Shown here: positions 1 to 64,000 of the stretch, piece by piece | Layout: every line of letters starts with the position of its first letter | How positions within the stretch are numbered: position 1 is the first letter of the stretch | Origin: Nitrospirota bacterium | Lineage (GTDB): Bacteria > Nitrospirota > UBA9217 | Assembly: GCA_963741205.1 (NCBI GenBank) | Contig: CAVUHW010000026.1 | Location: 128,001-192,000, forward strand | Direction of reading: 5' to 3' | DNA: 64,000 nucleotides | Translations under genes and position numbers: made by a program | Notes under the pieces: generated by a model | The model's input: the letters and a program-made list of their open reading frames with translations, nothing else | Told to the model about the DNA's origin: nothing | The model's database searches: none

Positions 1-128
1 TAACAATTTACACCTTTTTTGGAAATAAGGAAATAAAAAAATGCGAGCACTAGTTGCCAAAACAGGAAACTCTAAGACTTTGAGGGAAAAATCATCATTG
101 CAGTCACCCACGAACAAGCCGAACTTGT

Positions 129-157
129 TTGACAGGCACATGACCCCGCGTTATGAT
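129..157 (+). promoter_or_regulatory. sigma70-type promoter upstream of glgC
   Basis: TTGACA (129-134), 17-nt spacer, TATGAT (152-157); AAGGAG RBS before ATG 194. Confidence 0.6.
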
Positions 158-193
158 TAATGCGTTATCCGCAAACCTAAGGAGAAAAGAATC

Positions 194-1451
194 ATGAGCA
201 TACTCGCTATGATCCTTGCCGGAGGCAAGGGAGAACGTCTTCATCCGCTGACCATTCACCGGGCCAAACCCGCGGTACCCTTCGGCGGGATCTACCGCAT
301 CATCGATTTTACCCTTTCGAACTGCATCAATTCGGGCATCCGCAAGATCGCCGTCCTGCCGCAGTACAAGTCACTTGTCCCTGGACAAGCATTTGCGGCT
401 TGCCTGGAATCTCTTTTCCGGAGAATTGAACGAATTCATCATTTCCGTCCCTCCGCAGCAGCGCGTGGGCGTCAAGTGGTATCAGGGCACGGCCGACGCC
501 ATCTACCAGAACATTTATATGATCGAAAAGGACGCGCCGGACCATCTGCTCGTGCTTGCGGGAGATCACATCTACAAGATGGACTATTCCGAGATGTTCC
601 GGTTCCATCAGGCGCAGAAGGCCGACGCGACGGTCGCCGCCATCGAGATCCCGAAAAAGGGCGCGGCTGCCTTCGGCGTCATCGAGGTTGCCGAGGGAGA
701 CTGCCGCATCGTCGGCTTCGAGGAAAAACCGCAGGCGCCAAAGCATATACCCGGGCGGCCGGATACGGCGTTCGCATCCATGGGCATCTACCTCTTCAAC
801 ACGGATACCATGATCGAACACCTGAAATGCGACGCGCTCCAGGACACGGCCCACGACTTCGGCAAGAACATCATCCCGCAGATGATGAAGAGTGCCCGGG
901 TCTGCGCCTATAATTTCAAGGATGAGAATAAAAAAGAGGCAAAGTACTGGCGCGATGTTGGGACCATCGAAGCCTACTGGGAGGCGAACATGGACCTGGT
1001 CAGCGTCGACCCGCTCCTGAACCTCTACGACAAGGCCTGGCCCATCCGCACGTATCAGGGCCAGAACCCGCCGGCGAAGTTCGTGTTCGCCCAGGAAGAA
1101 AAGGGCGGCAGGTTGGGCATAGGGCTGGACTCGATCATATCGCACGGCTGCATCGTCTCCGGCGGCCGGGTGCAGAACTCCGTGCTCTCGCCGAACGTGC
1201 GCATCAACAGCTACAGCGAAGTGCACGATTCGATCCTCATGGAAAACGTGGATATCGGAAGGCGCTGCCGCATCCGCAAGGCCATCATCGACAAGGATAT
1301 TAATATCCCCCCGGAAACGGAAATAGGCTATGACCTTGAGGAAGACAAGAAACGCTACCATGTGACTCGCTCGGGCATCGTGGTGATTGCGAAAGGAACG
1401 GAGTTGCCCCATGCAGTAATGGCGGCCTCTGCGGTAGAGGAGAAGGCTTAG
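194..1451 (+). CDS. glgC: glucose-1-phosphate adenylyltransferase (ADP-glucose pyrophosphorylase); one frameshift near 374
   Basis: [23 protein letters not shown] in ORF 194; [35 protein letters not shown] and beta-helix C-terminus in ORF 375-1451. Confidence 0.95.
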
Positions 1452-1483
1452 AGGACCATGACGGGCAACAAAGAGGACGAACC

Positions 1484-1933
1484 GTGCGCTTAGTACCAGA
1501 AACCCTCGCCGCCGTGAAGGAACATGCCGTCGCTGCGTATCCCGCAGAGTGCTGCGGCATCGTGACAGGTGGCGGCGAGATCCAACGGGTTTACGCTTGC
1601 AGGAACCTGCAGGACGAACTCCACGCAAAGGATCCCGAAAACCATCCGCGGACCAGCCGGGAGGCCTATGCGATGGACCGCGACGAAGCTGACCGGATCA
1701 TAAGAGGCGCCGCCGCCAACGGCGAGAGCATCATCGCCTTCTACCACTCCCACATTGACTGCGGGGCTTATTTCTCCCGGATGGACAAGGAAGTCCAGAC
1801 GGTCTTCGGTGAACCCGAGTTTCCCGGCGCCGCGCACGTGGTCGTCTCGGTGCGGGATGGAGTTATCAGTGAACTCAAGGGCTATCTCTGGGATGAGAAG
1901 AGCCAGGACTTTGTATTGATCGATGTCATGTGA
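1484..1933 (+). CDS. JAB/MPN (Mov34, M67) metalloprotease, Mec+-like
   Basis: YPAECCG N-terminal Glu and FYHSHIDCGAYFSRMD JAMM motif (HxH-x7-S-x2-D). Confidence 0.85.
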   Translation: MRLVPETLAAVKEHAVAAYPAECCGIVTGGGEIQRVYACRNLQDELHAKDPENHPRTSREAYAMDRDEADRIIRGAAANGESIIAFYHSHIDCGAYFSRMDKEVQTVFGEPEFPGAAHVVVSVRDGVISELKGYLWDEKSQDFVLIDVM

Positions 1934-2085
1934 CGCCGGCGACTGATTCGTCCGGAAGCCGTCACGTTCCCCCGACCCCTCCTCCTTTCGCGGGTTGACG
2001 CCCGCTGCGTCCGGTGCTACCTTAAAAATAAAAAGAGTGTGATCCGCCCTTACGACCTAAGTCATAGGGGCGAGGAGGTAACATC

Positions 2086-2982
2086 ATGATAACCATTCTG
2101 GGAGCAACAGGCAACATCGGGAGTAAAATAGCCGGCATCCTTATCGAGAAGGGGGAACCGGTGCGGCTCGTCGCGCGCTCGGCTGACCGGTTGAGGTCCG
2201 TGGCGGGCAAAAAGGCGGAGGCCCTTGCCGGTGATGCGCTGGACACGGAGTTTCTGATCAAGGCGTTCACGGGCGCAGATGCTGTCTTCACCTTGATCCC
2301 GCCGAACATAAAGGCTGAAAAGTTCATGTCCTATGCCGACGCCATCGGCGGGAGCATCGCCCGCGCGCTGGAGGTCGCGAAGGTGAAGTATGTTGTGAAC
2401 CTTTCGAGCGTCGGCGCCGAACTGCCAGAGGGAACGGGACCGATCGCGGGCCTCCATAACCACGAGGAGCGTCTGAACAGGATCAAGGGGCTGCATGTCC
2501 TGCACCTGCGGCCGGCGACCTTTATGGAAAACCTGCTTATGAATATGGACCTGATCAGGACCAAGGGCATCACCGGCAATGCCACCCGGGGCGACATCAA
2601 GTTCCCGATGATCGCGACCAGGGACATCGCCTCTTACGCTGCCGAACGACTCCGGAAGAGGGACTTTACCGGCTCGTCGGTCCGGTATCTGCTCGGCCAG
2701 CGCGACTTGAGCCTCATCGAGGCGACGGAGATCATCGGCAGAAAAATCAACAAGCCCGGCCTGAGCTACACGATGTTCCCCTACGACGATGCCGAGAAGG
2801 GGCTTGTCGCCATGGGACTGTCGGCCGACATGAGCAGGCTGTACGTCGAGATGAGCAGGGCCTTCAACGAGGGGCGCATCAAATACGAAAAGCGCACTCC
2901 GGAGAACACGACGCCGACCTCGTTCGAGGAATTCTGCGACCACGTGTTCGTGCCCGCGTATATGCAGAAAAAGGCCGCGTAA
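2086..2982 (+). CDS. NmrA-family NAD(P)-binding protein
   Basis: ILGATGNIG Rossmann motif, LRPATFMEN, MIATRDIA; GAGGAGG RBS. Confidence 0.9.
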   Translation: MITILGATGNIGSKIAGILIEKGEPVRLVARSADRLRSVAGKKAEALAGDALDTEFLIKAFTGADAVFTLIPPNIKAEKFMSYADAIGGSIARALEVAKVKYVVNLSSVGAELPEGTGPIAGLHNHEERLNRIKGLHVLHLRPATFMENLLMNMDLIRTKGITGNATRGDIKFPMIATRDIASYAAERLRKRDFTGSSVRYLLGQRDLSLIEATEIIGRKINKPGLSYTMFPYDDAEKGLVAMGLSADMSRLYVEMSRAFNEGRIKYEKRTPENTTPTSFEEFCDHVFVPAYMQKKAA

Positions 2983-3032
2983 CGATCGTGTGGGCATAAG
3001 CGCCTATCGAGCGCTTCCCTTCTGAGAAAAAG

Positions 3033-3060
3033 GGGGAATGTGCAGCGCGGCACATTCCCC
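3033..3060. terminator. GC hairpin between convergent genes, possible bidirectional terminator
   Basis: GGGGAATGTGC-AGCGCG-GCACATTCCCC perfect 11-bp stem. Confidence 0.5.
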
Positions 3061-3159
3061 GGGAAACTTGCATGGAGTTTTTAAAAAACCTTATGCTTCA
3101 CCGCGATTCAGGATGAGAGTCATCACGGGTGGTGATTTGGGATTTGAAGTTTCCTCTTT

Positions 3160-4189
3160 CTAAGCCAGCTCAGCCAGCCTTCTGATCAGCCGTTCGCTGT
3201 CCTTCCAGCCCAGGCACGGATCGGTGATGGATTTGCCGTACACGTTTTCGGACACCTTCTGCGCGCCTTCCTCGATGAAGCTCTCGATCATGAAGCCTTT
3301 CACCATCTTCCGCACGAGCTCGGAATTTTCGCGCGTCCGCATGACTTCTTTTGCGATCCGCGGCTGCTCCTTGTACTGCTTGTTCGAGTTGGCGTGGTTC
3401 GTGTCCACGATGATGGCGGGGTAGGCGAAGGCCCGTTCCTTGTACGCCTTGGCGACCCTGATCAGGTCTTCGAAATGATAGTTGGGGATGCTCTGTCCGA
3501 ACTGGTTCATCGCCCCCCGGAGCACGCAGTGGGTCAGCGGGTTTCCGGAAGTCTTGACCTCCCACCCGTTGTAACTGAACACGTGCGGTGCCTGGGACGC
3601 CTGAACCGCGTTGAACATCACATCAATGTCGCCGGAGATCGGATTTTTCATGCCCACGGGGACGTCGAGGCCGCTGCAGGTCAGGCGGTGCTGCTGGTTT
3701 TCCACCGAGCGCGCGCCGACCGCCACGTAGGACAGAACATCTTCCAGATACGCATAGTTGTTGGGATAGAGCATTTCATCGGCTGCCGGGAAGATGGGAT
3801 TCCTTGAGCGCCCGGATGTGCATCTTCCGGATGGCCTTGATCCCCTCGACGATGTTCGGCTCTTCCTTCGGGTTCGGCTGGTGCGCCATGCCCTTGTAAC
3901 CGATGCCGGTCGTGCGGGGCTTGTTGGTATAGATGCGGGGGATGATGACGATCTTGTCCTTCACCTCATCCTGAACCTTCGCGAGCCGTGAGATATAATC
4001 GCACACAGCGTCCTCGTCGTGGGCCGAGCAGGGCCCGATGATAAGAAGGAGTTTGTCCAGGTCGCCGGTGAATACGCCCTGGATTTCCCTGTCCTTCTCT
4101 TTTTTGATCCTTTTCATATCCGCCGAAAGCGGCATCTTTTCGATGATATCTTTGGCTTTCGGGATCTGCCGGATATTTGAGAAGCTCAT
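3160..4189 (-). CDS. aroG: 3-deoxy-7-phosphoheptulonate (DAHP) synthase class I-alpha; frameshift near 3780
   Basis: IGPCSAHD, RIYTNKPRTTGIGYKG, GARSVENQQHR, GMKNP, DTNHANS, SITDPCLGW. Confidence 0.9.
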
Positions 4190-4380
4190 AGGCTTTGTAA
4201 TACCTCCCCTTCTTTCAATTACCGCTTGCGACACTCGCCGGATGCATTTTTTTGATTATAAGAACCCCCATAAGGTAAGTCAAGATAAAAACTGTCTCTA
4301 CCGGGCCGTGAGTGAGTCCCGCGTCCGCAGATCAAAAAACGCTGGCCTTTTCTCTCGTAATATTGTATATAAAGCGTGCC

Positions 4381-5339
4381 ATGGCAAAGAAACCACCAGC
4401 AAAAAGGAAGGGTAAAGGCGGCGGCTCCGACCGCTGGATAATCACGGGGATCGTCGTCGCTCTCGTGGTGATCTCGCTCGTTCTGTGGGGCCCCCTGCGC
4501 AAGTTCCGGCCTCACGGTGAAAAGAGGCACCCGCCGCAGATGACGCAGCAGGAAACAGCCCCCTCGCCAAGGCGCCTCCGCAAAAAACTAAAAAACCTGC
4601 TGAACAGGCAACGAACGGGAAGCTCGAGAAGCATGAGGCGGGACCGGCGCTGCTCGGCAACGCGACGCCCGAAAAAACAGTCATGGTCGCCATCGTCATC
4701 GACGATCTGGGCGTGGACCTGAAGCAGGCCCGGGATATCCTTTCTTTGCCGGCCAAAGTCACCTTTGCCGTCATGCCCGGCCTGGCCCAGTCCAGGAAAG
4801 TCGCGGAAATGGCGCGGCAGAACAACCGCGAAGTGCTGCTTCACCTGCCCATGGAGTACCGGAGCAAGAACGGGACTCCGGCGCCGGGCATGCTGCGCTC
4901 CGACATGACGCCCATGGAATTCCTGAGCACCGTGAGTGACGATGTCGAATCGGTCCCCGGCGCCGTGGGCATCAACAACCACGAAGGCTCCGCGCTCACC
5001 GAGAACAAGGAGGCCATGAAGTTCCTGATGGCCGAGCTCAAGGCGCGCAACCTCATGTTCCTCGACAGCCTCACCAGCGCGAATAGCGTGGCCTACGCAA
5101 CGGCCCGGGAGTTCGGTCTCAAGGCCGCCAAGCGCGACGTATTCCTGGACAATGACAGCAACAATCCATCCTCCATACGGAAACAGCTCGATGAGTTGGT
5201 GGAGATCGCGCGGAAGAACGGCAGAGCGATCGGCATTGGCCATCCGCACCCCGCGACCGTTATCGAACTCAGGAAATGGCTCGCGGATACGAGCGGACAC
5301 GGCGTCGAGATCGTGCCGGTGTCGAAACTGATGAACTAA
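4381..5339 (+). CDS. divergent polysaccharide deacetylase (YibQ/DUF610-like) with N-terminal TM anchor; frameshifted
   Basis: AIVIDDLG, LLHLPME, GINNHEGS, FLDSLT, RDVFLDN, AIGIGHPH; TM segment WIITGIVVALVVISLVLW in the upstream frame. Confidence 0.85.
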
Positions 5340-5340
5340 C

Positions 5341-5448
5341 AGGGTCAAGATAGCAAGGGGCAAGGGACAAGGTAAAAAACTTTCCATGGTTTACCCGCCT
5401 CTTCCGCCTTGACCCTTGCTGCTTGCTACTTGCTGCTCCTGCCCTTGA
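5341..5448. repeat. 7-nt-periodic imperfect inverted repeat (CAAG arm / CTTG arm)
   Basis: gggtcaag atagcaag gggcaag ggacaag ... cttgacc cttgctg cttgcta cttgctg. Confidence 0.65.
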
Positions 5449-5454
5449 AATCCC

Positions 5455-6459
5455 ATGCTCACCCTCGGAATAGAAACCTCCTGCGATGAAACCGCGGCCG
5501 CCGTGCTGGACAACGAAACGGTCCTGTCCAGCATCGTCTCCTCGCAGACCGACATCCACAAAAAATACGGCGGCGTGGTGCCCGAGCTCGCGTCGCGGGA
5601 ACACTTGAAGAACCTCGTGCCCATCATTCGCGAAGCCCTCGACGCGGCGGCGGTCACTCTCAACGATATCGGCCTCGTGGCCGTCACGTATGCGCCAGGC
5701 CTGATCGGCGCCCTGCTCGTGGGGGTGTCGGCGGCAAAGGCCATCGCGTACGCGCGGGGCATCCCCTTCATCGGCGTCCACCACGGCGAAGGCCACATCC
5801 TCGCCGCTCACATCGAATACCCCGGCATCGGCTACCCGTATATCGCGCTGCTCGTGTCCGGCGGCCATACGGCTCTCTACCATGTCAAAGGGCTTGGAGA
5901 CTACCGCATGCTCGGCCAGACCAGGGACGATGCCGCCGGCGAGGCCTACGACAAAGTCGCCAAGCTCATGGGCCTTGAATATCCGGGCGGCCCGGTGCTT
6001 GACCGGCTCGCGCAAAGGGGAAACCCGGAGGCAATAAAATTCCCGCGCGGCCATCTTGCCGGGTACGATTTCAGTTTCAGCGGCCTCAAAACCGCGGTCA
6101 GGAACCATATCGCGCTCTTCATGAGCAGGGACAAGGGCATTGAGCCGAAACTGGACCTCGGGGACGTTGCCGCGAGTTTTCAGGCGGCCGTTGTGGACAC
6201 GCTCGTCGGAAAGACCATGCAGGCCGCGGCTGAAACGGGCGTGGACAAAATCGTCGTCGCAGGAGGCGTAGCGGCGAACAGTTCACTCAGGGCAAGAATG
6301 GATGACGAGGCGGGGAAACGGGGTATCACACTCTATCTTCCGGGCATGTTCTACTGCATCGACAACGCCGCCATGATCGCACTTGCGGGATACCTCCACT
6401 TCAAGCGCGGAGAGACCTCAGATCTTGACCTGAACCCCCGGGCCGGCATGCCGCTGTGA
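5455..6459 (+). CDS. tsaD: tRNA N6-adenosine threonylcarbamoyltransferase
   Basis: LGIETSCDETAAA, GGVVPELASREH, HGEGH, LVSGGHT, DDAAGEAYDK, FSFSGLKTA, DNAAMIA. Confidence 0.97.
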   Translation: MLTLGIETSCDETAAAVLDNETVLSSIVSSQTDIHKKYGGVVPELASREHLKNLVPIIREALDAAAVTLNDIGLVAVTYAPGLIGALLVGVSAAKAIAYARGIPFIGVHHGEGHILAAHIEYPGIGYPYIALLVSGGHTALYHVKGLGDYRMLGQTRDDAAGEAYDKVAKLMGLEYPGGPVLDRLAQRGNPEAIKFPRGHLAGYDFSFSGLKTAVRNHIALFMSRDKGIEPKLDLGDVAASFQAAVVDTLVGKTMQAAAETGVDKIVVAGGVAANSSLRARMDDEAGKRGITLYLPGMFYCIDNAAMIALAGYLHFKRGETSDLDLNPRAGMPL

Positions 6460-6564
6460 TTTTTTCTCGTACGTGCTGTTTGCAAAGCACCTGTTGAGTC
6501 GAGCACTGCGCTTTTCCTTTACCATTCGAAGGTGTACGATTATTCGAATCCGACCCCTGTCGCA

Positions 6565-7090
6565 CTATGGCCAATAACTAACAAAGCCGTCTCGGTTCGG
6601 CATTTTAACCTGAGGGAGCGTTTTTGCGTCCATCCGCACCTCCGGGTCTATAATGCCGTTGAGGAAAAGAAGGTACGCGCTCACCGCGTAAACTTCGTCG
6701 TTCGAAAGGGACTGAGGAGCATTGAAAGGCATGGCCCTGCGAATATAGTCGAACAGCGTGGTCGCGTAGGGCCAATAGCTCCCGACGGTTTTTACCGGTT
6801 TCTTCGAGGCCAGCGTGCCTATCCCTCCCACGAGGGGATCGGCGGGTCCTTCTATACCCTTCACCCCATGACAACCGGCGCACTTCGCGTTATAAACAGC
6901 TTCTCCTTCGGCAGCCGTACCACTACCGGGAGGAAGTCCGCTTCCATCGGGCGGAATACTGATATCCCAGGCGGCAATTTCTTCGGGCATGACTTCTTGG
7001 CCGAGATTGGGACTGGAGAAGGCAGTTCTGGTAACGAAAATAACGGCAGCCAGTCAGAACGAGGACTCTCAAGAGTTTATTGGTAGACAT
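6565..7090 (-). CDS. monoheme cytochrome c, SoxD-like partner; frameshift in the signal region
   Basis: WDISIPPDGSGLPPGSG, CAGCH, TVGSYWPYATTLFDYIRRAMP, MPNRDGF; ATG 7090 overlaps the soxC stop. Confidence 0.85.
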
Positions 7091-8408
7091 TTCGGATCAC
7101 TCCTTCCGGGCTTATACTCCAGGTCTGAATCGCATTGTAGTGATATTCGTTAGCTACCGAATACTGAGCACGTCCATTTTTCACGGGTGGGCTGGATGTT
7201 CCCTTTCTCATCCGCGGCCCGGCTTTGGAGCAATACGGGGCCCCCATCCCAATTCCAGGGAACACGAAACCGGGTCAGCGCCAGCGGGAGAACTGGAGCT
7301 TGCAGCGCCGCTTTGGCCCAGCTCTTGCCGCCGTCTGCGGAGACCTCCACCTGGGTGATGCGGCCGGAGCCGGACCAGGCGAGACCCGATACTTCGTAAA
7401 AACCCTTCCCCTTCATGGTCATGCCCGCGGAAGGATGAGTAATGACCGACTTGACCCCCATGGGAAAGGTGAACTGACGGGCTCTTCCATCCGGCATCAA
7501 ATCGGTATACTTCGAGGTTTCTTCCCGGCTATAAATAGGTTTTTCCGTGACCGTCAGCCGGCGGAGCCATTTGACGGACATATTCCCCTCCCAGCCCGGC
7601 AGCAGGAGCCGCAGGGGGTAGCCTTGTTCAGGACGGATACGCTCGCCGTTCTGGTAAAGGGCGATCATGGCATCATCCAGGGCTTTCTCGATGGGAATAC
7701 TCCGGTTCATAGCGGCAGCGTCTCCGGCTTCGGCCACGATCCATTTGCCCTTGGGGTCCAATCCGGCTTCGTCCAGCAATAAAGCCAGAGGGATACCCGT
7801 CCATTCGCAGCACGAAATCAGCCCATGGATAGCCCCACAGGACATTTGAGGTGGTTCCGGTCTGGTATTGAAAAGGCTGTTGCCTGAACATTCCAAAAAG
7901 AAGATCCGGCTTACGGTGGGATACCGTAACAACGCCTCGACGGAGAATTTCAGCGGCCTTTTGACTAGGCCATGGATGAGCAGCTCATGCTTGGTGGGAT
8001 CGATGTCCGGAACGCCGCTGTGATGTCGCTCGTAGTGCAACCCGTTCGGCGTGATCGTACCCTGGAGCTGATGCAGCGGAGTCATGGACATCGCGGCACC
8101 TGGAGCAATATCCTTGTATCGCTGGTAGAAGATCCGCTTGACCTCCGTCTTCATATTTGGCAGGGTTGACCATAACCCCGGAACGGCTGTCCGGGTATCT
8201 TCATCCACGGAGGGGTTTCCAGCGCCGGAGACTCCGCTGCTTGCGCCGTCGCCAAAAGATCACCCGAAAGATTGCCTGCCGCCACCAATCCGGCCACCTT
8301 GACCGCGCCTGTCAGAAAGGCCCGACGGTCGAGCAGACCCCGGTCTGCTGCGGGTGCAGGCAGTTCCGTTGTTACTTTTCTTTTTGATATTTTCCACCTG
8401 GATGTCAT
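7077..8408 (-). CDS. soxC: SoxC-like sulfite-oxidase-family molybdoprotein, Tat-exported; two frameshifts
   Basis: DRRAFL Tat motif, TPNGLHYERHH, FLECSGN (Mo-Cys), EQGYPLRL, GWEGNMSVKWL, GLAWSG, YHYNAIQTW. Confidence 0.85.
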
Positions 8409-8506
8409 CGCCCGCCTCCTATCTCTTTAACCATTACGACCGAAATGGAAGGACAAAGGTTGCTAAACCTGCACATCGTTTCGATGAAAACTTTTGAAAA
8501 ATCTGC

Positions 8507-9898
8507 TCACTGGGCAGTAACCGGTTCATATCCAAAATCCAGCGCATTCCCCAGATCATTCGCGGCGGCATCGCGAGTCCCGAGCGGCGCAATATTCCAA
8601 CGTTTTTCGATAAACTTCAAAATAGAGGTTGTATCGTACAGGGTGTGGTCAACATACCCTTTCTTCGCAAACGGAGAGATAATGATTGTCGGAATCCTGG
8701 TTCCCGGCCCCCACCGGTCGCCTTTCGGCGGCGCGACGTGGTCCCATCGGCCGCCGTTTTCATCATAGGTGATGATAATCACGCTGTCCTTCCAGTACGG
8801 GCTCTCCCTGAGCGTCTTGACCAGTTCCGCGACGTGCTGTTGCCCGGCAAGAAGCGATGCATAGCCAGGATGTTCATTGAACGCACCGATGGGCTTTATA
8901 AATGATACCGAGGGCAGGGTACCATTTTTAAGGTCTTTTAAAAACTCCTGTTCGTCTTTTAGATGAGCGCCTCTTGCCGGAGTCCCGTCAGAATAGTTCG
9001 CGAAATAAGCAAAGGGCTGATGATGGTACTGAAAATACTTGTCAGCTTTCCCGGCAAGCGCATCACTCCAGCCTCCTGAATACCACGCCCAGGAAATGTT
9101 TTTTTCCGTCAGCCGGTCTCCAATGGTCGGCATGGTTTGATTCGGCAGGAGTTTACACCGGTCCCCCGCTTTATCCGGGTGCGGCTGGTTCACGGAATAA
9201 ACCGTATTGACAGCGTACCCGTCAGGCGTGATCGCGCCGTCCTGCAGGAGTGTTCCGTTCGAATCGAGCTTTGCAACCAGGGACAGAGGCGCATCAGGCC
9301 AGGCCGGCGTACAGGCGCAGATGAGCCAGAAATGATTCAGGAAGGACCCGCCGAAGGCAGCCTGAAAAAAGTTGTCCGCGATCGTGTATTGGCGCGCAAG
9401 CTTCCCCTCGGGAAGATCGCTCGCGTCGAAATAGCTCATGACCAGTCCGGGGTTGTCGCTCCAGGCGGCGAATTTATCCATTTTGCCGCCGTCGATCTGC
9501 AGCTGGTTCTGATAAAATCGGTGAACAAGGTCCCCTGTTTTCTGATCAATGGAAAGATACTGCAAAAGATCATACGGTTTCGCCGGTATATTTTCAGGAA
9601 AACGCCCGTCATGAACCGCCGGCTTTGAGCTCGTGTCCAGCGGCCCCGGTAATGCCGCCAAAGGTTCCCCTTCCTTGTCCACCTGGTTTACTGCGTTTCC
9701 CGCATTTGCGAGCCCGTTTGCGCCGGGGAACTTTCCGTACAAGCCGTCAAAACTCCAGTTCTCCTGGTAAATAACGACAACGTGTCCGATTTTTTCGAAT
9801 GCCTTCGATGGAACTTCCGCCGGAGCCGGAAAGGGATACAAAAACAGGAAGGCGAAGAACAGTGTTAGCACGCTTCGGATGCGGTGTGAATGGAACAC
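8507..9898 (-). CDS. secreted acid phosphatase / phosphoesterase (AcpA / non-hemolytic PLC family)
   Basis: signal peptide; HVVVIYQENWSFD, GDLVHRFY, FGGSFLNH, FQYHHQPF, NEHPGY, YDENGGRWDH, YDTTSIL. Confidence 0.9.
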   Translation of the reverse strand: MFHSHRIRSVLTLFFAFLFLYPFPAPAEVPSKAFEKIGHVVVIYQENWSFDGLYGKFPGANGLANAGNAVNQVDKEGEPLAALPGPLDTSSKPAVHDGRFPENIPAKPYDLLQYLSIDQKTGDLVHRFYQNQLQIDGGKMDKFAAWSDNPGLVMSYFDASDLPEGKLARQYTIADNFFQAAFGGSFLNHFWLICACTPAWPDAPLSLVAKLDSNGTLLQDGAITPDGYAVNTVYSVNQPHPDKAGDRCKLLPNQTMPTIGDRLTEKNISWAWYSGGWSDALAGKADKYFQYHHQPFAYFANYSDGTPARGAHLKDEQEFLKDLKNGTLPSVSFIKPIGAFNEHPGYASLLAGQQHVAELVKTLRESPYWKDSVIIITYDENGGRWDHVAPPKGDRWGPGTRIPTIIISPFAKKGYVDHTLYDTTSILKFIEKRWNIAPLGTRDAAANDLGNALDFGYEPVTAQ

Positions 9899-10224
9899 TC
9901 TCTCCTCCCATTCTTAACCGAGAAGCAAGGCAATAGCAGCGCGGGATTCCCAGAATACTCATGTTCTGGGAACTGAACAGCACTAAGTGGAACGATTTTA
10001 GTATGGCCTGATCTTTTTGTAAAGAAAATAACAGGAATATTGCTTTTGAGATTTCATTCTCCGATAGGGGTGATTGCCGGGGTATTCACGCCGAGGTAAC
10101 GGGCGATAGCCGCCGTGGTTAGCGAATTCTACTCCGCCCGCGCACAGCAATGCGCGCCCCTATGTCGCTCACTTTCCTGCGCTGCGAGGTGGGACAGTGG
10201 AGTTGCGGCAGGTCAAAGGATTGG

Positions 10225-11922
10225 TCAAAACTTATAGGTAATCAATGCTGTTCCGTCGAATCTGCGATACACATCGGCGATTTTGTAATACGACCCTTCG
10301 GCCGTAAGATAGAGCGATGGGCCGACCTTCACGCTATAGGCCAGATCGAGGTCCAGACCGGCATTCCATTCGTCTCCGTCGGAATGCCTCCGCGTGTATT
10401 GGAAACTGGGTCCGACAATCAAGCGCAGTTCACTGTCCGGTTGAAGCCGATAGGTGGCCTCCAGATGGAGCGCGTTGTTTACGAAAAGGTCCGGGCTGAA
10501 ATAACCTCCCGCAAAGGGCGCGTTATTACTGTCAACAAACCCCGAGTTGTCCTGACTGTAATGGGCTATCTGAAATTTATAGAAGAGAGCAAAAGCAAAT
10601 GCTCCCTCATTGAAGAAATGGAATCTGGCATCGGCGTCAGCGCCGACCAATGAGTTATTGTTTGTTGTATTCGAGCTGACATAGCCTGCATACGGCATCG
10701 CCGAGGCCTGGATCCGCTCACCTTGAAACGCAAGCCTGCAAAATGCGGTATTCGACCTGGCAGCGCCGATCTTCCGCCCCGTCACGCTGTCCGTATCTCC
10801 GGCAATGGCAAGCAGGGAGTCGTATTTGAACGCGCGCCTGATTCCCGGGGTGATCAGCACCCTGCCCTGTTCAGTCGAATATTGGACGAGAAATTCGCTG
10901 TCGCTCTCCGCGTCCTTAAAATCGTGGTACTTCAGCTCCGCGTCTATCCGGCGTGTGGGATCGAAACGGCCCTGCAGCCTCAGTTTATAAAAGGTGCCAT
11001 CGACAGTGGTTTCGTCGTGGCGGTATTTTTCCAGGCCGATTTCTGCCTCGCCGGTCAAAAATGGCGTTATATCCGCCTGGCCGCCTGCGTTCAGCAAATA
11101 GCCGGAGTAAGCGTAATGGCTGTCATCGCTCGACTGCTTGAAATAGGTGAAGCCCGTCTTTATCCGGGGTTCGCGGCCCTGCATGAGATCATCCCGGATA
11201 TGTTTTGCGGACTTGTCCTGTGAATCGTAGCGGAGCGCAAGCTTGGAGTGATAAATGGCGCGATCGTTATCTCCCCGCCAGGCATAGGCAGCGGCCAGTT
11301 CACGATGAGCGGCGCTGTTTCCCGGATTCCGGTCTACCAGGATTTGATACTGCTCGATTGCCTGGTCGATTGTTTCATGGTGCGCGGCAAGAAGCCGGGC
11401 ATATTCCAAACGGACACTGGCATCACCGGGTTTGGCACGCACGAGCAGCTTATATTCAGCGACGGCCTCATCAAAGGTACCCCTCTCCCCGGCCAGCAGC
11501 CTTGCCAGCCGGTGCCGGTTTTCGTAATCTGACTTGTGTTTCAGTCCCATGCGGTAATATTGGATGGCATCTTTTCTCCGGTAGGAAAACCTCGCGTCTT
11601 CAAGGTATCTTGCCTGCTTGAAGGCAATGTCGGCATCGTTGGGGAAGCGCTGCAAATAGCGGTCATAATGCTCAATCGCTTTATCGGTGAGGCCCTGCAA
11701 TTCATAAGCACGCCCGAGGAGCCGCATCGCCTCTTGATTGTCGGGATTAAGCGCAACCAGTTTTTCAAATGACTCAATGGCCGCCTTGTAGTTCTCGATT
11801 TCCATGTTGGCCTTGCCCCGTGACATATACCAGTTTTCTTTGATGTCGGCGTGCACTGCCGTCGCCAGGCAAAGCGACGCGATCATCGCGGCAATTGCCG
11901 CATAAAAAATAGATTTCATCAT
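10225..11922 (-). CDS. TPR + outer-membrane beta-barrel polysaccharide export protein, BcsC-like
   Basis: signal peptide MMKSIFYAAIAAMIASLCLATAVHA; several TPRs; beta-strand C-terminal half with DSLLAIAGDTDSVTGRKIG and GGYFSP (BcsC-like) and terminal Phe (LITYKF). Confidence 0.75.
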   Translation of the reverse strand: MMKSIFYAAIAAMIASLCLATAVHADIKENWYMSRGKANMEIENYKAAIESFEKLVALNPDNQEAMRLLGRAYELQGLTDKAIEHYDRYLQRFPNDADIAFKQARYLEDARFSYRRKDAIQYYRMGLKHKSDYENRHRLARLLAGERGTFDEAVAEYKLLVRAKPGDASVRLEYARLLAAHHETIDQAIEQYQILVDRNPGNSAAHRELAAAYAWRGDNDRAIYHSKLALRYDSQDKSAKHIRDDLMQGREPRIKTGFTYFKQSSDDSHYAYSGYLLNAGGQADITPFLTGEAEIGLEKYRHDETTVDGTFYKLRLQGRFDPTRRIDAELKYHDFKDAESDSEFLVQYSTEQGRVLITPGIRRAFKYDSLLAIAGDTDSVTGRKIGAARSNTAFCRLAFQGERIQASAMPYAGYVSSNTTNNNSLVGADADARFHFFNEGAFAFALFYKFQIAHYSQDNSGFVDSNNAPFAGGYFSPDLFVNNALHLEATYRLQPDSELRLIVGPSFQYTRRHSDGDEWNAGLDLDLAYSVKVGPSLYLTAEGSYYKIADVYRRFDGTALITYKF

Positions 11923-11930
11923 AGGGGTTC

Positions 11931-14900
11931 TCAGAAGGTAAAACCTGCCGCGTAAAAATTGGGTAAAATATTTTTCCGGTAAACCATGCGCATCGGTCTT
12001 TGTTCCGGCTCGCCTCCAAGGATTTGCCATTCACCGTCCGGATCGATGTGCTTCGCGAAAAAGAAGAGTTTTCTGCCCTTTGTGGACTGGTTGCGCAACA
12101 GGGCCCGAATGCTGGATGCCGTTATGAGAGAGCCTCGTCAGCCGGAACCGGGAGCGCCGGACCTCCGTGCGGTTGAGCGTGACGGAGGGGAGAAAAGAGT
12201 TGACAATCCCTTTCAGGAAATAGTATCCCATCATCAGGTTGCTGCCGGTCTGGCCCGCGTGCGCGTTTTTCCACGTATTCGCATCGGCAAAGGTGCGCAA
12301 CAAGAGCTCCCTTTTAGGCCCGGGATCCAGATCGGTGAAACTCACGCCGCACCGGACCGGGCCTCCGTGCCTTCGGTCCTGATACACTCGCCGGGCCGTA
12401 ATGGCAATTGGTTTCTCGTCGAATAATTCCAGGGTCGCCGATGATGGAATGCGGACATCCCGTTCAGGCACAAAGGATGCGCCCGTCAGGCTGATATCGT
12501 GCAGTCTGCCCTCCAATAGGAAGCCGTCCGCTGTCAATCGAAACGGCGCGGCGATGTTTATTCTTTCGCTTTGACGTCTTTGGGGCCTTTCCCAGGCCAT
12601 AAGAAGCGCCACCAGTAAAAAGACGAAATTGTACACCGCCCACCCAAGGTTAATAAAATAGGCCTCCTTTTCGACTCCGAAATAGGTAAATTCTATTATT
12701 CCCTTTATGATCGCAAAAAGGGTAATCGCCGCGGCGATCAGCGTTACCCAGGAGGATGACAAATCAAATTTTCTGGTATCGGAGGTGATGCCTTTGGGAG
12801 TCACCTTGAAGGCCAGCTTCCGGGGTAAAACCAGCTCGAATAAGGACAGAAACAGCGGGAAAGCGACGGCGTTTTCATAGACCACCCCCCAGAACATGCG
12901 CGGCCATCTCTGAAGCAGCGCCGAGGAAAGCAGCGGCAGGCATATCATATACGGAATGAGACGGGCCAAAAGAATTGAAACATCGGAAAAGATCGGGTGC
13001 AGGTGAAAGAGCAGATAGTAGAGCGGCGTAATCCAGAAAACAATTCTGACGATGGGGAAGAAAAAGTAGAATAAGGATGCAAAATAGCCGATCCGGTGAC
13101 GTAATCCCAACCCTTTTTGAAACATCGGGTTATTCTTGAAAAAAATCTGGAGGCAGCCTTGCATCCAGCGCTTTCGCTGCACAATGTAGGACGCGTAATC
13201 CTCCGCAGCGAGTCCCACGGCCAGGTCCTTGTCCACAAAAACAGAGGTATAGCCCTCTGCGTGCAGATGCTGGCTGCTGTGGATGTCTTCGGTGATGCTC
13301 ATCAGTTTGAAACCGCCTATTTTTTCCAGCGCTTTTCTTCGAAACACGGCCCCGCTGCCGACAAAGAAGGCCCCTTCCCAGTTGTTCCTTCCCCCCTGGA
13401 TGCCGTGGTTAAACATGTCTTGTTCATTGGGAACACGCCGTCCGACTCGAAAGGCCCTCTGAAAAATATCGTTGTTATAAAAATGGTGCGGTGTTTGTAC
13501 GACGCCGACCTTCGGGTCATGGAAGAACATTACGGTTTCGTCCAGAAAAGAAGAGACCGGGATATGATCGGTATCGAAGACAACGATCAGGTCTCCGCCC
13601 GTAATTGCCAATGCATTGTTCAGGTTGCCTGCCTTGGCATGCCGGCGCGGCCCCTTGATATAGGTGGCGCCATGTTCAATCGCCAGGTCGCGCACAGCAT
13701 CACGATGACTGTCGTCGAGGATGAAAACGGTTTTATGGGGGTACCTCATCGCGCAGGCCGCGGCCAGGGTCTTTTCCAAAATATCGAGAGATTCAGAGTA
13801 GATGGGGATATAAATATCCACGGACGGCGTATAATTATCGATCGGTGTTGTTTTTTTCTTCTTCTTTTTTAAATTAAGGCCGACCTGGACCAAAAGGAGA
13901 ACAACTGTTGTCAAGCAATAGAACTCCGCAATCCACAGCGAGATACTGATGAAAGGTCCCAGCGTTTCCCGAAAGTTCAGCGTAAAATTGAGACGCCACC
14001 ACAGGTACAGGAAGCAGATCGTAAACCCGCAGGCAAGCAATGCCACTTTAACGACTTTATGGAGGGCTTCCTGTTTCACCTTCAGGAGAAAATAGAGCAG
14101 AATGAAAATCAGTGTCAGCGCCCAGGGAAAGTGCCGCCAAAACCCCTTGGGATCCACCGGCTCGATAAAATCAAAAAAAGCCAGATAATTGCGCGCGACC
14201 CCGGCTTCGAAGGCACGGCCGAACCAGAGCCAGTTGTGCAGGTAATAGGGCGTTTCTTTGTCGGCCAGGGCATTTTTCCAGAGCCCGGTCAACTTCCTGG
14301 TATAGATCTCTTTGGCCAGTCCAGGGTCTTCAATGACGGCCAGCGCCTGAACCGTTGCATACAGCGGAAGGGCTTCAAGCTCGGATCGAGCCTGGCCCTG
14401 CGGGGTATATCGATCAACTATTTTCCCTTGCTGTTTCCATCGGGTTTGGAAAAAAGCCAGCATGGCCCTTCTGAGCTTGCCCTTGCTTCTTCCATGCCAC
14501 TGCGCATCCATGGCGATGCGCCAATAGAGGGGAAAGGCATCATAGCTGAAAAGGGCCTGCCGGTCGTCGTTGGATTTATCGATAAAGAGCCGGCCTGAAT
14601 CCTTGTTCACATAAATTACCTGGGGCGGCAAGGCCACGCCCTGATCGAAATACAGCCATTCTAATATTTCGTACGAGGAATCGATCAGCGCCCCCCAAGG
14701 ATGGCGATGGTCCACCTGCGCAAAGAGCCCGTAGGCATAGGGCGCCAGATAGCCGACGTGGATGGCGGGAAATTTTTCCTGGGGCGCCCAGTCGCCCGCG
14801 GTCGGAAAATACTTTTCGTTGATTTTGATGATTTCCTTGCGCCAGATATCGTCCAGGATGCGCAGGGCGTCGTCTCGATAGCCGGCAATGGAAAATTTCT

Positions 14901-15300
14901 CACTCGCCAGTAAAAGCGCCAGTGCAATGTCCGTGTCCGCATCGGTCGCCGAATTGTTGTCCTGTTTCCATTTCCACGCAAACAGGTGGTCGCCCCTTGT
15001 CATCAGGTGCGTTTTCGTCCATTGATAAACCTGCTGAAACGTCTGACGGTCATTGGTCCATACCGCGCGAAGCATTGCATAGCTCTCACCTTCGGAGGTG
15101 GTGATGCCGTTTTCATCCCAACTGATCACGCGGCCGTCTTTCACGTACGTGTACTTATAGAAATTCCACAATTCATGCAGGCTGTTGAGCTGTTGCAGAG
15201 ATTGGTCGTTTGCATATGCGGTCTTTGCGGAAAAGAGGCAAAGAAAGACTATTCCTAAAAGGAAGACCCTGCGACAGGATTGAAGAACAACGTTAACCAT
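11931..15300 (-). CDS. bcsA: fusion of GH8 endoglucanase (BcsZ-like), cellulose synthase catalytic domain (BcsA, GT2) and PilZ; probable second PilZ after a frameshift near 12105
   Basis: GH8: TTSEGESY, NSATDAD, FSYDAFP. GT2: LDDS, HAKAGNLN, FDTDH, QTPHHF, FFVGS, ITED, QRKRW, FKVTPKG. PilZ: RRQSER, DISLTG. A shifted frame continues LRNQSTKG...YAAGFTF-stop at 11931. Confidence 0.88.
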
Positions 15301-15503
15301 AATGCTGGAGATGCCTTTCCACGATTCTTCTGCGCAAGGCGCATGCCGGGAGAACCCTCGTATTCATATGACCGCCATCGCCCTTCGTGCGGATATTTCT
15401 CGGAATGGAGCAGCCGATTGTCGGTCTTAAGTCGTTTGGAGGGTGTAGCCGGTATCACAGAGGTGAGGAAAGCCATCATGGAATGGCTCTCCTTCTATCC
15501 AAT

Positions 15504-15555
15504 AAAAAACGAGACGTCCGGCGCCGCGGATTTATACCGCTGCGCCGAAGGTCTC
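15504..15555 (-). terminator. intrinsic terminator forming the riboswitch expression platform
   Basis: minus strand GAGACCTTCGGCGCAGCGG-TATAAAT-CCGCGGCGCCGGACGTCTC followed by GTTTTTT; the 5' arm is the 3' strand of aptamer P1. Confidence 0.75.
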
Positions 15556-15637
15556 GCTCATTGGTTGACGCCAACTGCAGGGCCAGGCTTTGCAGCCAGT
15601 ATGTTGACCCTGTAACGATGGAGCTACTCCCCTTCGG
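15545..15637 (-). ncRNA. yybP-ykoY manganese riboswitch aptamer
   Basis: minus strand CCGAAGGGGAGTAGC...CAGGGTCAACATACTGGC TGCAAA GCC TGGCCCTG...TTGG CGTCAA CCAA TGAGCGAGACCTTCGG; matches the AAGGGGAGUAGC...GUCAAnnnAC...GCRAGACCUU consensus with a CCGAAGG/CCTTCGG P1. Confidence 0.85.
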
Positions 15638-16108
15638 AACTGCTCTTTTTTACCTTAGCTCACGGAAAAAGTCAAGAACTATGATTCGCCGGTGGTCATC
15701 TCCTTGATTTGTCCTTGCCGGAATGTCATCAGCATATCGATGTGACGGCCGGAGTTTATGAGATATTTCATTTTCCCCAAAATACTTCTTGCTATTTACG
15801 ATAAATCCTGTATTATTATGCTCGACTGTTTAACAATGCGGCTGGGATTTGACTGAAGTACCCACACACGTCACCATCTCCCCGCCCTTCATATCATCGA
15901 TCATCAACCCCCCCTTGCTTTCAGCTCCCACTCTGAAATCATAACAGCATATATGGTTGGCGAACGATGTAGTTATGCCGGTCATATCTGTGCTGGCGTC
16001 GTCTTCGCTCTCGGGAATACACATGTGTTCCTGCGGCCCGCACGCAAACCTTTAACGGGATTTCCCTGTCCGCATGAATATTGCTGCCGGGAGAACCAAA
16101 GGAGAATA

Positions 16109-17500
16109 ATGCCTTTTTCAAAACTGCAGCTCATCGAACCGATCCTCAAGGCCATAAAACTGTGCGGCTATACCGCGCCTACGCCCATCCAGGAGCAGGC
16201 CATTCCCAAGGCCCTGGCAGGTCAGGACCTGATCGCAACGGCCCAGACCGGTACCGGGAAAACCGCGGCCTTCGTGATGCCCGCGCTCCAGCGTCTCAGC
16301 GTACCGTCAACCTCCACCAAAAGATCCAAAGGTCCCCGCGTGCTCGTGCTCACGCCCACGCGCGAACTGGCGAACCAGGTGACCGAGGCGGTCAAAACCT
16401 ACGGCAAGTTCATGCGCATCCGAAGCGGTGTTATCCTCGGCGGCATGCCTTATTTCGAACAGCAGCGGCTTCTCTCGCAGCCGGTGGATCTCATCGTCGC
16501 GACTCCCGGGCGGTTGATCGACCACATGGAACGGGGCCGCATCGACTTTTCGCGTCTGGAGCTTCTCATCCTCGACGAAGCGGACCGCATGCTCGACATG
16601 GGCTTCAGCGACGCGGTTGACACCATCGCCGCTGCGACCCCTGCGGACCGCCAGACCCTCATGTTCACGGCGACCATGGACAACGCCATGGCGAAGCTCG
16701 CCCAGCGCCTCCTGAAGGACCCGGTGCGAGTCGAGATCGCGGGAAAAAAGACCACGCTCGAAGCGATCGAGCAGCGGCTCCACGCGGCCGACGACATGCA
16801 GCACAAGAACAGGCTCTTGAACCACCTGATCGCCGACAACGGCATGACCCGGGCGCTCATCTTCTCGGGCACCAAGCGGAACGCCGATCAACTTGCCCGC
16901 GAGCTTACTGCCCAAGGCCACTCCGCGGCCGCCCTGCACGGCGACATGAACCAGAACGCCCGGAACCGCACGATCATGAACATGCGCCGCGGAAAAATCC
17001 GTCTCCTCGTTGCAACGGACGTGGCAGCGCGCGGGCTCGACGTGACCGGCATCACCCATGTGATCAATTACGACCTGCCGAAGAATGCGGAAGACTATGT
17101 CCACCGCATCGGACGCACGGGAAGAGCGGGTGCGTCAGGCATCGCCATCTCCTTCGCGTCGTCAAAAGAAGTAGATTTTCTGCACCAGATCGAACGCTAC
17201 ATAGGACAGACGATCCCCCAGCAGGTGATCCCGGGGCTGGAGCCGTCGCGTCCGTTGCGCCGCTCAAGCGGCGGGAGCAGTCAGGGACCTTCATCAGGCA
17301 AACGCTGGCAGGGGGCTTCGGCAGGCAGGCGCTACGGGCAGAACACCGCGTCAAGAAATCCCTTTGGTTCCAGGACCGACAAAAAGTGGAATGGGGAATC
17401 CCGTTTCAATAATGATGACAAGAAATTCGTCAAGCGCGACGGAGGCAAGTTCGCGGACTTCAAACCGTCCAGACCGGCCCGTCAAAGCCGCTGGGCGTAA
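16109..17500 (+). CDS. DEAD-box RNA helicase (RhlE/CshA-like) with basic C-terminal tail
   Basis: Q-motif PTPIQ, AQTGTGKT, PTRELA, ATPGRL, DEAD, HGDM, ARGLD, HRIGRTGRAG; AAGGAG RBS. Confidence 0.95.
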   Translation: MPFSKLQLIEPILKAIKLCGYTAPTPIQEQAIPKALAGQDLIATAQTGTGKTAAFVMPALQRLSVPSTSTKRSKGPRVLVLTPTRELANQVTEAVKTYGKFMRIRSGVILGGMPYFEQQRLLSQPVDLIVATPGRLIDHMERGRIDFSRLELLILDEADRMLDMGFSDAVDTIAAATPADRQTLMFTATMDNAMAKLAQRLLKDPVRVEIAGKKTTLEAIEQRLHAADDMQHKNRLLNHLIADNGMTRALIFSGTKRNADQLARELTAQGHSAAALHGDMNQNARNRTIMNMRRGKIRLLVATDVAARGLDVTGITHVINYDLPKNAEDYVHRIGRTGRAGASGIAISFASSKEVDFLHQIERYIGQTIPQQVIPGLEPSRPLRRSSGGSSQGPSSGKRWQGASAGRRYGQNTASRNPFGSRTDKKWNGESRFNNDDKKFVKRDGGKFADFKPSRPARQSRWA

Positions 17501-17637
17501 GGAAGACAGATAAAAAACAGTAAAGAACGGTTACGGTTGCGTTTTTCGGTCGTTCGTCATAAGGACGTAACCGTAAGACTCGGAACGGAAGGGCATCGTT
17601 GCCGTAACCGTCGTAACGCGCAGTTCCACCCGTCATT

Positions 17638-17665
17638 GCACCCCCTCATCGGGGGTGCTTTTTTT
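17638..17665 (+). terminator. rho-independent terminator
   Basis: GCACCCCC-TCATC-GGGGGTGC followed by a T7 tract. Confidence 0.85.
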
Positions 17666-17802
17666 ATGGTTCAATGAGCTGTTACGCACGAAACGATCAA
17701 AGCAGGACCTCAAAACCGGAATGAAGGCGCATCGCCGATGCGTACGATGCCAAGACCGCGGAGCGCCCGCACCAGCAACGGTTGACCACGTCCCCCGCTG
17801 CA

Positions 17803-18378
17803 TCAGAGGCAACCCTTTTCTACTCCCCAGTAATCGTAAAAGCAAAATTCGCTGAGCGGCTTCCTCGCCGGTCCTTCCTTTTTCTCCTCCACCGGGTACC
17901 CCAGGGGAAAGAGCCCCACGATCCTGATCCCCTCGGGGATATTCAGGAGTTCCTTCACCTTCTCCTCGTCGTAGACCCCCACGAACACCGAGCCCAGGCC
18001 CTGACCCCGCGCCGCCAGCATCAAGTTTTGCGCGGCCAGTCCCGCGTCGACGAGGTAATAGCTCTGTCCCCGCATCGACCCCGACCGCTCCGGGTCCGCG
18101 CACAAGACGATGACGACGGGCGCCTCGGCAAGGGCCTTCATCGAAGGGTTCGACTTGTACGCCTTGGGCGCAAAGTAGGACTCCACATAGGACGAGGCGC
18201 TGATTGCTGCCTTCGCTACCTTGTCCTTTACAACAATAAGGCGCCAGCACTGATAGTTGGCCCACGACGGCGCCATGCGCACCGCTTCAAGAACGGCATT
18301 GAGCTTCTCGTCCTCGACCGGCTTGTCAATATACTTGCGGACGCTCCTCCTGGTCCTGATCGCTTCGAAAAGATCCAT
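17803..18378 (-). CDS. nitroreductase family protein
   Basis: [43 protein letters not shown]. Confidence 0.9.
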
Positions 18379-18456
18379 GATGTTCCCCCTTTCCCTTGCT
18401 TTCAGGCTGTGAAAAGATCCTTCATCGCACCTGGGTGCGGCACGGTGAAAGATATT

Positions 18457-19230
18457 TCATTCTTGGCATCCGTCCGCGGTTAAAGACCGTTCGGTCTTTA
18501 CGGTCCTTCGATGTTTTTCAATTTCCTCAAGGACCCTCTCCATTCCCGTTCCCTCGGTTGCCGAAATGAGAATGACCGGCGGGGTCGGCCCGCGAAACAA
18601 CAGGGGGATCGTGTTTTCCAACGTACGCGCGGTCGCGGCAGCATTTTTTAAATCGCCTTTGTTCACGAGGAAGATATCGCCGATCTCCATGATCCCGGCC
18701 TTCATCATCTGGATGTCATCGCCGAGACCGGGCGCGACGACCACCACGACGGTATGGACCGCATGCTTCACGGCGATTTCGCTCTGGCCCGCGCCCGTTG
18801 TTTCGATAAAGATCACGTCCATGCCGAGGGCGTCCAGGATCAGTGCGGCGTCCGCGGCCGTTCGCGAGAGCCCTCCCGTCCCTTTCCGCGTCGCCATGCT
18901 CCGGATGAAGACCCCGTTGTCCCCGAAGTGCTCGTACATCCTGATCCGGTCGCCCAACAGCGCGCCGCCGGTTATCGGGCTCGTCGGATCGATCGCGATC
19001 ACCCCGACCTTCCAGTTTTTTTTCCGCAAAAGCCCGGTGAGTCCGTTGATGATCGTGCTCTTGCCGCTCCCCGACGCGCCGGTAACGCCGACGATGTGCG
19101 CCTTGCCGGTGAAGGGCCTGAGCTCTTGCAGGATGGTTCGCGCCTCATCTCCTTCGTTTTCGACGATCGAGATCAGCCGCGCGGCAACCTGTTTATCGCC
19201 CGTGAACAGTTCGCGGATAAGTTTTTTCAT
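18457..19230 (-). CDS. meaB: MeaB/ArgK GTPase chaperone of B12-dependent acyl-CoA mutase
   Basis: GVTGASGSGKST, AIDPTSPITGGALLGDRIRM, FIRSMATR, GDDIQMMKAG, NKGD. Confidence 0.92.
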   Translation of the reverse strand: MKKLIRELFTGDKQVAARLISIVENEGDEARTILQELRPFTGKAHIVGVTGASGSGKSTIINGLTGLLRKKNWKVGVIAIDPTSPITGGALLGDRIRMYEHFGDNGVFIRSMATRKGTGGLSRTAADAALILDALGMDVIFIETTGAGQSEIAVKHAVHTVVVVVAPGLGDDIQMMKAGIMEIGDIFLVNKGDLKNAAATARTLENTIPLLFRGPTPPVILISATEGTGMERVLEEIEKHRRTVKTERSLTADGCQE

Positions 19231-19437
19231 GGTTCAATTATACTATAACGAGGCGGTGCTTCATCGTATTTCAATTCCGTGAACAGTTAAAGTCCAAAGA
19301 ACTTCGCATGCACTCTGAACGGTCACCTGCCACGACATGGTGGAAATTATCAGTTAATATTTATCCTTCCCCCCCTTGACACGCGTTCTTCTCTCAATAT
19401 CATTAGAATATATCCCTGATCACAAGGAGGAAAAATT

Positions 19438-19929
19438 ATGAGTAAGAAACTTGCCACATCATTCTTGGCTTTCGTATTCTCGTTTTCGCTTGTCTGCCCT
19501 GCCTTTGCCGAGGAAAAGTCCGCTGCCCAGGCGGCGAAACCGACAGAAGGTTGGACGCTCCACATTGATGCAAAAAGGCATTTCCCGAACCTGCCGGACA
19601 TGATTGCCCATCATTACTGCAAGCCGGTATCAGGAGGACTCACGGAATGCCAGCTTTACGACAGCGACAAGCCCGACGCCAGACTGGTCGGAATAGAAGT
19701 GATCGTGAGTAAAGAGACCTGGGGAAAATTCTCCGAGAAAGAGAAAGCGCTCTGGCATTATCACAAGATCGAGATCCCGAAAGTAGAGGCCGTACTCCCC
19801 GATGTCTCCCCTGAAGAGTCGGCAAAGATACTAAAAAGCATCGAAGAGACATACGGCAAAGTTTATATCCTGTGGGACCCTGCAAAGAAGGAGCCGGTAG
19901 GAAAGCCGCAGGTGTCGATACTGCATTAA
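19438..19929 (+). CDS. secreted DUF1264 / OBAP-family protein
   Basis: signal peptide; AHHYCK, ECQLYDSD..DARLVGIEVI, EKALWHYH, ETYGK. Confidence 0.75.
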   Translation: MSKKLATSFLAFVFSFSLVCPAFAEEKSAAQAAKPTEGWTLHIDAKRHFPNLPDMIAHHYCKPVSGGLTECQLYDSDKPDARLVGIEVIVSKETWGKFSEKEKALWHYHKIEIPKVEAVLPDVSPEESAKILKSIEETYGKVYILWDPAKKEPVGKPQVSILH

Positions 19930-19956
19930 GTTTTCCCAGATTTAAAAATCATATTT

Positions 19957-20031
19957 TGTCATTCCTGCGAAAGCAGGAATCCATGTTGTATTTGAAGAGC
20001 CAATGGATTCCGGGTCAAGCCCGGAATGACA
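19957..20031. repeat. palindromic repeat doublet (TGTCATTCC...GGAATCCA / TGGATTCC...GGAATGACA)
   Basis: tgtcattcctgcgaaagcaggaatcca ... tggattccgggtcaagcccggaatgaca. Confidence 0.85.
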
Positions 20032-20064
20032 GCGTGAGGATATGAGGCTTTACTAACGAAGTTT

Positions 20065-20499
20065 TTAGTAACCCGTTCTCTTTTTCCCGACCGCTTCTTT
20101 TATGAACCGCACGATCTCAGCGGTCTCGGCGCCGGGTGTAAAGATCGCAGCGACCCCTTTTTTCCTGAGCGCCGCCTGGTCCTCGTCGGGGATGATGCCG
20201 CCGCCGATCAGGAGCGTGTCCCGTAAGCCCTTTTTCTTCATCAACGCCAGGATCGCGGGAAAAAGGACGGTATGAGCGCCGGAGAGCAGGCTTACGCCGA
20301 TCACGTCTACGTCCTCTTCGAGCGCCGCGGAGACGATCTCCTCCGGAGTCCGCCGGAGCCCGAGATAGATGACCTCCATGCCCGCGTCGCGCAGGGCCAT
20401 GGCAATGACCTTGAGCCCCCGGTCATGGCCGTCAAGCCCGGCTTTGGCAAGGAGGACCCGGATCTTTTTTTTAGAAAAGCGCCGGTTCTTTGTATTCAC
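20065..20499 (-). CDS. cobalamin-binding small subunit of acyl-CoA mutase
   Basis: [11 protein letters not shown] (DxHxxG), SLLSGAH, GGGIIP, FTPG. Confidence 0.93.
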
Positions 20500-22144
20500 C
20501 GAAGACCCCTTTCATCACGCCGCAGATCTCCCCCACCGTCGCGTATGCCTTGACCGCATCGATGATGAGCGGCATGAGGTTATCTTTGCCTGCCGCGGCT
20601 GCTTCGAGCCTGTTTAGTGAAGACGCCCACCGGCCCTTGTCCCGCTTCCGCCGGAGCGCCTGAAGCCGTTGTACCTGCTTTTTTTCAATCTCGGCCCCGA
20701 TCTTCAGGGTCTCGATCGGCCTCTCTTCTTCCGTAAATTCATTCACGCCGACCACGATCTTTTCCTTTTTCTCGATGGCCTGCTGATACCATTGCGCGCT
20801 CCGCGCGATCTCGCGCTGCGGGAACCCCTGTCCGATCGCCTCGACCATTCCCCCCAGGTCCGCGATCCGTTTGAAGTAGGCGTACACCTCATGCTCGATC
20901 TTGTCGGTCAGCGCCTCGATAAAGTAGGAGCCGCCCAAGGGATCGATGACATTGGCGACCCCGCTTTCATGGGCGATGATCTGCTGAGTCCGGAGCGCCA
21001 TGGTCACGGCCCGTTCCGTGGGAAGCGCGAGGGTTTCGTCCATGGAGTTGGTATGGAGCGACTGGGTGCCCCCGAGCACGGCCGCAAGGGCCTGAATGGT
21101 CGTCCGAATGATGTTGTTGTAGGGCTGCTGCGCGGTGAGGGAACAGCCCGCGGTCTGCGTATGAAACCGCATCTGGACCGATTGAGGGTCCTTCGGATGG
21201 TATCTCGCGGTTATCTCCCTCGCCCAGATCCTGCGCGCCGCGCGGAACTTTGCGATCTCCTCGAAAAAATCGTTGTGGGAATTGAAAAAGAACGACAGCC
21301 TGCCGGCGAACTCATCGATCTTCATGCCGGCCTTGACGCAGGCCTCAACATAGGTAAGACCGTCGGTGAGGGTAAAGGCGAGTTCCTGCACGGCGCTCGA
21401 GCCGGCCTCCCGGATGTGATAACCGCTGATGCTGATCGGATGCCATTTCGGGACTTTCCTGACGCAATACGCGATCGTGTCCGTGATGAGCCTTATCGAG
21501 GGTTTTGGAGGGTAGATCCACTCCTTCTGGGCGATGTATTCCTTCAGGATGTCGTTCTGGATCGTGCCGCCGAGCCTGGCCTGCGGGATCCCCTTCTTCT
21601 CCGCAAGAGCAAGATACATGGCAAAAAGGACCGCGGCCGGGGCGTTGATGGTCATCGAGGTCGTGATCCTGTCTAAGGGAATATCCTTGAAGAGGACCTC
21701 CATGTCCGCGAGGGAGTCGACGGCAACCCCGCATCTGCCGACCTCTCCTTTCGATAAGGGATGATCGGAATCATAACCCATCAAGGTCGGCAGATCGAAG
21801 GCCACGGAAAGGCCTGTTACTCCCTCTTTCAGAAGGTACTTGAACCTCCTGTTCGTCTCCTCCGCTGCGCCATAACCGGAAAATTCGCGTATGGTCCACA
21901 GACGACTCCGGTACATGGAGGGATAAATGCCCCTGGTGTAGGGGTACTCGCCGGGAAACCCGAGGTCCTTTGCATAATCCAGCCCCGCGATGTCGGCCGG
22001 CGAATACAGGGGCTCGTCGATCAAAAGATTGGACACCGTGGTAAAGGCAGGGAGCCTCTCGGGTAGCTTTTTCAGACTCGGCCTCAACACCTTTTGCGCC
22101 CATCGCTTCTTTTCGGCTTTGATCTTTTCCGCCTTGTTGTTCAT
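20471..22144 (-). CDS. B12-dependent acyl-CoA mutase large subunit, isobutyryl-CoA-mutase-like specificity residues
   Basis: [68 protein letters not shown]. Confidence 0.92.
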
Positions 22145-22240
22145 GTTCCCATCCTCGAAAGCATTACCACGGCACAGACCTGATTTCCGAAAGAGAAGCC
22201 ATGAGCAGAAGGTTTACAACATTTCCGAGGGCTCCCGTGT

Positions 22241-22678
22241 TTATGCCGCAAGTTTTTCAAGCCTGGCGATCAGCTTGATTTCGACGCCGGCCAGGGCCAT
22301 TGACACAGGGCAATTTTTCTTGGCCAGTTCGGCCTTTTCTCTAAAGGTTTTCTCATCAATGCCCGGCGCCTTGCCTTCCGTATCGAGTTCTATGGTCGTG
22401 ATCTTGTAACCGTCTCCGTATTTGTCTACAGTCACCTTGGCCACGGTATGGATATGTTCGACCCGATATCCGGCCTGCCCGAGTATCACGGCGAGCGCCA
22501 TGCTGAAGCAGCCCGCGTGCGCTGCTCCGATCAGTTCCTCCGGGTTGGTGCCGTTCGCATGTTCGAAGCGGGAGCCGAAGGAATAATTCCCCTCAAAATA
22601 ACCGCTTCCGAGCTTTACTTTTCCCTTCCCTTTTTTAATATCCCCTTCCCACAGGGCTTCAGCTGTACGTACTATCAT
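22241..22678 (-). CDS. osmC: OsmC-family peroxiredoxin
   Basis: YSFGSRF, GTNPEELIGAAHAGCFSMAL, AKKNCPVS; GAGGAGG RBS. Confidence 0.9.
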   Translation of the reverse strand: MIVRTAEALWEGDIKKGKGKVKLGSGYFEGNYSFGSRFEHANGTNPEELIGAAHAGCFSMALAVILGQAGYRVEHIHTVAKVTVDKYGDGYKITTIELDTEGKAPGIDEKTFREKAELAKKNCPVSMALAGVEIKLIARLEKLAA

Positions 22679-22806
22679 AGGCACCTCCTCGCGGACCGGG
22701 GAAAACCATTCGTCCGCGCGTTCACATCCTTTTTTCCCTACTAATCCAATTGTATCACCAATATATTGACCAGACATCGTAAAAAATATTCGTGCTTCCC
22801 CCTCGG

Positions 22807-23874
22807 TCAAGTTCGCAAGGGGTTTATCCTCACGGTCCCCGCCTCCCCCTCCTGCCCCGTCACCCGGATATCACATTTGATGAACTCCTGCACAACCCTG
22901 ATGTTCGTGAGCAGGTGCCGGGTAATTCGGCTCGTCGTAAATTCCGACGCGCCCCCGGCCAGAGCGAGGTAGTGAACCACTTGGTCCGCCAGGTGAGGCT
23001 CGAGCGCGGCGCCGGTATCCAGGTAGTCGAAGAGCTTTTGACATGCCTCCTCAGCCACTTCCTCAGCTCTTTTACCGATGGCGCCGAGCGCGTCAAAGCC
23101 CGCCCGCACGTTCTCGAACTCGGCGAGCAGAAAGACGAGCGTGCCCTTGCCCGGAGAAGGCGCGCTTACCAGCTCGATCTCCGCGTCGATCCCTCTTTGC
23201 GAAAGGTTTTTAATTGCCCGGTCCCGCTGCCTGACAGCTATTTCATGCGGCAGGTTAGAAACAGCGGAGACCCCGCTCACGCGCAAAAGCCTCCCCCGAT
23301 CGGTCAAGACAAGCGGCAGCGCCTCCTTCTGCGGCCTGATGCGCGCCGTCACTTTTCCGCCCCCCGCGGGATACCAGCCCCAGGTCGAGAGGAGAACGTC
23401 GGCGCTCGCGCCGATCGCTGCGAGCGCCGGAATAAACACGAGTTGCAGATAATGCACGGTCGGACTCCAGGGCACATGCGTACCGCCTCTTACCGTTATT
23501 GTTGATGGAGCATTTGCGAAACAGAGCGGAGGAAGGATTGTCTGCAGGACAAGGGAGGCGCTCCCGGCGCTCCCCTTCTTCTCGGAAACGTCGAAGAAGT
23601 ACTCTTCGCCGACGACCGCGTTCGGGAAGAAACGGACGGCAGTTGACGAAAGGTTAGCGCCTTCTACCCTGGCCCGGCTCACGGCGGCCGCGGCATTGAC
23701 TGCCGTCAGATGCTGCGGCTGAAGTCCGGGCTTCTTGCGCGCAGTGCGGATGTTGACAATCTCCACGGGGACGCTCAGCGCGCAGGAAAGCGCCAGAGAA
23801 GTCCTGAGGATCTGTCCTCCGCCCTCGCCCAGGGAGCCGTCGATAAAGATTATTTTGTCGTTCGATGACGGCAT
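22807..23874 (-). CDS. rtcA: RNA 3'-terminal phosphate cyclase
   Basis: DGSLGEGGGQILRTSL, KPGLQPQH, GGTHVPWSP, GWYPAGGG, HLADQ, HLLTN. Confidence 0.95.
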   Translation of the reverse strand: MPSSNDKIIFIDGSLGEGGGQILRTSLALSCALSVPVEIVNIRTARKKPGLQPQHLTAVNAAAAVSRARVEGANLSSTAVRFFPNAVVGEEYFFDVSEKKGSAGSASLVLQTILPPLCFANAPSTITVRGGTHVPWSPTVHYLQLVFIPALAAIGASADVLLSTWGWYPAGGGKVTARIRPQKEALPLVLTDRGRLLRVSGVSAVSNLPHEIAVRQRDRAIKNLSQRGIDAEIELVSAPSPGKGTLVFLLAEFENVRAGFDALGAIGKRAEEVAEEACQKLFDYLDTGAALEPHLADQVVHYLALAGGASEFTTSRITRHLLTNIRVVQEFIKCDIRVTGQEGEAGTVRINPLRT

Positions 23875-24172
23875 GTCAGTACCTGATCACGATGCGTCAA
23901 TCAGAAAAAGTCACTTGGAAACGTGGAGACGCTGAGGCAAAGACATTGACCACCGTAGGGCTTACTCCGCGCATTCCGAAACTCTGCGGTGAGATCCGGC
24001 TTTTTACGAATTTATCAATGATGATTATACACGAATTTTAGAGAATGTTGCTTGCGAGAAAAATGCGGCGAGGAAGGACGTTCAGGCTTAACGCGGCGTC
24101 TGCCTTTTATTTATTTGACGAGTTGTGCTATACTGAAAACCTTGAGTGAACTTCACACCCAAAGGACAATCC

Positions 24173-24643
24173 ATGCCGAATACTCCCGTCATCCTGCGGT
24201 GCAGGATCTGTAGAACATTGAACCGCGTTCCGGCGGACAAACTGTCGGGTCGTCCGCTCTGCGGCCAGTGCAAGGCGCCGCTGGACTTCCCCCGTGCCCC
24301 GCTCAACGTGACAACGGCGAGCTATGATCAGCAGGTCAACGACTGGCCGGAGGTCGTGCTTGCCGAATTCTGGGCGAAGTGGTGCGGCTACTGCCGCGCG
24401 ATAGAGCCCTTTATCGACAATCTCGCAGCGAAGCGGGCGGGCAGGCTCAAGATCATCAGGGTGGACGTGGATTCCGAGCAGCCCCTCGCCCGGCGTTTCA
24501 CGATCAAGGCCACCCCCACCTTCATCCTTTACCGGAACGGCCGTCAGCTTGCCCGCATGGACGGCGCGCCCCAGCAGCAGAGCGAACTTGAACGCTGGAT
24601 CGACCAGACCCTGCGGCGAGGCAGCTCGTCATCAGACAGCTGA
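24173..24643 (+). CDS. thioredoxin with N-terminal zinc finger (TrxC-like)
   Basis: CRIC...CGQC zinc motif; FWAKWCGYC active site; cis-Pro ATPT. Confidence 0.85.
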   Translation: MPNTPVILRCRICRTLNRVPADKLSGRPLCGQCKAPLDFPRAPLNVTTASYDQQVNDWPEVVLAEFWAKWCGYCRAIEPFIDNLAAKRAGRLKIIRVDVDSEQPLARRFTIKATPTFILYRNGRQLARMDGAPQQQSELERWIDQTLRRGSSSSDS

Positions 24644-24735
24644 TCTTTATAGCGACACAGGATGGCAGGTAATCTGCTTCATGTCCCATCGATTTTTCAG
24701 GTGACTACGCGGAAGCGGGAGAGAATAACATCGCA

Positions 24736-25390
24736 TCATTGGGGGAAATGAGGAAGGTGCTTGAGCCCGGCGATCTCCGCCATCCTGCGCTCGGCCTCGT
24801 GCGTCCTGCCCTGCCGCAGCAGCTCAATTGCGTCGGAATCCACGATCTCCTGAAAGATCCTTCTCCGGTCGTTTTCCTCAGGGACCTCTTCCCGTACGCG
24901 CGCGCGGATCGCGGATAATTTCTTGAGGAAGACTTCATATTCCGGACCATAGCTGCTGTTCAAGTTCGAGCCGGATCTTTTTCGAAAGAGCGGGGCTCGC
25001 GCCGCCCGTGGACACGGCGATCAGCAGTTCGCCCCGTTCCACCATGGACGGGACGATAAAGGTGCTTTCTTCCGGAGGAGCGGCCACGTTCACGAGGATA
25101 TGCATCTTTTTGCACGACCGGGCCGCGCGAGTGTTCACATCGAGTGAGTCCGTTGCCGCGATCACGAGAAACAAGCCGGAAAGGTCTTGTTCATCGAAGT
25201 TTTTTTGACGGTGGGTGATTTTCCCGGATAGGGACAGGTCCTGCAGCTTGGGAGTAAGCGCGGGGCTTACAACGGTCACGTTCGCCCCCGCTTCGAGCAG
25301 GGAGAGCGCCTTGCGCTCCGCCACGACCCCGCCGCCGATGACCAGGCAGGAGCGGTCGCGCAGATCAAGGTAGACGGGGTAGAATTTCAT
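24736..25390 (-). CDS. precorrin-2 dehydrogenase / sirohydrochlorin ferrochelatase (SirC, CysG N-terminal-like); frameshift near 24950
   Basis: YPVYLDL, CLVIGGGVVAERK, LVIAATD, FIVPS, AVSTGGASPALS. Confidence 0.88.
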
Positions 25391-26117
25391 GGCGACTGGC
25401 AGTTTTTGGATGTGCGCGAGCGCTGTTTTTTTCATGGCCGGATATTTCTGCGCCAGTGTCTCAAACTTGGACCGGGCATCGTCCCTCTCTCCCAGCTCCG
25501 AATACGACAGGCCTGCATAGTAAAGCGCATCTTTCTCGGCAGTGGACCCCGGGTATTCTTTGAGAAGCTTTTCACACCGGTTCGCTGCGGCTTTGTACGA
25601 GTCCTTCTTGTAATAGAAGCGCGCTACATACAGTTCATAATCGGCGAGCCAGTCCTGGCAGATGGCAATGTACTTTTTGGCCTGATCCTCATACCCGCTC
25701 TTCGGGTACTTCTCGATCAGCTTGCGCATCTCTTTCACCACGGCATGGGCCGGCGTGGGATCGCGATCCACGGTCGTGAGGTCGTTGTAGTTGCACATGG
25801 CTATCTGGTACTGGGCATAGGCTGCGTCCTTGTGCACAGGGTGGAAGTTGAGGAAAGCCTGGTACTCCACCAGTGCCTCGCTGTACTTCTCCTCGCCGTA
25901 GTAGGTATCGGCGACACGGAGCATCAGCGCCGCATCGTAACTCTTGTCCGGCGACTTTTCCTGGATTTCCTGGTAGCCTTTGCGCGCCTTCTCGAAATTC
26001 GCCTGGTGCATGTTGTCTTCGGCCGTCTCTGAACACCGCTACGGCGTCAAAGGGCGGCTCTTTCGCGGCGCACCCGGCAAGCAGGAGCAGAAACAATATG
26101 GATAAAATTTTTTTCAT
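25387..26117 (-). CDS. bamD: outer-membrane assembly lipoprotein BamD; frameshifts near 26020 and probably near 25400
   Basis: lipobox LLAGC; TPR-like ADTYY..Y.EA..EYQAFLNFHP, DRDPT, YELYVARFYYKK..YKAA.NR. Confidence 0.88.
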
Positions 26118-26228
26118 GAACTGAAAAAATCCTGCGAACGAGCGCCAAGCAACGAATCCTGAACGTTCCGAAATTTTGAATTTGGATATTACGCGGGATT
26201 TGTTTTTAGGCTTTGGAATTTCAAAGTA

Positions 26229-26315
26229 TGGTGCCGGAGGGGGGACTCGAACCCCCACGGGATTGCTCCCACTGCGCCCTGAACGCAGCGCGTCTACCAG
26301 TTCCACCACTTCGGC
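26229..26315 (-). tRNA. tRNA-Leu(CAG)
   Basis: GCCGAAGTGGTGGAACTGGTAGACGCGCTGCGTTCAGGGCGCAGTGGGAGCAATCCCGTGGGGGTTCGAGTCCCCCCTCCGGCACCA; long variable arm, CAG anticodon, encoded CCA. Confidence 0.96.
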
Positions 26316-26394
26316 ACGAGTGAGTAATATAAAGAGAAAGGCCGCGATTGTCAAGGAAGTTTTTGCTGCCGGAGGATCCGCTGCACGAGAATTT

Positions 26395-26844
26395 TCACTG
26401 CACTTCCCGCGAGTCGAGAAGGATCGTTACCGGGCCGTCGTTCACAAGCGACACAGCCATTGTTGCCGCGAACACGCCGGTCTGAACGGGGATGCCGGTG
26501 TCTTTAAGACGTGAGACGAAGGATTCGTACATTGTCTTCGCCTGATCCGGCGCTTCGGCAGTGTCGAAGGAGGGGCGATTGCCTTTGCGCGTGCTGGCGG
26601 CGAGCGTGAATTGAGAAACCACAAGGACTTCCCCGCGGACATCTCGTACGGAGAGGTTCATCCTGCCCGCGTCGTCCTCGAAGATCCGGAGCATCGACAC
26701 CTTTTTTACGAGATAGTCGAGATCCTGCTCCGTATCTCCTTTCACCGCGCAGAGGAAGACGAGCAGACCCCTGCCGATACTGCCGACCACCTTGCCGTCC
26801 ACCTCGACCTGCGCGGTCGATACCCTTTGGAGCAGAGCCTTCAT
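26395..26844 (-). CDS. dtd: D-aminoacyl-tRNA deacylase
   Basis: MKALLQRV, LRIFED, VSQFTL, KGNRPSF, GVFAATM, VNDGPVT. Confidence 0.95.
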   Translation of the reverse strand: MKALLQRVSTAQVEVDGKVVGSIGRGLLVFLCAVKGDTEQDLDYLVKKVSMLRIFEDDAGRMNLSVRDVRGEVLVVSQFTLAASTRKGNRPSFDTAEAPDQAKTMYESFVSRLKDTGIPVQTGVFAATMAVSLVNDGPVTILLDSREVQ

Positions 26845-27047
26845 AGGCACCATTCTTATCATATTTATCGCGAAGCTGTCAATGCATGCCGCATAATCCG
26901 CTTGCAATGTCCTGCGGCAGGGATTAAAATCAAGAACTCTTTTTGGACGCAGATGAACGCGGAAAGGGCGGAGTCCTCCATGCTGAATTCTTATCCGCGT
27001 TCATCAACGCATCATGCTCGGACGATTGCGGGAATGACGTAAATGTT

Positions 27048-28100
27048 ATGCATAACGAATCATCCGATAATCTCATCGACCTCAAAGGCCTCACGCCCCG
27101 GGAGATCGACCGTTTCTGCGTCGAGCAACTGGGCCAGAAGTCCGGCCAGGGGATCCGCGTGGCCGTGTGGCTCTACCGGAAAAGAGCTGAAGATTTCGAG
27201 GCCATGCTTGATCTGAACCGGCCGTTCCGCGAGCAGTTGAAGCGGCACAGCAGGATCTCCCGGCTCGAGGTCGAGCAGCGCAGCATGTCGGAAGACGGGA
27301 CCGAAAAGGTTTTATACCGGCTCGACGACGGTAATACGGTTGAAGGGGTGATCATCCCAGGCCCGGGAGGAAGGCTTACGCTCTGCGTATCGTCGCAGGT
27401 AGGCTGCGCCTCGGGCTGCGGCTTCTGTCTTACGGGTTCTGGCGGTCTCGTGAGAAACCTGTCCGTAGCGGAAATCGTGAACCAGGTCTTCGCGGCAGGC
27501 AGGGCGGCGCGGGGGCGGATCACCAACATCGTACTCATGGGCACCGGTGAGCCGCTCGGCAATTACGGCCCGGTCAAGACCTTCGTGGAAATTGCAACGG
27601 ACAGGAACGGGATGGAATTCTCTCCGCGGAAGGTGACACTCTCGACCTGCGGACTTGCGCCGATGATCGAAAGACTTTCGGACGACGGAGTGGACGTGAG
27701 CCTCGCCGTGTCGTTGAACGCGACGACGGACGACGTGCGGGACAGGATCATGCCCGTGAACAAGGCCTATCCGATTGCCCGGCTCATGCAGGCATTGCGG
27801 TATTACTGCGGCAAAACAGGCAGGACCGTCACGATCGAATACGTGCTTTTCAGGGATGTCAATGATTCCCTCGACGATGCCCGGAGGCTGACGGAACTGC
27901 TTAAAGACCTTCCGTGCATGATCAATATCCTTCTCTTCAACCCCTTCCCCGGCTGCTCCTTCGAGCGCCCGGATGAGGATCGGGCATTCATCATACGGGA
28001 CATGCTCGTGCAGAGCGGCTACGTAACCGTGGTCCGAAACAGCCGCGGCCGCGACATCCACGCCGCCTGCGGCCAGCTAAGGGCAAGTTCAAGCGGATAA
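27048..28100 (+). CDS. rlmN: radical-SAM RNA methyltransferase RlmN
   Basis: TLCVSSQVGCASGCGFC, MGTGEP, SLAVSLNA, IEYVL..VND, RGRDIHAACGQL. Confidence 0.9.
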   Translation: MHNESSDNLIDLKGLTPREIDRFCVEQLGQKSGQGIRVAVWLYRKRAEDFEAMLDLNRPFREQLKRHSRISRLEVEQRSMSEDGTEKVLYRLDDGNTVEGVIIPGPGGRLTLCVSSQVGCASGCGFCLTGSGGLVRNLSVAEIVNQVFAAGRAARGRITNIVLMGTGEPLGNYGPVKTFVEIATDRNGMEFSPRKVTLSTCGLAPMIERLSDDGVDVSLAVSLNATTDDVRDRIMPVNKAYPIARLMQALRYYCGKTGRTVTIEYVLFRDVNDSLDDARRLTELLKDLPCMINILLFNPFPGCSFERPDEDRAFIIRDMLVQSGYVTVVRNSRGRDIHAACGQLRASSSG

Positions 28101-28112
28101 GCGACACTTTTT

Positions 28113-28196
28113 TGTCATCCCGGCGTAAAGCGGGAATCCAATATTTGAAACTCATCGCACGAAAACCAGTGGATACCTGCTTCCGCAGGTATGACA
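28113..28196. repeat. palindromic repeat doublet between convergent rlmN and rluD
   Basis: tgtcatcccggcgtaaagcgggaatcca ... tggatacctgcttccgcaggtatgaca. Confidence 0.85.
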
Positions 28197-28203
28197 AGCA
28201 AAG

Positions 28204-29158
28204 CTATCCAACTTCTGATTTTTTCCTCGTCTTTCGCAGCATCTCGATCATCTCCGTCATGTCTTCAGGCGGCGGGGCCGTGAAGGTCATGGGGTGCCCC
28301 GTTTCAGGATGAAGCAGCGAGAGTGATTCAGCGTGCAGCATCTGGCGTTCCGCGAACTTCGCCGCTTTGCTTCCGCCGTAGACGCGGTCGCCCAATACCG
28401 GATGGCCGATGTGGGCCATGTGCACGCGTATCTGGTGCGTCCTTCCCGTCTTGATCTCCACCTCTACGAGCGTGGCGTCCTTGTACCGTTCCTTGACGAC
28501 GTACATCGTGATCGCCTCACGCGCGCTGTGCGTATGGACGCTTATCTTTTTCCGCTCCTTTACGTGCCTGCCGAGGCCGACCTCGACGCTGCCCGACCCT
28601 TTCTTGATCACGCCCGCGACGAGCGCCAGGTACCGTTTCTTGACGACGCGGTTCTTGAACTGTCCCGCCAAGGACCGGAGCGCCTCCAGGGTCCGCGCGA
28701 CCACCATTACCCCGGAGGTGTCCTTGTCGAGCCGGTGTACGATGCCCGCGCGCTCCCGCTCGCTCCCCTCCGGTCCCGCGCCCGACGACGGCAGGCTGCC
28801 GTAGTGATACAAAAGAGCGTTCACGAGGGTTCCGGTGTAGTTGCCCGGGGCAGGATGCACCACGAGGCCGGGGGGTTTGTTCAGCACGATAAAATGGGGG
28901 TCCTCATAGATGACGGAGAGCGCGATGGGCTCGGGCAGGACATCGCGAACAGGTCTTTCCGGCAGGTCCAGCGTGACGTTTTCTCCGAGCTTCACCTTGT
29001 AGCCCGGCTTCTCGGTCTTTCCGTCGACAAGGGCATGGCCGTCCCTGATCATTGTTTGGATGCGGCTGCGGGATATGTGGGGTTCGTAGTGGGCAATGAA
29101 GATATCGAGGCGCTTGCCGATATGCTTTTGGGTGACGATGTGGGTTGTGTTAGGTCAT
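28204..29158 (-). CDS. rluD: RluA-family pseudouridine synthase with S4 domain (RluD-like); indel just after the start
   Basis: KRLDIFI..SRSRIQ S4 domain in frame upstream of the ORF; NKPPGLVVHP, GIVHRLDKDTSG, TGRTHQIRVH, QMLHA. Confidence 0.9.
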
Positions 29159-29252
29159 GAAGATATCACTCGAATCAGAGATCAAAACGAATTAGGCCCT
29201 TGACGCTGGGCACTTGGACTTGCAACGTTGCTTCAACTTCTCAATTTTCATT

Positions 29253-30044
29253 TCACTCCGTCTTCCCGAGTCTCCAGAGCATGACTCCCGACAGCCCAAA
29301 CATCCCGATCGCGATGATCTGCGAGGTCGAGATCGCTCCGCCGAAGTATAGGCCCCGGATCGCGTCGCCGCGGAAGAACTCGATGATGAACCGGAGGACG
29401 GCATAGAAGAGGATGTAGGCCCAGAAGAGCTGGCCGTTGAATTTCTTCGAGCGGCGGAGCAGAAGGAGCGTCAAGAAGATGAGAAGGTTGCCTCCCGACT
29501 CCATGAGCTGCGTGGGGAAGAGCGGCACCCCCGGGGGGGCCAGCGTATGGGGGTCGTTGAAGGTGATGCCGATGGGTAAGCTGCAGGTCGCGCCGTAACA
29601 GCACCCCGCGAAGAAACAGCCGAGCCTTCCGAAAGCCTGGCCGAGGGCTATGGACGGCGCCATGATGTCCGCCGTCTTCCAGACCGGGAGGCGGTGCCGC
29701 TTCACGTACCAGATGCCGACCGGCACGGCCGCGAGAAGACCGCCGTAGAACACGAGGCCGCCCTTCCAGAGCGCGAAGGCCTCCCAGGGCCTGTCGGCAA
29801 ATTCATGCAGATTGGTAAGCACGAAAAGGATCCGCGACCCCACGATCGCCGTGAGGAGCATGTACACGCCGAGGTCCGTGACACGCTCGGGGCTCACGCC
29901 TTCCTTTTTCGCCTGCCGGGCGGCGAGGGTGACTCCGATGATGAACCCCAGGCCGATCATCAGGCCGTAGAGCCTGATCGGGATGGGACCGATGGTCTGG
30001 CCGAATATTATGATGCGGGGGATCTCGAATAAGATAGGATGCAT
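29253..30044 (-). CDS. lgt: prolipoprotein diacylglyceryl transferase
   Basis: MHPILF, YGLM, WKGGLVFYGG, GRLGCFFAGCCYG, PTQLMES, RFIIEFFRGD. Confidence 0.95.
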   Translation of the reverse strand: MHPILFEIPRIIIFGQTIGPIPIRLYGLMIGLGFIIGVTLAARQAKKEGVSPERVTDLGVYMLLTAIVGSRILFVLTNLHEFADRPWEAFALWKGGLVFYGGLLAAVPVGIWYVKRHRLPVWKTADIMAPSIALGQAFGRLGCFFAGCCYGATCSLPIGITFNDPHTLAPPGVPLFPTQLMESGGNLLIFLTLLLLRRSKKFNGQLFWAYILFYAVLRFIIEFFRGDAIRGLYFGGAISTSQIIAIGMFGLSGVMLWRLGKTE

Positions 30045-30080
30045 ACGAATAAATTCCAAAGACCACAGCGGCCCTTTTTT

Positions 30081-30195
30081 TGTCATTCCCGCCCCTGCTC
30101 ACGTCATGCTGGGGCAGGCTCCAGCGGGAATCCATTTCAGAGATTCTGGGATTAGCTGAAAAAAGCCGATGGATACCCGCTTTCGCGGGTATGAC
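30081..30195. repeat. palindromic repeat doublet with a nested hairpin insert in the left arm
   Basis: tgtcattcccgc[ccctgctcacgtcatgctggggcaggctcca]gcgggaatcca ... tggatacccgctttcgcgggtatgac. Confidence 0.8.
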
Positions 30196-30242
30196 GGCTA
30201 AGGGCGAAAGTGCTTTCAGTTTGCTAGTTTGGGATTTGGTGC

Positions 30243-30711
30243 TTATTCCAAAAAGCATATCTATCACCAGCAGCACAACACCGGCCGTGATCGCCGAATC
30301 GGCCACGTTGAAGGACGGCCAGTACCAGGACTTCACATACCACTGGATAAAATCCACGACCTCGCCGTAACGCACACGGTCCAAGAGATTTCCGACAGCG
30401 CCCCCCGCGATGAGCGAGAACGATACGACGAGCAGTCGGTCACTGGCCTTTCTGATCAGCATCGCGAGGACGGCCACGGCCGCGACCGACACGGAGATGA
30501 AGAACAGGCTGCGAAACCCGTCCGGCGCGGTGGACAGCAGACTGAACGCCGCCCCCTTGTTCCTCACGCGGGTCAAGTTAAAGAAACCATGAATGACGGG
30601 GACGACCTCGTACATGCGCAGATGTTTTTCAACGAGGTGTTTCGTGAACTGGTCGAGGGCCAAAATTGTTCCGATGATCGAGCCGACCCAGAGGTATTTA
30701 TGTTTCAACAA
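30243..30711 (-). CDS. lspA: lipoprotein signal peptidase II; 3' end approximate because the stop appears lost to an indel
   Basis: LDQFTK, NKGAAFS, GGAVGNLLDR, VVDFI, WPSFNVADSAI. Confidence 0.93.
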
Positions 30712-30863
30712 TGACTCCTTTGTTTCAGAATGAAGCTAATCGATACCGAGCTCGATCGTCCCGGAGAGCTGATATCGGGACTCATCGCAACGTTGTAAAC
30801 ATGCCGATTCTCTCGAGCGTTGCCGGAATGACGCGAGTTCTTATTCCGCATTCCGCACTTCGC

Positions 30864-33647
30864 TCACAGGTTCCCCGCGCACCTGTCGCAGATCTCCGGG
30901 TGGTCCGGCACCTTCCCCACGGTCTCGCTGTACATCCAGCAGCGTCCGCATTTGACGCCTTTAGCCGGTCCGGCAGCGATCCTGAGTCCCTTGACCGTGT
31001 CGCTCACGAAGGCATCAGCCGCAGCCTGGGACTCCGCCGCGATCTCAACCGCGGACACGATGAAGATGAAGGCCAGTTCGTTCCGGTACCGCTCCAGGAA
31101 AAGAGCGAGTTCGGGATCGGCATAGAGCGTAACAGCGGCATCGAGCGAATGGCCGATCTTCTTGTCCCTCCGGAGCGCTTCGAGCACCTTCGCCGTTTCA
31201 CCTCGGACGGCGATGATCCTGTCCCACCGCTCTTCAAGGCCTTCGTCGATGTACCGCTCTTCAGCCTGCGGGAAAGAGGCAAGAAAGACGCTCGCAGTCT
31301 TCGTCCCGTCTTTCATGTAGCCCCAGACCTCGTCGGCGGTGAACGATAGCACCGGCGCCATGAGGCGGACCATGGCCGAGAGGATTGTGTACATGGCAGT
31401 CTGGCCCGAGCGGCGTTCAACAGAGGAAGCCTTCGCCGTATACAGCCGGTCCTTCAGGATATCCAGGTAGAAGGCGCTCATGTCCACGGCGCAGAAATTG
31501 TGCAGGGAGTGGAACACGATGTGGAACTCGAAATCGTCGTAGCCGGTGCGGACGCGCTGAATCAGCTTCTGCAGCCGGTGCAGGGCCCAGCGGTCGATCT
31601 CAAGCAGGTCCTTGTCCGCGACGCGGTCCCTTCCGGGGTCGAAGTCCGAGAGGTTGCCGAGCAGATACCTGCCCGTGTTCCTGATCCTGCGGTACGCCTC
31701 GGCCAGGTGGGTCAGGATCTCCTGGGAGATCCTGATGTCGTCCCGGTAGTCGGCCGCTGATACCCAGAGCCGAAGGACCTCGGCGCCGTACTTGTCGATC
31801 ACTTCCTGCGGCGCCACGACGTTGCCCGCGGACTTGCTCATCTTCTTGCCCGAACCGTCGACGGTAAATCCGTGCGTCAACACGGTCCGGTACGGCGCCT
31901 GGCCCGTGGTGGCCACCGAGGTGAGGAGCGAAGACTGGAACCACCCGCGGTGCTGGTCGCTGCCTTCGAGGTACATGTCCGCGGGCCACGAAAGCTCCTT
32001 GCGCTGCCGGAGCACCGCGGCGTGGCTTACGCCGGAATCGAACCACACGTCGAGGATGTCCATCTCTTTTTCGAGGTTCTTGCCGCCGCACTTCCCGCAG
32101 GCCGCGCCGGAGGGGAGCAGTTCCTGCGGCGTCCTTACGAACCAGGCATCGGCCCCTTCCTGCTCGACGATCTGCGCGACATGGTTTACGACATTCTGGT
32201 CCAGCAGGAGCTCGCCGCAGTCCTTGCACGTAAAGGCGATGATCGGAACCCCCCAGGCCCTCTGGCGCGAGATGCACCAGTCCGGCCGGTTTTCCATCAT
32301 GCCGAGAATGCGGTCCTTGCCCCAGGCGGGCACCCAGGAGACCTTGTGGATGTTCTCAAGGGTCTTCTTGTGGAGGTCGTTCGTCTTCATCGAGATGAAC
32401 CACTGCTCGGTCGCCCTGAAAATCACGGGATTCTTGCAGCGCCAGCAGTGCGGATAGGAGTGTGCGATCTTCTCCTCGGCCAAAAGAGCGCTCCTGCTTT
32501 TGAGCAGCTCGATGATGCCCTTGTTCGCCTTGAACACCTGCTGGCCGGCGAACTCGCCCGCCTCTTTCGTAAAGCGCCCCTTGTGGTCCACCGGCGCATA
32601 GATATCGAGGCCGTAGCGGAGACCGGCCTCATAGTCCTCCTGGCCGTGGCCGGGCGCGGTGTGCACGGCGCCGGTGCCGGCCTCAAGGGTCACGTGGTCG
32701 CCCAGGATGACGAGGGAGTCGCGGTCGATGAAGGGGTGGCGCGCCTTGAGGCCTTCGAGCCTCCTGCCCTTGAATTTATCGAGGACCCTGTAGTTGGCGA
32801 TGCCGAATTTTTCCATCGACTGTTTCAAAAGCCCTTCGGCAAGGATGAGCGCCGAACCTGCCTGATCTCGACCGCGACATAGTCGAACTCGGGGTGCAGC
32901 GCAACGGCCAGGTTCGCGACGAGCGTCCAGGGCGTCGTAGTCCAGATAGCGATCGACGTTGTTTTCCCGTTCAGGGACGGAATGGCCTTGCCGGCATCGG
33001 GCAGTTCGAACCGCACGTACACGGAAGGGGACTCGTGATCGGCGTACTCCACCTCGGCTTCGGCCAGGGCCGTTTCGTCGAACCCGCACCAGTACACGGG
33101 TTTCTTGCCCTTGTACACGCCGCCGGCGGCCACGAACTTTCCCGAGCTCGCGCACGATGGCGGCCTCATAGCCGTAGTCCATCGTACGGTAGGGGTTGTC
33201 CCAGTCCCCGAAAACGCCGAGCCGCTTGAATTCCTCGCGCTGGATATCGATGAATTTTTCCGCGTACTCGCGGCAGAGCCTGCGGATCTCGATCTGGCTC
33301 ATGCCTTCTTTCTTCGGCCCCAGGCCCTTCAGGACCTGGTGCTCGATCGGAAGGCCGTGGCAGTCCCAGCCCGGTACGTAGGGGCTCCGGAACCCTTCCA
33401 TTGTCTTGAACTTGACGATGATGTCCTTCAGGATCTTGTTCAGGGCATGGCCGATGTGGATATGGCCGTTCGCGTAGGGCGGCCCGTCATGCAGGATATA
33501 GGTCCCGCGTTCCGGGGCACCCTCCTGGAGCCGATCATGGATTTTTTCCTGCCGCCATTTCTCGATGACCCGCGGTTCGAGGTCCCGGAGATTGGCCTTC
33601 ATGGGGAAATCGGTCTTCGGCAAATTCAGTGTTGTTTTATAGTCCAT
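30864..33647 (-). CDS. ileS: isoleucyl-tRNA synthetase type 1; compensating frameshifts near 33140 and 32860
   Basis: [32 protein letters not shown] (alternate frame), [30 protein letters not shown]-terminal zinc finger. Confidence 0.97.
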
Positions 33648-33796
33648 GCAGAGTACATCCCCCATTCCGCGTTCGAGCAGTACAATGAGAATCTAATAAA
33701 ACAAAGAGGCTGGATTCCCGATAGAATCATTCGGCATGACCGCTCTTACGATTTATTCCGCATTCGGCATTCCGAAATCCGCAATTCTTGATTCAC

Positions 33797-36274
33797 CTAG
33801 TCCGTTATTTCCTCGGGATTGAACTTCTTGGGCGGGGCTTCTACGGCGTCGCCCTGGTCGAGCAGATAGAATTGCCCCGTGTTCCGGCGCTCCTTGTCCG
33901 CGTACTGCACAGGCTCCGTTCCGCGACGAAATACATCGTTGATGGCGTCCGCCTGCCCTTCCCGCGCCAGGAGCCCCGTCTCGGGATCGATCTTCACGGT
34001 CACCACGTCGTCGGGCGGCGTGAAGTCCTCGGCGGGTTTGTCCGCCATGGCCCTCGCCATGACCGATATCCAGATCGGGAGCGCGGCCCGGGCCCCTGTT
34101 TCCTTGTTTCCGAGCGACGCCTTGGGATTGTCATAGCCGACCCATACGCCGGTCACGATGCCCGGCGTGAAGCCCACGAACCAGGCGTCCACGTAATTGT
34201 TCGTCGTGCCGGTCTTGCCCGCAACCGGCTTCCCGAGCACCTTGGCGCCCCTTCCCGTGCCTTCCTCCACCACGCTCTTGAGCAGGCTGTCGACGAGGTA
34301 GGCCGTGATCGGGTTGATGGACTCCGTGGGCTGGGGTTCGTAGGACTCAAGCACCTCGCCCTTGCTGTCGATGATGCTCGTGATCAGGATCGGTTCGGTG
34401 CGCACGCCCTGCGAAGCGAAGGTCGCGTAGGCGGAGGTAAGCTCCAGCGGCGTGACCGCCGAGGAACCGAGGGCCGTCGTGTAGTCGTAGCTGATATGGC
34501 TCGTGATGCCGGCCTTGCGGGCGAAATCGATCGCCTTGTCCAGGCCGATCTTCTCGAGGAGCCCCACGGTGACCGCGTTGCGCGAGAGCGCCAGCGCGGT
34601 CCTCAGGCGCATGGGGCCCAGGAACCGTTCGTCGTAGTTCTCCGGCTTCCAACCCTTCTTGTCGTACTCGCTCTTCTCGTGGATCACCGGCAGGTCCATC
34701 AGGATCGAAGCGGGCGTAAACCCGTTTTCGAGCGCCGCGCCGTACACAAAGGGCTTAAACGACGATCCGGGCTGGCGCTTGGCCTCCGTCGCATGGTTGA
34801 ACCCGCCCTCCACGAAATCGTAGCCGCCCACGAGGGCGCGAATGTAGCCCGTATAAGGCTCAATGGACACCACGGCGCCCTCCACAAGAGGGGTCTGGTC
34901 CAGGGCAAAGGAAGCAAGCCGCTTCTTCCTGTCGAAATCCTTGAACCGGACTTTGATGATATCGCCGGGCTTCACGATATCCTGCGGTTTCCTGAACTCT
35001 TCGCCGTTGTCCTTCTTTTTATGATTGATCAGCGCCCAGGCCATGTCGTCGTGAGTGATGGTACCGACGAGGCCGCGTCCCCTGACCGTGATGGAAGTGT
35101 CGCCGACGTCAAGCACCTGTGCGTTAAATCCCTCGCCGGGCTTTACCATCACGTGGAGAGAACTGACCAGCGCCTGGTCCCCTTTCAATTGTTTGAAACC
35201 CACGCGGCCCCGGAAACCCTGCCGCTTGTCAAGGGCGCGAAGCCCTTCCCTGAGCGCCGCGACCGCGGTACGCTGGAGCTCGAGATCGATGGACGTAGAG
35301 ACCTTGAGCCCTCCCTGATACAGTTTGTCGGGCCCGTATTTTTTCTCCACGTACTTGCGGACATAGTCGACGATATGCGGCGCGAAGTCCTCCTGAGAGC
35401 CGCAGGTTCTCGAGGTTCAGGGACTGGTTGTAGAACTGGGTTGCCTGGGCCTCGGTGATATATCCTTCCTCCGCCATTCTCCGGAGGACATGCAACTGCC
35501 TCAGTTTGGTGAGATCGATATCGCCGTAGGGCGAGTAAGCCTGAAGGCGACTGGGGCAGCCCGGCGAGAAGGGCCGACTCGGCCTGGTTGACCTCCCAGA
35601 TGTTCTTGCCGAAATAGGTCTTGGCGGCCATCTGAACGCCGTAGGCGCCGTGTCCGAAGTAGACCCTGTTCAGGTAGAGCTCGAGGATTTCATCTTTCGT
35701 GAGCTCCTTCTCGATCCGGCGCGCGAGAATAATTTCCTTGATCTTCCGCGACAATTTCCTCTCCGGGGAAAGGAACACCACCTTGGTCAACTGCTGGGTG
35801 ATGGTGCTGCCGCCCTGCTTCAGCCTCACGGAAATGATGTCCTTCATAGGCCGCGCGCATGATGCCCCGGTAATCGATGCCCTTGTGCTGGTAAAAACGG
35901 GGGTCCTCGGTGGCCAACAGCGCGTTGATCATATGTTTCGGGATCCGCTGGATCGGCACATAGATGCCCTTTTCGATCCTGATCTGCCCCAGCACGCGCC
36001 CGTCTTCCGCCAGAATCGTCGTGCCCGCGCTCGGCTTGTAATCCTTGAGCGATTCTATCGTCGGCAGGTCGAAGGACAGGACGTAGAACATCAGCGCGAG
36101 GATGAGTGCCCCGGCTACAAGGAGAATGACGAGGATCGCAAGCGCCTTCTTTGGCGTCAGGCCCTTAAGCCCGGGCACGGCGACATTAAACCAGAAGACC
36201 TTGAACTTCTCCCAGGCGAAGAGGAAAATCTTTTTGAACGCCTCGAGAAACTTTTGAAACAGGTTTTTCAGCAT
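33797..36274 (-). CDS. mrcA: penicillin-binding protein 1A; frameshifted into three ORFs
   Basis: TM anchor; [28 protein letters not shown]; transpeptidase [17 protein letters not shown]. Confidence 0.92.
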
Positions 36275-36442
36275 GCGGAATCAGCAACCTCGTGATAATT
36301 CATATAATTTGAGCAGCATCGAAAATAATAACATCAAGGGGGGATAAAATCAAACGAAAAGTTGGTTGAAGGGAAGAAATGGCGCTGAAATGAACCTCCC
36401 CGCTGCAAAGCTAAGGAGGTGAAATTCTAAACCTGCATCGTC

Positions 36443-37054
36443 TCATATTTTCCTGATCACCCCGACCGCCTTGCCGACGATCCGGAACTCGCCGCGTTCG
36501 ACGAAGAGGGGCTTCATCGTGCTGTTCTCCGGTTGCAGGCGGACGCGGTTCTTCTCAAGAAAGAAGCGCTTGACCGTGGCCTCGCCGTCCGTCTGCGCGA
36601 CGACGATATCGCCGTTCTGCGCCGTTGACTGCGCGCGGACCAGCAGCGTATCCCCGTCCATGATATGGGCGTTCACCATGCTCTCGCCTTTGACCTTCAG
36701 GGCAAAGAGGTTGTTGCCGCTCCGGAGCGAAAAGAGCGAAAGGTCGACCATGACCTCTCCTTCCCGGTTCTCCGGCGACAAGACCGGCATCCCCGCCGCG
36801 ACCCTGCCCAGGAGGGGGATCGCGGACGCCGGTCGATTTCCCGTCGGGAGCGAGATACCGCGCGACTTTCCCCGCTCCCGGGCAATGAGCCCAAGCGCTT
36901 CGAGCGCAGCAAGGTGCCTTTCCACGCCGTTCGTCGAGCGGATCCCGGATTTTACTCCGATCTCGCGCATGGAGGGAGGTATCCCGCGCGTGGCGATTGT
37001 CGAACGAATGAAATCATATATCTGTTGCTGACGTTCAGTGATTTTGTTTTTCAT
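36443..37054 (-). CDS. lexA: LexA repressor
   Basis: TERQQQIYDFI, PPSMREIG, GRVAAG cleavage site, GESM (Ser), ATVKRF (Lys), LQPEN. Confidence 0.96.
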   Translation of the reverse strand: MKNKITERQQQIYDFIRSTIATRGIPPSMREIGVKSGIRSTNGVERHLAALEALGLIARERGKSRGISLPTGNRPASAIPLLGRVAAGMPVLSPENREGEVMVDLSLFSLRSGNNLFALKVKGESMVNAHIMDGDTLLVRAQSTAQNGDIVVAQTDGEATVKRFFLEKNRVRLQPENSTMKPLFVERGEFRIVGKAVGVIRKI

Positions 37055-37234
37055 GTAAAAGACCTCCGTAAGACTTGAATGAACTTGCGAGTCAGTTGTA
37101 ACCACAGATGAACACGGATAAAACAGATAAGGACGAACTCACTGGATCCCCGATTGAAGCATTCGGGGATGACAGAATTATTTCATTCCGCATTCGGCAT
37201 TCCGAATTTAAATCATTCCGCAATCCGCTGAATT

Positions 37235-38453
37235 CTAATACTGCCTGTCCCCCTCCGGCCTCCACGCCGGGGAGATGACCCGTTCATGCCGGTACCGCTC
37301 GGCGAGCGTGCCCCACGTCACCGTGAAATCGCCATACCGGTCGTTGATATCGTCCATGGCCTCGGCGATGAACTTCCTTTTCCGCTCATCGTCGAAGAGA
37401 GGCATCTGCGACGCATGCCTTTCGAGGCCCGAGACGCTTACGCCCACGAGCCGGACCGGCAAGGCCAGCCGGAGTCCCCTCAGGAGTTCCCGGATGGACG
37501 AAAAGATATCAAGGCCGTGGTTCACGGCGTGGTCCAGCCTCTTTTGCCTGCTGAAGGTATGAAAATCGGAGTAGCGGAGCGTGAGGCTCACCGTATGCCC
37601 GTGGTATGAGCCCCGCCGGAGCCTGCGACCCACCTTCTCCGAGAGTTGAAGGATATGGCGCTCGATCATCGGGATGTCCGAACAGTCCTCATCGAGCGTC
37701 ATGCTGTGGCCCATGGATTTGCTCTCTTCCTCCTGCTGCTCGATCAGTGAAACAACGGGATCATCGTCGATCCCCAGCCCCATGTCCCGAAGCCGCTCTC
37801 CGGCGAGCCCGAACCGCGCCGTGAGCTTCGAGAGCGGCGCGCGGCCGAGTTCGCCGCACGTTCTGATGCCCATGGCCGCGAGGCTCTGCGTCAGGCTGGG
37901 CCCGATGCCGCAGAGTCTCCTTCACCGGAAGGTCTTCGAGCACTTCATGCACGTCCTCCGGAGAGATGAGCACGAGGCCGTCCGGTTTCTGCATATCGCT
38001 CCCAAGCTTGGCCAGCAGCTTGTTCGGCCCGATGCCGATGGAGCAGGTGAGCCCCTTCTCCTGCCAGATCCGTTCCTTGATCCGGATCGCGATCTGAACC
38101 GGGTCTCCGAGCAGGCGTTCGCAGCCCGTCACGTCCAGAAAGGCCTCGTCGATGGAGAAGAGCTCGACAAGGGGCGTAAAATCCTTCCAGATCTCGATAA
38201 GTTCCTTGCAGGCCTGAGAATATTTCGCCGGATCGGCCGCGGCAAAAACAAGTCCCGGACAGGCGGTCTTCGCCTCGCCGTAGGTCATGCCGGTCCTGAC
38301 GCCGAAGGCCCGGGCCTCGTAGGACGGAGAGAGGACGACCCCCCGGTGCTCCGAGCCGATCACGGCCATGGCCTTGCCCCGGAGCGCCGGGTTGGCCCGC
38401 TGTTCGACGGAGGCGAAGAAGGCGTTCATGTCGATATGAAGAATCGTTCTCAT
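37235..38453 (-). CDS. dinB: DNA polymerase IV (Y-family); frameshift near 37915
   Basis: ILHIDMNAFFASVE, SYEARAFGV, SIDEAFLD, KLLAKLGSDMQKPDG, little-finger KSMGHSMTL, VRLVGV. Confidence 0.93.
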
Positions 38454-38460
38454 GGACGAT

Positions 38461-38489
38461 AGTATAGTGAACATTTGTTCACTTGTCAA
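38461..38489 (-). promoter_or_regulatory. sigma70 promoter of dinB-lexA with an SOS-box-like operator in the spacer
   Basis: minus strand TTGACA (38489-84), 17 nt, TATACT (38466-61); palindrome AGTGAAC-ATTT-GTTCACT at 38466-38483. Confidence 0.85.
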
Positions 38490-38511
38490 GGGGCTTCGAA
38501 CCGTAATTCCC

Positions 38512-38929
38512 CTACTTGTCCAAGCCCTTGCCCTTCAAATACTCGCCGAATTTCATGTCCAGCCTCATAATATGGGCGACGATCCAGTCTACGACCACCT
38601 GGTTCGTCGTGGCGGAAAGATTGTAGGAGCTGCCCCGGATGCGCGGCAGGGAAGCCTGTTTCTTGAGTTCGGCGAGCGCTGCCAGGTATTTCTTGTGGTC
38701 CTCGTGCTGCGCTTCAAGACCCGCGTAATGCGTCTCCGGCCATGTGTTTTTCCTCCTCGGAAAAATGGACCCGGGCGTAATCGTCGAGGAACTTGATCGT
38801 CCCGTCGATTTCCGTTTTGCAGCGCCGCTCTTTGATCGCGGTGACAAGGTTGTTGATCCGTCTGAAAAGCTCTTTGTGCTGGCTGTCGATCGTACTGATG
38901 CCGGTCGCCAGCTTTTCCGTCCACTCCAC
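38512..38929 (-). CDS. bacteriohemerythrin; frameshift near 38735
   Basis: WTEKLATGISTIDSQHKELF, HFSEEEKHM, QHEDH, DWIVAHIMRLD. Confidence 0.85.
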
Positions 38930-39113
38930 GATGGGCCTCCTTGACAGAAAAAGTGATACGGGATATTAGCTGGCGGCACAATGGATGTCAAGAGATGGTG
39001 CGTTGCGGTCCCGATCCGCCTCTCAAAACGGCGACGCGTCGGACGCCGGACCCGGTGGCTGCCATGCCGGACAACCATTTGACACCGGTACGCAAAAGGG
39101 TTAAGTTTGTTTT

Positions 39114-39920
39114 ATGAAAACCGCAGTCGAAATCTACAAACTTTTGCCCAAGACCAACTGCGGCAAGTGCGGGCTGTCGAGCTGCATGGGCTTTGCCGCG
39201 AAGCTGGCCTCCCGCCAGGCGAAAGCGGACGACTGCCCGGCCATGACGGAGCCGGCCCGCGAAGGTCCTGCGTGAGGACGATGCGGGGCTTCGGCAATCG
39301 CCGGGGACCGTCTACGAGCAGGCGCTCAAGTCCCTGCGGCCCAAGATTCGAAACCCTCGACTTCCCGAAAACGGCGCGACTGTTCGGAGCGACCCTTGCC
39401 GGTCCGGACTGCCTTGAGCTCATGTTCCTGAACGAAACCTATACGGTCACGAAAGAAAGGATACTGGACTCGGCGTGTAAAGAACCGCGGCCCTGGGTCT
39501 CCATCCTGATCTACAACCACCTCTGCATGCCCGATCCGCCTCCCCCAGCCGAAGAATGGATAACCTTCGGTTCAGTGCCGGCGTCCCACGCGAAGGACAA
39601 GGCGTGGGTCGGCCACGTGGAAGAGGTGATCGCGAAGCACTTTGCCGGCAATACGGCCGGCCTCAAGGCCGCCTGCGAGAGGTTCGGCGGAGTAAAGGCA
39701 GAAGTACGGGGCAATCACGACGCGGCCTATGAATTCCGCTTCTTTCCCCATTACCCCGTGCTGCTGCTGTTTTACGACGCGGTAGCCGATGAGAACTTTC
39801 CGGCCCAGTGCAAACTGCTGCTGGACAAGACCGCTCCGCGCTATCTGGACATCGAATCGATCGTGGTATTGGGGGAGGAGTTCGCGGGAAGATTGACGGG
39901 TGCAGCGATTCAAATCACGG
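39114..39920 (+). CDS. Fe-S-binding domain + DUF3786-like protein; frameshifted, 3' end approximate
   Basis: MKTAVEIYKLLPKTNCGKCGLSSCMGFAAKL...CP from ATG 39114; C-terminal FFPHYPVLLLFYDA..ENFPAQCKLLLD..YLDIES. Confidence 0.7.
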
Positions 39921-39979
39921 ATATCATTGCACTGCGCAATGCACTCCATCGCTTGCTGCTTGCATCGGAATCGGCTCAT

Positions 39980-40742
39980 TCACAAGCGGATCCAGTTTTC
40001 ATTGACGCGTATACGCATCAGAAATTCCACGTTCCCGTCCTGGCCCGTAATCGGCGATGGGATGACGCCCTTCACCTCGAACCCCTGATCCCGGACGAAC
40101 CCGACGATCCTTTCGACCGCCGCGGTTCTCGTCGCGTCGTCGCGCACGACCCCGCCCTTGCCCACCTGGCCCCTTCCCGCCTCGAACTGGGGCTTGATGA
40201 GCGCGACAAGCTCCGAACTTTTTTTCAGGAATTTCAGGACGGCGGGGATCACCTTCTCGAGGGAAATGAATGAGACATCGATGACCGCGACGTCAACGAG
40301 TTCGGGGACGAGCGACGGCCCCATCTCGCGGATGTTCGTCCGCTCAATGACAACGACGCGTGGGTCCTGCCTGAGCTTCCACGCCATCTGGCCATACCCT
40401 ACATCAACGGCGTAGACTTTATGAGCTCCTTGTTGGAGCAGGCAGTCCGTAAAGCCGCCCGTGGACGCGCCTATGTCGAGCGCGGTCTTGCCTTCTACGG
40501 ATACGTGAAATTCCTGCAAGGCCTTCTCAAGTTTCAGCCCTCCGCGCCCCACATAGCGGAGCGCCTCGCCGGTTATGCGGATCTCAGCGTCATCCGGCAC
40601 GGACATCCCCGCCTTGTCCTTCCTCTGTCCGTTCACAAGCACCTGGCCGGCGGCGATGATCGCCTGCGCCTTTTCACGGCTCTCCGCCAGACCGCGTTCG
40701 ACAAGGAGGAGGTCCAGGCGGAGCTTTTCTTTTTTGGTTCAT
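39980..40742 (-). CDS. tlyA: TlyA-family rRNA 2'-O-methyltransferase; homopolymer indel at the 5' end
   Basis: RLDLLLVERGLAESREKAQA S4, YVGRGGLKL, LDIGASTGGFTD, DVSFISL, LIKPQFE, GNVEF. Confidence 0.93.
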
Positions 40743-40864
40743 GAATTTTATCCGTAAGGCTGTTGGACGCGGATAAACGCAGATTTTCGCTGATAAAGAC
40801 CAGACAGTCAGGTGGAAACTCAAAGGCAATTTTTTATCAACAACAGCAATTCATTTTGTTTTTT

Positions 40865-42436
40865 TCAGCCTTCATCCGCCTTTATCCGATTTAATCTGCG
40901 TCCAATTGCTTTTTCCGATATTTTTTTTGGGTTTATCGGTCTTTCCCGGTTGAGGGGCAGGGTAAAGGAGAACGTGCTCCCCTTGCCGTAACAGCTCTCC
41001 GCCCGGATGGTGCCGCCGTGGAACTCGACGATCTCCCGGGCGATGGCGAGACCGAGGCCGGTCCCCTCCTCGGCGCTGGTCAGGTGATCGCCGGACCGTT
41101 GAAACTTGTCGAATATGATCTTGAGGTCCTCTTCCGGAATGCCTTTCCCCGTATCGGTTACGGATACCGTGATCCTCGGCTGATCGGCCTCGCGGCGGGC
41201 GGAGACCTGAACGCTGCCGCCCGGCGGTGTGAACTTGACGGCATTCGAAAGGATGTTCATAACGACCTGGACCAGGCGGTCACGGTCGCCCCGGACCGGC
41301 GGGAGATCCGGGGTGATCTCGGTCACCACGTGCAGGGTTTTGTTCTGGGCAAGCGGCATGATGCCCGCAAGCGAGTCCCGGATGATATCGTCAAGGGAAA
41401 TGTCGGTGATACGCCAGGCGATGGTCCCGGACTCGATCATGGAGAGATCGAGGAGGTCTTTGATGAGCCGGGCGAGGCGGTCGCTCTCGGCGTTGATGAT
41501 GTTCAGGATCTTGTCTTTTTTCTCGGGAGTAAGGTTCGGCTTCGCGAGCAGCAATTCCACGTACGCCTTGATCGACGTCACGGGCGTGCGGAGCTCATGC
41601 GAAGCGACGGCTATGAAGTCCGATTTCAGTTTGTCGAGCTCTTTCAGCTTCCTGTTCGCTTCCCGCAGCTCTTCGGTAGAATATTCAAGGTCTGCGATCG
41701 TCCTTTCCAGATCGCGCCGGCGCGCCTCGAGCGCCCGGTCCCGGTCCTGGATCGTCGAAACCATGTCGTTGAACCCCCTGGCCAGTGCGCCCAGTTCGTC
41801 CTCACTGGACTCCGCGGCCCTCACGGAAAAATCCTTGTTCAAGGAGATGCCCTGCATCATCGATACGAGGTCCGCTACGGGGCGCGTGATGGACCGCTGC
41901 AGACGGGACACAAGAATAGAGACAGCCGCGAGCGCAATGGCGACCACGAGCACGGCGGCGGTCAGGTAACGCAGCAGAAGCTTATAAAAATTTTCCAGAT
42001 TCGAGCTGATCAGGACCGACCCGATCCGTTTATTGCGAAGGGTGATGCTCCGGGAGAGAACCAGGCGGTCGGCCTCGAACCGGTGTCCCTCTTCCCCCGG
42101 CTGAAGGGACTGTTGGTCAACATTCCCCGTACGGTCGAACCGGGCAAAGAGGGCGCCGCCGCGGGTGTACACTGCGGCATATTCGATGTCGGGGTCCGCT
42201 CGCAGCGAGGAAAGCGTTTCCGCCGCGTCCTTCCGGTCATTGAACAGCAGCGCTGCGGAGCACTGGTTCCCGATAATTTCGGCCTTGATCGTCAGGTCTG
42301 TGACCATGGACTTGCGGTAGAAGGCGAATTCGGCGGCAAACATGAGGCTGCCGGCCACCAGCATGGCGACCGCCGGGGTCAGGAGACCGATAAGGATTAG
42401 CTTCTGCTTCAGCGGACGGTTCAGGAAGCGCTCCAT
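40865..42436 (-). CDS. membrane sensor histidine kinase (YfiN/CHASE8-like periplasmic domain, HAMP, HisKA, HATPase)
   Basis: two TM helices; SAALLFNDRKDAAETLSSL; DFSVRA..DELGALARGFNDM; SHELRTP; NILSNAVKFT, DTGKGI, GTGLGLAI. Confidence 0.9.
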   Translation of the reverse strand: MERFLNRPLKQKLILIGLLTPAVAMLVAGSLMFAAEFAFYRKSMVTDLTIKAEIIGNQCSAALLFNDRKDAAETLSSLRADPDIEYAAVYTRGGALFARFDRTGNVDQQSLQPGEEGHRFEADRLVLSRSITLRNKRIGSVLISSNLENFYKLLLRYLTAAVLVVAIALAAVSILVSRLQRSITRPVADLVSMMQGISLNKDFSVRAAESSEDELGALARGFNDMVSTIQDRDRALEARRRDLERTIADLEYSTEELREANRKLKELDKLKSDFIAVASHELRTPVTSIKAYVELLLAKPNLTPEKKDKILNIINAESDRLARLIKDLLDLSMIESGTIAWRITDISLDDIIRDSLAGIMPLAQNKTLHVVTEITPDLPPVRGDRDRLVQVVMNILSNAVKFTPPGGSVQVSARREADQPRITVSVTDTGKGIPEEDLKIIFDKFQRSGDHLTSAEEGTGLGLAIAREIVEFHGGTIRAESCYGKGSTFSFTLPLNRERPINPKKISEKAIGRRLNRIKADEG

Positions 42437-42437
42437 A

Positions 42438-43007
42438 TCATTCCCCTCCTGGCGCCGCGCCGTAGACCGACCCGGCAAGCTTCAGGAGTTTGGAGCTGAT
42501 CGTGAGGCCCGCCTGCCGCGCCGCCGCGGCGTTGATATCGAAGCGGACCTTGTTGTCCTGCAGATAGAAATTTATGATGACTCCCTGGCGGGCAAAACCG
42601 GCGGTGTCGCCGACGGTCAGGACGCTGGCACCCTCGAGGGCCTTCATGATTCTGGGAAGGTCGTGTTCCGCCTGGGAGCCGATAAAGAGGACGTGGCACG
42701 TCCCAAGGCTGTCGCCCTGCGTCACAGGGAAGGTCGCGATCTTCCGGCCCGCGGCAATCTGACCGCTCAGCTCGTTGAAGGCGTTCAGGACCGACGGATC
42801 GGCCATCACACACACCCGCAGGGTTTCGTCGCGCATCATCGGGGCGGGCCACTCCACGAAGGCGAGAAAATTGAGCAGAAATGCCGCTTTCATCTTATAC
42901 TCGCCCGGCTGCGGCTGGCCGGAGACCGGATTCGCGCCGGCCCTAAGAGCCGCGGTAAAAATAAGACAAAGCAGTAACAGTATGCGAAGGAATGGCTTCA
43001 TGAACAT
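42438..43007 (-). CDS. YfiR-family periplasmic protein
   Basis: signal peptide; EYKMKAAFLLNFLAFVEWP, CHVLFI, VLTVGD, VRFDIN..AA..AGLTISSKLLKLA. Confidence 0.9.
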   Translation of the reverse strand: MFMKPFLRILLLLCLIFTAALRAGANPVSGQPQPGEYKMKAAFLLNFLAFVEWPAPMMRDETLRVCVMADPSVLNAFNELSGQIAAGRKIATFPVTQGDSLGTCHVLFIGSQAEHDLPRIMKALEGASVLTVGDTAGFARQGVIINFYLQDNKVRFDINAAAARQAGLTISSKLLKLAGSVYGAAPGGE

Positions 43008-43479
43008 GCTGAATGAACCTCGCTACAACGATCTGAGGGATTCTTAGTTGCAATATTTTTGTTTGTCATTCCCGCGAAGGCAGGAACAAATGCCTGGCTT
43101 TACCATGGCCCCTTCCTGCGCTGCGCCCCGGTACTTCGGGAATAATAAGGATAAGATCCCGTCAATTATACCAGAAAGCAAATCCGCCGTACACACGGAA
43201 TTGGCTGCATGCCGGTAGCCACTCGGGACACTGGTAAGAGTGACGATGTCCGTATCGCAAAACGTTTTTCGATTACGTCTTTATGACGAACGGCGAAACA
43301 CATGGCCGAAACGAGCTTTGACACTGTTTCCCTTTTTTTCAGGTCCCCGTCTCTGGACCGGAGTAGGTTACGAATGCCGGACATTACGAACGCCGGGGCA
43401 TTGACGTTTCGGGGACATTGGCATACACTAGAATGAGTGTTTCTTGAGGGCAACGGATAACGGCGAGGGGGGTAACGGC

Positions 43480-44109
43480 ATGAAAAGAACATTAGGTCGA
43501 TGGTGCTTTCTTACTCTGCTGCTGTTGCTGCCGCATGCGGACCTCTCCGCCGCTTCGCTCGACTGCAGCGGCGGTATCATTTCCGTGGGCGACAGCCGGG
43601 CTGACCTCCTCGCCAAATGCGGCCCGCCCGACTCGAAAGAATCGCATTACGAGGAACTCAGCTCACGGCTTGATCAGGGCGTGAGGCAGAAGCTTTTTGT
43701 CACGGTTGAAGAATGGACATACGATTTCGGCCCCAGCCGGTTCACCCGCATCGTCACGCTCACGAACGGAAAGGTCGCCGACATCCGGTCCGGGAACTAC
43801 GGGTACCGTAAAGGCGCGGGACCCGAACAGCGCGAGTGCACCGAGCAGGCCGTTTCCGTCGGGGACTCGAAGAGCGACGTCATCGCCAAGTGCGGGGAGC
43901 CCACGCTGAGAGACACTCATGAGGAAGAATTTGCGCAGCGACTGGAAAACGGCGAGGTGCGCAAGACCGTCACGGTCGTCGAAGAATGGACCTACAATCT
44001 CGGTCCCAACCGCTTCATGCGCATATTAACGTTCAGAAACAGCAAGCTTGTCGACATCAGGACAGGCAACTACGGATATGAGCTGAAGCAGGAGGAAAAG
44101 AAGAAGTAG
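43480..44109 (+). CDS. secreted protein with two tandem DUF2845-like domains
   Basis: signal peptide; duplicated C..ISVGDS....AKCG.P...VEEWTY.FGP.RF.RI.T..N.K..DIR.GNYG. Confidence 0.8.
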   Translation: MKRTLGRWCFLTLLLLLPHADLSAASLDCSGGIISVGDSRADLLAKCGPPDSKESHYEELSSRLDQGVRQKLFVTVEEWTYDFGPSRFTRIVTLTNGKVADIRSGNYGYRKGAGPEQRECTEQAVSVGDSKSDVIAKCGEPTLRDTHEEEFAQRLENGEVRKTVTVVEEWTYNLGPNRFMRILTFRNSKLVDIRTGNYGYELKQEEKKK

Positions 44110-44199
44110 CACTGCGCATGGAAATCGCATGGGAGCATAGCGCCAAGACGCATAGCGCTATGAATCTTTTCGCCATGCCCTATGCGCCATTCGCGTCTT

Positions 44200-46123
44200 C
44201 TATCCGTCTTTCACCTTGAAACTCGCGACCGGCGCAACTGCCTTGAGCCGGGATTTTTCGACGAAACCCTTGACGGACGCATAAATGCCGTCCGCGTCCA
44301 GACCGTACTTCTGCCTGAGGACTTTTTGCGAGCCGTGTTCGATGTACCTGTCCGGGAGCCCGATGCGGAGCGTCTTGACGCCCGTGACCCCCTTCGCATC
44401 GAGGCATTCCAGCACCGCGCTTCCGAAACCGCCGTGGAGACAGTGCTCCTCGGCCGTCACGATCCTGCCCGTTCTCTTCGCCAGGGAAACGATCATCTCT
44501 TCATCGATGGGCTTCACGAACCGCGCGTTCACCACGGCAACGGAGAGCCCTTCCTCCGCAAGCCTCTTTGCCGCCTCGATGGAAGCACAGACCATGTTGC
44601 CGATGGCGACGATGGCCGCATCGCCGCCGTCCTTGACGAGCTCCGCCTTGCCGATCCTGAGGGTGCTGAGTTCCTGGTCCATGGGAACGCCGCAGCCGGT
44701 GCCGCGGGGATAGCGCACTGCTGCGGGGCCGGGATGCTCCACGGCGGTCTTGATCATGTGCTGCAGTTCGTTCTCGTCCTTGGGCGCCATCACGACCATG
44801 TTCGGCACATGGCGAAGATAGGCGATGTCGAAAACGCCGTGGTGCGTGGGGCCGTCCTCGCCGACGAGGCCGGCGCGGTCGAGGGCGAGCGTCACCGGCA
44901 GGTTCTGGAGGCAGAGGTCGTGCACTACCTGGTCATAGGCGCGCTGGGTAAAGGTGGAGTAGATGGCGGCGACCGGGTGGAGGCCCTCGGCCGCGAGGCC
45001 GCAGGCGAAGGTGACTCCGTGGGATTCGGCGATGCCGACGTCGAAGAACCTTTTGGGATACAGGTCGGCGAATTTGTCGAGTCCCGTGCCCTCAGACATG
45101 GCCGCGGAGATGGCCACGAGCCTGTCGTTCTCCTCGGCAAGCTTGATCATGGTCTGACCGAAGACTTCGGTATAGCTCAGGATGGACTGCTTTTTGGCCA
45201 CGGTCTTGCCGGTGCCCGGATCGAAGGGCGGCGTGCCGTGGTACTGGGACGGATTACACTCAGCGAAAGAGCACCCCTTCCCTTTTTTCGTGATCACGTG
45301 GACCAGGACCGGCCAGGCGTAATCCTTGATGTTCTCGAAGGTCCTGAGCAGGTGGTCGATGTTGTGTCCGTCGAGGGGGCCGATATACTGGAACCCGAGG
45401 TCCTCGAACAGCATGCCCGGCACCATCAGGCCCTTGATGGAATCTTCCGCTTTCTTGGCCAGGTTGAACATGGAGCCGCCGACCTTGGGTATGCCCTGGA
45501 GGAAATGCTTGGTCGTCCTGCCGAAGCTTTGTGTAGAAGTTGCCCGTCATGAGCCTGTTTAAATACGCTGAGAGCGCGCCCACGTTGGGCGAGATGGACA
45601 TCTCGTTGTCGTTCAGGATCACCATCAGCTTCTTCTTGAGGTGCCCGGCCTGGTTCATTCCCTCGAAGGCGAGCCCCGCGGAGATGGAGCCGTCGCCGAT
45701 CACCGCGATGACCCGGTAGTCCTCGCCCTTGATGTCCCTTGCCGCCGCAATGCCGAGGGCCGCGGATATGGACGTGCTCGCATGGCCCACGTCGAAATGA
45801 TCGCAGGGGCTTTCCTCGCGCTTGGGAAAACCGCTGATGCCGCCGTGCTGGCGGAGGGTGGGAAACTGCGCGCGCCTGCCCGTGAGAATCTTGTGGGCAT
45901 AGGCCTGATGTCCCACGTCCCACACGATGCGGTCATTTGGCGTATCGAAGGCGTAGTGCAGCGCGATGGTCAGGTCCACAACGCCCAGACTCGATGCAAG
46001 GTGCCCACCCGTCTTCGACACCACCTCGATGATCTCCCCGCGGACCTCCTCCGCGAGCGGGGGCAGTTCTTCCCGGGAGAGGGCGCGCAGGTCATTACTG
46101 TCATGGATCTTGTCGAGAATCAT
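44200..46123 (-). CDS. dxs: 1-deoxy-D-xylulose-5-phosphate synthase; frameshift near 45520
   Basis: [65 protein letters not shown]. Confidence 0.96.
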
Positions 46124-46245
46124 GGGTACCTCTCTGAGAAAATACCAAAGTTACAAATCCAAATACAAGGACCAAACTTCAAGTTCCATGTTTTGAATTT
46201 TGACACTGGCATTTGACTATTTGGATTTGGTGCTTGGATCTTGTC

Positions 46246-47140
46246 TTAATTCACTCTGTTGACAATATACTTCGCCAGTTCCCGGAGCGGATCGGCCTTG
46301 CGCGTCCGAAATCCTTGCAGCGAAGCGACGGCCTTGTCAGCGACCTCCATCGCCCTGCGGCGAGACTCTTCGAGTCCATAGAAGGCCGGAAAGGTCTTCT
46401 TGCCTTTTTTGATGTCGCTCCCCACGTCCTTTCCGGTCTCTTCCCGCTTGCCGGTGATGTCCAGGATGTCGTCGGCGATCTGGAACGCAAGGCCGACCAT
46501 CTCGCCGTAGTGCGTGAGCGCCGTGAACTGGCGTTTGCCCGCCTTGGCGTAAAGCGCGCCGGTCCGGACGGACGCGCGGATGAGGGCGCCGGTCTTGTGC
46601 GTGTGGATGTATTCGAGCGTGGGAAAGTCGACATCCCTGCCTTCCGATTCCATGTCAACGACCTGACCGCCGACCATGCCGTGGACGCCGGAAGCGGTGG
46701 AAATTTCCTTGATGATGGCGATGAGCCGGCCCGCGGGAACTGCCTTGAGCCGCCGTTGATCGGACAACACCTCGAAGGCCATGGTCAAAAGCCCGTCGCC
46801 CGCGAGGATTGCGATGGCCTCGCCGTATACCTTGTGGCACGTTGCCATGCCGCGGCGATAGTCGTCGTTATCCATTGCCGGGAGGTCGTCATGGATGAGC
46901 GAGTAGGTGTGGATGAGTTCCAGCGATCCCGCGATGGGCAAGCAGGTCAACGGTCTTTGCGCCAAGGGCCTCGGCCGCGGCCAGCGCCAGGATGGGCCGC
47001 ACCCGCTTGCCACCGGCAAAGAGGCTGTAGCGCATGGCCTCGTGCACCGACGGCGGAAAAGCATCGGCGGGCGGCACGAGCTTCTCGAGCGCCTTGTCTA
47101 CGATTTCTTTCTTTCTGGAGAGATAGGTCGTGATGTCCAT
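46246..47140 (-). CDS. ispA: farnesyl/geranylgeranyl diphosphate synthase; frameshift near 46950
   Basis: AMRYSLFAGGKRVRP, SLIHDDLPAMDNDDYRRG, GGQVVD, HKTGALI, FQIADDILD. Confidence 0.94.
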
Positions 47141-47244
47141 GTATAAGTCCGAATAGCATCAAGTAACAAATGAGCTCTAGATGTCATTCACTTCTGACAT
47201 TCCATTTCACTTCTAACTTCTTACTTCGTGACTGACTATTTTCC

Positions 47245-47472
47245 TTACTCTTCTTCTTCGAACGGCTCGGCGGTGATGTTGCCGGCCTTGTCTTTGAGCA
47301 GGATCTCGACCTTGCGTTCCGCTTCCTCGAGCCGCTTGTTGCAGATGCGCGAGAGCTTGATGCCTTCCTCGAAGAGCTTGAGCGATTGTTCGAGCGGGAC
47401 ATCGCCCTTTTCGAGCTCCTGCACGATTTCCTCGAGCCGGGCCATTGCCGCCTCGAATTTTTTTTCCGCCAT
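47245..47472 (-). CDS. xseB: exodeoxyribonuclease VII small subunit
   Basis: FEAAMARLEEIVQELEKGDVPLEQSLKLFEEG..L..AERKV. Confidence 0.95.
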   Translation of the reverse strand: MAEKKFEAAMARLEEIVQELEKGDVPLEQSLKLFEEGIKLSRICNKRLEEAERKVEILLKDKAGNITAEPFEEEE

Positions 47473-47782
47473 GGTGGAACGCTCCCCCGTCAGACAGACG
47501 GGCCGCCGAACATTGAAAACTGTTTTGAATTATATCCGGAAGATAGAGGCAAATCAAGAGAAATGCGGGGAATAACCGGTCCGACACCTGCTAATTTCTC
47601 CTCATGCTTTCCTCATGGGGGCCGAAGGTGAGTTGGTAAGCGAAGTATGAAGACAATTTGTTGTCACCGTGGAGGTCGCTTCCGACGGAGAAGAGGAGAT
47701 GATGCTCGACGGCAAGATTTATGATCACCCTCACATTGATCGTCATCATTTTGAGACGATGGAATTTGTCATCTATTGCCTA

Positions 47783-50700
47783 TCAAAACTCCTTCCACAG
47801 CTCCAGCGCGCTCCGCGCGGAACGGAACCCGAACTGCTCTGCAGCGCCGCGGCAAAGGGGCTGCGAAAGAGCGGGCGCATCCGTTGATCGTCTCCACGAC
47901 GATCCTCTGAAGCGGTTGAAACTCGCGGGCGAGCAGGTCCTTGAAGAGGACAAAGTAATCGGCGAGACGGGCATCATCCGGCTCTACGAAAATATCCAGC
48001 CCCTTTCCCATCCGTCTTGAAATCATGACGAGGCGGCTTCCATGATACACCAGATAGGTCGAGGCCACGCGCGGGGGGAATCCGCGAAGCGATTCAAGGC
48101 CGAGTCCGCACAGGGACGCGGGGTCGGTCGCGTTGATCCAGAACACGGCGTCCTGCGGCAGGGGCTCCTGGAGCATGCGGAAGGCCTCATGGGAGATGAA
48201 CTGCGGACCGGAAATCCCTTCAAAGAAATATCCTGACAGGATCTCGCCGGACAGTTCCATCAGGCGCAGCGACCTGAAGATGGACCGCCACTGGAGGGGC
48301 GGAAGTTCGTTTGCCAGGAGGTCGCGGAAGAGGACGCCATACCGTTTGAAGAGCTGCCGGATGCGGTCCTTGACGAGTTCCTCCTCTTCCAGAATGTCTC
48401 GCTCTTTGCGCGGCGCATCGATCCGCTGCCAGTTGCCCGTCCAGGGGACGGGAGACCTTCCAGCGGTTAAAGCCGGACCTTCGCGATGAGAGACGGGCTT
48501 CCTCGGCAAAGGACTGCGCCGTGAAGCCGGTCATGGCGCCTTTCCGGACCGTCCGGAACGTATCGCTCGTGACGTGTCCCTTCCACGCCTCCTTCCAGAG
48601 CAGCTCCGTGGCATGAACGCTGTCCATATGCGAAAGCTCGGTTATCTCGAAGAAGCTGTACCTGCCGCGTCTGTCCGGGATCAGATGATCGAGCTCTGCC
48701 GTGTATTCGGGGCGCTCTTCACGATCGTCCGGCCGGAAGAGCTCGACGTCCTCTCTGAAGGCGAGGCTGATGCGCTTCGGTCCGCAGCCGAACCAGATGA
48801 GGTCGCTCCGGTTCATGAGGGTGTCAAGCCATTCGCTCCGGTATGGCCGCATCCGCGCAGGAAGAATATGTTCCTCCCAGGCCGCGGCCGGCGCGGACCA
48901 TCCGAAGAGCTGCTCCAGCCGAGCCTGGAGGTCCTCCAGTGATTCTCCCCGCGGAGCAACGCCCTGGAAGCTTGCCAGGAAAAGCGCGAGCTGTTCCAGG
49001 GGTAGCGCCTGGAAGGAGGGCTGCCGATAGCGCCGCGCCATGCGAAGAAGCATCCCGAGATTTTCGCTGTCGCAGATTTCGAGCAACCTACTCCCTTCTC
49101 CGAACCGGTCCATGACCACATCCTGAGACTCGATCAAGGGTTCTATTGCTTCATCGAGCCGCTCGGCGGTTATGCCCAGAAGATTCAGGACAGTCCTTCT
49201 TTTTCCACAGGGCCGTAGTAGGACAGCCATGCTGCCGAAAATCGAAGACGTCTCGCTCACCCGGCCGTACTCCGCCGAGGGGAGCGCGTGTTGCCGATCC
49301 TCTCGGTGCGCCCCTCCCGCGTGGAAGGTAGGGAGGAGCATGCATCGCAAGACCGATCCTACGACGAAGACTTCCGCTGCTCTCTTCCGGAGAAACGGCT
49401 TCAAGCGTCACGACATCAGGATGCAGGCGAAAGGCGACGAGCACCTTCGGCAGCGCTTCAAGGCTTGACAGGAGCGGATGTCTTACCCCGGGCCATGATA
49501 TCCAGAACAGTTTCCTTGCTTCTACCCGGAGCCATTCCCCGGCGTCCTGGTCAAGGTCCCTGCGGATCGCGGCGGCAAGCTCCTTCCATTCAGGCTCCGG
49601 GATGAGAAGCCGTTCCTTCACCCAGTCCAGAAGTTCGAGGGCAGAGCCCGGCGTATACCCCGGCGCGGTCCGCTTCAGTTTCCCGTCCAGGACGCGGATC
49701 ACCTCCGGCGGGATCTTCGGACGAAGGTGTGCGGAGAACAGGATCTCTTTGATGAGGTCGGGACGCAGGGCCGACTCCCTGGCAAGAAGCGGGGTGTCGT
49801 CCTCGTACATATACTTGTTCGTCTGTTTCCATACGAGGCCTCCGGCAAAGGGCGAGGCCGTCCTGGTCACGGTCTCGCTTACGCGGATCGCGCCTTCCCT
49901 GATATCGTCGAGCATGGCCTTCGCATGGGGAAGATCGAATTCGTCCTCAAGGCAGGTGCGCCAGGTTTCGAGCAGGACCGGAAAATCGTCATAGGCGCGC
50001 ACGGCCGCGAGCAGCTCCTTTGACCTGAGCCGGATAAGCCAGAGCGGCATCCTCCGCTTGAAGCTGGATTTGGGAAGCAAGAGCGCCCGCTCCGCGTTCT
50101 CCCGGAAACGGGCGCCGAAAAACCCGGTCTGCTCCAGTTTCCTGCGCAGGAAGACCTCGATGTTCTCCGGCGTAACGAGGGAAAAGAGGTCTTCCGTTCT
50201 GAACTCGTGCGGAAGCATGAGAAGGACGGCATCGTCATTCAAAATAAATTGAAGCGGCTTATGCTCCTTCTCTTCCCAGGCCTGGGAGAGCGCCAGCGCA
50301 AAGGGCCGGTTCACCCTGCCGCCCCAGAAGGTATGCAGGATCACCTGCTTTAAATCGCCCCGGGCCGCGGGGTCTTCGACATGTTCGATGAGGAGATGAT
50401 GGCGGTGCGGGAGGCCGCTTCCGGTTGCTTCCTTCTGCAGTTTCAAAAACCCGATGAGTTCATCCGGCGGCCGCCTCTTCCATAGCGTACCGCTCCAGAA
50501 GCTCCTGCTTGAAATCGGGAGAATCCAGCCGCCTGTCCGCGTGCTCCAGAAAGAGACCGACCCTCTCGGCGAGATGAAAATCCCGGTCCTGTTCCTCGGC
50601 CTTCCAGAACGGGAAAATGCCGGCGGTCGAGCGCACGGGGACCACCTCCACGTCGTTATGCGTGATCTTTTCGATGCGCCAGAGCTGGGTGCCTAACGTG

Positions 50701-52315
50701 AAGGTCTCGCCGAGGGAGCGCTCCCACACGAATTCCTCGTCCAGTTCCCCGATCTTGGCGTGCGTATCTTTAAGCCGCAGGTCGAAGTAGCCCCGCTCGG
50801 GGATTGTGCCGCCCGACGTATAGATGAGATACGGGACCTCGCTGTGAGCCTGGACCGTGTTGTCCACGCGGTCAACCGAGACGCGGGCCTTCAGCTCCCG
50901 CAAGCGGCTGTCCGCATAGCGGCCCGCAAGCATTTCGAGAACGAGATCAAAGTGCCGTCTCGGCAGGTTGCGATAGGGGTACGAGGTCTTTAAAAACGCG
51001 TACAGCTCGTCGATGTCCCACCTCTCCATCGCGGTCATCGAGAGGATGATCTGCGCAAGAATATCGAGCGGCGCTTCCACCGGCCTGACCTCTTCGATGT
51101 CCTGGTCCAGGATGGCCCGCGCCATGACCGCCGCGTCGATGAAGTCCCGGCCGTGGGTGGGATAGAGCAGGCCGCGGCTCGTCTCCCCCACGGCATGCCC
51201 GGACCGGCCGATGCGCTGAAGGGCCGCGGAGACCGAACGCGGGGTCTGGATCAGCACCACCTGGTCGAGGCTTCCGATATCGATGCCGAGCTCAAGCGAA
51301 TTCGTTGCCACGATGGCCTTGAGCTCGCCGTTTTTGAGCTTCTGTTCCACCGCGAGCCTGATCTCGCGCGAGAGCGACCCGTGGTGCGCGTAGGCGAGTT
51401 CAGCGGATTCAGCCTCGTTAATCAAGCGGGTGACTTTTTCCGTCGTCCTCCTGCTGTTCGCGAACAGGAGCGTCGAGCGGTGCCTGGAGATGTTCTCCTT
51501 AAAGGCATCGATCAGGGCGGGCCACCAGGAATCATCGACCATTTTTTCGCGCGCATCAGGCGGGAAAGAAACTTTATTTCGTAGGTCTTGGCCTGGCGGG
51601 ACCGGATGATCGAGACGCGGCGCTTTTCATAATGGCTGTCCCTGCCCTTCCCGGTCCGGAGAAGCCCTCCGACGAACTCCGCCACCCGTTCAGGGGGATT
51701 GACCGTGGCGGAGAGCGCGATGCGCTGGAATTCTCCGGCGAGCGGGACCAGCCGGTCCACGCGCGGTGATCAGGTGCGTCCCCCGCTTGGTCCCGACGAC
51801 GGCGTGGATTTCATCAAGGATCACCGTGGCGATACCCGTGAGCATGGAGCGGCCGCTCCGGGAACTTAAAAGAAGATTGAGCGACTCGGGCGTCGTGATG
51901 AGGATCTCCGGCGGCTTGCGGACCATCTTCCGCCGTTCCTCTCCCGGCGTGTCCCCGCTCCGGGTAAGCACCGTGATCTCCGGGAAAAGAAACCCCTGCG
52001 AGGCGAGAAATATTCCCGAAGTTCCCGAAGAGGCTTCAGGAGGTTTCTCTGGACGTCGTTGTTCAATGCCTTCAAGGGCGAAATGTAGAGGACGCGGACT
52101 TTGCCCCGCGGCCACACGCCCGAGATGAGCTGATTGATCCCCCATAAGAATGCAGCCAGCGTCTTCCCGCATCCCGTGGGCGCGGTCACGAGCACGTGCC
52201 TTGCCTGCGCGATCTCGGGCCAGGCCTTCTCCTGGATTTCCGTAGGGGTCCCGACCTTTTCGGAGAACCATTGCTGGATGAGCGGATGGAAGAATGAAAG
52301 TCTCGATGCGGACAT
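47783..52315 (-). CDS. lhr: Lhr-family ATP-dependent helicase with C-terminal winged-helix region; split by about five frameshifts
   Basis: PTEIQ, APTGCGKT, YISPLKAL, TTPESL, DEIH, LSAT, HHGSLS, SLELGID, QRIGRSGH, GGTIP, GELDEEF, RYGVLFR, ATDPA. Confidence 0.9.
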
Positions 52316-52790
52316 GATCTTGCGACCTCATGTAAAACATAATCCAGGACGGGTAAAAAAGCAAGGAACCGGGGCTATTTCCCGCTTTTCCGCTTTCTTT
52401 TTTGCAAAAGCAGATCGCCGGAAGAACGAGCTTGCCTTTGAATATGAGAAAGCCAAGAGAGGAACGAGCGTTTCGATCATGATAAAGAGTTTAACATAAT
52501 AGAAATTGCGTTCTCCTGAACGTCACTACCCGGCAGCCTGTGGCCAGCGCCTATGAGTACGTTGCGCGAATGCAGGTGAATGCCTCTATCCCAGATAAAA
52601 TCGTTCGAGGACGAATCCCGTCTGTGCGGTTCATAGCCCTGGTTCAAAAGCTGCGGGATTCCCCTGAAGCCCTGCCCCGGCATGTTTGAAGCAGGGACGG
52701 GGATGACGACTCTTGACGAATGCATCATGATATAATGGATAAAGGCAGTCATGGTTTCCCGTCGATACTTGACGAGAGCGAGGACACCGC

Positions 52791-53927
52791 ATGTCCCTGA
52801 TGATAGGAGTGCTGAAGGAAACGGCGCAGGGCGAACGGCGCGTCGCCATCATTCCCGACGTGGTCAAAAAGTACAAGGCCCTGGGCGCTGATATCTGCAT
52901 CGAGCGCGGCGCGGGAGCAGGCAGTTTTTTCAGCGATGAGGACTTCAACGCAACGGTCATCGCAACGAACAGCGCCGACGTGTTCGCCCATTCCCAGATC
53001 GTCCTGAAGGTGCAGCCGCCCCTTGATGACGAAATCCGCGCGATGCAGCCGGGGACGGTGCTTGTCGGCTTCCTGCACCCTTACGCCGACCCGGAACGCG
53101 CGCGGCTTTTGTGCGAGCGGAACGTTACGAGCTTCGCCGTGGAACTCATCCCGCGCATCTCCCGCGCCCAGAGCATGGACGCCCTCTCCTCCCAGGCCAC
53201 GGTGGCCGGCTACCAGTGCGCCCTCATAGCCGGCGTGATCGCCCCGAAGTTCTTTCCCATGCTGACCTACGCCGCCGGCACGCTGCGGCCCTCGCGGGTA
53301 CTGGTGATCGGCGCCGGGGTCGCGGGCCTCCAGGCCATCGCGACCGCGCACAGGCTGGGCGCCGTCGTCGAGGCCTACGACGTGCGGCCTGAAACGAGGG
53401 AGCAGGTCGAGTCATTGGGCGCGCGGTTCGTCGAGACGGGCGTTGCCGCCGTGGGCGCGGGCGGTTACGCGAGGGAACTGACCGAGGACGAAAAAATGTC
53501 CCAGCAGGAAAGGCTCACGAAGGCCGTGTCGCAGGCGGACGTGCTCATAACCACCGCGGCCATCCCGGGCAAGAAGAGCCCGCTGATCATCACCGCAGAC
53601 ATGGTCGCGCGCATGAAAAAAGGCTCGATCATCGTGGACATGGCCGCCGACAGCGGAGGAAACGTCGCCGGCTCACGCCCCGGAGAGACCGTGGTCAAGG
53701 ACGGCGTCACGATCTCGGGCACCGTCAACCTGGCCTCCCGCATGCCGGTCCATGCCTCGGAGATGTACGCGAGGAACCTGTACAACTTCATCTCGCCCTT
53801 CATCAAGGACGGCGCGCTCGCCCTCGACTGGAACGACGAAATCCTCGCGGGAAGCGTGTTCACGCGCGAAGGAAACATATGCAACGCAGGGGTGAGGAAG
53901 TTTCTAGAGGGAGAAAAGAAATCCTAA
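52791..53927 (+). CDS. pntA: NAD(P) transhydrogenase alpha-1 subunit (dI)
   Basis: GERRVA, RISRAQSMDALSSQ, GAGVAGLQA, YDVR, GGYA, TAAIPG, GGN. Confidence 0.95.
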   Translation: MSLMIGVLKETAQGERRVAIIPDVVKKYKALGADICIERGAGAGSFFSDEDFNATVIATNSADVFAHSQIVLKVQPPLDDEIRAMQPGTVLVGFLHPYADPERARLLCERNVTSFAVELIPRISRAQSMDALSSQATVAGYQCALIAGVIAPKFFPMLTYAAGTLRPSRVLVIGAGVAGLQAIATAHRLGAVVEAYDVRPETREQVESLGARFVETGVAAVGAGGYARELTEDEKMSQQERLTKAVSQADVLITTAAIPGKKSPLIITADMVARMKKGSIIVDMAADSGGNVAGSRPGETVVKDGVTISGTVNLASRMPVHASEMYARNLYNFISPFIKDGALALDWNDEILAGSVFTREGNICNAGVRKFLEGEKKS

Positions 53928-54048
53928 GCACGAATCACTGCATTCTAAACAATTTCATATTTTGAATCTCATTTAAATTTCACTTTGGTCATTCGCTATT
54001 GTTTAGAATTTTGAGTTTGGTGCTTAGTATTTCTTCCGGAGGAACATC

Positions 54049-54381
54049 ATGGAAGGTTTCACTGCGCTCTACATATTCATGCTCGCGGCATTCACCGGTT
54101 ACGAGGTGATCTCGCGCGTGCCCGTGATCCTGCACACACCGCTCATGTCGGGCTCCAATTTCGTGCACGGCGTGGTGCTGGTCGGCGCAATGGTCGCGCT
54201 CGGCGAGGCCCGGACGCCGCTCGAACAGGCCATCGGCTTCATCGCCGTGCTCTTGGGCGCGGCCAACGCAGCCGGCGGCTACGTGGTCACGGAGCGGATG
54301 CTGGCGATGTTTAAGAAAGACGACACTGTAAAATCCAAATTGCAAATGAACCGCAAAGGCGCAAAGAACGCGAAGGTATGA
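54049..54381 (+). CDS. NAD(P) transhydrogenase alpha-2 membrane subunit
   Basis: YIFMLAAFTG, LHTPLMSGSN, GGYVVTERMLAMF. Confidence 0.93.
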   Translation: MEGFTALYIFMLAAFTGYEVISRVPVILHTPLMSGSNFVHGVVLVGAMVALGEARTPLEQAIGFIAVLLGAANAAGGYVVTERMLAMFKKDDTVKSKLQMNRKGAKNAKV

Positions 54382-54512
54382 AGATCTACCAATACCAGAT
54401 AAGAGCTCTCCTTCGCGCTCTTAGAACCTTTGCGATAAACGCCTTTGACTTTTAGAAACCTGACTCAAATCTTTAAGATCAGCTCAACGATAAAGTTTTT
54501 ACAAAAGACATC

Positions 54513-55892
54513 ATGACGCCAAAATTCTCATCAACGCAAGCTACTTCATCGTGGCGTTCTTGTTCATCCTCGGCCTCAAGGGCATGTCGTCACCCGTGAC
54601 GGCGAGGCGGGGCATCATGTGGGCAGGCGCGGGCATGGTGCTCGCTACCCTGGTCACCTTCGGATGGCCCGGGCATGACGAATTACGCGCTGATGGTGAT
54701 CGCGCTCGTCGTCGGGGGCGGCGCTTCCTGGTGGTCGGGCGCGGCGGTCAAGATGACCGACATGCCGCAGATGGTAGCCCTCTACAACGGCATGGGCGGG
54801 GGCGCGGCTGCGGCCATCGCCGCGATCGAGCTCTTCCGCGGAAGAACGCACAATCCCGCAGTCACCGGCCTCGCGGTCCTTGGCGGCTTGATCGGCACTG
54901 TGTCCTTCTCCGGATCCCTGATCGCGTTCGCGAAGCTGCAGGGCATCATGAAAAAAGTCTTTCACCTGCCGGCCCAGAATGCGGTGAACGTCATCCTCGC
55001 AACGGTTACGATTCTCGCCGGCATCGCAATCGTCGCGGCGGGGCAGGCTGCGGCGCTCGGGATCATCGGCTTTTTCGCGCTCGCGCTTGCGCTCGGCGCG
55101 GTCATCACGATGCCGATCGGCGGAGCAGACATGCCCGTCGTGATATCGCTCTTCAACGCGCTTACGGGCCTCGCGGTGGGTTTCGAAGGCTACGTGCTGA
55201 ACAACCCCGCCCTCATCATCGCCGGCATCGTGGTCGGCTCGGCAGGCACGCTCCTCACCCAACTGATGGCGAAGGCCATGAACCGGCCGCTCACGAATAT
55301 CCTGTTCAAGCCGATCACCGGCGAGGCCCAGGCCGGCGGGGCGGGCATTACCGGTACGATGAAGGAGGTTTCGGCCCTGGACGCCGCGGCGATGCTGCGC
55401 TATGCGCAGAAAGTGATCATCGTTCCGGGCTACGGCATGGCGGTCGGCCAGGCCCAGCACAAGGTCAAGGAGATGAGCGTACTCCTGGAGGAGGCGGGCA
55501 TCGACGTGAAGTTCGCCATCCACCCGGTGGCCGGCCGCATGCCCGGCCACATGAACGTGCTCCTGGCCGAGGCGGGCGTGCCCTACGACAAGATCTTCGA
55601 CATGGAGGAGATCAATAACGAGTTTGCCCAGGCCGACGTGGCGCTCGTGATCGGGGCGAACGACGTGGTCAACCCGGCCGCGCGCACTGACAAGGCCAGC
55701 CCGATCTACGGCATGCCTATCATGAACGCCGACCAGGCGCATAACGTGATCGTGATCAAGCGCGGCAAAGGCGCCGGATATTCAGGCATCGAGAACGCGC
55801 TCTTCTACGCCGACAACACGCGCATGCTTTACGGCAGCGCGCAGCAGGTCGTGAACGACGTGATCAAGAACATCAAGGAAATGGGGTCGTAG
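54513..55892 (+). CDS. pntB: NAD(P) transhydrogenase beta subunit; frameshifts near the 5' end
   Basis: LGLKGMSSP, MTDMPQMVA, IGGADMPVV, AMNR, VPGYG, IHPVAGRMPGHMNVLLAE, GANDVVNP. Confidence 0.95.
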
Positions 55893-55895
55893 TAC

Positions 55896-56008
55896 TGTCA
55901 TACCTGCGAAAGCAGGTATCCAATGGCTTTTATCATAGAAACTTCAACGATTCCGCGAAATCGGGAATCCCGCTGGCTTTATCCCGACTCCGTCGGGCGG
56001 GAATGACA
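55896..56008. repeat. palindromic repeat doublet with an insert in the right arm
   Basis: tgtcatacctgcgaaagcaggtatcca ... ggaatcccgc[tggctttatcccgactccgtcgg]gcgggaatgaca. Confidence 0.8.
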
Positions 56009-56043
56009 AAAAAGATTTACAGTAGTCCTTGGAGGATGTTGCA

Positions 56044-57122
56044 ATGATGAAGATGTCGCTTCTCGCAGGTCTCGTTCTTCTGATGTCCGCGGGGCACGCT
56101 TTTGCCGCGGCCTATCCCGAACCCTCGTCCGGCGATTTCATCATGAAGGACTTCCGCTTCAAAAGCGGCGAGGCCCTGCCGGAACTCAAGATCCATTACC
56201 GGACCGTCGGAACGCCGCAGAGGGACGCGACGGGCAGGGTGCGCAATGCCGTCTTGCTTCTGCACGGGACCGGCGGAAGCGGCGAATCGCTTCTCACCGA
56301 CCATTTCGCGGGAGTGCTTTTTGGGCAGGGACAGGTCCTGGACGCGAGCGCGATATTTCATCATCCTGCCGGACGGGATCGGGCACGGACAATCGAGCAA
56401 GCCGAGCGACGGCCTGCACGCGCGCTTTCCCCATTACACCTACGACGACATGGTGGAGGCCCAGTACCGGCTCCTTACCGAAAAGCTCGGGGTGGACCAT
56501 CTGCGCCTGGTACTCGGAACTTCGATGGGGGGAATGCAGACCTGGGTCTGGGGCGAGAGGCGACCCGATTTCATGGACGCTCTCATGCCTCTCGCGTGCC
56601 TGCCGGTCGAGATCGCCGGTCGCAACCGCATGCAGAGGCGCATGATCATGGATTCCATTCGCGACGATCCCGCATGGAACAACGGCGAGTATAAGACCCA
56701 GCCCCGCGGCCTCCGGGCCGCAATATATATCGAGCTCATCATGGTGAGCAGCCCGCGTCAGTGGCAAAAGGAGGCCCCGACCCGCGCGGCTGCCGACAGA
56801 CTCCTTGACCAGATGGTGAGCGACCGTCTTGCCCGGACCGATGCCAACGACCTTCTCTACGCGTTCGAAGCCTCGCGCGAATACAATCCCGCGCCGGACC
56901 TGGAAAAGATCAAGGCCCCGCTCCTCGCGATCAATTCAGCGGACGATGAGATCAATCCGCCCGAGCTCGGGATCATGGAAAAGGAGATCAAGCGGGTCAA
57001 GCGCGGTCGTTTCGTGCTGATACCCGTAAGCGATGAAACACGCGGACACGGCACTCATTCCTACCCCGCGATCTGGCAAGAGCCATCTTGCAGAGTTGCT
57101 GAAGGAATCGGAACCGAAGTGA
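56044..57122 (+). CDS. secreted alpha/beta hydrolase, homoserine O-acetyltransferase-like; two frameshifts
   Basis: signal peptide (AGHAFA); LLHGTGGSG, PDGIGHG, GTSMGG nucleophile, SADDEIN, GHGTH. Confidence 0.8.
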
Positions 57123-57304
57123 TCACCCGCATGGGATTCTCTCTTCAAGACATGAATATACACGCAAAGACGCTGAAGGACGCAAAGGAAAGCATAAACG
57201 AAGAGTTTAAAAGCTTCAAAATTCCTTCGCGTCCTTCGCGTCTTCGCGGTGACAAGATTCAATCCTTCCTGTCCTGCCCTACGCCGCCTTCTTCGCCAGC
57301 CAGT

Positions 57305-58156
57305 CTATGCGTGCGCCCACTCGGAAAGCGTCGCAGGACTGATACCGTACTTTTTCGTGAGCGCGGCGATGTCGACGTTGTAGCCGACGCGGTCGAACCA
57401 TTCCAGCATGATCGCGTAATCGTCACTCATCTTGCGCACTTCCTCTTTTGGCACCTCTACGAACCGTATGGTCCTGCCCATGGCGCGGCCGAGGATCTCC
57501 GCCATTTCAGGCATCGTATGCTCGTCCCCGGCGATATCGAGCTCGACCCCGTTCATTTTTTCATGCTGCTCGAAGGCCAGCAGGCCGAACCTGCCTATGT
57601 CGTCCGCTGCGATCATCTGGAGTTTTGTCGCCGGTTTTAATCCGATCTGCAGTTTGCCTTCCAGCAATCCGGGCAGGAACGAGGGTGTCGTAAAGTTGTC
57701 CATGAAAAAGGCCGGCCGGAGGATCGTATAGCTCGGGAACTTGAGGCCGCGAACAGTCTGCTCAATCCGCCACTTGTTGTCAAAATGCGGAATGCCGGTA
57801 TTGCGGTGCGCGCTCCCGACCGATGCATAGACATAATGGGAGACGCCCTTTTTCCGGGCGAGCTCGGCAAATCGTTTTCCCTGTTCCTCCTCCCGTTCTA
57901 CACCCGCCTCCCAGGTGTTCTGAACGGCATAAACACCCCATACGCCTTCCAGCGCCCGCTCGAGGGATTTCGGATCATCGTAGTCGCCCTGGATAATTTC
58001 AGCGCCGAGGGATTTGAACATCCCCGCTTTTTCATCCTGCGGTTTGCGCGTCATCACCAGCACTCTGTAGCCGTTCTTCAAAAGGTGCCGGGCCACCGCG
58101 CCGCCCTGCCTTCCCGTCGCACCTGTCACGAGAATTTTGTCTTTAATCTTATCCAT
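57305..58156 (-). CDS. NmrA/HSCARG-family protein; true stop may be near 57278
   Basis: LVTGATGRQGG, GIPHFDNK, LRPAFFMDN, MIAADDIG. Confidence 0.9.
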   Translation of the reverse strand: MDKIKDKILVTGATGRQGGAVARHLLKNGYRVLVMTRKPQDEKAGMFKSLGAEIIQGDYDDPKSLERALEGVWGVYAVQNTWEAGVEREEEQGKRFAELARKKGVSHYVYASVGSAHRNTGIPHFDNKWRIEQTVRGLKFPSYTILRPAFFMDNFTTPSFLPGLLEGKLQIGLKPATKLQMIAADDIGRFGLLAFEQHEKMNGVELDIAGDEHTMPEMAEILGRAMGRTIRFVEVPKEEVRKMSDDYAIMLEWFDRVGYNVDIAALTKKYGISPATLSEWAHA

Positions 58157-58474
58157 GATTAGTACCTCCTTGTAAGCTTTTCATGATGTCTTTAATCAAT
58201 TATATCATTCAATCCCGCAGGCAGGCCCGCAACACGGTTTGCTCGCGCCTCGAAGAACTCATTAAATGAACGGTGACGACGGAAGTACTACGATTCCGGA
58301 CAGGCTTTCATAATTATTAACGAGACATTGTTTCAGTTTATCAATGCACACTTGCGTTGCCGCGAGCGCCATGCATAAAGAATACCAGTTTACTCCTCTT
58401 TTGTTTCCACCCGACCGTCTGAACAGCGATATACTTAAAATAGAAAATTAATAGATTTTAAAAAGGAGGCATCT

Positions 58475-58792
58475 ATGGCAACCGTAAAAGACATAAAAAA
58501 AGTCAATGACTACTGCGATGCCGTGAACAACGAGCTCGCGAGCATGAAACAGAGACTCCATGAGCTGGGGGAAGATGTGAAGAGGACCTATGGTGCGGAC
58601 AACGAACTGGCCCTCACGCATGGGAAGCACCTGTGCGAGCTCGCTGATATGATCGAGTGGAAACTCCAGATCCTGATGAAGGCCTGTCCCTTTGAGTGGA
58701 AAGGCGCGGACAGGGACATCGAGAGCGTATCGGTGGGACCGGCTGAAGCGACGACGGGACCCGACTTTTCCGGTGGATATATCGGCGGGTAG
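58475..58792 (+). CDS. hypothetical helical protein
   Basis: AGGAGG RBS, clean ORF, downstream terminator; no motif recognised. Confidence 0.65.
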   Translation: MATVKDIKKVNDYCDAVNNELASMKQRLHELGEDVKRTYGADNELALTHGKHLCELADMIEWKLQILMKACPFEWKGADRDIESVSVGPAEATTGPDFSGGYIGG

Positions 58793-58817
58793 GAAGTTTC
58801 TGATCCTCAGAACATTT

Positions 58818-58853
58818 AAGGCCGACGGATGAAAATTTACCGCCGGCCTTTTT
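58818..58853 (+). terminator. rho-independent terminator
   Basis: AAGGCCGACGG...CCGCCGGCCTTTTTT. Confidence 0.65.
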
Positions 58854-58951
58854 GCGTTGTTTCAGCGCCCGGGAGTCTCGCCGTCTTCGGGCTCAACCTC
58901 GGGAGGGAGGGGCTCTACCGTAGTTCCCGTCTCGTAAAGGCTTTATCTTCG

Positions 58952-59855
58952 TCAGCGGATTTGGCCGGCGTAAGCGGCGGAGGCGCAGGCCTGGGTCTCC
59001 GGCGCCGGATTCAGGGCCAGATAATTGGCGGTAAAAAGGTAATCATCCCGAAAATCACGGACGCCGTCGCCGTTCAGATCATAGGCAGGAGAACGGGGAG
59101 TGCCCCTCTCTTTCAGAAACAAGCGGAAATCTTCTTCCGTCACATCGCCTGACTTGTTCAGGTCGATATTCACCTGCGGGGCGACGGCTACGGGAAACAC
59201 CATCAGCACGCCGCGCTGCAAGAGCGCCATGGTCACTTCATCCGTCCCTTTTTCAGGAAGCACATCGATGATCCATGTATTGGTCGCTTCGGGGTCCTTC
59301 ATCGCCGCAACGCAGGCGGCCCCCTGTCAAGGCCACGTCGGAAATGTTTTCCCATTCCGGCGTCGAGACAAACAGGAGCCGCACGATGGCCTTGCCGTCA
59401 GAAAGCACAACAGGCGGATCCTGCCGGAACCCGATCGATTGTTTTTGATCGAAGAGCGCTATGAAGGCAGCGGGAGTACGGTCGCCGCGGTAGTCCCGGA
59501 AACGTTCGAGGACTGACGGCTGCCGGTAAATGGATTTTTTCTTCTTTTCCCCGGCGTGTTTTTTCCCGGGCCCGGAGACGGGAGAGGAGGGTTTTACCGT
59601 GGTCGGCGCTCCGTTTACGGATTTGGCCTTGGGTCCGACTGCTCCGGGGACGCTCCCTTCTCCGCCCGAAGAGAGCTGGGCTTTTATTTCCGGAGAACCC
59701 GGGACGGTTGAGTCCCCTGACATCGGCGTGTTCTGCTGCGATAGGATGGAGGCATCGCGGTCCTGGCCCTCGGCCGGGTCGGCATACGAAGGTGATTGGA
59801 ATAACAGGACCATCGAAAAGATGATTAAAATTCTGATAGGAGCGCTAAATTTCAT
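58952..59855 (-). CDS. secreted protein with low-complexity linker, beta-sandwich region and dockerin/EF-hand-like C-terminus; frameshift near 59315
   Basis: signal peptide; FRQDPPVVLSDG; DLNKSGDVTEEDF and DLNGDGVRDFRDDY Ca-binding repeats. Confidence 0.6.
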
Positions 59856-60063
59856 ACTGGTATTAAACGAGCGAGTTCATCAGTAAAGGATCCTGCAATA
59901 GCCTGGGATATCAAGATTCTTCGCTGTCGCTCGAAGGGCTTTCGTTTTTAAAGCGATTTCATAATCACGCCACAAGACTCATGATGCACAGGGCTCTTGA
60001 ATTTGTCAAGTCGAAAGACAGGGCAATACCGGAAATCCATTCAGGGCCGGTTCCGCTCCTCTC

Positions 60064-63000
60064 TTATTCCCTTCCCTCACCCCGGAGAGGCGTAAACCCC
60101 TTCCTGATCGTGTTCTCGCTGACGCTGACAGGATTCATAAACTGAAGGAGATAATCGGGGCCACCAGCCTTCGACCCGACACCCGACATGCCGAAACCGC
60201 CGAAAGGCTGTCTCCCGACGAGGGCGCCCGTGATTTTCCTGTTGATGTAGAGGTTGCCTGCCCGGAAATCCTCTTTCACCTTCTCGATGTTCGCGGGGCT
60301 GCGCGAAAAGAGGCCCCCCGTCAGCGCGTATTGACTTTCATTCGCCAGGGCGATCGCCTGATCGATGTCCGCCGCCCTCATGAGCGCAAGCACGGGGCCG
60401 AATATTTCCTCCTGTGCAATGCGTGATTCGGGATCGATATCCGTAAAGAGAGCCGGGCCGATGAAGTATCCATCACCCCCGGCCTGGACTTCAAGGACGG
60501 CCTTCCCCTCTTTTTTCCCGAGCTCGATGTATGCCTTAATCTTCTTCAAGGCCGCCTCGTCAATGACCGGCCCCATGACGCTGCCCGGCTCTTCCGGGCG
60601 GACCGATCCGGATGCTTTTGATCGCCTCGATGAGCCGTTCCGTCAACTCGTCAATGATGTCAGCCACGGCGATCACCCGCGAGCAGGCCGAGCATTTCTG
60701 CCCCTGAAAGCCGAGGGCAGATTCGATGATTCCCTTCACTGCCTCGTCGAGGTCCGCTGTGCTCGTCCACGATGATCGCGTTCTTCCCTCCCATCTCAGC
60801 GACCACCTTCTTCACGTTCCTCTGGCCGGCAGGGGTCTCGGCAGCGAGCCTTATGATCCTGAGGCCTACCTCCTGAGATCCGGTAAAGGCGACGAAATCG
60901 ATGTCCTTATGGGAAACAAGGTACTCCCCCACTTCGCTCCCCGGTCCCGGGAGAAACTGAAGGACGCCGGGGGGGAGGCCGGCGGACTTGAATATCTCGC
61001 AAAGCCTGTATCCAATGACGGGAGAGAGCCCCGAGGGTTTAAAGATCACGCAGTTGCCGGCCACGAGTGCCGCTGAGGTCATCCCCGTTGCAATGGCGAG
61101 CGGGAAGTTCCAGGGGGAGATCACGACGCCGACACCCTTCGGCTCATAATGATACTCGTTTTCCTCGCCCGGGTAATCTCCCAGGATATGAGGGGCTCCG
61201 AGTCGAAGCATCTCACGGCCGTAGTATTCCAGATAATCGACGGCCTCGCAAACATCGCCGTCCGCGTCCTTCCAGGTCTTTCCGACCTCGAGCACCTCCA
61301 GGGCCGCGAGCTCGACCCTGCTCTTTCTCATTTCTTTTGCAGCCCTGAAGAGATAGTCGGCCCTTTTTCCGGGACCGGTCTTTCGCCACGCTTCGCGGAC
61401 CTTGAGCGCCTCCGCAATCGCCGCATCGGCTTCCACCCGCGAGGCGGACGACACCCGTCCGATCACGCTTTCCGGGCGGGCGGGGTTTCGCGACAGGATC
61501 TCTTGGTCCGTCCGCACCTCCCGGCTGCCGATCATGAGCGGATATTTCCGGTCCTTCATTTTCCGCGCCGCGTCGAGCGCATCGGCCATGCTCTTCCTGT
61601 TTTTTTCGATGGAGAAATCAAGAAGCGGTTCGTTCGTGAAATGCTCTCTCCCCGGCCCCCCTCTCCAACCCCTCCCACTAGGGGAGGGGCTACGGCTCGC
61701 TCCCTCTTCCTTCCGGGGAGAGGGGGCAAGACGTTGTCCTCTCCTCGCCGGGATGAAGGTGTAGCCCCTCCCTTTATGGGAGGGGTTGGGGAGGGTGCTT
61801 TGATCAGTTCCTCGAAAGACATCTTCTGCGCCGAATGATTTTCTGAGGAAGGACTCATTCGAGGTGTTTTCAAGCAGCCTTCTTACGAGATAGGCCATGC
61901 CCGGGATCAGTTCGCCGACGGGCGTGTATATCCTTATATCGAACCCCCGCCCCCGCACCGCCTTCCTGAGCGGCTCGGCCATTCCGTAGAGCATCTGGAA
62001 CTCGAAGGCATCTGCGCGGACCTTCATGACATCGGCAGCGGCAATAGCGTGACTGATGCTGCGGAGATTGTGGGTTGCGACAGCGGGACGGACGACATCG
62101 ATGTTCTCGAAGAGCAGGCGTGTCAGCCGTTCGAAGTTATGGTCCGTTTCTTCCTTGGTCAGGAAAACCGGAGCCGGCCATCCCTTCTGGCGGCTTATGG
62201 CGAACTCGTAGTCCCAGTACGCGCCCTTCACGAGCCGGATGTTGATTTTTTTCTTCCGCTTCCTCGCCCATTGGATGAGTTCACGGAGGTCTTGTTCGGT
62301 GTCCTTGAGATATGCCTGGAGCGCCAGTCCCAATGACGGGAGGTCCGCGAATTCCCCGTCTTCGAAAATGCTTTTGAACACCGCGATGGTGAGGCCCTTG
62401 TAGTGGTAATGCTCCATATCAAAGGTGATTGAAATTCCGAGTTCCCTCGCCTTCTTGAGCACGGGCCGCAGTCCTTCCCTGGTCCGCTCGATCGAGCCTT
62501 CCCAGTCCACGGGATCGAGCTGCGAATAAAAGGACGAGACCTTGACGGAGACGTCCGGCCGCGCCTCCGTCGGGGACCGTTCCCGGAGAACGTCAAGAAG
62601 GGAAAGATACTTTTCCGTGTACTCCCCCGCCTCCTTTTCGCTCACGACCACCTCTCCCAGGATATCGATGGAAAACCCCGTCCCGTCCGTGGTCAAGGCC
62701 TTGAGAGATCGGACCGCATCATCCGCGTCCTTGCCCGCGATGAATTGCCTGGCCATGGACTCAACACTGTTCCTGATCGTCCGTCCGGCCATGCGGGATG
62801 CGAAACCTGTGTCCGGGAGCATCCCGATGCCTCCGCTCACGATTGCCGGCACTTCCGTTTCTCCGCTGAAATATTCGTGCAGAAGCCTGACGACAAGGTC
62901 GTCGGTCTTGAGAGAGGGCAGGACGTCGATGAAACGGAAGAGCCTGATCTTGAAGTCCTCATTCTGCATGGCCCAGTTCATGATTCGCCCCATCCACTGC

Positions 63001-63086
63001 CGGGTGTCGAATGCCGGAGGCGTGCCGCTCACGGCGGCATGAAGCTCGCGGCCTATCGATCGTATCTTCTCTTCAGATTGCGCCAT
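60064..63086 (-). CDS. putA: bifunctional proline dehydrogenase / P5C dehydrogenase; frameshifted
   Basis: LFRFIDVLP, DILGE, FDME, RLVKGAYWD, ATHN, QMLYGM, YLVRRLLENTSNESF; ISPWNFP, FTGS, EMGGKN, EEIFGP, QPFGG. Confidence 0.95.
61657..61797. repeat. GTAG-ended REP-like inverted repeat inside putA
   Basis: CCCCCTCTCCAACCCCTCCCACTAGGGGAGGGGCTAC ... GTAGCCCCTCCCTTTATGGGAGGGGTTGGGGAGGGTG. Confidence 0.8.
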
Positions 63087-63133
63087 TGTTTGTCATAGTC
63101 ATAATTCTATCATGTTCCAGCTCCTTCAGCTCG

Positions 63134-63210
63134 GTAGCCGCAGGCTTTAGTCTCTGCGCAGGCGCCTCTATTGAAGATAAAGAACCACGCAAACTGAAGT
63201 TTGCGGCTAC
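63134..63210. repeat. GTAG-type REP doublet
   Basis: GTAGCCGCAGGCTTTAGTCTCTGCG ... CGCAAACTGAAGTTTGCGGCTAC. Confidence 0.7.
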
Positions 63211-63303
63211 TCATACCGACAAATGCAAGAGGCGCGTGGTATCATTAGAGAGTATTTCCCCTGGACCTCCGGCCCCGGGGGAAAAACCAACAAGGAGGCC
63301 CTT

Positions 63304-63981
63304 ATGTCGGAAGACTTCAAGCTCACGCGCAGACAGCTTTTAGCACTGTCCCTTGCCGCAAGCGGCAGCGTACTGGCCGCACGGCTTGACCCGCTCTTCG
63401 CCGAAACGGCAAAAAAGCCGACCCCTGAACAGGTGATGGGGCCGTTCTATCCCGTGACAAAACCGCCCGACCAGGACGCAGATCTGACCGTGATCGCCGG
63501 AAAGCCGGGAAAGGCAAAAGGCCAGGTCATCAACCTCATGGGCAGGGTCTTCGACGTGAACGGTAAACCGATGCCGGGCGTGCGCCTGGAGATCTGGCAG
63601 GCAAACACCTATGGACGCTATATCCATCCTTCCGATACGCATGACGCGCCCCTCGATCCGAACTTCCAGGGCTCCGGCGTCCTGGTCACTGATGCCGAAG
63701 GACGATACTGGTTCAAGACCGTAAAACCCGGTTCGTACCCTGTGTCCAAGGACTGGACACGGCCTCCGCACATTCATTTCGAAATCACCGGCAGGACGAA
63801 CCAGCTCGTGACCCAGATGTACTTCGAGGGGGAGCCTCTGAACGAAAAAGACCTGTTATACAAGAACACCATAGACAAGGAAATCCTTCTGACGAAACTC
63901 ATGCCCCCGACCAGGGACCTCGAGCCCGATTCCCTCATCGCGCCCTGGGACATCGTACTAGGAGTGCCGTACGGTTTGTAA
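63304..63981 (+). CDS. Tat-exported intradiol ring-cleavage dioxygenase (PcaH-like)
   Basis: TRRQLL Tat motif; GPFYP, EIWQANTYGRY, KPGSY, RPPHIHF (2 Tyr + 2 His iron ligands), TQMYF. Confidence 0.85.
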   Translation: MSEDFKLTRRQLLALSLAASGSVLAARLDPLFAETAKKPTPEQVMGPFYPVTKPPDQDADLTVIAGKPGKAKGQVINLMGRVFDVNGKPMPGVRLEIWQANTYGRYIHPSDTHDAPLDPNFQGSGVLVTDAEGRYWFKTVKPGSYPVSKDWTRPPHIHFEITGRTNQLVTQMYFEGEPLNEKDLLYKNTIDKEILLTKLMPPTRDLEPDSLIAPWDIVLGVPYGL

Positions 63982-64000
63982 GTTGAGACACGGAAAAGCA

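Follow-up and report, generated by a model that had tools for sequence, protein, structure and literature searches.

The analysed window is a stretch of 64,000 nucleotides from a Nitrospirota genome, and all positions given here refer to it. On its minus strand a leader with a predicted riboswitch precedes two genes of a cellulose-type secretion system. They lie in a 9.3-kb island (6460..15778) between tsaD (5455-6459) and a DEAD-helicase gene (15953-17500), in which Pfam also identified a Mo-oxidoreductase (7150-8208) and a phosphoesterase (8507-9898). The GC content of the island was 0.48-0.56 versus 0.59-0.64 in the flanks. We observed that tsaD and the DEAD-helicase gene are 13-107 nt apart in four of the five same-genus genomes compared (G001, G002, G013 and G014). 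The gene upstream of the leader is oriented divergently.

The first of the two genes (12031..15300, minus strand; hereafter bcsA) encodes a protein of 1089 aa with an N-terminal signal peptide, identified with Pfam and NCBIfam as a fusion of a BcsZ-like GH8 domain, a BcsA-like GT2 domain and PilZ. Pfam placed GH8 at aa 20-334, GT2 at 494-766 and PilZ (PF07238) at 907-999, and the protein also matched Cellulose_synt. The NCBIfam cut-offs were not reached for either CelA TIGR03030 (E = 4e-158, 527.6 bits vs 699.1) or NF008558 (401.6 bits vs 992), and the predicted synthase is best termed BcsA-like. Residues D576/D578, T670-E671-D672 and Q708-R709-x-R711-W712, which we take to be the DxD, TED and Q(R/Q)xRW motifs of BcsA, were the same in the G044 homologue. 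So were R909...R913 and D935-x-S937-x-x-G940 of the PilZ domain, presumably its RxxxR and DxSxxG motifs. BcsB (PF03170) was found in none of six fusion-carrying genomes, namely the window's own (84.5% complete) and five others; all are drafts, from which absence is no proof.

The second gene (10225..12030, minus strand) encodes a BcsC-like outer-membrane protein with TPR repeats and a beta-barrel. It matched TPR families and, over aa 383-549 only, Pfam BCSC_C (34.9 bits vs a cut-off of 23.5), and it scored 41 bits vs 858 for NCBIfam BcsC. It is 60% identical to the partner gene of L024; its C-terminus is complete, and its TPR region is about 110 aa shorter. The preliminary description had placed the fusion gene about 200 nt downstream of the riboswitch terminator and the BcsC-like gene next to it, at a gap of 8 nt. 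We measured 203 nt from the T-run to the bcsA ATG, and the Pfam domains agree with this gene order. The gap has to be corrected: the bcsA stop TGA is directly followed by an ATG (0 nt), and the likely start indicated by homology and the signal peptide (about 11922) leaves about 108 nt. The RBS of bcsA is badly spaced.

We confirmed, by alignment and structure modelling, that the RNA at 15545..15637 (minus strand) is an intact aptamer of the yybP-ykoY class with predicted Mn2+ binding, the class already proposed for it. We used the Rfam model, a structure alignment and a model built from five copies. It comprises P1, L1 (GGGGAGUAG), P1.1, P3 with L3 (GUCAACAUAC) and P4, arranged as a three-way junction. 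The Rfam check suggested earlier gave a divided answer: the Rfam 15 model RF00080 aligned full length at 15481-15637(-) with 19.0 bits (E = 0.0043 in a 701-nt search), and there was no match at the gathering threshold of 45 bits. Since another match of 18.3 bits in the same genome sits within a coding frame, 19.0 bits by itself is no proof of an aptamer. Two orthologous RNAs upstream of GDT1 genes scored 18.2 and 22.7 bits, and the other two were unreported at E<=1. RF00080 left 9 of 11 context-supported aptamer copies of relatives unreported, and its cut-off was exceeded in just 2 of the 14 genomes used as controls, so the lineage and the model account for the low score.

The window RNA is 82-86% identical to the copies in G013, G006 and G029 and 73% identical to that in G055. 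Across the five copies 98.4% of cells of the P1/P1.1/P3/P4 structure were paired, against 16.5-56% in slid controls. The window copy forms each of the 25 modelled pairs and scored 112.7 bits with the five-copy model. There were four compensatory pairs changed on both sides, a count matched by 1 of 500 shuffles; all four stem from a single sequence, G055. The P1/P1.1, P3.1/P3.2 and P4 helices are present, and L1, L3 and the 3' GAGACC core agree with the RF00080 consensus. L1 and GAGACC are unchanged in all five copies, and L3 differs by one base in G013. P2, which would make a four-way junction, is absent (3 nt in place of the model's 17-position hairpin), and an 8-nt linker remains. The accepted members alx and mgtA also lack P2, so this helix is not strictly defining.

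Upstream of the aptamer we read a promoter from the sequence (15647..15675, minus strand), with -35 TTGACT at 15675-15670, a 17-nt spacer and -10 TAAAAA at 15652-15647. The -35 was invariant and the -10 (TAAAA) conserved in all four aligned cassettes. Downstream lies an intrinsic terminator (15504..15556, minus strand). In the minimum-energy fold the P1/P1.1 3' strand (about 15556-15537) pairs with 15529-15510, and T6 (15509-15504) comes after the stem. This fold had an energy of -72.2 kcal/mol (z = -5.6), and none of 200 shuffles was equally stable; the terminator state reached -68.2 kcal/mol vs -45.9 for the best fold keeping all aptamer pairs. The expression platform is thus predicted to compete with P1 in an ON-switch layout, its 5' arm including the P1 and P1.1 3' strands, and the dual use of the P1 3' strand described before is borne out by this fold. 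We did not observe any sigma-70-like site on the minus strand of 15000-16200, which takes in the interval from the terminator to bcsA. An independent bcsA promoter there, which the preliminary description had considered, was thus not found by this crude consensus scan, which also omitted the cassette promoter itself because the final -10 base is not T. No convincing terminator was detected between the leader and bcsA; the weak candidate at 15280-15266 falls within the coding region.

Right after the terminator we observed the remnant of another gene (15454..15494, minus strand), which was absent from the preliminary description. It consists of an RBS (AAGGAGAG, 15494-15487) and the beginning of a GDT1/UPF0016 gene, with the ATG at 15479 and 8-9 codons in all (15479-15454). 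The same cassette of promoter, aptamer, terminator and RBS stands in G013, G006, G029 and G055 directly before a gene of 216-222 aa, identified as PF01169 GDT1 (E from 6e-42 to 1e-46). The reading frame starts MTAFLTS in the relatives and MMAFLTS in the window. Alignment with these cassettes showed homology from the promoter to codon 8-9, ending at about 15454. The window remnant stops before the first E-x-G-D-(K/R)-(T/S) motif, and the orthologues of the relatives carry the PF01169 repeats. As only 8-9 GDT1 codons are left and homology ends at this point, the leader is, on the alignment, demonstrably a captured remnant, orphaned from a truncated gene for a GDT1/UPF0016 Mn exporter. The Mn/cation transport genes behind the aptamer in orthologues and relatives included Na_Ca_ex, a P-type ATPase and, in four cases, GDT1. 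No further GDT1 fragment was found within the window, and the only other GDT1 of the genome, on contig C30, appears frameshifted. Elsewhere in the genus, the G001 copy has an internal TAG and G002 holds a fragment only.

The stump opens a chimeric frame of 74 codons (15255..15479, minus strand), made of GDT1 codons and unrelated sequence, which overlaps the start of bcsA by 46 nt in a different frame. It matched no Pfam family and probably does not represent a genuine gene product. The breakpoint is separated from bcsA by a spacer of 153 nt (15301..15453, minus strand), for which we found no second copy in the genome and no DNA homology to 28 fusion-homologue loci.

Such a breakpoint might arise if the contig wrongly fused a riboswitch-GDT1 locus and a bcs locus at about 15454, and the preliminary description had pointed to a possible misassembly near 15450. 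The genome is a draft of 50 contigs (84.5% complete, 4.9% contamination), and a 168-nt contig of run X1 stops exactly at 15452. Against this, X2 record 3 (1355 nt) and X5 record 12 (645 nt), which come from two different metagenome studies, other than that of the window, each run colinearly from the leader into the 5' end of bcsA. Core synteny also resumes on either side of the island, which a single chimeric join would not yield, and the junction DNA is unique within the genome, so there is no repeat to drive a mis-join. The join of leader and bcs genes is real. An assembly chimera is largely refuted already, and we regard it as extremely improbable.

The preliminary description had interpreted the locus as an exopolysaccharide system with two gates, in which Mn2+ riboswitch control evolved as a characteristic of the minimal synthase. 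The juxtaposition is indeed real and common to a sister lineage, and in B. subtilis membrane proteins regulated by Mn riboswitches are tied to exopolysaccharide and biofilm metalation, according to the part of PMC13598126 consulted. The homologues of the fusion gene, however, do not share the upstream RNA: the aptamer was present at 0 of 35 other BcsA-homologue loci, about 22 of which are full fusion homologues with roughly at least 300 nt of upstream DNA. No Rfam family appeared at E<=1 upstream in seven fusion homologues, and genes of other kinds stand upstream of the closest ones, namely those for a Ser/Thr kinase, a DDE transposase and a Mo-oxidoreductase. Conversely, bcsA lay downstream of none of the ten other aptamer copies in 64 family genomes, and no other GTDB species genome searched had the leader-bcsA arrangement. 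The GDT1 stump likewise implies that the leader was not built for bcsA. A dedicated two-gate design is thus very unlikely, and the predicted Mn control is here a lineage-specific capture, not a design common to the synthase family.

We compared the leader with the two sister contigs, which we count as one comparison lineage because they have most differences and the same 153-letter spacer in common. The leader differed from the window at 6 of 164 positions (X2) and 10 of 200 (X5), and the 5' part of bcsA at 34 of 464 and 22 of 224, respectively. For at most 6 differences in 164 the binomial P was 0.04 at the coding rate and 2e-6 at a rate of 15%. By these counts the leader is better conserved than the adjacent coding DNA. 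It is also undamaged, with the 25 pairs, the L1/L3 motifs, the -35, the terminator and T6 all intact. The region 15369-15487 was mostly below 85% identity, and the GDT1 stump part could not be aligned at 85%. The poor alignment of this middle part could be due to an indel (153 vs 119 nt) and not to fast substitution, which weakens the selection argument.

We consider it likely that the locus as a whole is an intact Mn2+ leader captured from a truncated GDT1 gene and now heading an acquired bcs module; the identity of the RNA, its original partner, the breakpoint, the island and the join are established parts of this account. The gene originally driven by the leader (promoter, P2-less aptamer, terminator and RBS) coded for a GDT1/UPF0016 Mn2+ exporter. 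Through deletion or recombination at about 15454 this gene would then have been lost beyond codon 8-9, and the leader came to precede, by 153 nt, a module of GH8-BcsA-PilZ and BcsC-like porin that was acquired horizontally and sits inside the island. Since the leader is undamaged and holds the only recognisable promoter, bcsA-bcsC transcripts probably begin there. Stabilisation of P1 by Mn2+ would be required for read-through past the terminator, and the activity of the enzyme itself would still depend on c-di-GMP via PilZ. The 74-codon frame crossing the bcsA start and the badly spaced RBS may count against this explanation. The leader could instead be an obsolete relic whose only product is a short transcript ended at the terminator or a 74-aa peptide without meaning; bcsA-bcsC would then be silent or be transcribed from a separate promoter within the 153-nt spacer. 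Its demonstrable origin from a deleted GDT1 gene, the decay of GDT1 in the genus, the 0 of 35 homologue loci that need such a leader and the insensitivity of a simple promoter scan all fit a relic. Yet the leader is intact and more conserved than neighbouring coding DNA next to a diverged stump, and neither a promoter-like site nor a convincing terminator separates it from bcsA. We judge an inert relic unlikely. Under the capture reading, Mn-dependent read-through into bcsA, specific to the lineage, is plausible, and we see it as an evenly balanced question. We propose only tentatively, and with some doubt, that selection kept the leader after exporter loss and made a c-di-GMP-gated, BcsB-less synthase Mn2+-inducible.

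In the usual view, a riboswitch regulon ties a given ligand firmly to a given pathway. The DNA of this locus records its history: the cognate exporter gene was truncated after 8-9 codons, and an operon for a foreign polysaccharide synthase now follows the intact Mn2+ switch. Should read-through depend on Mn, the locus represents a simple natural route to metal-responsive matrix production and a ready-made test case for the re-use of cis-regulatory RNAs. Exaptation, if true, would be the first direct metal-riboswitch control of an exopolysaccharide synthase and a natural, datable regulatory capture by gene truncation. In this uncultivated bacterium, from a lineage of soil or sediment in which exposure to Mn could be relevant, Mn may control slime production by accident.

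The window aptamer resembles E. coli alx, which lacks P2 according to the consulted text of PMC12153347, and S. pneumoniae mgtA, a three-way junction RNA in which Mn2+ activates transcription read-through (PMC6649816, seen in part). The L1/L3 metal-core motifs and the P1-P1.1, P3 and P4 helices are common to all three. The expression platform of the window RNA is a transcription terminator. Unlike alx and mgtA, the window RNA precedes a polysaccharide synthase and no transporter, and its Rfam score is below gathering (19 vs 45 bits), with Mn2+ binding predicted only. Orthologous leaders in G013, G006, G029 and G055 drive UPF0016/GDT1 exporters of the MneA/Mnx type. That pairing is given as the rule in the part of PMC7380456 consulted (the UPF0016 gene was under yybP-ykoY control in 328 of 333 screened strains with such a gene), whereas the window keeps 8-9 codons only. 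A polysaccharide synthase under this riboswitch, of which the preliminary description knew no case, was not found in the literature searched. A related case, the B. subtilis genes for YybP and MeeY (YkoY), is linked to exopolysaccharide and biofilm formation indirectly, via membrane proteins, in the portion of PMC13598126 consulted, whereas in the window the synthase gene itself follows the riboswitch.

The encoded proteins share with the canonical BcsA-BcsB-BcsZ-BcsC system a GT2 synthase with C-terminal PilZ, a GH8 hydrolase and a TPR/beta-barrel porin. They differ from it in the fusion of GH8 to the synthase N-terminus, in scores under the NCBIfam equivalog cut-offs and in the partner BcsB, found in 0 of the 6 carriers searched. 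The Bcs fusions described in the consulted part of PMC7112194 are BcsZC and BcsAB, not BcsZ-BcsA. The pair of GH8-BcsA-PilZ and BcsC-like proteins is a compact architecture that deserves biochemical study.

The locus lies on the minus strand and begins with a promoter-like pair read from the sequence, -35 TTGACT (15675-15670) and TAAAAA (15652-15647), separated by a 17-nt spacer. It is followed by the yybP-ykoY aptamer (15637-15545) and by a terminator, which consists of a long GC-rich hairpin (15556-15510) and T6 (15509-15504). The ribosome binding site AAGGAGAG (15494-15487) precedes an ATG at 15479, which starts a frame of 74 codons; no Pfam family matched this 74-aa chimeric ORF. Further downstream, the fusion gene bcsA (15300-12031) encodes 1089 aa with Pfam GH8 (aa 20-334), GT2 (494-766) and PilZ (907-999) domains, and the following 601-aa frame (12030-10225) is BcsC-like, with Pfam TPR repeats and BCSC_C. 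The gene upstream of the leader is in divergent orientation. Re-reading of the sequence and folding bore out the coordinates of the preliminary description and the overlap of terminator and aptamer which it had reported. The 8-nt gap it placed between bcsA and the BcsC-like gene was an error, as the bcsA stop TGA abuts an ATG directly. Homology with the retrieved fusion locus L024 and a signal peptide favour a BcsC-like start approximately 108 nt 3' of the bcsA stop.

The membership of the leader RNA in the Mn2+ riboswitch class was decided by comparative evidence, on which it is a member of this class with predicted Mn2+ binding. Rfam 15 RF00080 did not match anywhere in the window at gathering level, and the sole gathering-level Rfam match reported there was one tRNA (26232-26315, minus strand, 84 nt, long variable arm, 43.1 bits). 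A narrow search of the aptamer region with the RF00080 model gave a full-length alignment of 19.0 bits. This score alone is worthless, because a match of 18.3 bits elsewhere in the same genome (L001, the best RF00080 match there) sits within a coding frame, a 359-aa ORF, and was rejected as a false positive. The genome search also returned L002 (9.5 bits) and L003 (8.7 bits), and the window's aptamer itself was absent from its output. Among 14 control genomes the RF00080 cut-off was exceeded in only two.

We detected the leader RNA in two genomes of the same genus (G013, G006) and one of the same family (G029) at 82-86% identity, and in a genome of another family of the phylum (G055) at 73% identity. 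In the five-sequence alignment 98.4% of cells in P1, P1.1, P3 (with L3) and P4 were paired, compared with 16.5-56% in slid controls, and there were four compensatory pairs with both sides changed, every one from G055. A covariance model built from the five copies identified 11 copies, distributed over 10 of the 64 family genomes. When Rfam was applied to these context-supported orthologues, L007 obtained 22.7 bits and L006 18.2 bits, while 9 of the 11 copies were unreported at E ≤ 1. The orthologues score no better, and therefore the low Rfam score is due to the model and to the P2-less form of the lineage; the window RNA has 3 nt where the model has 17 positions for the P2 hairpin. We rejected the idea that the P2-less form is new, since three-way junctions are already known from alx and mgtA. 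The E. coli alx aptamer is described as likewise lacking P2 (PMC12153347), and the S. pneumoniae mgtA aptamer as a three-way junction in which Mn2+ activates read-through (PMC6649816). The aptamer motif was not found in short DNA matches of 21-42 nt (L009-L012). The Rfam 15 RF00080 Manganese model (177 positions) does not pair P1 and carries a long hairpin at the 3' side. Each of the 11 context-supported copies in the family is either missed by it or given too low a score. Gathering-level Rfam scans will miss Mn riboswitches in lineages like this one.

In G013, G006, G029 and G055 the terminator is followed, after approximately 20-40 nt, by a gene of 216-222 aa starting with MTAFLTS or MLAYLAS, which belongs to PF01169 GDT1/UPF0016 (E 6e-42 to 1e-47). 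UPF0016 is described as being under yybP-ykoY control in 328 of 333 screened strains carrying a UPF0016 gene (PMC7380456). The 74-codon frame of the window begins with MMAFLTSVI, and DNA homology to the relatives runs from ~15690 to ~15454, spanning promoter, aptamer, terminator, RBS, ATG and 8-9 codons. When the whole genome was searched by tblastn with the G006 protein, the window's contig yielded no other GDT1 fragment. Given the GDT1 partner in relatives, the point where homology ends and the lack of another fragment, the window riboswitch is an orphaned leader whose exporter gene was truncated. A second GDT1 is present in the same genome on contig C30 (G000:C30:138308-138846; L022 1343-1899, minus strand) and is 77% identical to the G006 protein. 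It has no leader RNA, it starts within the end of the preceding gene, which is probably RNase PH-like, and its frame breaks near residue 130, owing to a frameshift or to an error of the assembly. Decay of GDT1 is not unusual in the genus, as the G001 copy has an internal TAG and only a fragment is left in G002.

We compared the surroundings of the locus with five genomes of the same genus. In four of them (G001, G002, G013, G014) tsaD (window 5455-6459, Pfam) lies 13-107 nt from the upstream region of a DEAD-helicase gene, the flank which in the window runs from 15779 onward. Therefore, 6460-15778 is a 9.3-kb insertion, and core synteny resumes on both sides; in the fifth genome, G006, neither flank of the island was matched. 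The GC content of the island is 0.48-0.56 vs 0.59-0.64 in the flanks, and we did not observe any convincing repeats flanking it. The only interior piece of the island matched in the five genomes was 9947-10043 (97 nt, between the phosphoesterase and BcsC-like genes), which is 85% identical to G001:C9:703339-703434.

The junction of leader and bcsA might have been created by the assembly, joining unrelated DNA. Among 24 public metagenome runs listed, none contained more than 18% of sampled words, and four runs were aligned to the window. Record 3 of run X2 (1355 nt) covers 14905-15368, 15384-15402 and 15488-15651, and record 12 of run X5 (645 nt) covers 15145-15368 and 15488-15687. Both bridging contigs, one in each run, are colinear with the window and carry 153 letters in place of the window's 119, a length that could not hold a 660-nt GDT1 gene. 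Different studies produced the two runs; most differences were common to both, so we counted them as one sister lineage. A 168-nt contig of run X1, 99% identical, ends exactly at 15452, which is a weak hint. Neither the junction nor the spacer DNA occurs a second time in the genome. Synteny on both sides, unique junction DNA and bridging contigs from two studies led us to reject an assembly chimera, which is very unlikely.

The synthase part of the fusion is homologous to CelA/BcsA (TIGR03030, E 4e-158), with 527.6 bits, below the equivalog cut-off of 699.1. At the catalytic and PilZ motif positions the fusion does not differ from the homologue in G044 (54% identical), where the fusion is also paired with a BcsC-like gene. 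An Oxidored_molyb (molybdopterin oxidoreductase) gene is located in the island (7150-8208) and another directly upstream of the G044 homologue (L014 596-1336); it could be a recurring neighbour. We identified the pair in 6 GTDB species genomes (labelled Thermodesulfobacteriota, Desulfobacterales, Desulfosudis, Nitrospira and 'bacterium') and at 21 metagenome loci. It is a recurrent two-gene module of 54-75% identity (L014, L024-L042, L044 and L046, from MAGs and metagenomes). BcsB (PF03170) was detected in none of the 6 fusion-carrying genomes searched, which are drafts, and its absence is therefore unproven. The Bcs fusions described in the available part of one report are BcsZC and BcsAB, and BcsZ-BcsA is not among them there (PMC7112194). 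In L030 the fusion homologue adjoins a DDE transposase. Because none of 14 other same-genus genomes matched the fusion, its distribution fits horizontal acquisition of the module.

It had been proposed that Mn2+ and c-di-GMP would form two gates of a polysaccharide synthase. Using the five-copy model, we found no aptamer at any of 35 other BcsA-homologue loci, of which approximately 22 are full fusion homologues with roughly at least 300 nt of upstream DNA. Rfam reported no family at E ≤ 1 on 7 fusion-homologue loci, and the spacer had no homology to the upstream regions of 28 such loci, where homology begins at 15214, inside the coding region. The 10 other aptamer copies in the family precede genes of GDT1 (3), Na_Ca_ex (1), a P-type ATPase (1), Band_7 (3) and small zinc-ribbon ORFs (2), and none precedes bcsA. 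The counts for BcsA-homologue loci and family copies speak against a designed association of riboswitch and synthase.

A leader captured by chance may still act on the gene behind it. Promoter, 25 of 25 modelled pairs, L1/L3 motifs and terminator are undamaged in the window. A sigma-70 consensus scan of 15000-16200 detected no other promoter-like site on the minus strand, and the only terminator-like site between leader and gene body is weak and intragenic. The sister lineage differs from the window leader at 6/164 positions (X2) and 10/200 (X5), and from the 5' part of bcsA at 34/464 and 22/224, respectively; most of 15369-15487, the stump of the exporter gene included, is below 85% identity, which an indel could account for. 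For the X2 leader the binomial P was 0.04 when the coding-region rate was assumed and 2e-6 for a rate of 15%. Since differences are fewer in the leader than in the bcsA 5' part and 15369-15487, the pattern, seen with one comparison lineage, would fit purifying selection on the leader after capture. In predicted folds the terminator state reached -68.2 kcal/mol, compared with -45.9 for the best fold keeping the aptamer; the terminator would be favoured at equilibrium, which is what an ON switch under kinetic control should show. We consider the chances of Mn-dependent read-through into bcsA evenly balanced, and adaptive maintenance of the captured leader less likely than not.

The RNA class, the P2-less form and the GDT1 target are all known already; what is new is which gene the switch precedes, and that the route by which it arrived there can be read from the DNA. 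In full-text searches we found no literature linking yybP-ykoY or a manganese riboswitch to a cellulose or exopolysaccharide synthase, and supplementary target lists may hold non-transporter targets. The nearest biology is that of the riboswitch-regulated YybP and MeeY of B. subtilis, described as required for making exopolysaccharide and for the metalation of biofilms, where the link to exopolysaccharide is indirect (PMC13598126).

A second, more canonical-looking Mn aptamer subtype occurs in the family (L059 in G071, L060 in G070 and L061 in G074; L056 in G074 and L058 in G018). Three of the loci lie upstream of Band_7/SPFH genes, and two precede small zinc-ribbon (PF13453) ORFs; neither kind is a classic Mn transporter target. 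Elsewhere in the window, an element of ~75-95 nt at 19950-20046 matched no Rfam family at gathering level. Copies of 78-88% identity are present at at least 9 places in G006 and at 3 in G014, and the element could be dispersed repetitive DNA or a small mobile element.

Follow-up and report, generated by a model that had tools for sequence, protein, structure and literature searches.

Why and where the cellulase acts in cellulose secretion, and why catalysis by BcsA needs the tail of BcsB, are open questions. Both are touched by a locus of a Nitrospirota bacterium, located in a window of 64,000 nucleotides (positions 128,001 to 192,000 of contig CAVUHW010000026.1, assembly GCA_963741205.1), in which a cellulase-like GH8 domain and a BcsA-type synthase share one polypeptide and BcsB is absent. 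The family to which this gene belongs bears on both questions as a natural construct with the cellulase permanently at the synthase. According to the available part of a 2026 preprint (10.64898/2026.08.24.745826), E. coli BcsZ is probably no part of a stable complex and has been proposed to clear mislocalised chains. The question raised by the locus is whether such a fusion is real and what it could make. It is probably a copy of a widespread two-gene, BcsB-independent module for β-glucan synthesis and export with a cis-tethered cellulase, whose activity, product and GH8 role we infer.

The fusion gene and its relatives

A stop-free open reading frame (ORF) of 1089 aa joins a signal peptide, GH8, transmembrane (TM) helices, a BcsA-type GT2 core and PilZ (Table 1). 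The Pfam matches follow in this order: GH8 at residues 20–334 (PF01270, E 1e-34, 120.6 bits, cut-off 24), GT2 families at residues 494–766, Cellulose_synt at residues 664–864 and PilZ at residues 907–999 (PF07238, E 4e-12). The single-frame GH8–BcsA–PilZ fusion described in the initial annotation is therefore real. Its span was given as 11931–15300; the frame is uninterrupted over 12031–15300 only and ends with a stop codon at 12031–12033, while 11931 belongs to a TGA of another frame, in which homology to relatives continues.

Table 1. Features of the fusion gene and its partner (positions within the window)
Feature	Position	Strand	Description
Partner gene	10225..11922	-	Signal peptide, about 6 TPRs, BcsC-type β-barrel; 565 aa from MMKSIF
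Second divergent PilZ-like domain	11931..12180	-	Split over two frames here; stop codon of relatives, TGA, at 11931–11933
Whole fusion ORF	12031..15300	-	Signal peptide, GH8, 3 TM, GT2 (BcsA) core, 4–5 TM/interface helices, PilZ, C-terminal helices, out-of-frame tail
1-nt frame break	12111..12113	-	One base more than in close relatives, near codon 1062–1063; frame switch in tblastn
Canonical BcsA PilZ	12301..12594	-	Residues 903–1000; RRxxxR, DxSxxG
Channel TM and interface helices, gating loop FKVTPK	12595..13134	-	Residues 723–902
GT-A glycosyltransferase domain	13135..13821	-	Residues 494–722; DD, DxD, TED, QxxRW, HAKAGN, QTPH, FFVGS
Three TM helices	13882..14124	-	About residues 393–407, 412–437, 449–473; equivalents of R. 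sphaeroides BcsA TM2–TM4
Juxtamembrane linker	14125..14205	-	Residues 366–392; family consensus YDEFLGFLRPFDxxGFxxHFPW
GH8 (α/α)6 endoglucanase domain	14206..15204	-	About residues 33–365; E70, D120/D122, D254
Predicted Sec-type signal peptide	15208..15300	-	Residues 1–31, ...SAKTAYA|ND

The catalytic and synthase motifs first quoted for this ORF are all present and are conserved in an alignment of 64 sequences (60 fused relatives and four unfused BcsA). In GH8, these are TTSEG (E70), SATDAD (D120/D122) and SYDAF (D254), each catalytic residue being at least 90% conserved. The domain was aligned to CelA (1cem/1kwf), CMCax (1wzz) and BcsZ (3qxf); E70 is paired with the Glu of CelA, replaced by Gln in the mutant chain 1kwf, while D120/D122 and D254 correspond to TDAD and YDA. 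By its motifs, the GH8 domain should be catalytically competent. Being covalently joined to the synthase, it is not a free soluble periplasmic protein as BcsZ is. The glycosyltransferase retains DD (529/530), DTD (576–578), TED (670–672) and QRKRW (708–712), together with HAKAGN, QTPH, the gating loop FKVTPK and FFVGS, which reads FFCGS in BcsA. The PilZ motifs RRxxxR (909/913) and DxSxxG (935–940) are intact, with R909, R913 and G940 invariant and S937 at least 90% conserved.

Separate bcsZ and bcsA genes might have been wrongly joined by assembly or gene calling, and the assembly does contain frame breaks (near 12113 in the fusion gene, in the gene at 3160–4234 and in GGDEF pieces). These known breaks, however, split genes and never join them, and the junction lies within a conserved, in-frame linker. 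Other public runs supply contigs that cross the GH8/TM junction (about 14083–14145) with the frame unbroken: X4 record 23 covers 12772–14312, X3 record 15 covers 13930–14302 and X2 record 7 covers 13891–14130. A stop between GH8 and BcsA, which the initial annotation named as fatal to its proposal, is therefore not found. Nor are the homologues always split: GH8 and GT2 occur together in all 120 best of 685 database matches, which come from many sources (PilZ is also listed for 118 of these best 120), and 128 of 139 candidate stretches in species-representative genomes encode a fused relative. Among the carriers are Nitrospira moscoviensis, with the fusion on a complete chromosome, and several Anaeromyxobacter species; the 80 loci kept for comparison belong to Nitrospirota, Myxococcota and five other phyla. 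The chance of an artefact is negligible, and this explanation is refuted for practical purposes.

In a phylogenetic tree, 36 unfused BcsA fall outside a single clade (SH-like support 100) made up of 20 fused rows and one 747-aa row, which suggests that the fused synthases share a single origin. The 747-aa row (P0130) is unfused and nests within the fused clade. The distribution of the module is best read as horizontal spread across lineages. The ESM Atlas names three clusters as GH8. GH8 and GT2 both appear among the three families listed for two of these (161 and 61 members), and the listing for the third (86 members) is confined to GT2 families; all three serve only as leads.

Membrane topology and BcsB

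An AF2 model was built for a relative (P0004) that is 88% identical to the protein of the window (pLDDT 89.5, pTM 0.79). The initial annotation had assumed one linker TM helix; three such helices, an odd number, separate GH8 from the cytoplasmic GT domain. Together with the N-terminal Sec-type signal and the model, this count supports a periplasmic GH8 domain tethered to the membrane beside the synthase, as was first proposed. The signal peptide itself is poorly conserved in relatives (conservation 0.30), some of which have lipobox-like sites. In the model, the signal helix (pLDDT 62–73) occupies the place of TM1 of R. sphaeroides BcsA; the mature fusion protein has no extra helix and has one TM helix fewer than R. 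sphaeroides BcsA, TM1 being the one that is missing.

The overlay on Rhodobacter BcsA that had been suggested at the outset gave a match of both the fold and the TM channel. The model resembles 4p00_A with a Foldseek E of 1e-40 (TMt 0.79) and a VIA Z of 38.6 over 661 aligned residues (rmsd 3.9), and VIA-align pairs model residues 384–1038 with 4hg6_A residues 35–726. In HMMER alignments, which begin only at residue 397–400, helix 391–407 corresponds to BcsA TM2, query residue 400 being paired with residue 50 of the R. sphaeroides BcsA chain. The linker at residues 366–392 is not alignable to canonical BcsA, and its conservation (0.69) is close to that of GH8 (0.70).

These alignments bear on another suggestion of the initial annotation, that the helix following GH8 stands in for the membrane anchor of BcsB and thereby activates BcsA. 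According to the available part of PMC8892547, the BcsB tail, an amphipathic helix and a TM anchor, is indispensable for BcsA activity and occupies the TM1–3 groove. BcsB is absent here, the helix is oriented out-to-in like the BcsB anchor and it follows a short, conserved linker that itself contains a helix, all of which would suit such a substitution. By sequence and structure, however, the helix is BcsA's own TM2; since BcsB-dependent enzymes also have TM2, it cannot be the substitute, and the mature protein offers no additional helix. The proposal is consequently very unlikely. The conserved linker could instead act at the membrane's periplasmic face, where the amphipathic helix of BcsB acts.

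Neither BcsB, BcsG nor BcsE gave a match in the whole 4.27-Mb assembly (84.5% complete), so that their reported absence from the window, noted for BcsQ as well, extends to the assembly; a bcsB elsewhere in the genome, on which the fusion might have depended, was not detected there. The BcsQ model gave two weak matches on other contigs and also scores in 14 of 14 control genomes. A BcsB match (Pfam PF03170) was found in one of 51 fusion carriers (own genome, 0; five genomes, 0; 45 genomes, 1), a count in which very divergent BcsB may be missed by the Pfam model and to which the completeness figure applies for the window's genome alone. In the single carrier with BcsB, the match follows a separate canonical bcsA. 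From this absence in carrier genomes, the fusion system seems to work without BcsB. The available part of PMC8892547 describes bcs types by markers on a BcsAB core, namely BcsD (type I), BcsE/BcsG (type II) and BcsK (type III); types I–III require that core, whereas the genome of the window has no match to BcsB or to the two markers searched, BcsE and BcsG.

The porin gene, the product and known systems

The fusion gene was initially thought to stand without partner genes; in fact, a BcsC-like TPR/β-barrel gene adjoins it at 10225–11922. The extension of this gene to 12030 in the ORF listing is due solely to the upstream frame break. Its product matches TPR families and BCSC_C (PF05420, 34.9 bits, cut-off 23.5), and the family profile matches E. 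coli BcsC (9b8a_A, E 3e-21) and its barrel (6tzk_A, E 1.6e-9), in both cases over the barrel. The score against the full-length BcsC model NF008520 is 40.7 bits, below the cut-off of 858. TPR matches are confined to residues 68–284, and the long N-terminal array of the approximately 1150-aa BcsC is missing.

According to tblastn-based counts, the partner gene is present in 71 of 80 loci, all nine misses being contigs that end at the fusion gene, and in 69 of these 71 it immediately follows the fusion gene on the same strand. Beyond these two, no gene is conserved across lineages in the 80 loci. The acid phosphatase gene further downstream (8507–9898) was considered as a member of the module and rejected, having no counterpart in them. 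In some Myxococcota (L055, L068 and P0125–P0128), the partner and the fusion are merged into a single ORF. A complex prediction for the GH8 domain and the TPR/barrel protein scored 0.01 against a mark of 0.32, which is evidence neither way.

In the proposed mechanism, the first gene would encode an inner-membrane, c-di-GMP-gated, processive BcsA-type β-glucan synthase with GH8, in the role of BcsZ, at its periplasmic N-terminus; the second would encode a short BcsC-like TPR/β-barrel porin that passes the chain across the outer membrane. Binding of c-di-GMP to PilZ would open the gating loop, and the chain would leave the channel beside the tethered GH8, which may cut chains that do not engage the porin, or release and terminate chains. 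GH8 would play in cis the part that free BcsZ plays in trans, and the synthase would have no need of the BcsB tail. The genome contains 23 GGDEF matches, so c-di-GMP signalling is available.

The most likely product, as judged from sequence, is a β-1,4-glucan, i.e. cellulose. Among NCBIfam models, CelA (TIGR03030) is the best match by far, with 527.6 bits against 73 for PgaC, and the hallmark motifs of cellulose synthases and the gating loop are all kept. Substrate and linkage are nevertheless not secured, because both halves score below the equivalog cut-offs: the synthase with CelA (cut-off 699.1) and the hydrolase with BcsZ (91.1 bits, cut-off 299); NF008558 also stays below its cut-off (401.6 bits, cut-off 992). 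The GH8 family also includes lichenases, xylanases and chitosanases. The VIA Z of the model against GH8 structures is 34–40 (BcsZ 3qxf/9b87, 36; CelA, 39.6–39.7; 7xgq, 38.0), and the top match is a β-1,3-1,4-glucanase (5xd0_A, Z 40.2), level with CelA. These scores and the change from FFCGS to FFVGS would fit a mixed-linkage or other β-glucan. A shorter product, the soluble cello-oligosaccharides in place of fibrils suggested in the initial annotation, would result if the cis GH8 cut every chain, and an endoglucanase permanently tethered at the exit is expected to limit chain length; on the other hand, a dedicated BcsC-type porin argues for polymer export, and canonical systems pair BcsA with GH8, yet make long chains. 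A different or shorter product is thus quite unlikely, and cellulose is preferred.

The systems of E. coli, Salmonella and Rhodobacter sphaeroides, with BcsA–BcsB, free BcsZ and BcsC (4hg6/4p00, 9b8v, 3qxf, 6tzk), share with this module the GT2 core motifs, the PilZ gate, GH8 and a TPR/barrel porin. Here, in contrast, GH8 is covalently attached to the synthase N-terminus, a signal peptide replaces TM1 and BcsB is absent. The porin is about half as long (565 aa against the 1146-aa chain 9b8a_A), intact relatives of the fusion have a second PilZ-like domain at the C-terminus and NCBIfam equivalog scores are not reached. In PgaB–PgaA, a polymer-processing enzyme is functionally coupled to TPR-porin export. 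There, as in PelA–PelB, the hydrolase or deacetylase binds the TPR protein on the outer-membrane side, whereas in this module the hydrolase is anchored at the inner membrane through the synthase. The hydrolase of the ascidian cellulose synthase is presumably GH6-like and C-terminal.

The available part of PMC8892547 describes PelA–PelB as a polymer-processing hydrolase coupled to TPR-porin export. The same text reports a glycosyl hydrolase domain in the ascidian synthase, which resembles the fusion in having the hydrolase in the same polypeptide, but is eukaryotic and has neither PilZ nor a porin partner. It also reports a cyanobacterial synthase without BcsB, BcsC and BcsK, which has an HlyD-like partner and TolC; the lack of BcsB is shared, but export there is by HlyD/TolC instead of a BcsC-like barrel and there is no fused hydrolase. 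Fusions of neighbouring bcs components are known from the sections available of PMC7112194 and PMC6252331, namely BcsAB single polypeptides (Komagataeibacter AcsAB, Zymomonas, Acidobacteria) and the Zymomonas BcsZC fusion, which ties the hydrolase covalently to a machinery subunit. The partners there are A and B or Z and C; here they are Z and A, or Z, A and C in some Myxococcota, with BcsB absent.

A full-text literature search found no description of a GH8–BcsA fusion, though Romling and Galperin 2015 may mention one, and none appears in the available parts of PMC7112194, 10.1101/814665, PMC8892547, 10.64898/2026.08.24.745826 and PMC6252331.

As a doubtful extension, the fused family may be a natural minimal cellulose secretion machine, in which GH8 and the linker would act in BcsB's stead as co-catalyst and guide where the channel opens to the periplasm and tandem PilZ domains would set the c-di-GMP threshold, one myxobacterial branch having hydrolase, synthase and porin as a single polypeptide. 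With only two genes and with culturable carriers (Nitrospira moscoviensis and several Anaeromyxobacter species), the module lends itself, as a minimal system, to reconstitution and structure determination. It is also a possible explanation of how nitrite oxidisers form matrix and flocs.

The frame break and the origin of the module

Intact relatives carry the second PilZ-like domain at the C-terminus. It matches the first PilZ in hhalign (83.5%, E 8e-6), gives a weak Pfam PilZ match in 4 of 27 sequences (best E 0.005) and has PilZ domains as its best Foldseek rows, but with E of 0.02–0.6; the domain conserves an Arg-rich stretch and, after it, (D/N)xSxxG. In the copy of the window, the frame break falls between the RxxxR and NxSxxG motifs of this domain and removes it, through either an error in assembly or a lesion that arose recently. 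Without the extra base, the gene would run on to 11931 and encode about 1126 aa. Being frame-broken near its 3′ end, the gene may be impaired in the source organism.

The module could, in that case, be a recently acquired passenger that no longer functions, and its gene a decaying pseudogene with a real break. The extra base at 12113 is missing in all three covering contigs of relatives (two from X3, one from X4), it lies outside any homopolymer run, it separates two motifs of one domain and the module is missing from the 14 other searched genomes of the genus. Yet the reading frame is undamaged over its first 1060 codons, shares 88% identity with an intact relative and retains all catalytic motifs, and other genes of the assembly are split as well, including one of the DAHP-synthase family, which suggests indel errors. 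Genes of this family are usually essential. Decay is therefore somewhat unlikely.

The module was probably acquired horizontally by the genome of the window. The 14 other genomes of its genus contain no match to the fusion at E ≤ 1e-20 and, of 40 relatives, only one other carries it; GC content over 8001–16000 is 0.515–0.538, against about 0.56–0.62 in most other 2-kb bins. In the 5′ region (15200–16050), Rfam gave nothing near a gathering score, the best match being a Mn riboswitch with 19 bits against 45. Over 9800–16000, promoter-like sites (8 against 5.0 ± 2.2 in shuffles) and terminator-like sites (3 against 8.2) do not exceed expectation. The split gene of the DAHP-synthase family occupies 3160–4234 of the window, and several GGDEF matches of the assembly lie in pieces. 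Among public sequencing runs listed as containing words of the window, none of which is RNA, the best contains 0.13 of them.

Domain architecture and membrane topology

The fusion gene is a single ORF without stops that encodes a 1089 aa protein; its Pfam domains are listed in the table. The top NCBIfam models for this protein are CelA (TIGR03030, 527.6 bits, residues 395–1024) and BcsZ (NF008305, 91.1 bits), both parts missing the respective equivalog cut-offs of 699.1 and 299. In an alignment to solved GH8 enzymes, E70 falls on the catalytic glutamate of CelA from C. thermocellum, the position matched by Gln in the CelA mutant chain 1kwf, while D120/D122 and D254 pair with the TDAD and YDA motifs. 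Across 64 sequences (60 fused relatives and four unfused BcsA), conservation is complete or at least 90% for these GH8 residues, for the GT motifs DD, DxD, TED, QxxRW, HAKAGN, QTPH, FFVGS and FKVTPK, and for the PilZ motifs.

Coordinates of the fusion gene, its domains and associated features (window positions unless a residue range, locus or contig is named)
Feature	Position	Strand	Remark
Fusion ORF	12031–15300	−	1089 aa
Glyco_hydro_8	residues 20–334		Pfam, E 1e-34
GT2 families, several	residues 494–766		Pfam
Cellulose_synt	residues 664–864		Pfam
PilZ	residues 907–999		Pfam
TM helices between GH8 and GT	residues about 391–407, 412–437, 449–475		hydropathy and AF2
Frame-break site	12113		
TGA of the continued frame	11931–11933		
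Partner gene	10225–11922	−	likely start MMKSIF at 11922
Acid phosphatase gene	8507–9898		TIGR03397, 501 bits
Non-coding gap	15301–15952		650 bp
DEAD-box helicase gene	15953–17500		divergent from fusion gene
DAHP-synthase-family gene	3160–4234	−	two adjacent ORFs
Synthase and porin in one ORF	L055:7947–12932; L068:7995–12980		Myxococcota MAGs
Inverted partial copies	L050:4855–13262		
Separate GH8 and BcsA ORFs	G070:C48:5941–10788	same for both	
Aldose 1-epimerase gene	about 6700–7900 in L009, L010, L012, L013, L014, L016, L018, L022, L032, L044	as fusion gene	immediately 5′ of fusion gene
Broken GGDEF matches	C6:159178–159644; C14:69149–69623; C31:77188–77672; C30:157459–157884		other contigs of the assembly

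A hydropathy scan and AF2 secondary structure indicate a signal-like N-terminal segment, three TM helices between the GH8 and GT domains, where the initial annotation had a single linker helix, and 4–5 further TM or interface helices C-terminal to the GT domain. From the odd helix count, GH8 is predicted to be periplasmic and the GT and PilZ domains cytoplasmic.

An AF2 model built on P0004, an intact relative with 88% identity, using a 64-row alignment (mean pLDDT 89.5, pTM 0.79) has the BcsA fold, matching R. sphaeroides BcsA 4p00_A with a Foldseek E of 1e-40 and TMt of 0.79 (VIA Z 38.6, 661 residues). The Z values are 44.9 for E. coli BcsA 9b8v_E and 34–40 for GH8 enzymes. The idea that a linker helix stands in for the BcsB anchor is not supported, since the helix after GH8 aligns with the second TM helix of BcsA itself; HMMER aligns fusion residue 400 to residue 50 of chain 4hg6_A, and VIA aligns residues 384..1038 of the model to 35..726 of the same chain. 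The N-terminal helix of the model is paired, in several alignments, with BcsA chain residues from 15 on, the place of TM1. However, a pLDDT of 62–73, conservation of 0.30, AxA-type ends and, by eye, lipobox-like sites in about 8 of 60 relatives give this helix the look of a signal peptide that is cleaved off. Between GH8 and TM2 lies a 27-residue segment without counterpart in canonical BcsA; its conservation is 0.69, against 0.70 for GH8.

According to PMC8892547, polymerisation cannot proceed without the BcsB tail, which sits in a groove between TM1–3. The lack of a BcsB for the fused synthase, first noted for the window, extends to its own genome (84.5% complete), where Pfam BcsB has no match, and to the first five carrier genomes (0/5), including the complete N. 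moscoviensis and three Anaeromyxobacter isolates. One of 45 further carriers has a BcsB match, located directly after a canonical bcsA-like gene on a contig other than that of the fusion. The window also lacks bcsQ, bcsG and bcsE, as annotated; BcsG and BcsE have no match genome-wide, and the BcsQ model, which matches 14/14 control genomes, has two weak matches outside the window.

Spread and origin of the fusion

Within a collection of 5.8 billion proteins, 685 of 8000 scored candidates match the fusion protein. The best 120 of these matches (787–1214 aa) all combine GH8 with GT2 families, and 118 also contain PilZ; homologues are not always split. In one-genome-per-species contigs the GH8–GT2–PilZ architecture recurs, a relative being encoded in 128 of 139 candidate stretches. 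The 80 loci kept belong to Nitrospirota (36), Myxococcota (24), Thermodesulfobacteriota (3), Fibrobacterota (3), Spirochaetota (2), Pseudomonadota (2) and Bdellovibrionota (2), with eight lacking a phylum; among the carriers are four Anaeromyxobacter isolates and, with its complete chromosome, Nitrospira moscoviensis. The GH8/TM junction (about 14083–14145) is spanned in-frame, with no break, by contigs from other runs. One locus, L050, has two inverted partial copies each of the fusion gene and the TPR gene, face to face, and is rearranged or misassembled.

Searched exhaustively with HMMER, the representatives at 50% identity included only a small number of fused clusters, four longer ones plus P0124, P0129 and P0133, ranking above ordinary BcsA of at most 42% identity. 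A FastTree built on 57 rows and 731 columns of the synthase part groups the 20 fused rows and a 747-aa row in a single clade (SH-like support 100), separate from 36 unfused BcsA, which fits a single origin of the fusion. Databases label the fused proteins simply as ‘glycosyl hydrolase family 8’ or ‘cellulose synthase (UDP-forming)’. An ESM Atlas cluster with GH8 and GT2 families, 61 proteins about 867 aa long and most commonly from Actinomycetota, may represent a second, shorter kind of hydrolase–synthase fusion.

The window's genome has only one BcsA-like gene and one GH8. None of 14 other same-genus genomes has any match at E ≤ 1e-20, and elsewhere in the phylum sample the fusion occurs in one other genome only (G082, 55% identity). 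This distribution, together with a GC content of 0.515–0.538 across window positions 8001–16000, against about 0.56–0.62 in most other 2-kb bins, fits horizontal acquisition of the module. In G070, a genome of the same family, GH8 and BcsA are unfused ORFs (359 and 827 aa) about 2.4 kb apart, both sharing 33% identity with the fusion protein. The low-GC stretch takes in the synthase, the porin gene and the acid phosphatase gene, which is unmatched in the 80 related loci. The gap upstream of the fusion gene contains no Rfam family and no clear promoter.

The partner gene and a proposed mechanism

The ORF directly 3′ of the fusion gene encodes a protein with a signal peptide, TPRs within residues 68–284 and a C-terminal domain matching Pfam BCSC_C (34.9 bits, cut-off 23.5). 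A profile of 26 partner proteins matches the E. coli BcsC barrel (9b8a_A, E 3e-21; 6tzk_A, E 1.6e-9). In tblastn searches of the 80 loci with six query proteins, the partner gene was present in 71, and in the remaining nine the contig stops at the fusion gene; of the 71 loci, 69 have the partner immediately downstream on the same strand, the exceptions being L077 (upstream) and the rearranged L050. No third gene is conserved across lineages in these loci, the next real clusters being lineage-specific and comprising at most 13 loci. One cluster of ten loci, nine from Nitrospira/Nitrospiraceae and one from a Myxococcota MAG (L032), has an aldose 1-epimerase gene, possibly a lineage-specific operon addition.

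In loci L055 and L068 and in the representative proteins P0125–P0128, GH8, BcsA and the TPR/beta-barrel are encoded by single ORFs of 1517–1996 aa, a Rosetta-stone link between synthase and porin; Pfam PilZ is found in two of the four proteins. The synthase C-terminal helix is followed there by a hydrophobic, signal-like stretch with the end AHA|EG and then by mature TPR/barrel sequence. The product would be a single chain serving both membranes or else a polyprotein that signal peptidase cleaves.

The component parts of the module are all from known families; its arrangement fits none of the bcs types I–III as defined in PMC8892547. The A+B and Z+C fusions described in PMC7112194 and PMC6252331, and the ascidian synthase–hydrolase fusion mentioned in PMC8892547, differ from the Z+A fusion found here, of which a full-text literature search, not covering the main comparative review, returned no description.

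In the proposed mechanism, c-di-GMP, for which the 23 GGDEF matches in the window's genome are a possible supply, would bind PilZ and open the gating loop. By homology, the GT domain would polymerise UDP-glucose and drive the chain through the TM channel; the predicted topology suggests that the chain comes out beside the tethered, catalytically intact GH8. Synteny, fusion and homology point to the short TPR/barrel protein as the probable exporter. Possible roles of GH8 are the removal of chains that fail to reach the porin, the release or termination of chains, and a limit on chain length; clearing of mislocalised chains is the model put forward for free BcsZ in 10.64898/2026.08.24.745826.

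The 3′ end and a second PilZ-like domain

Relatives of the fusion protein are about 40 residues longer than the window's ORF. In tblastn comparisons of their C-termini with the window, homology switches frame past codon ~1062 and continues to the TGA. The span of 11931–15300 in the initial annotation is therefore one frame only down to 12031, 11931 being reached across a 1-nt frame break. In intact relatives the last ~75 residues fold, in the full model, into a six-stranded beta domain (pLDDT 85–92). A profile of 27 such domains matches the first-PilZ profile with 83.5% probability (E 8e-6, 85 columns), pairing an Arg-rich stretch with RRxxxR and (D/N)xSxxG with DxSxxG; Pfam PilZ matches 4/27 weakly. 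When the domain is modelled on its own (pLDDT 77.9), the best Foldseek rows are PilZ domains, albeit weak (E 0.02–0.6). In the window, the frame break separates the Arg-rich stretch of this domain from its (D/N)xSxxG motif.

All three contigs covering the site (two from public run X3 and one from X4, two studies) are without one letter at 12113. These public-run contigs, 90–95% identical to the window, come from relatives rather than from the source sample, and at most 0.13 of the window's words occur in any one run, so that assembly error and real lesion, either of which would explain the break, are not separable by these contigs. An indel error of the assembly is favoured by the splitting of other genes, although the site is not in a homopolymer run. 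The DAHP-synthase-family gene lies in two ORFs covering profile positions 8–84 and 95–268, which suggests assembly indel errors, or a pseudogene, and several GGDEF matches on other contigs, in 2–3 adjacent pieces or with a stop, likewise point to frame breaks in other parts of the assembly.
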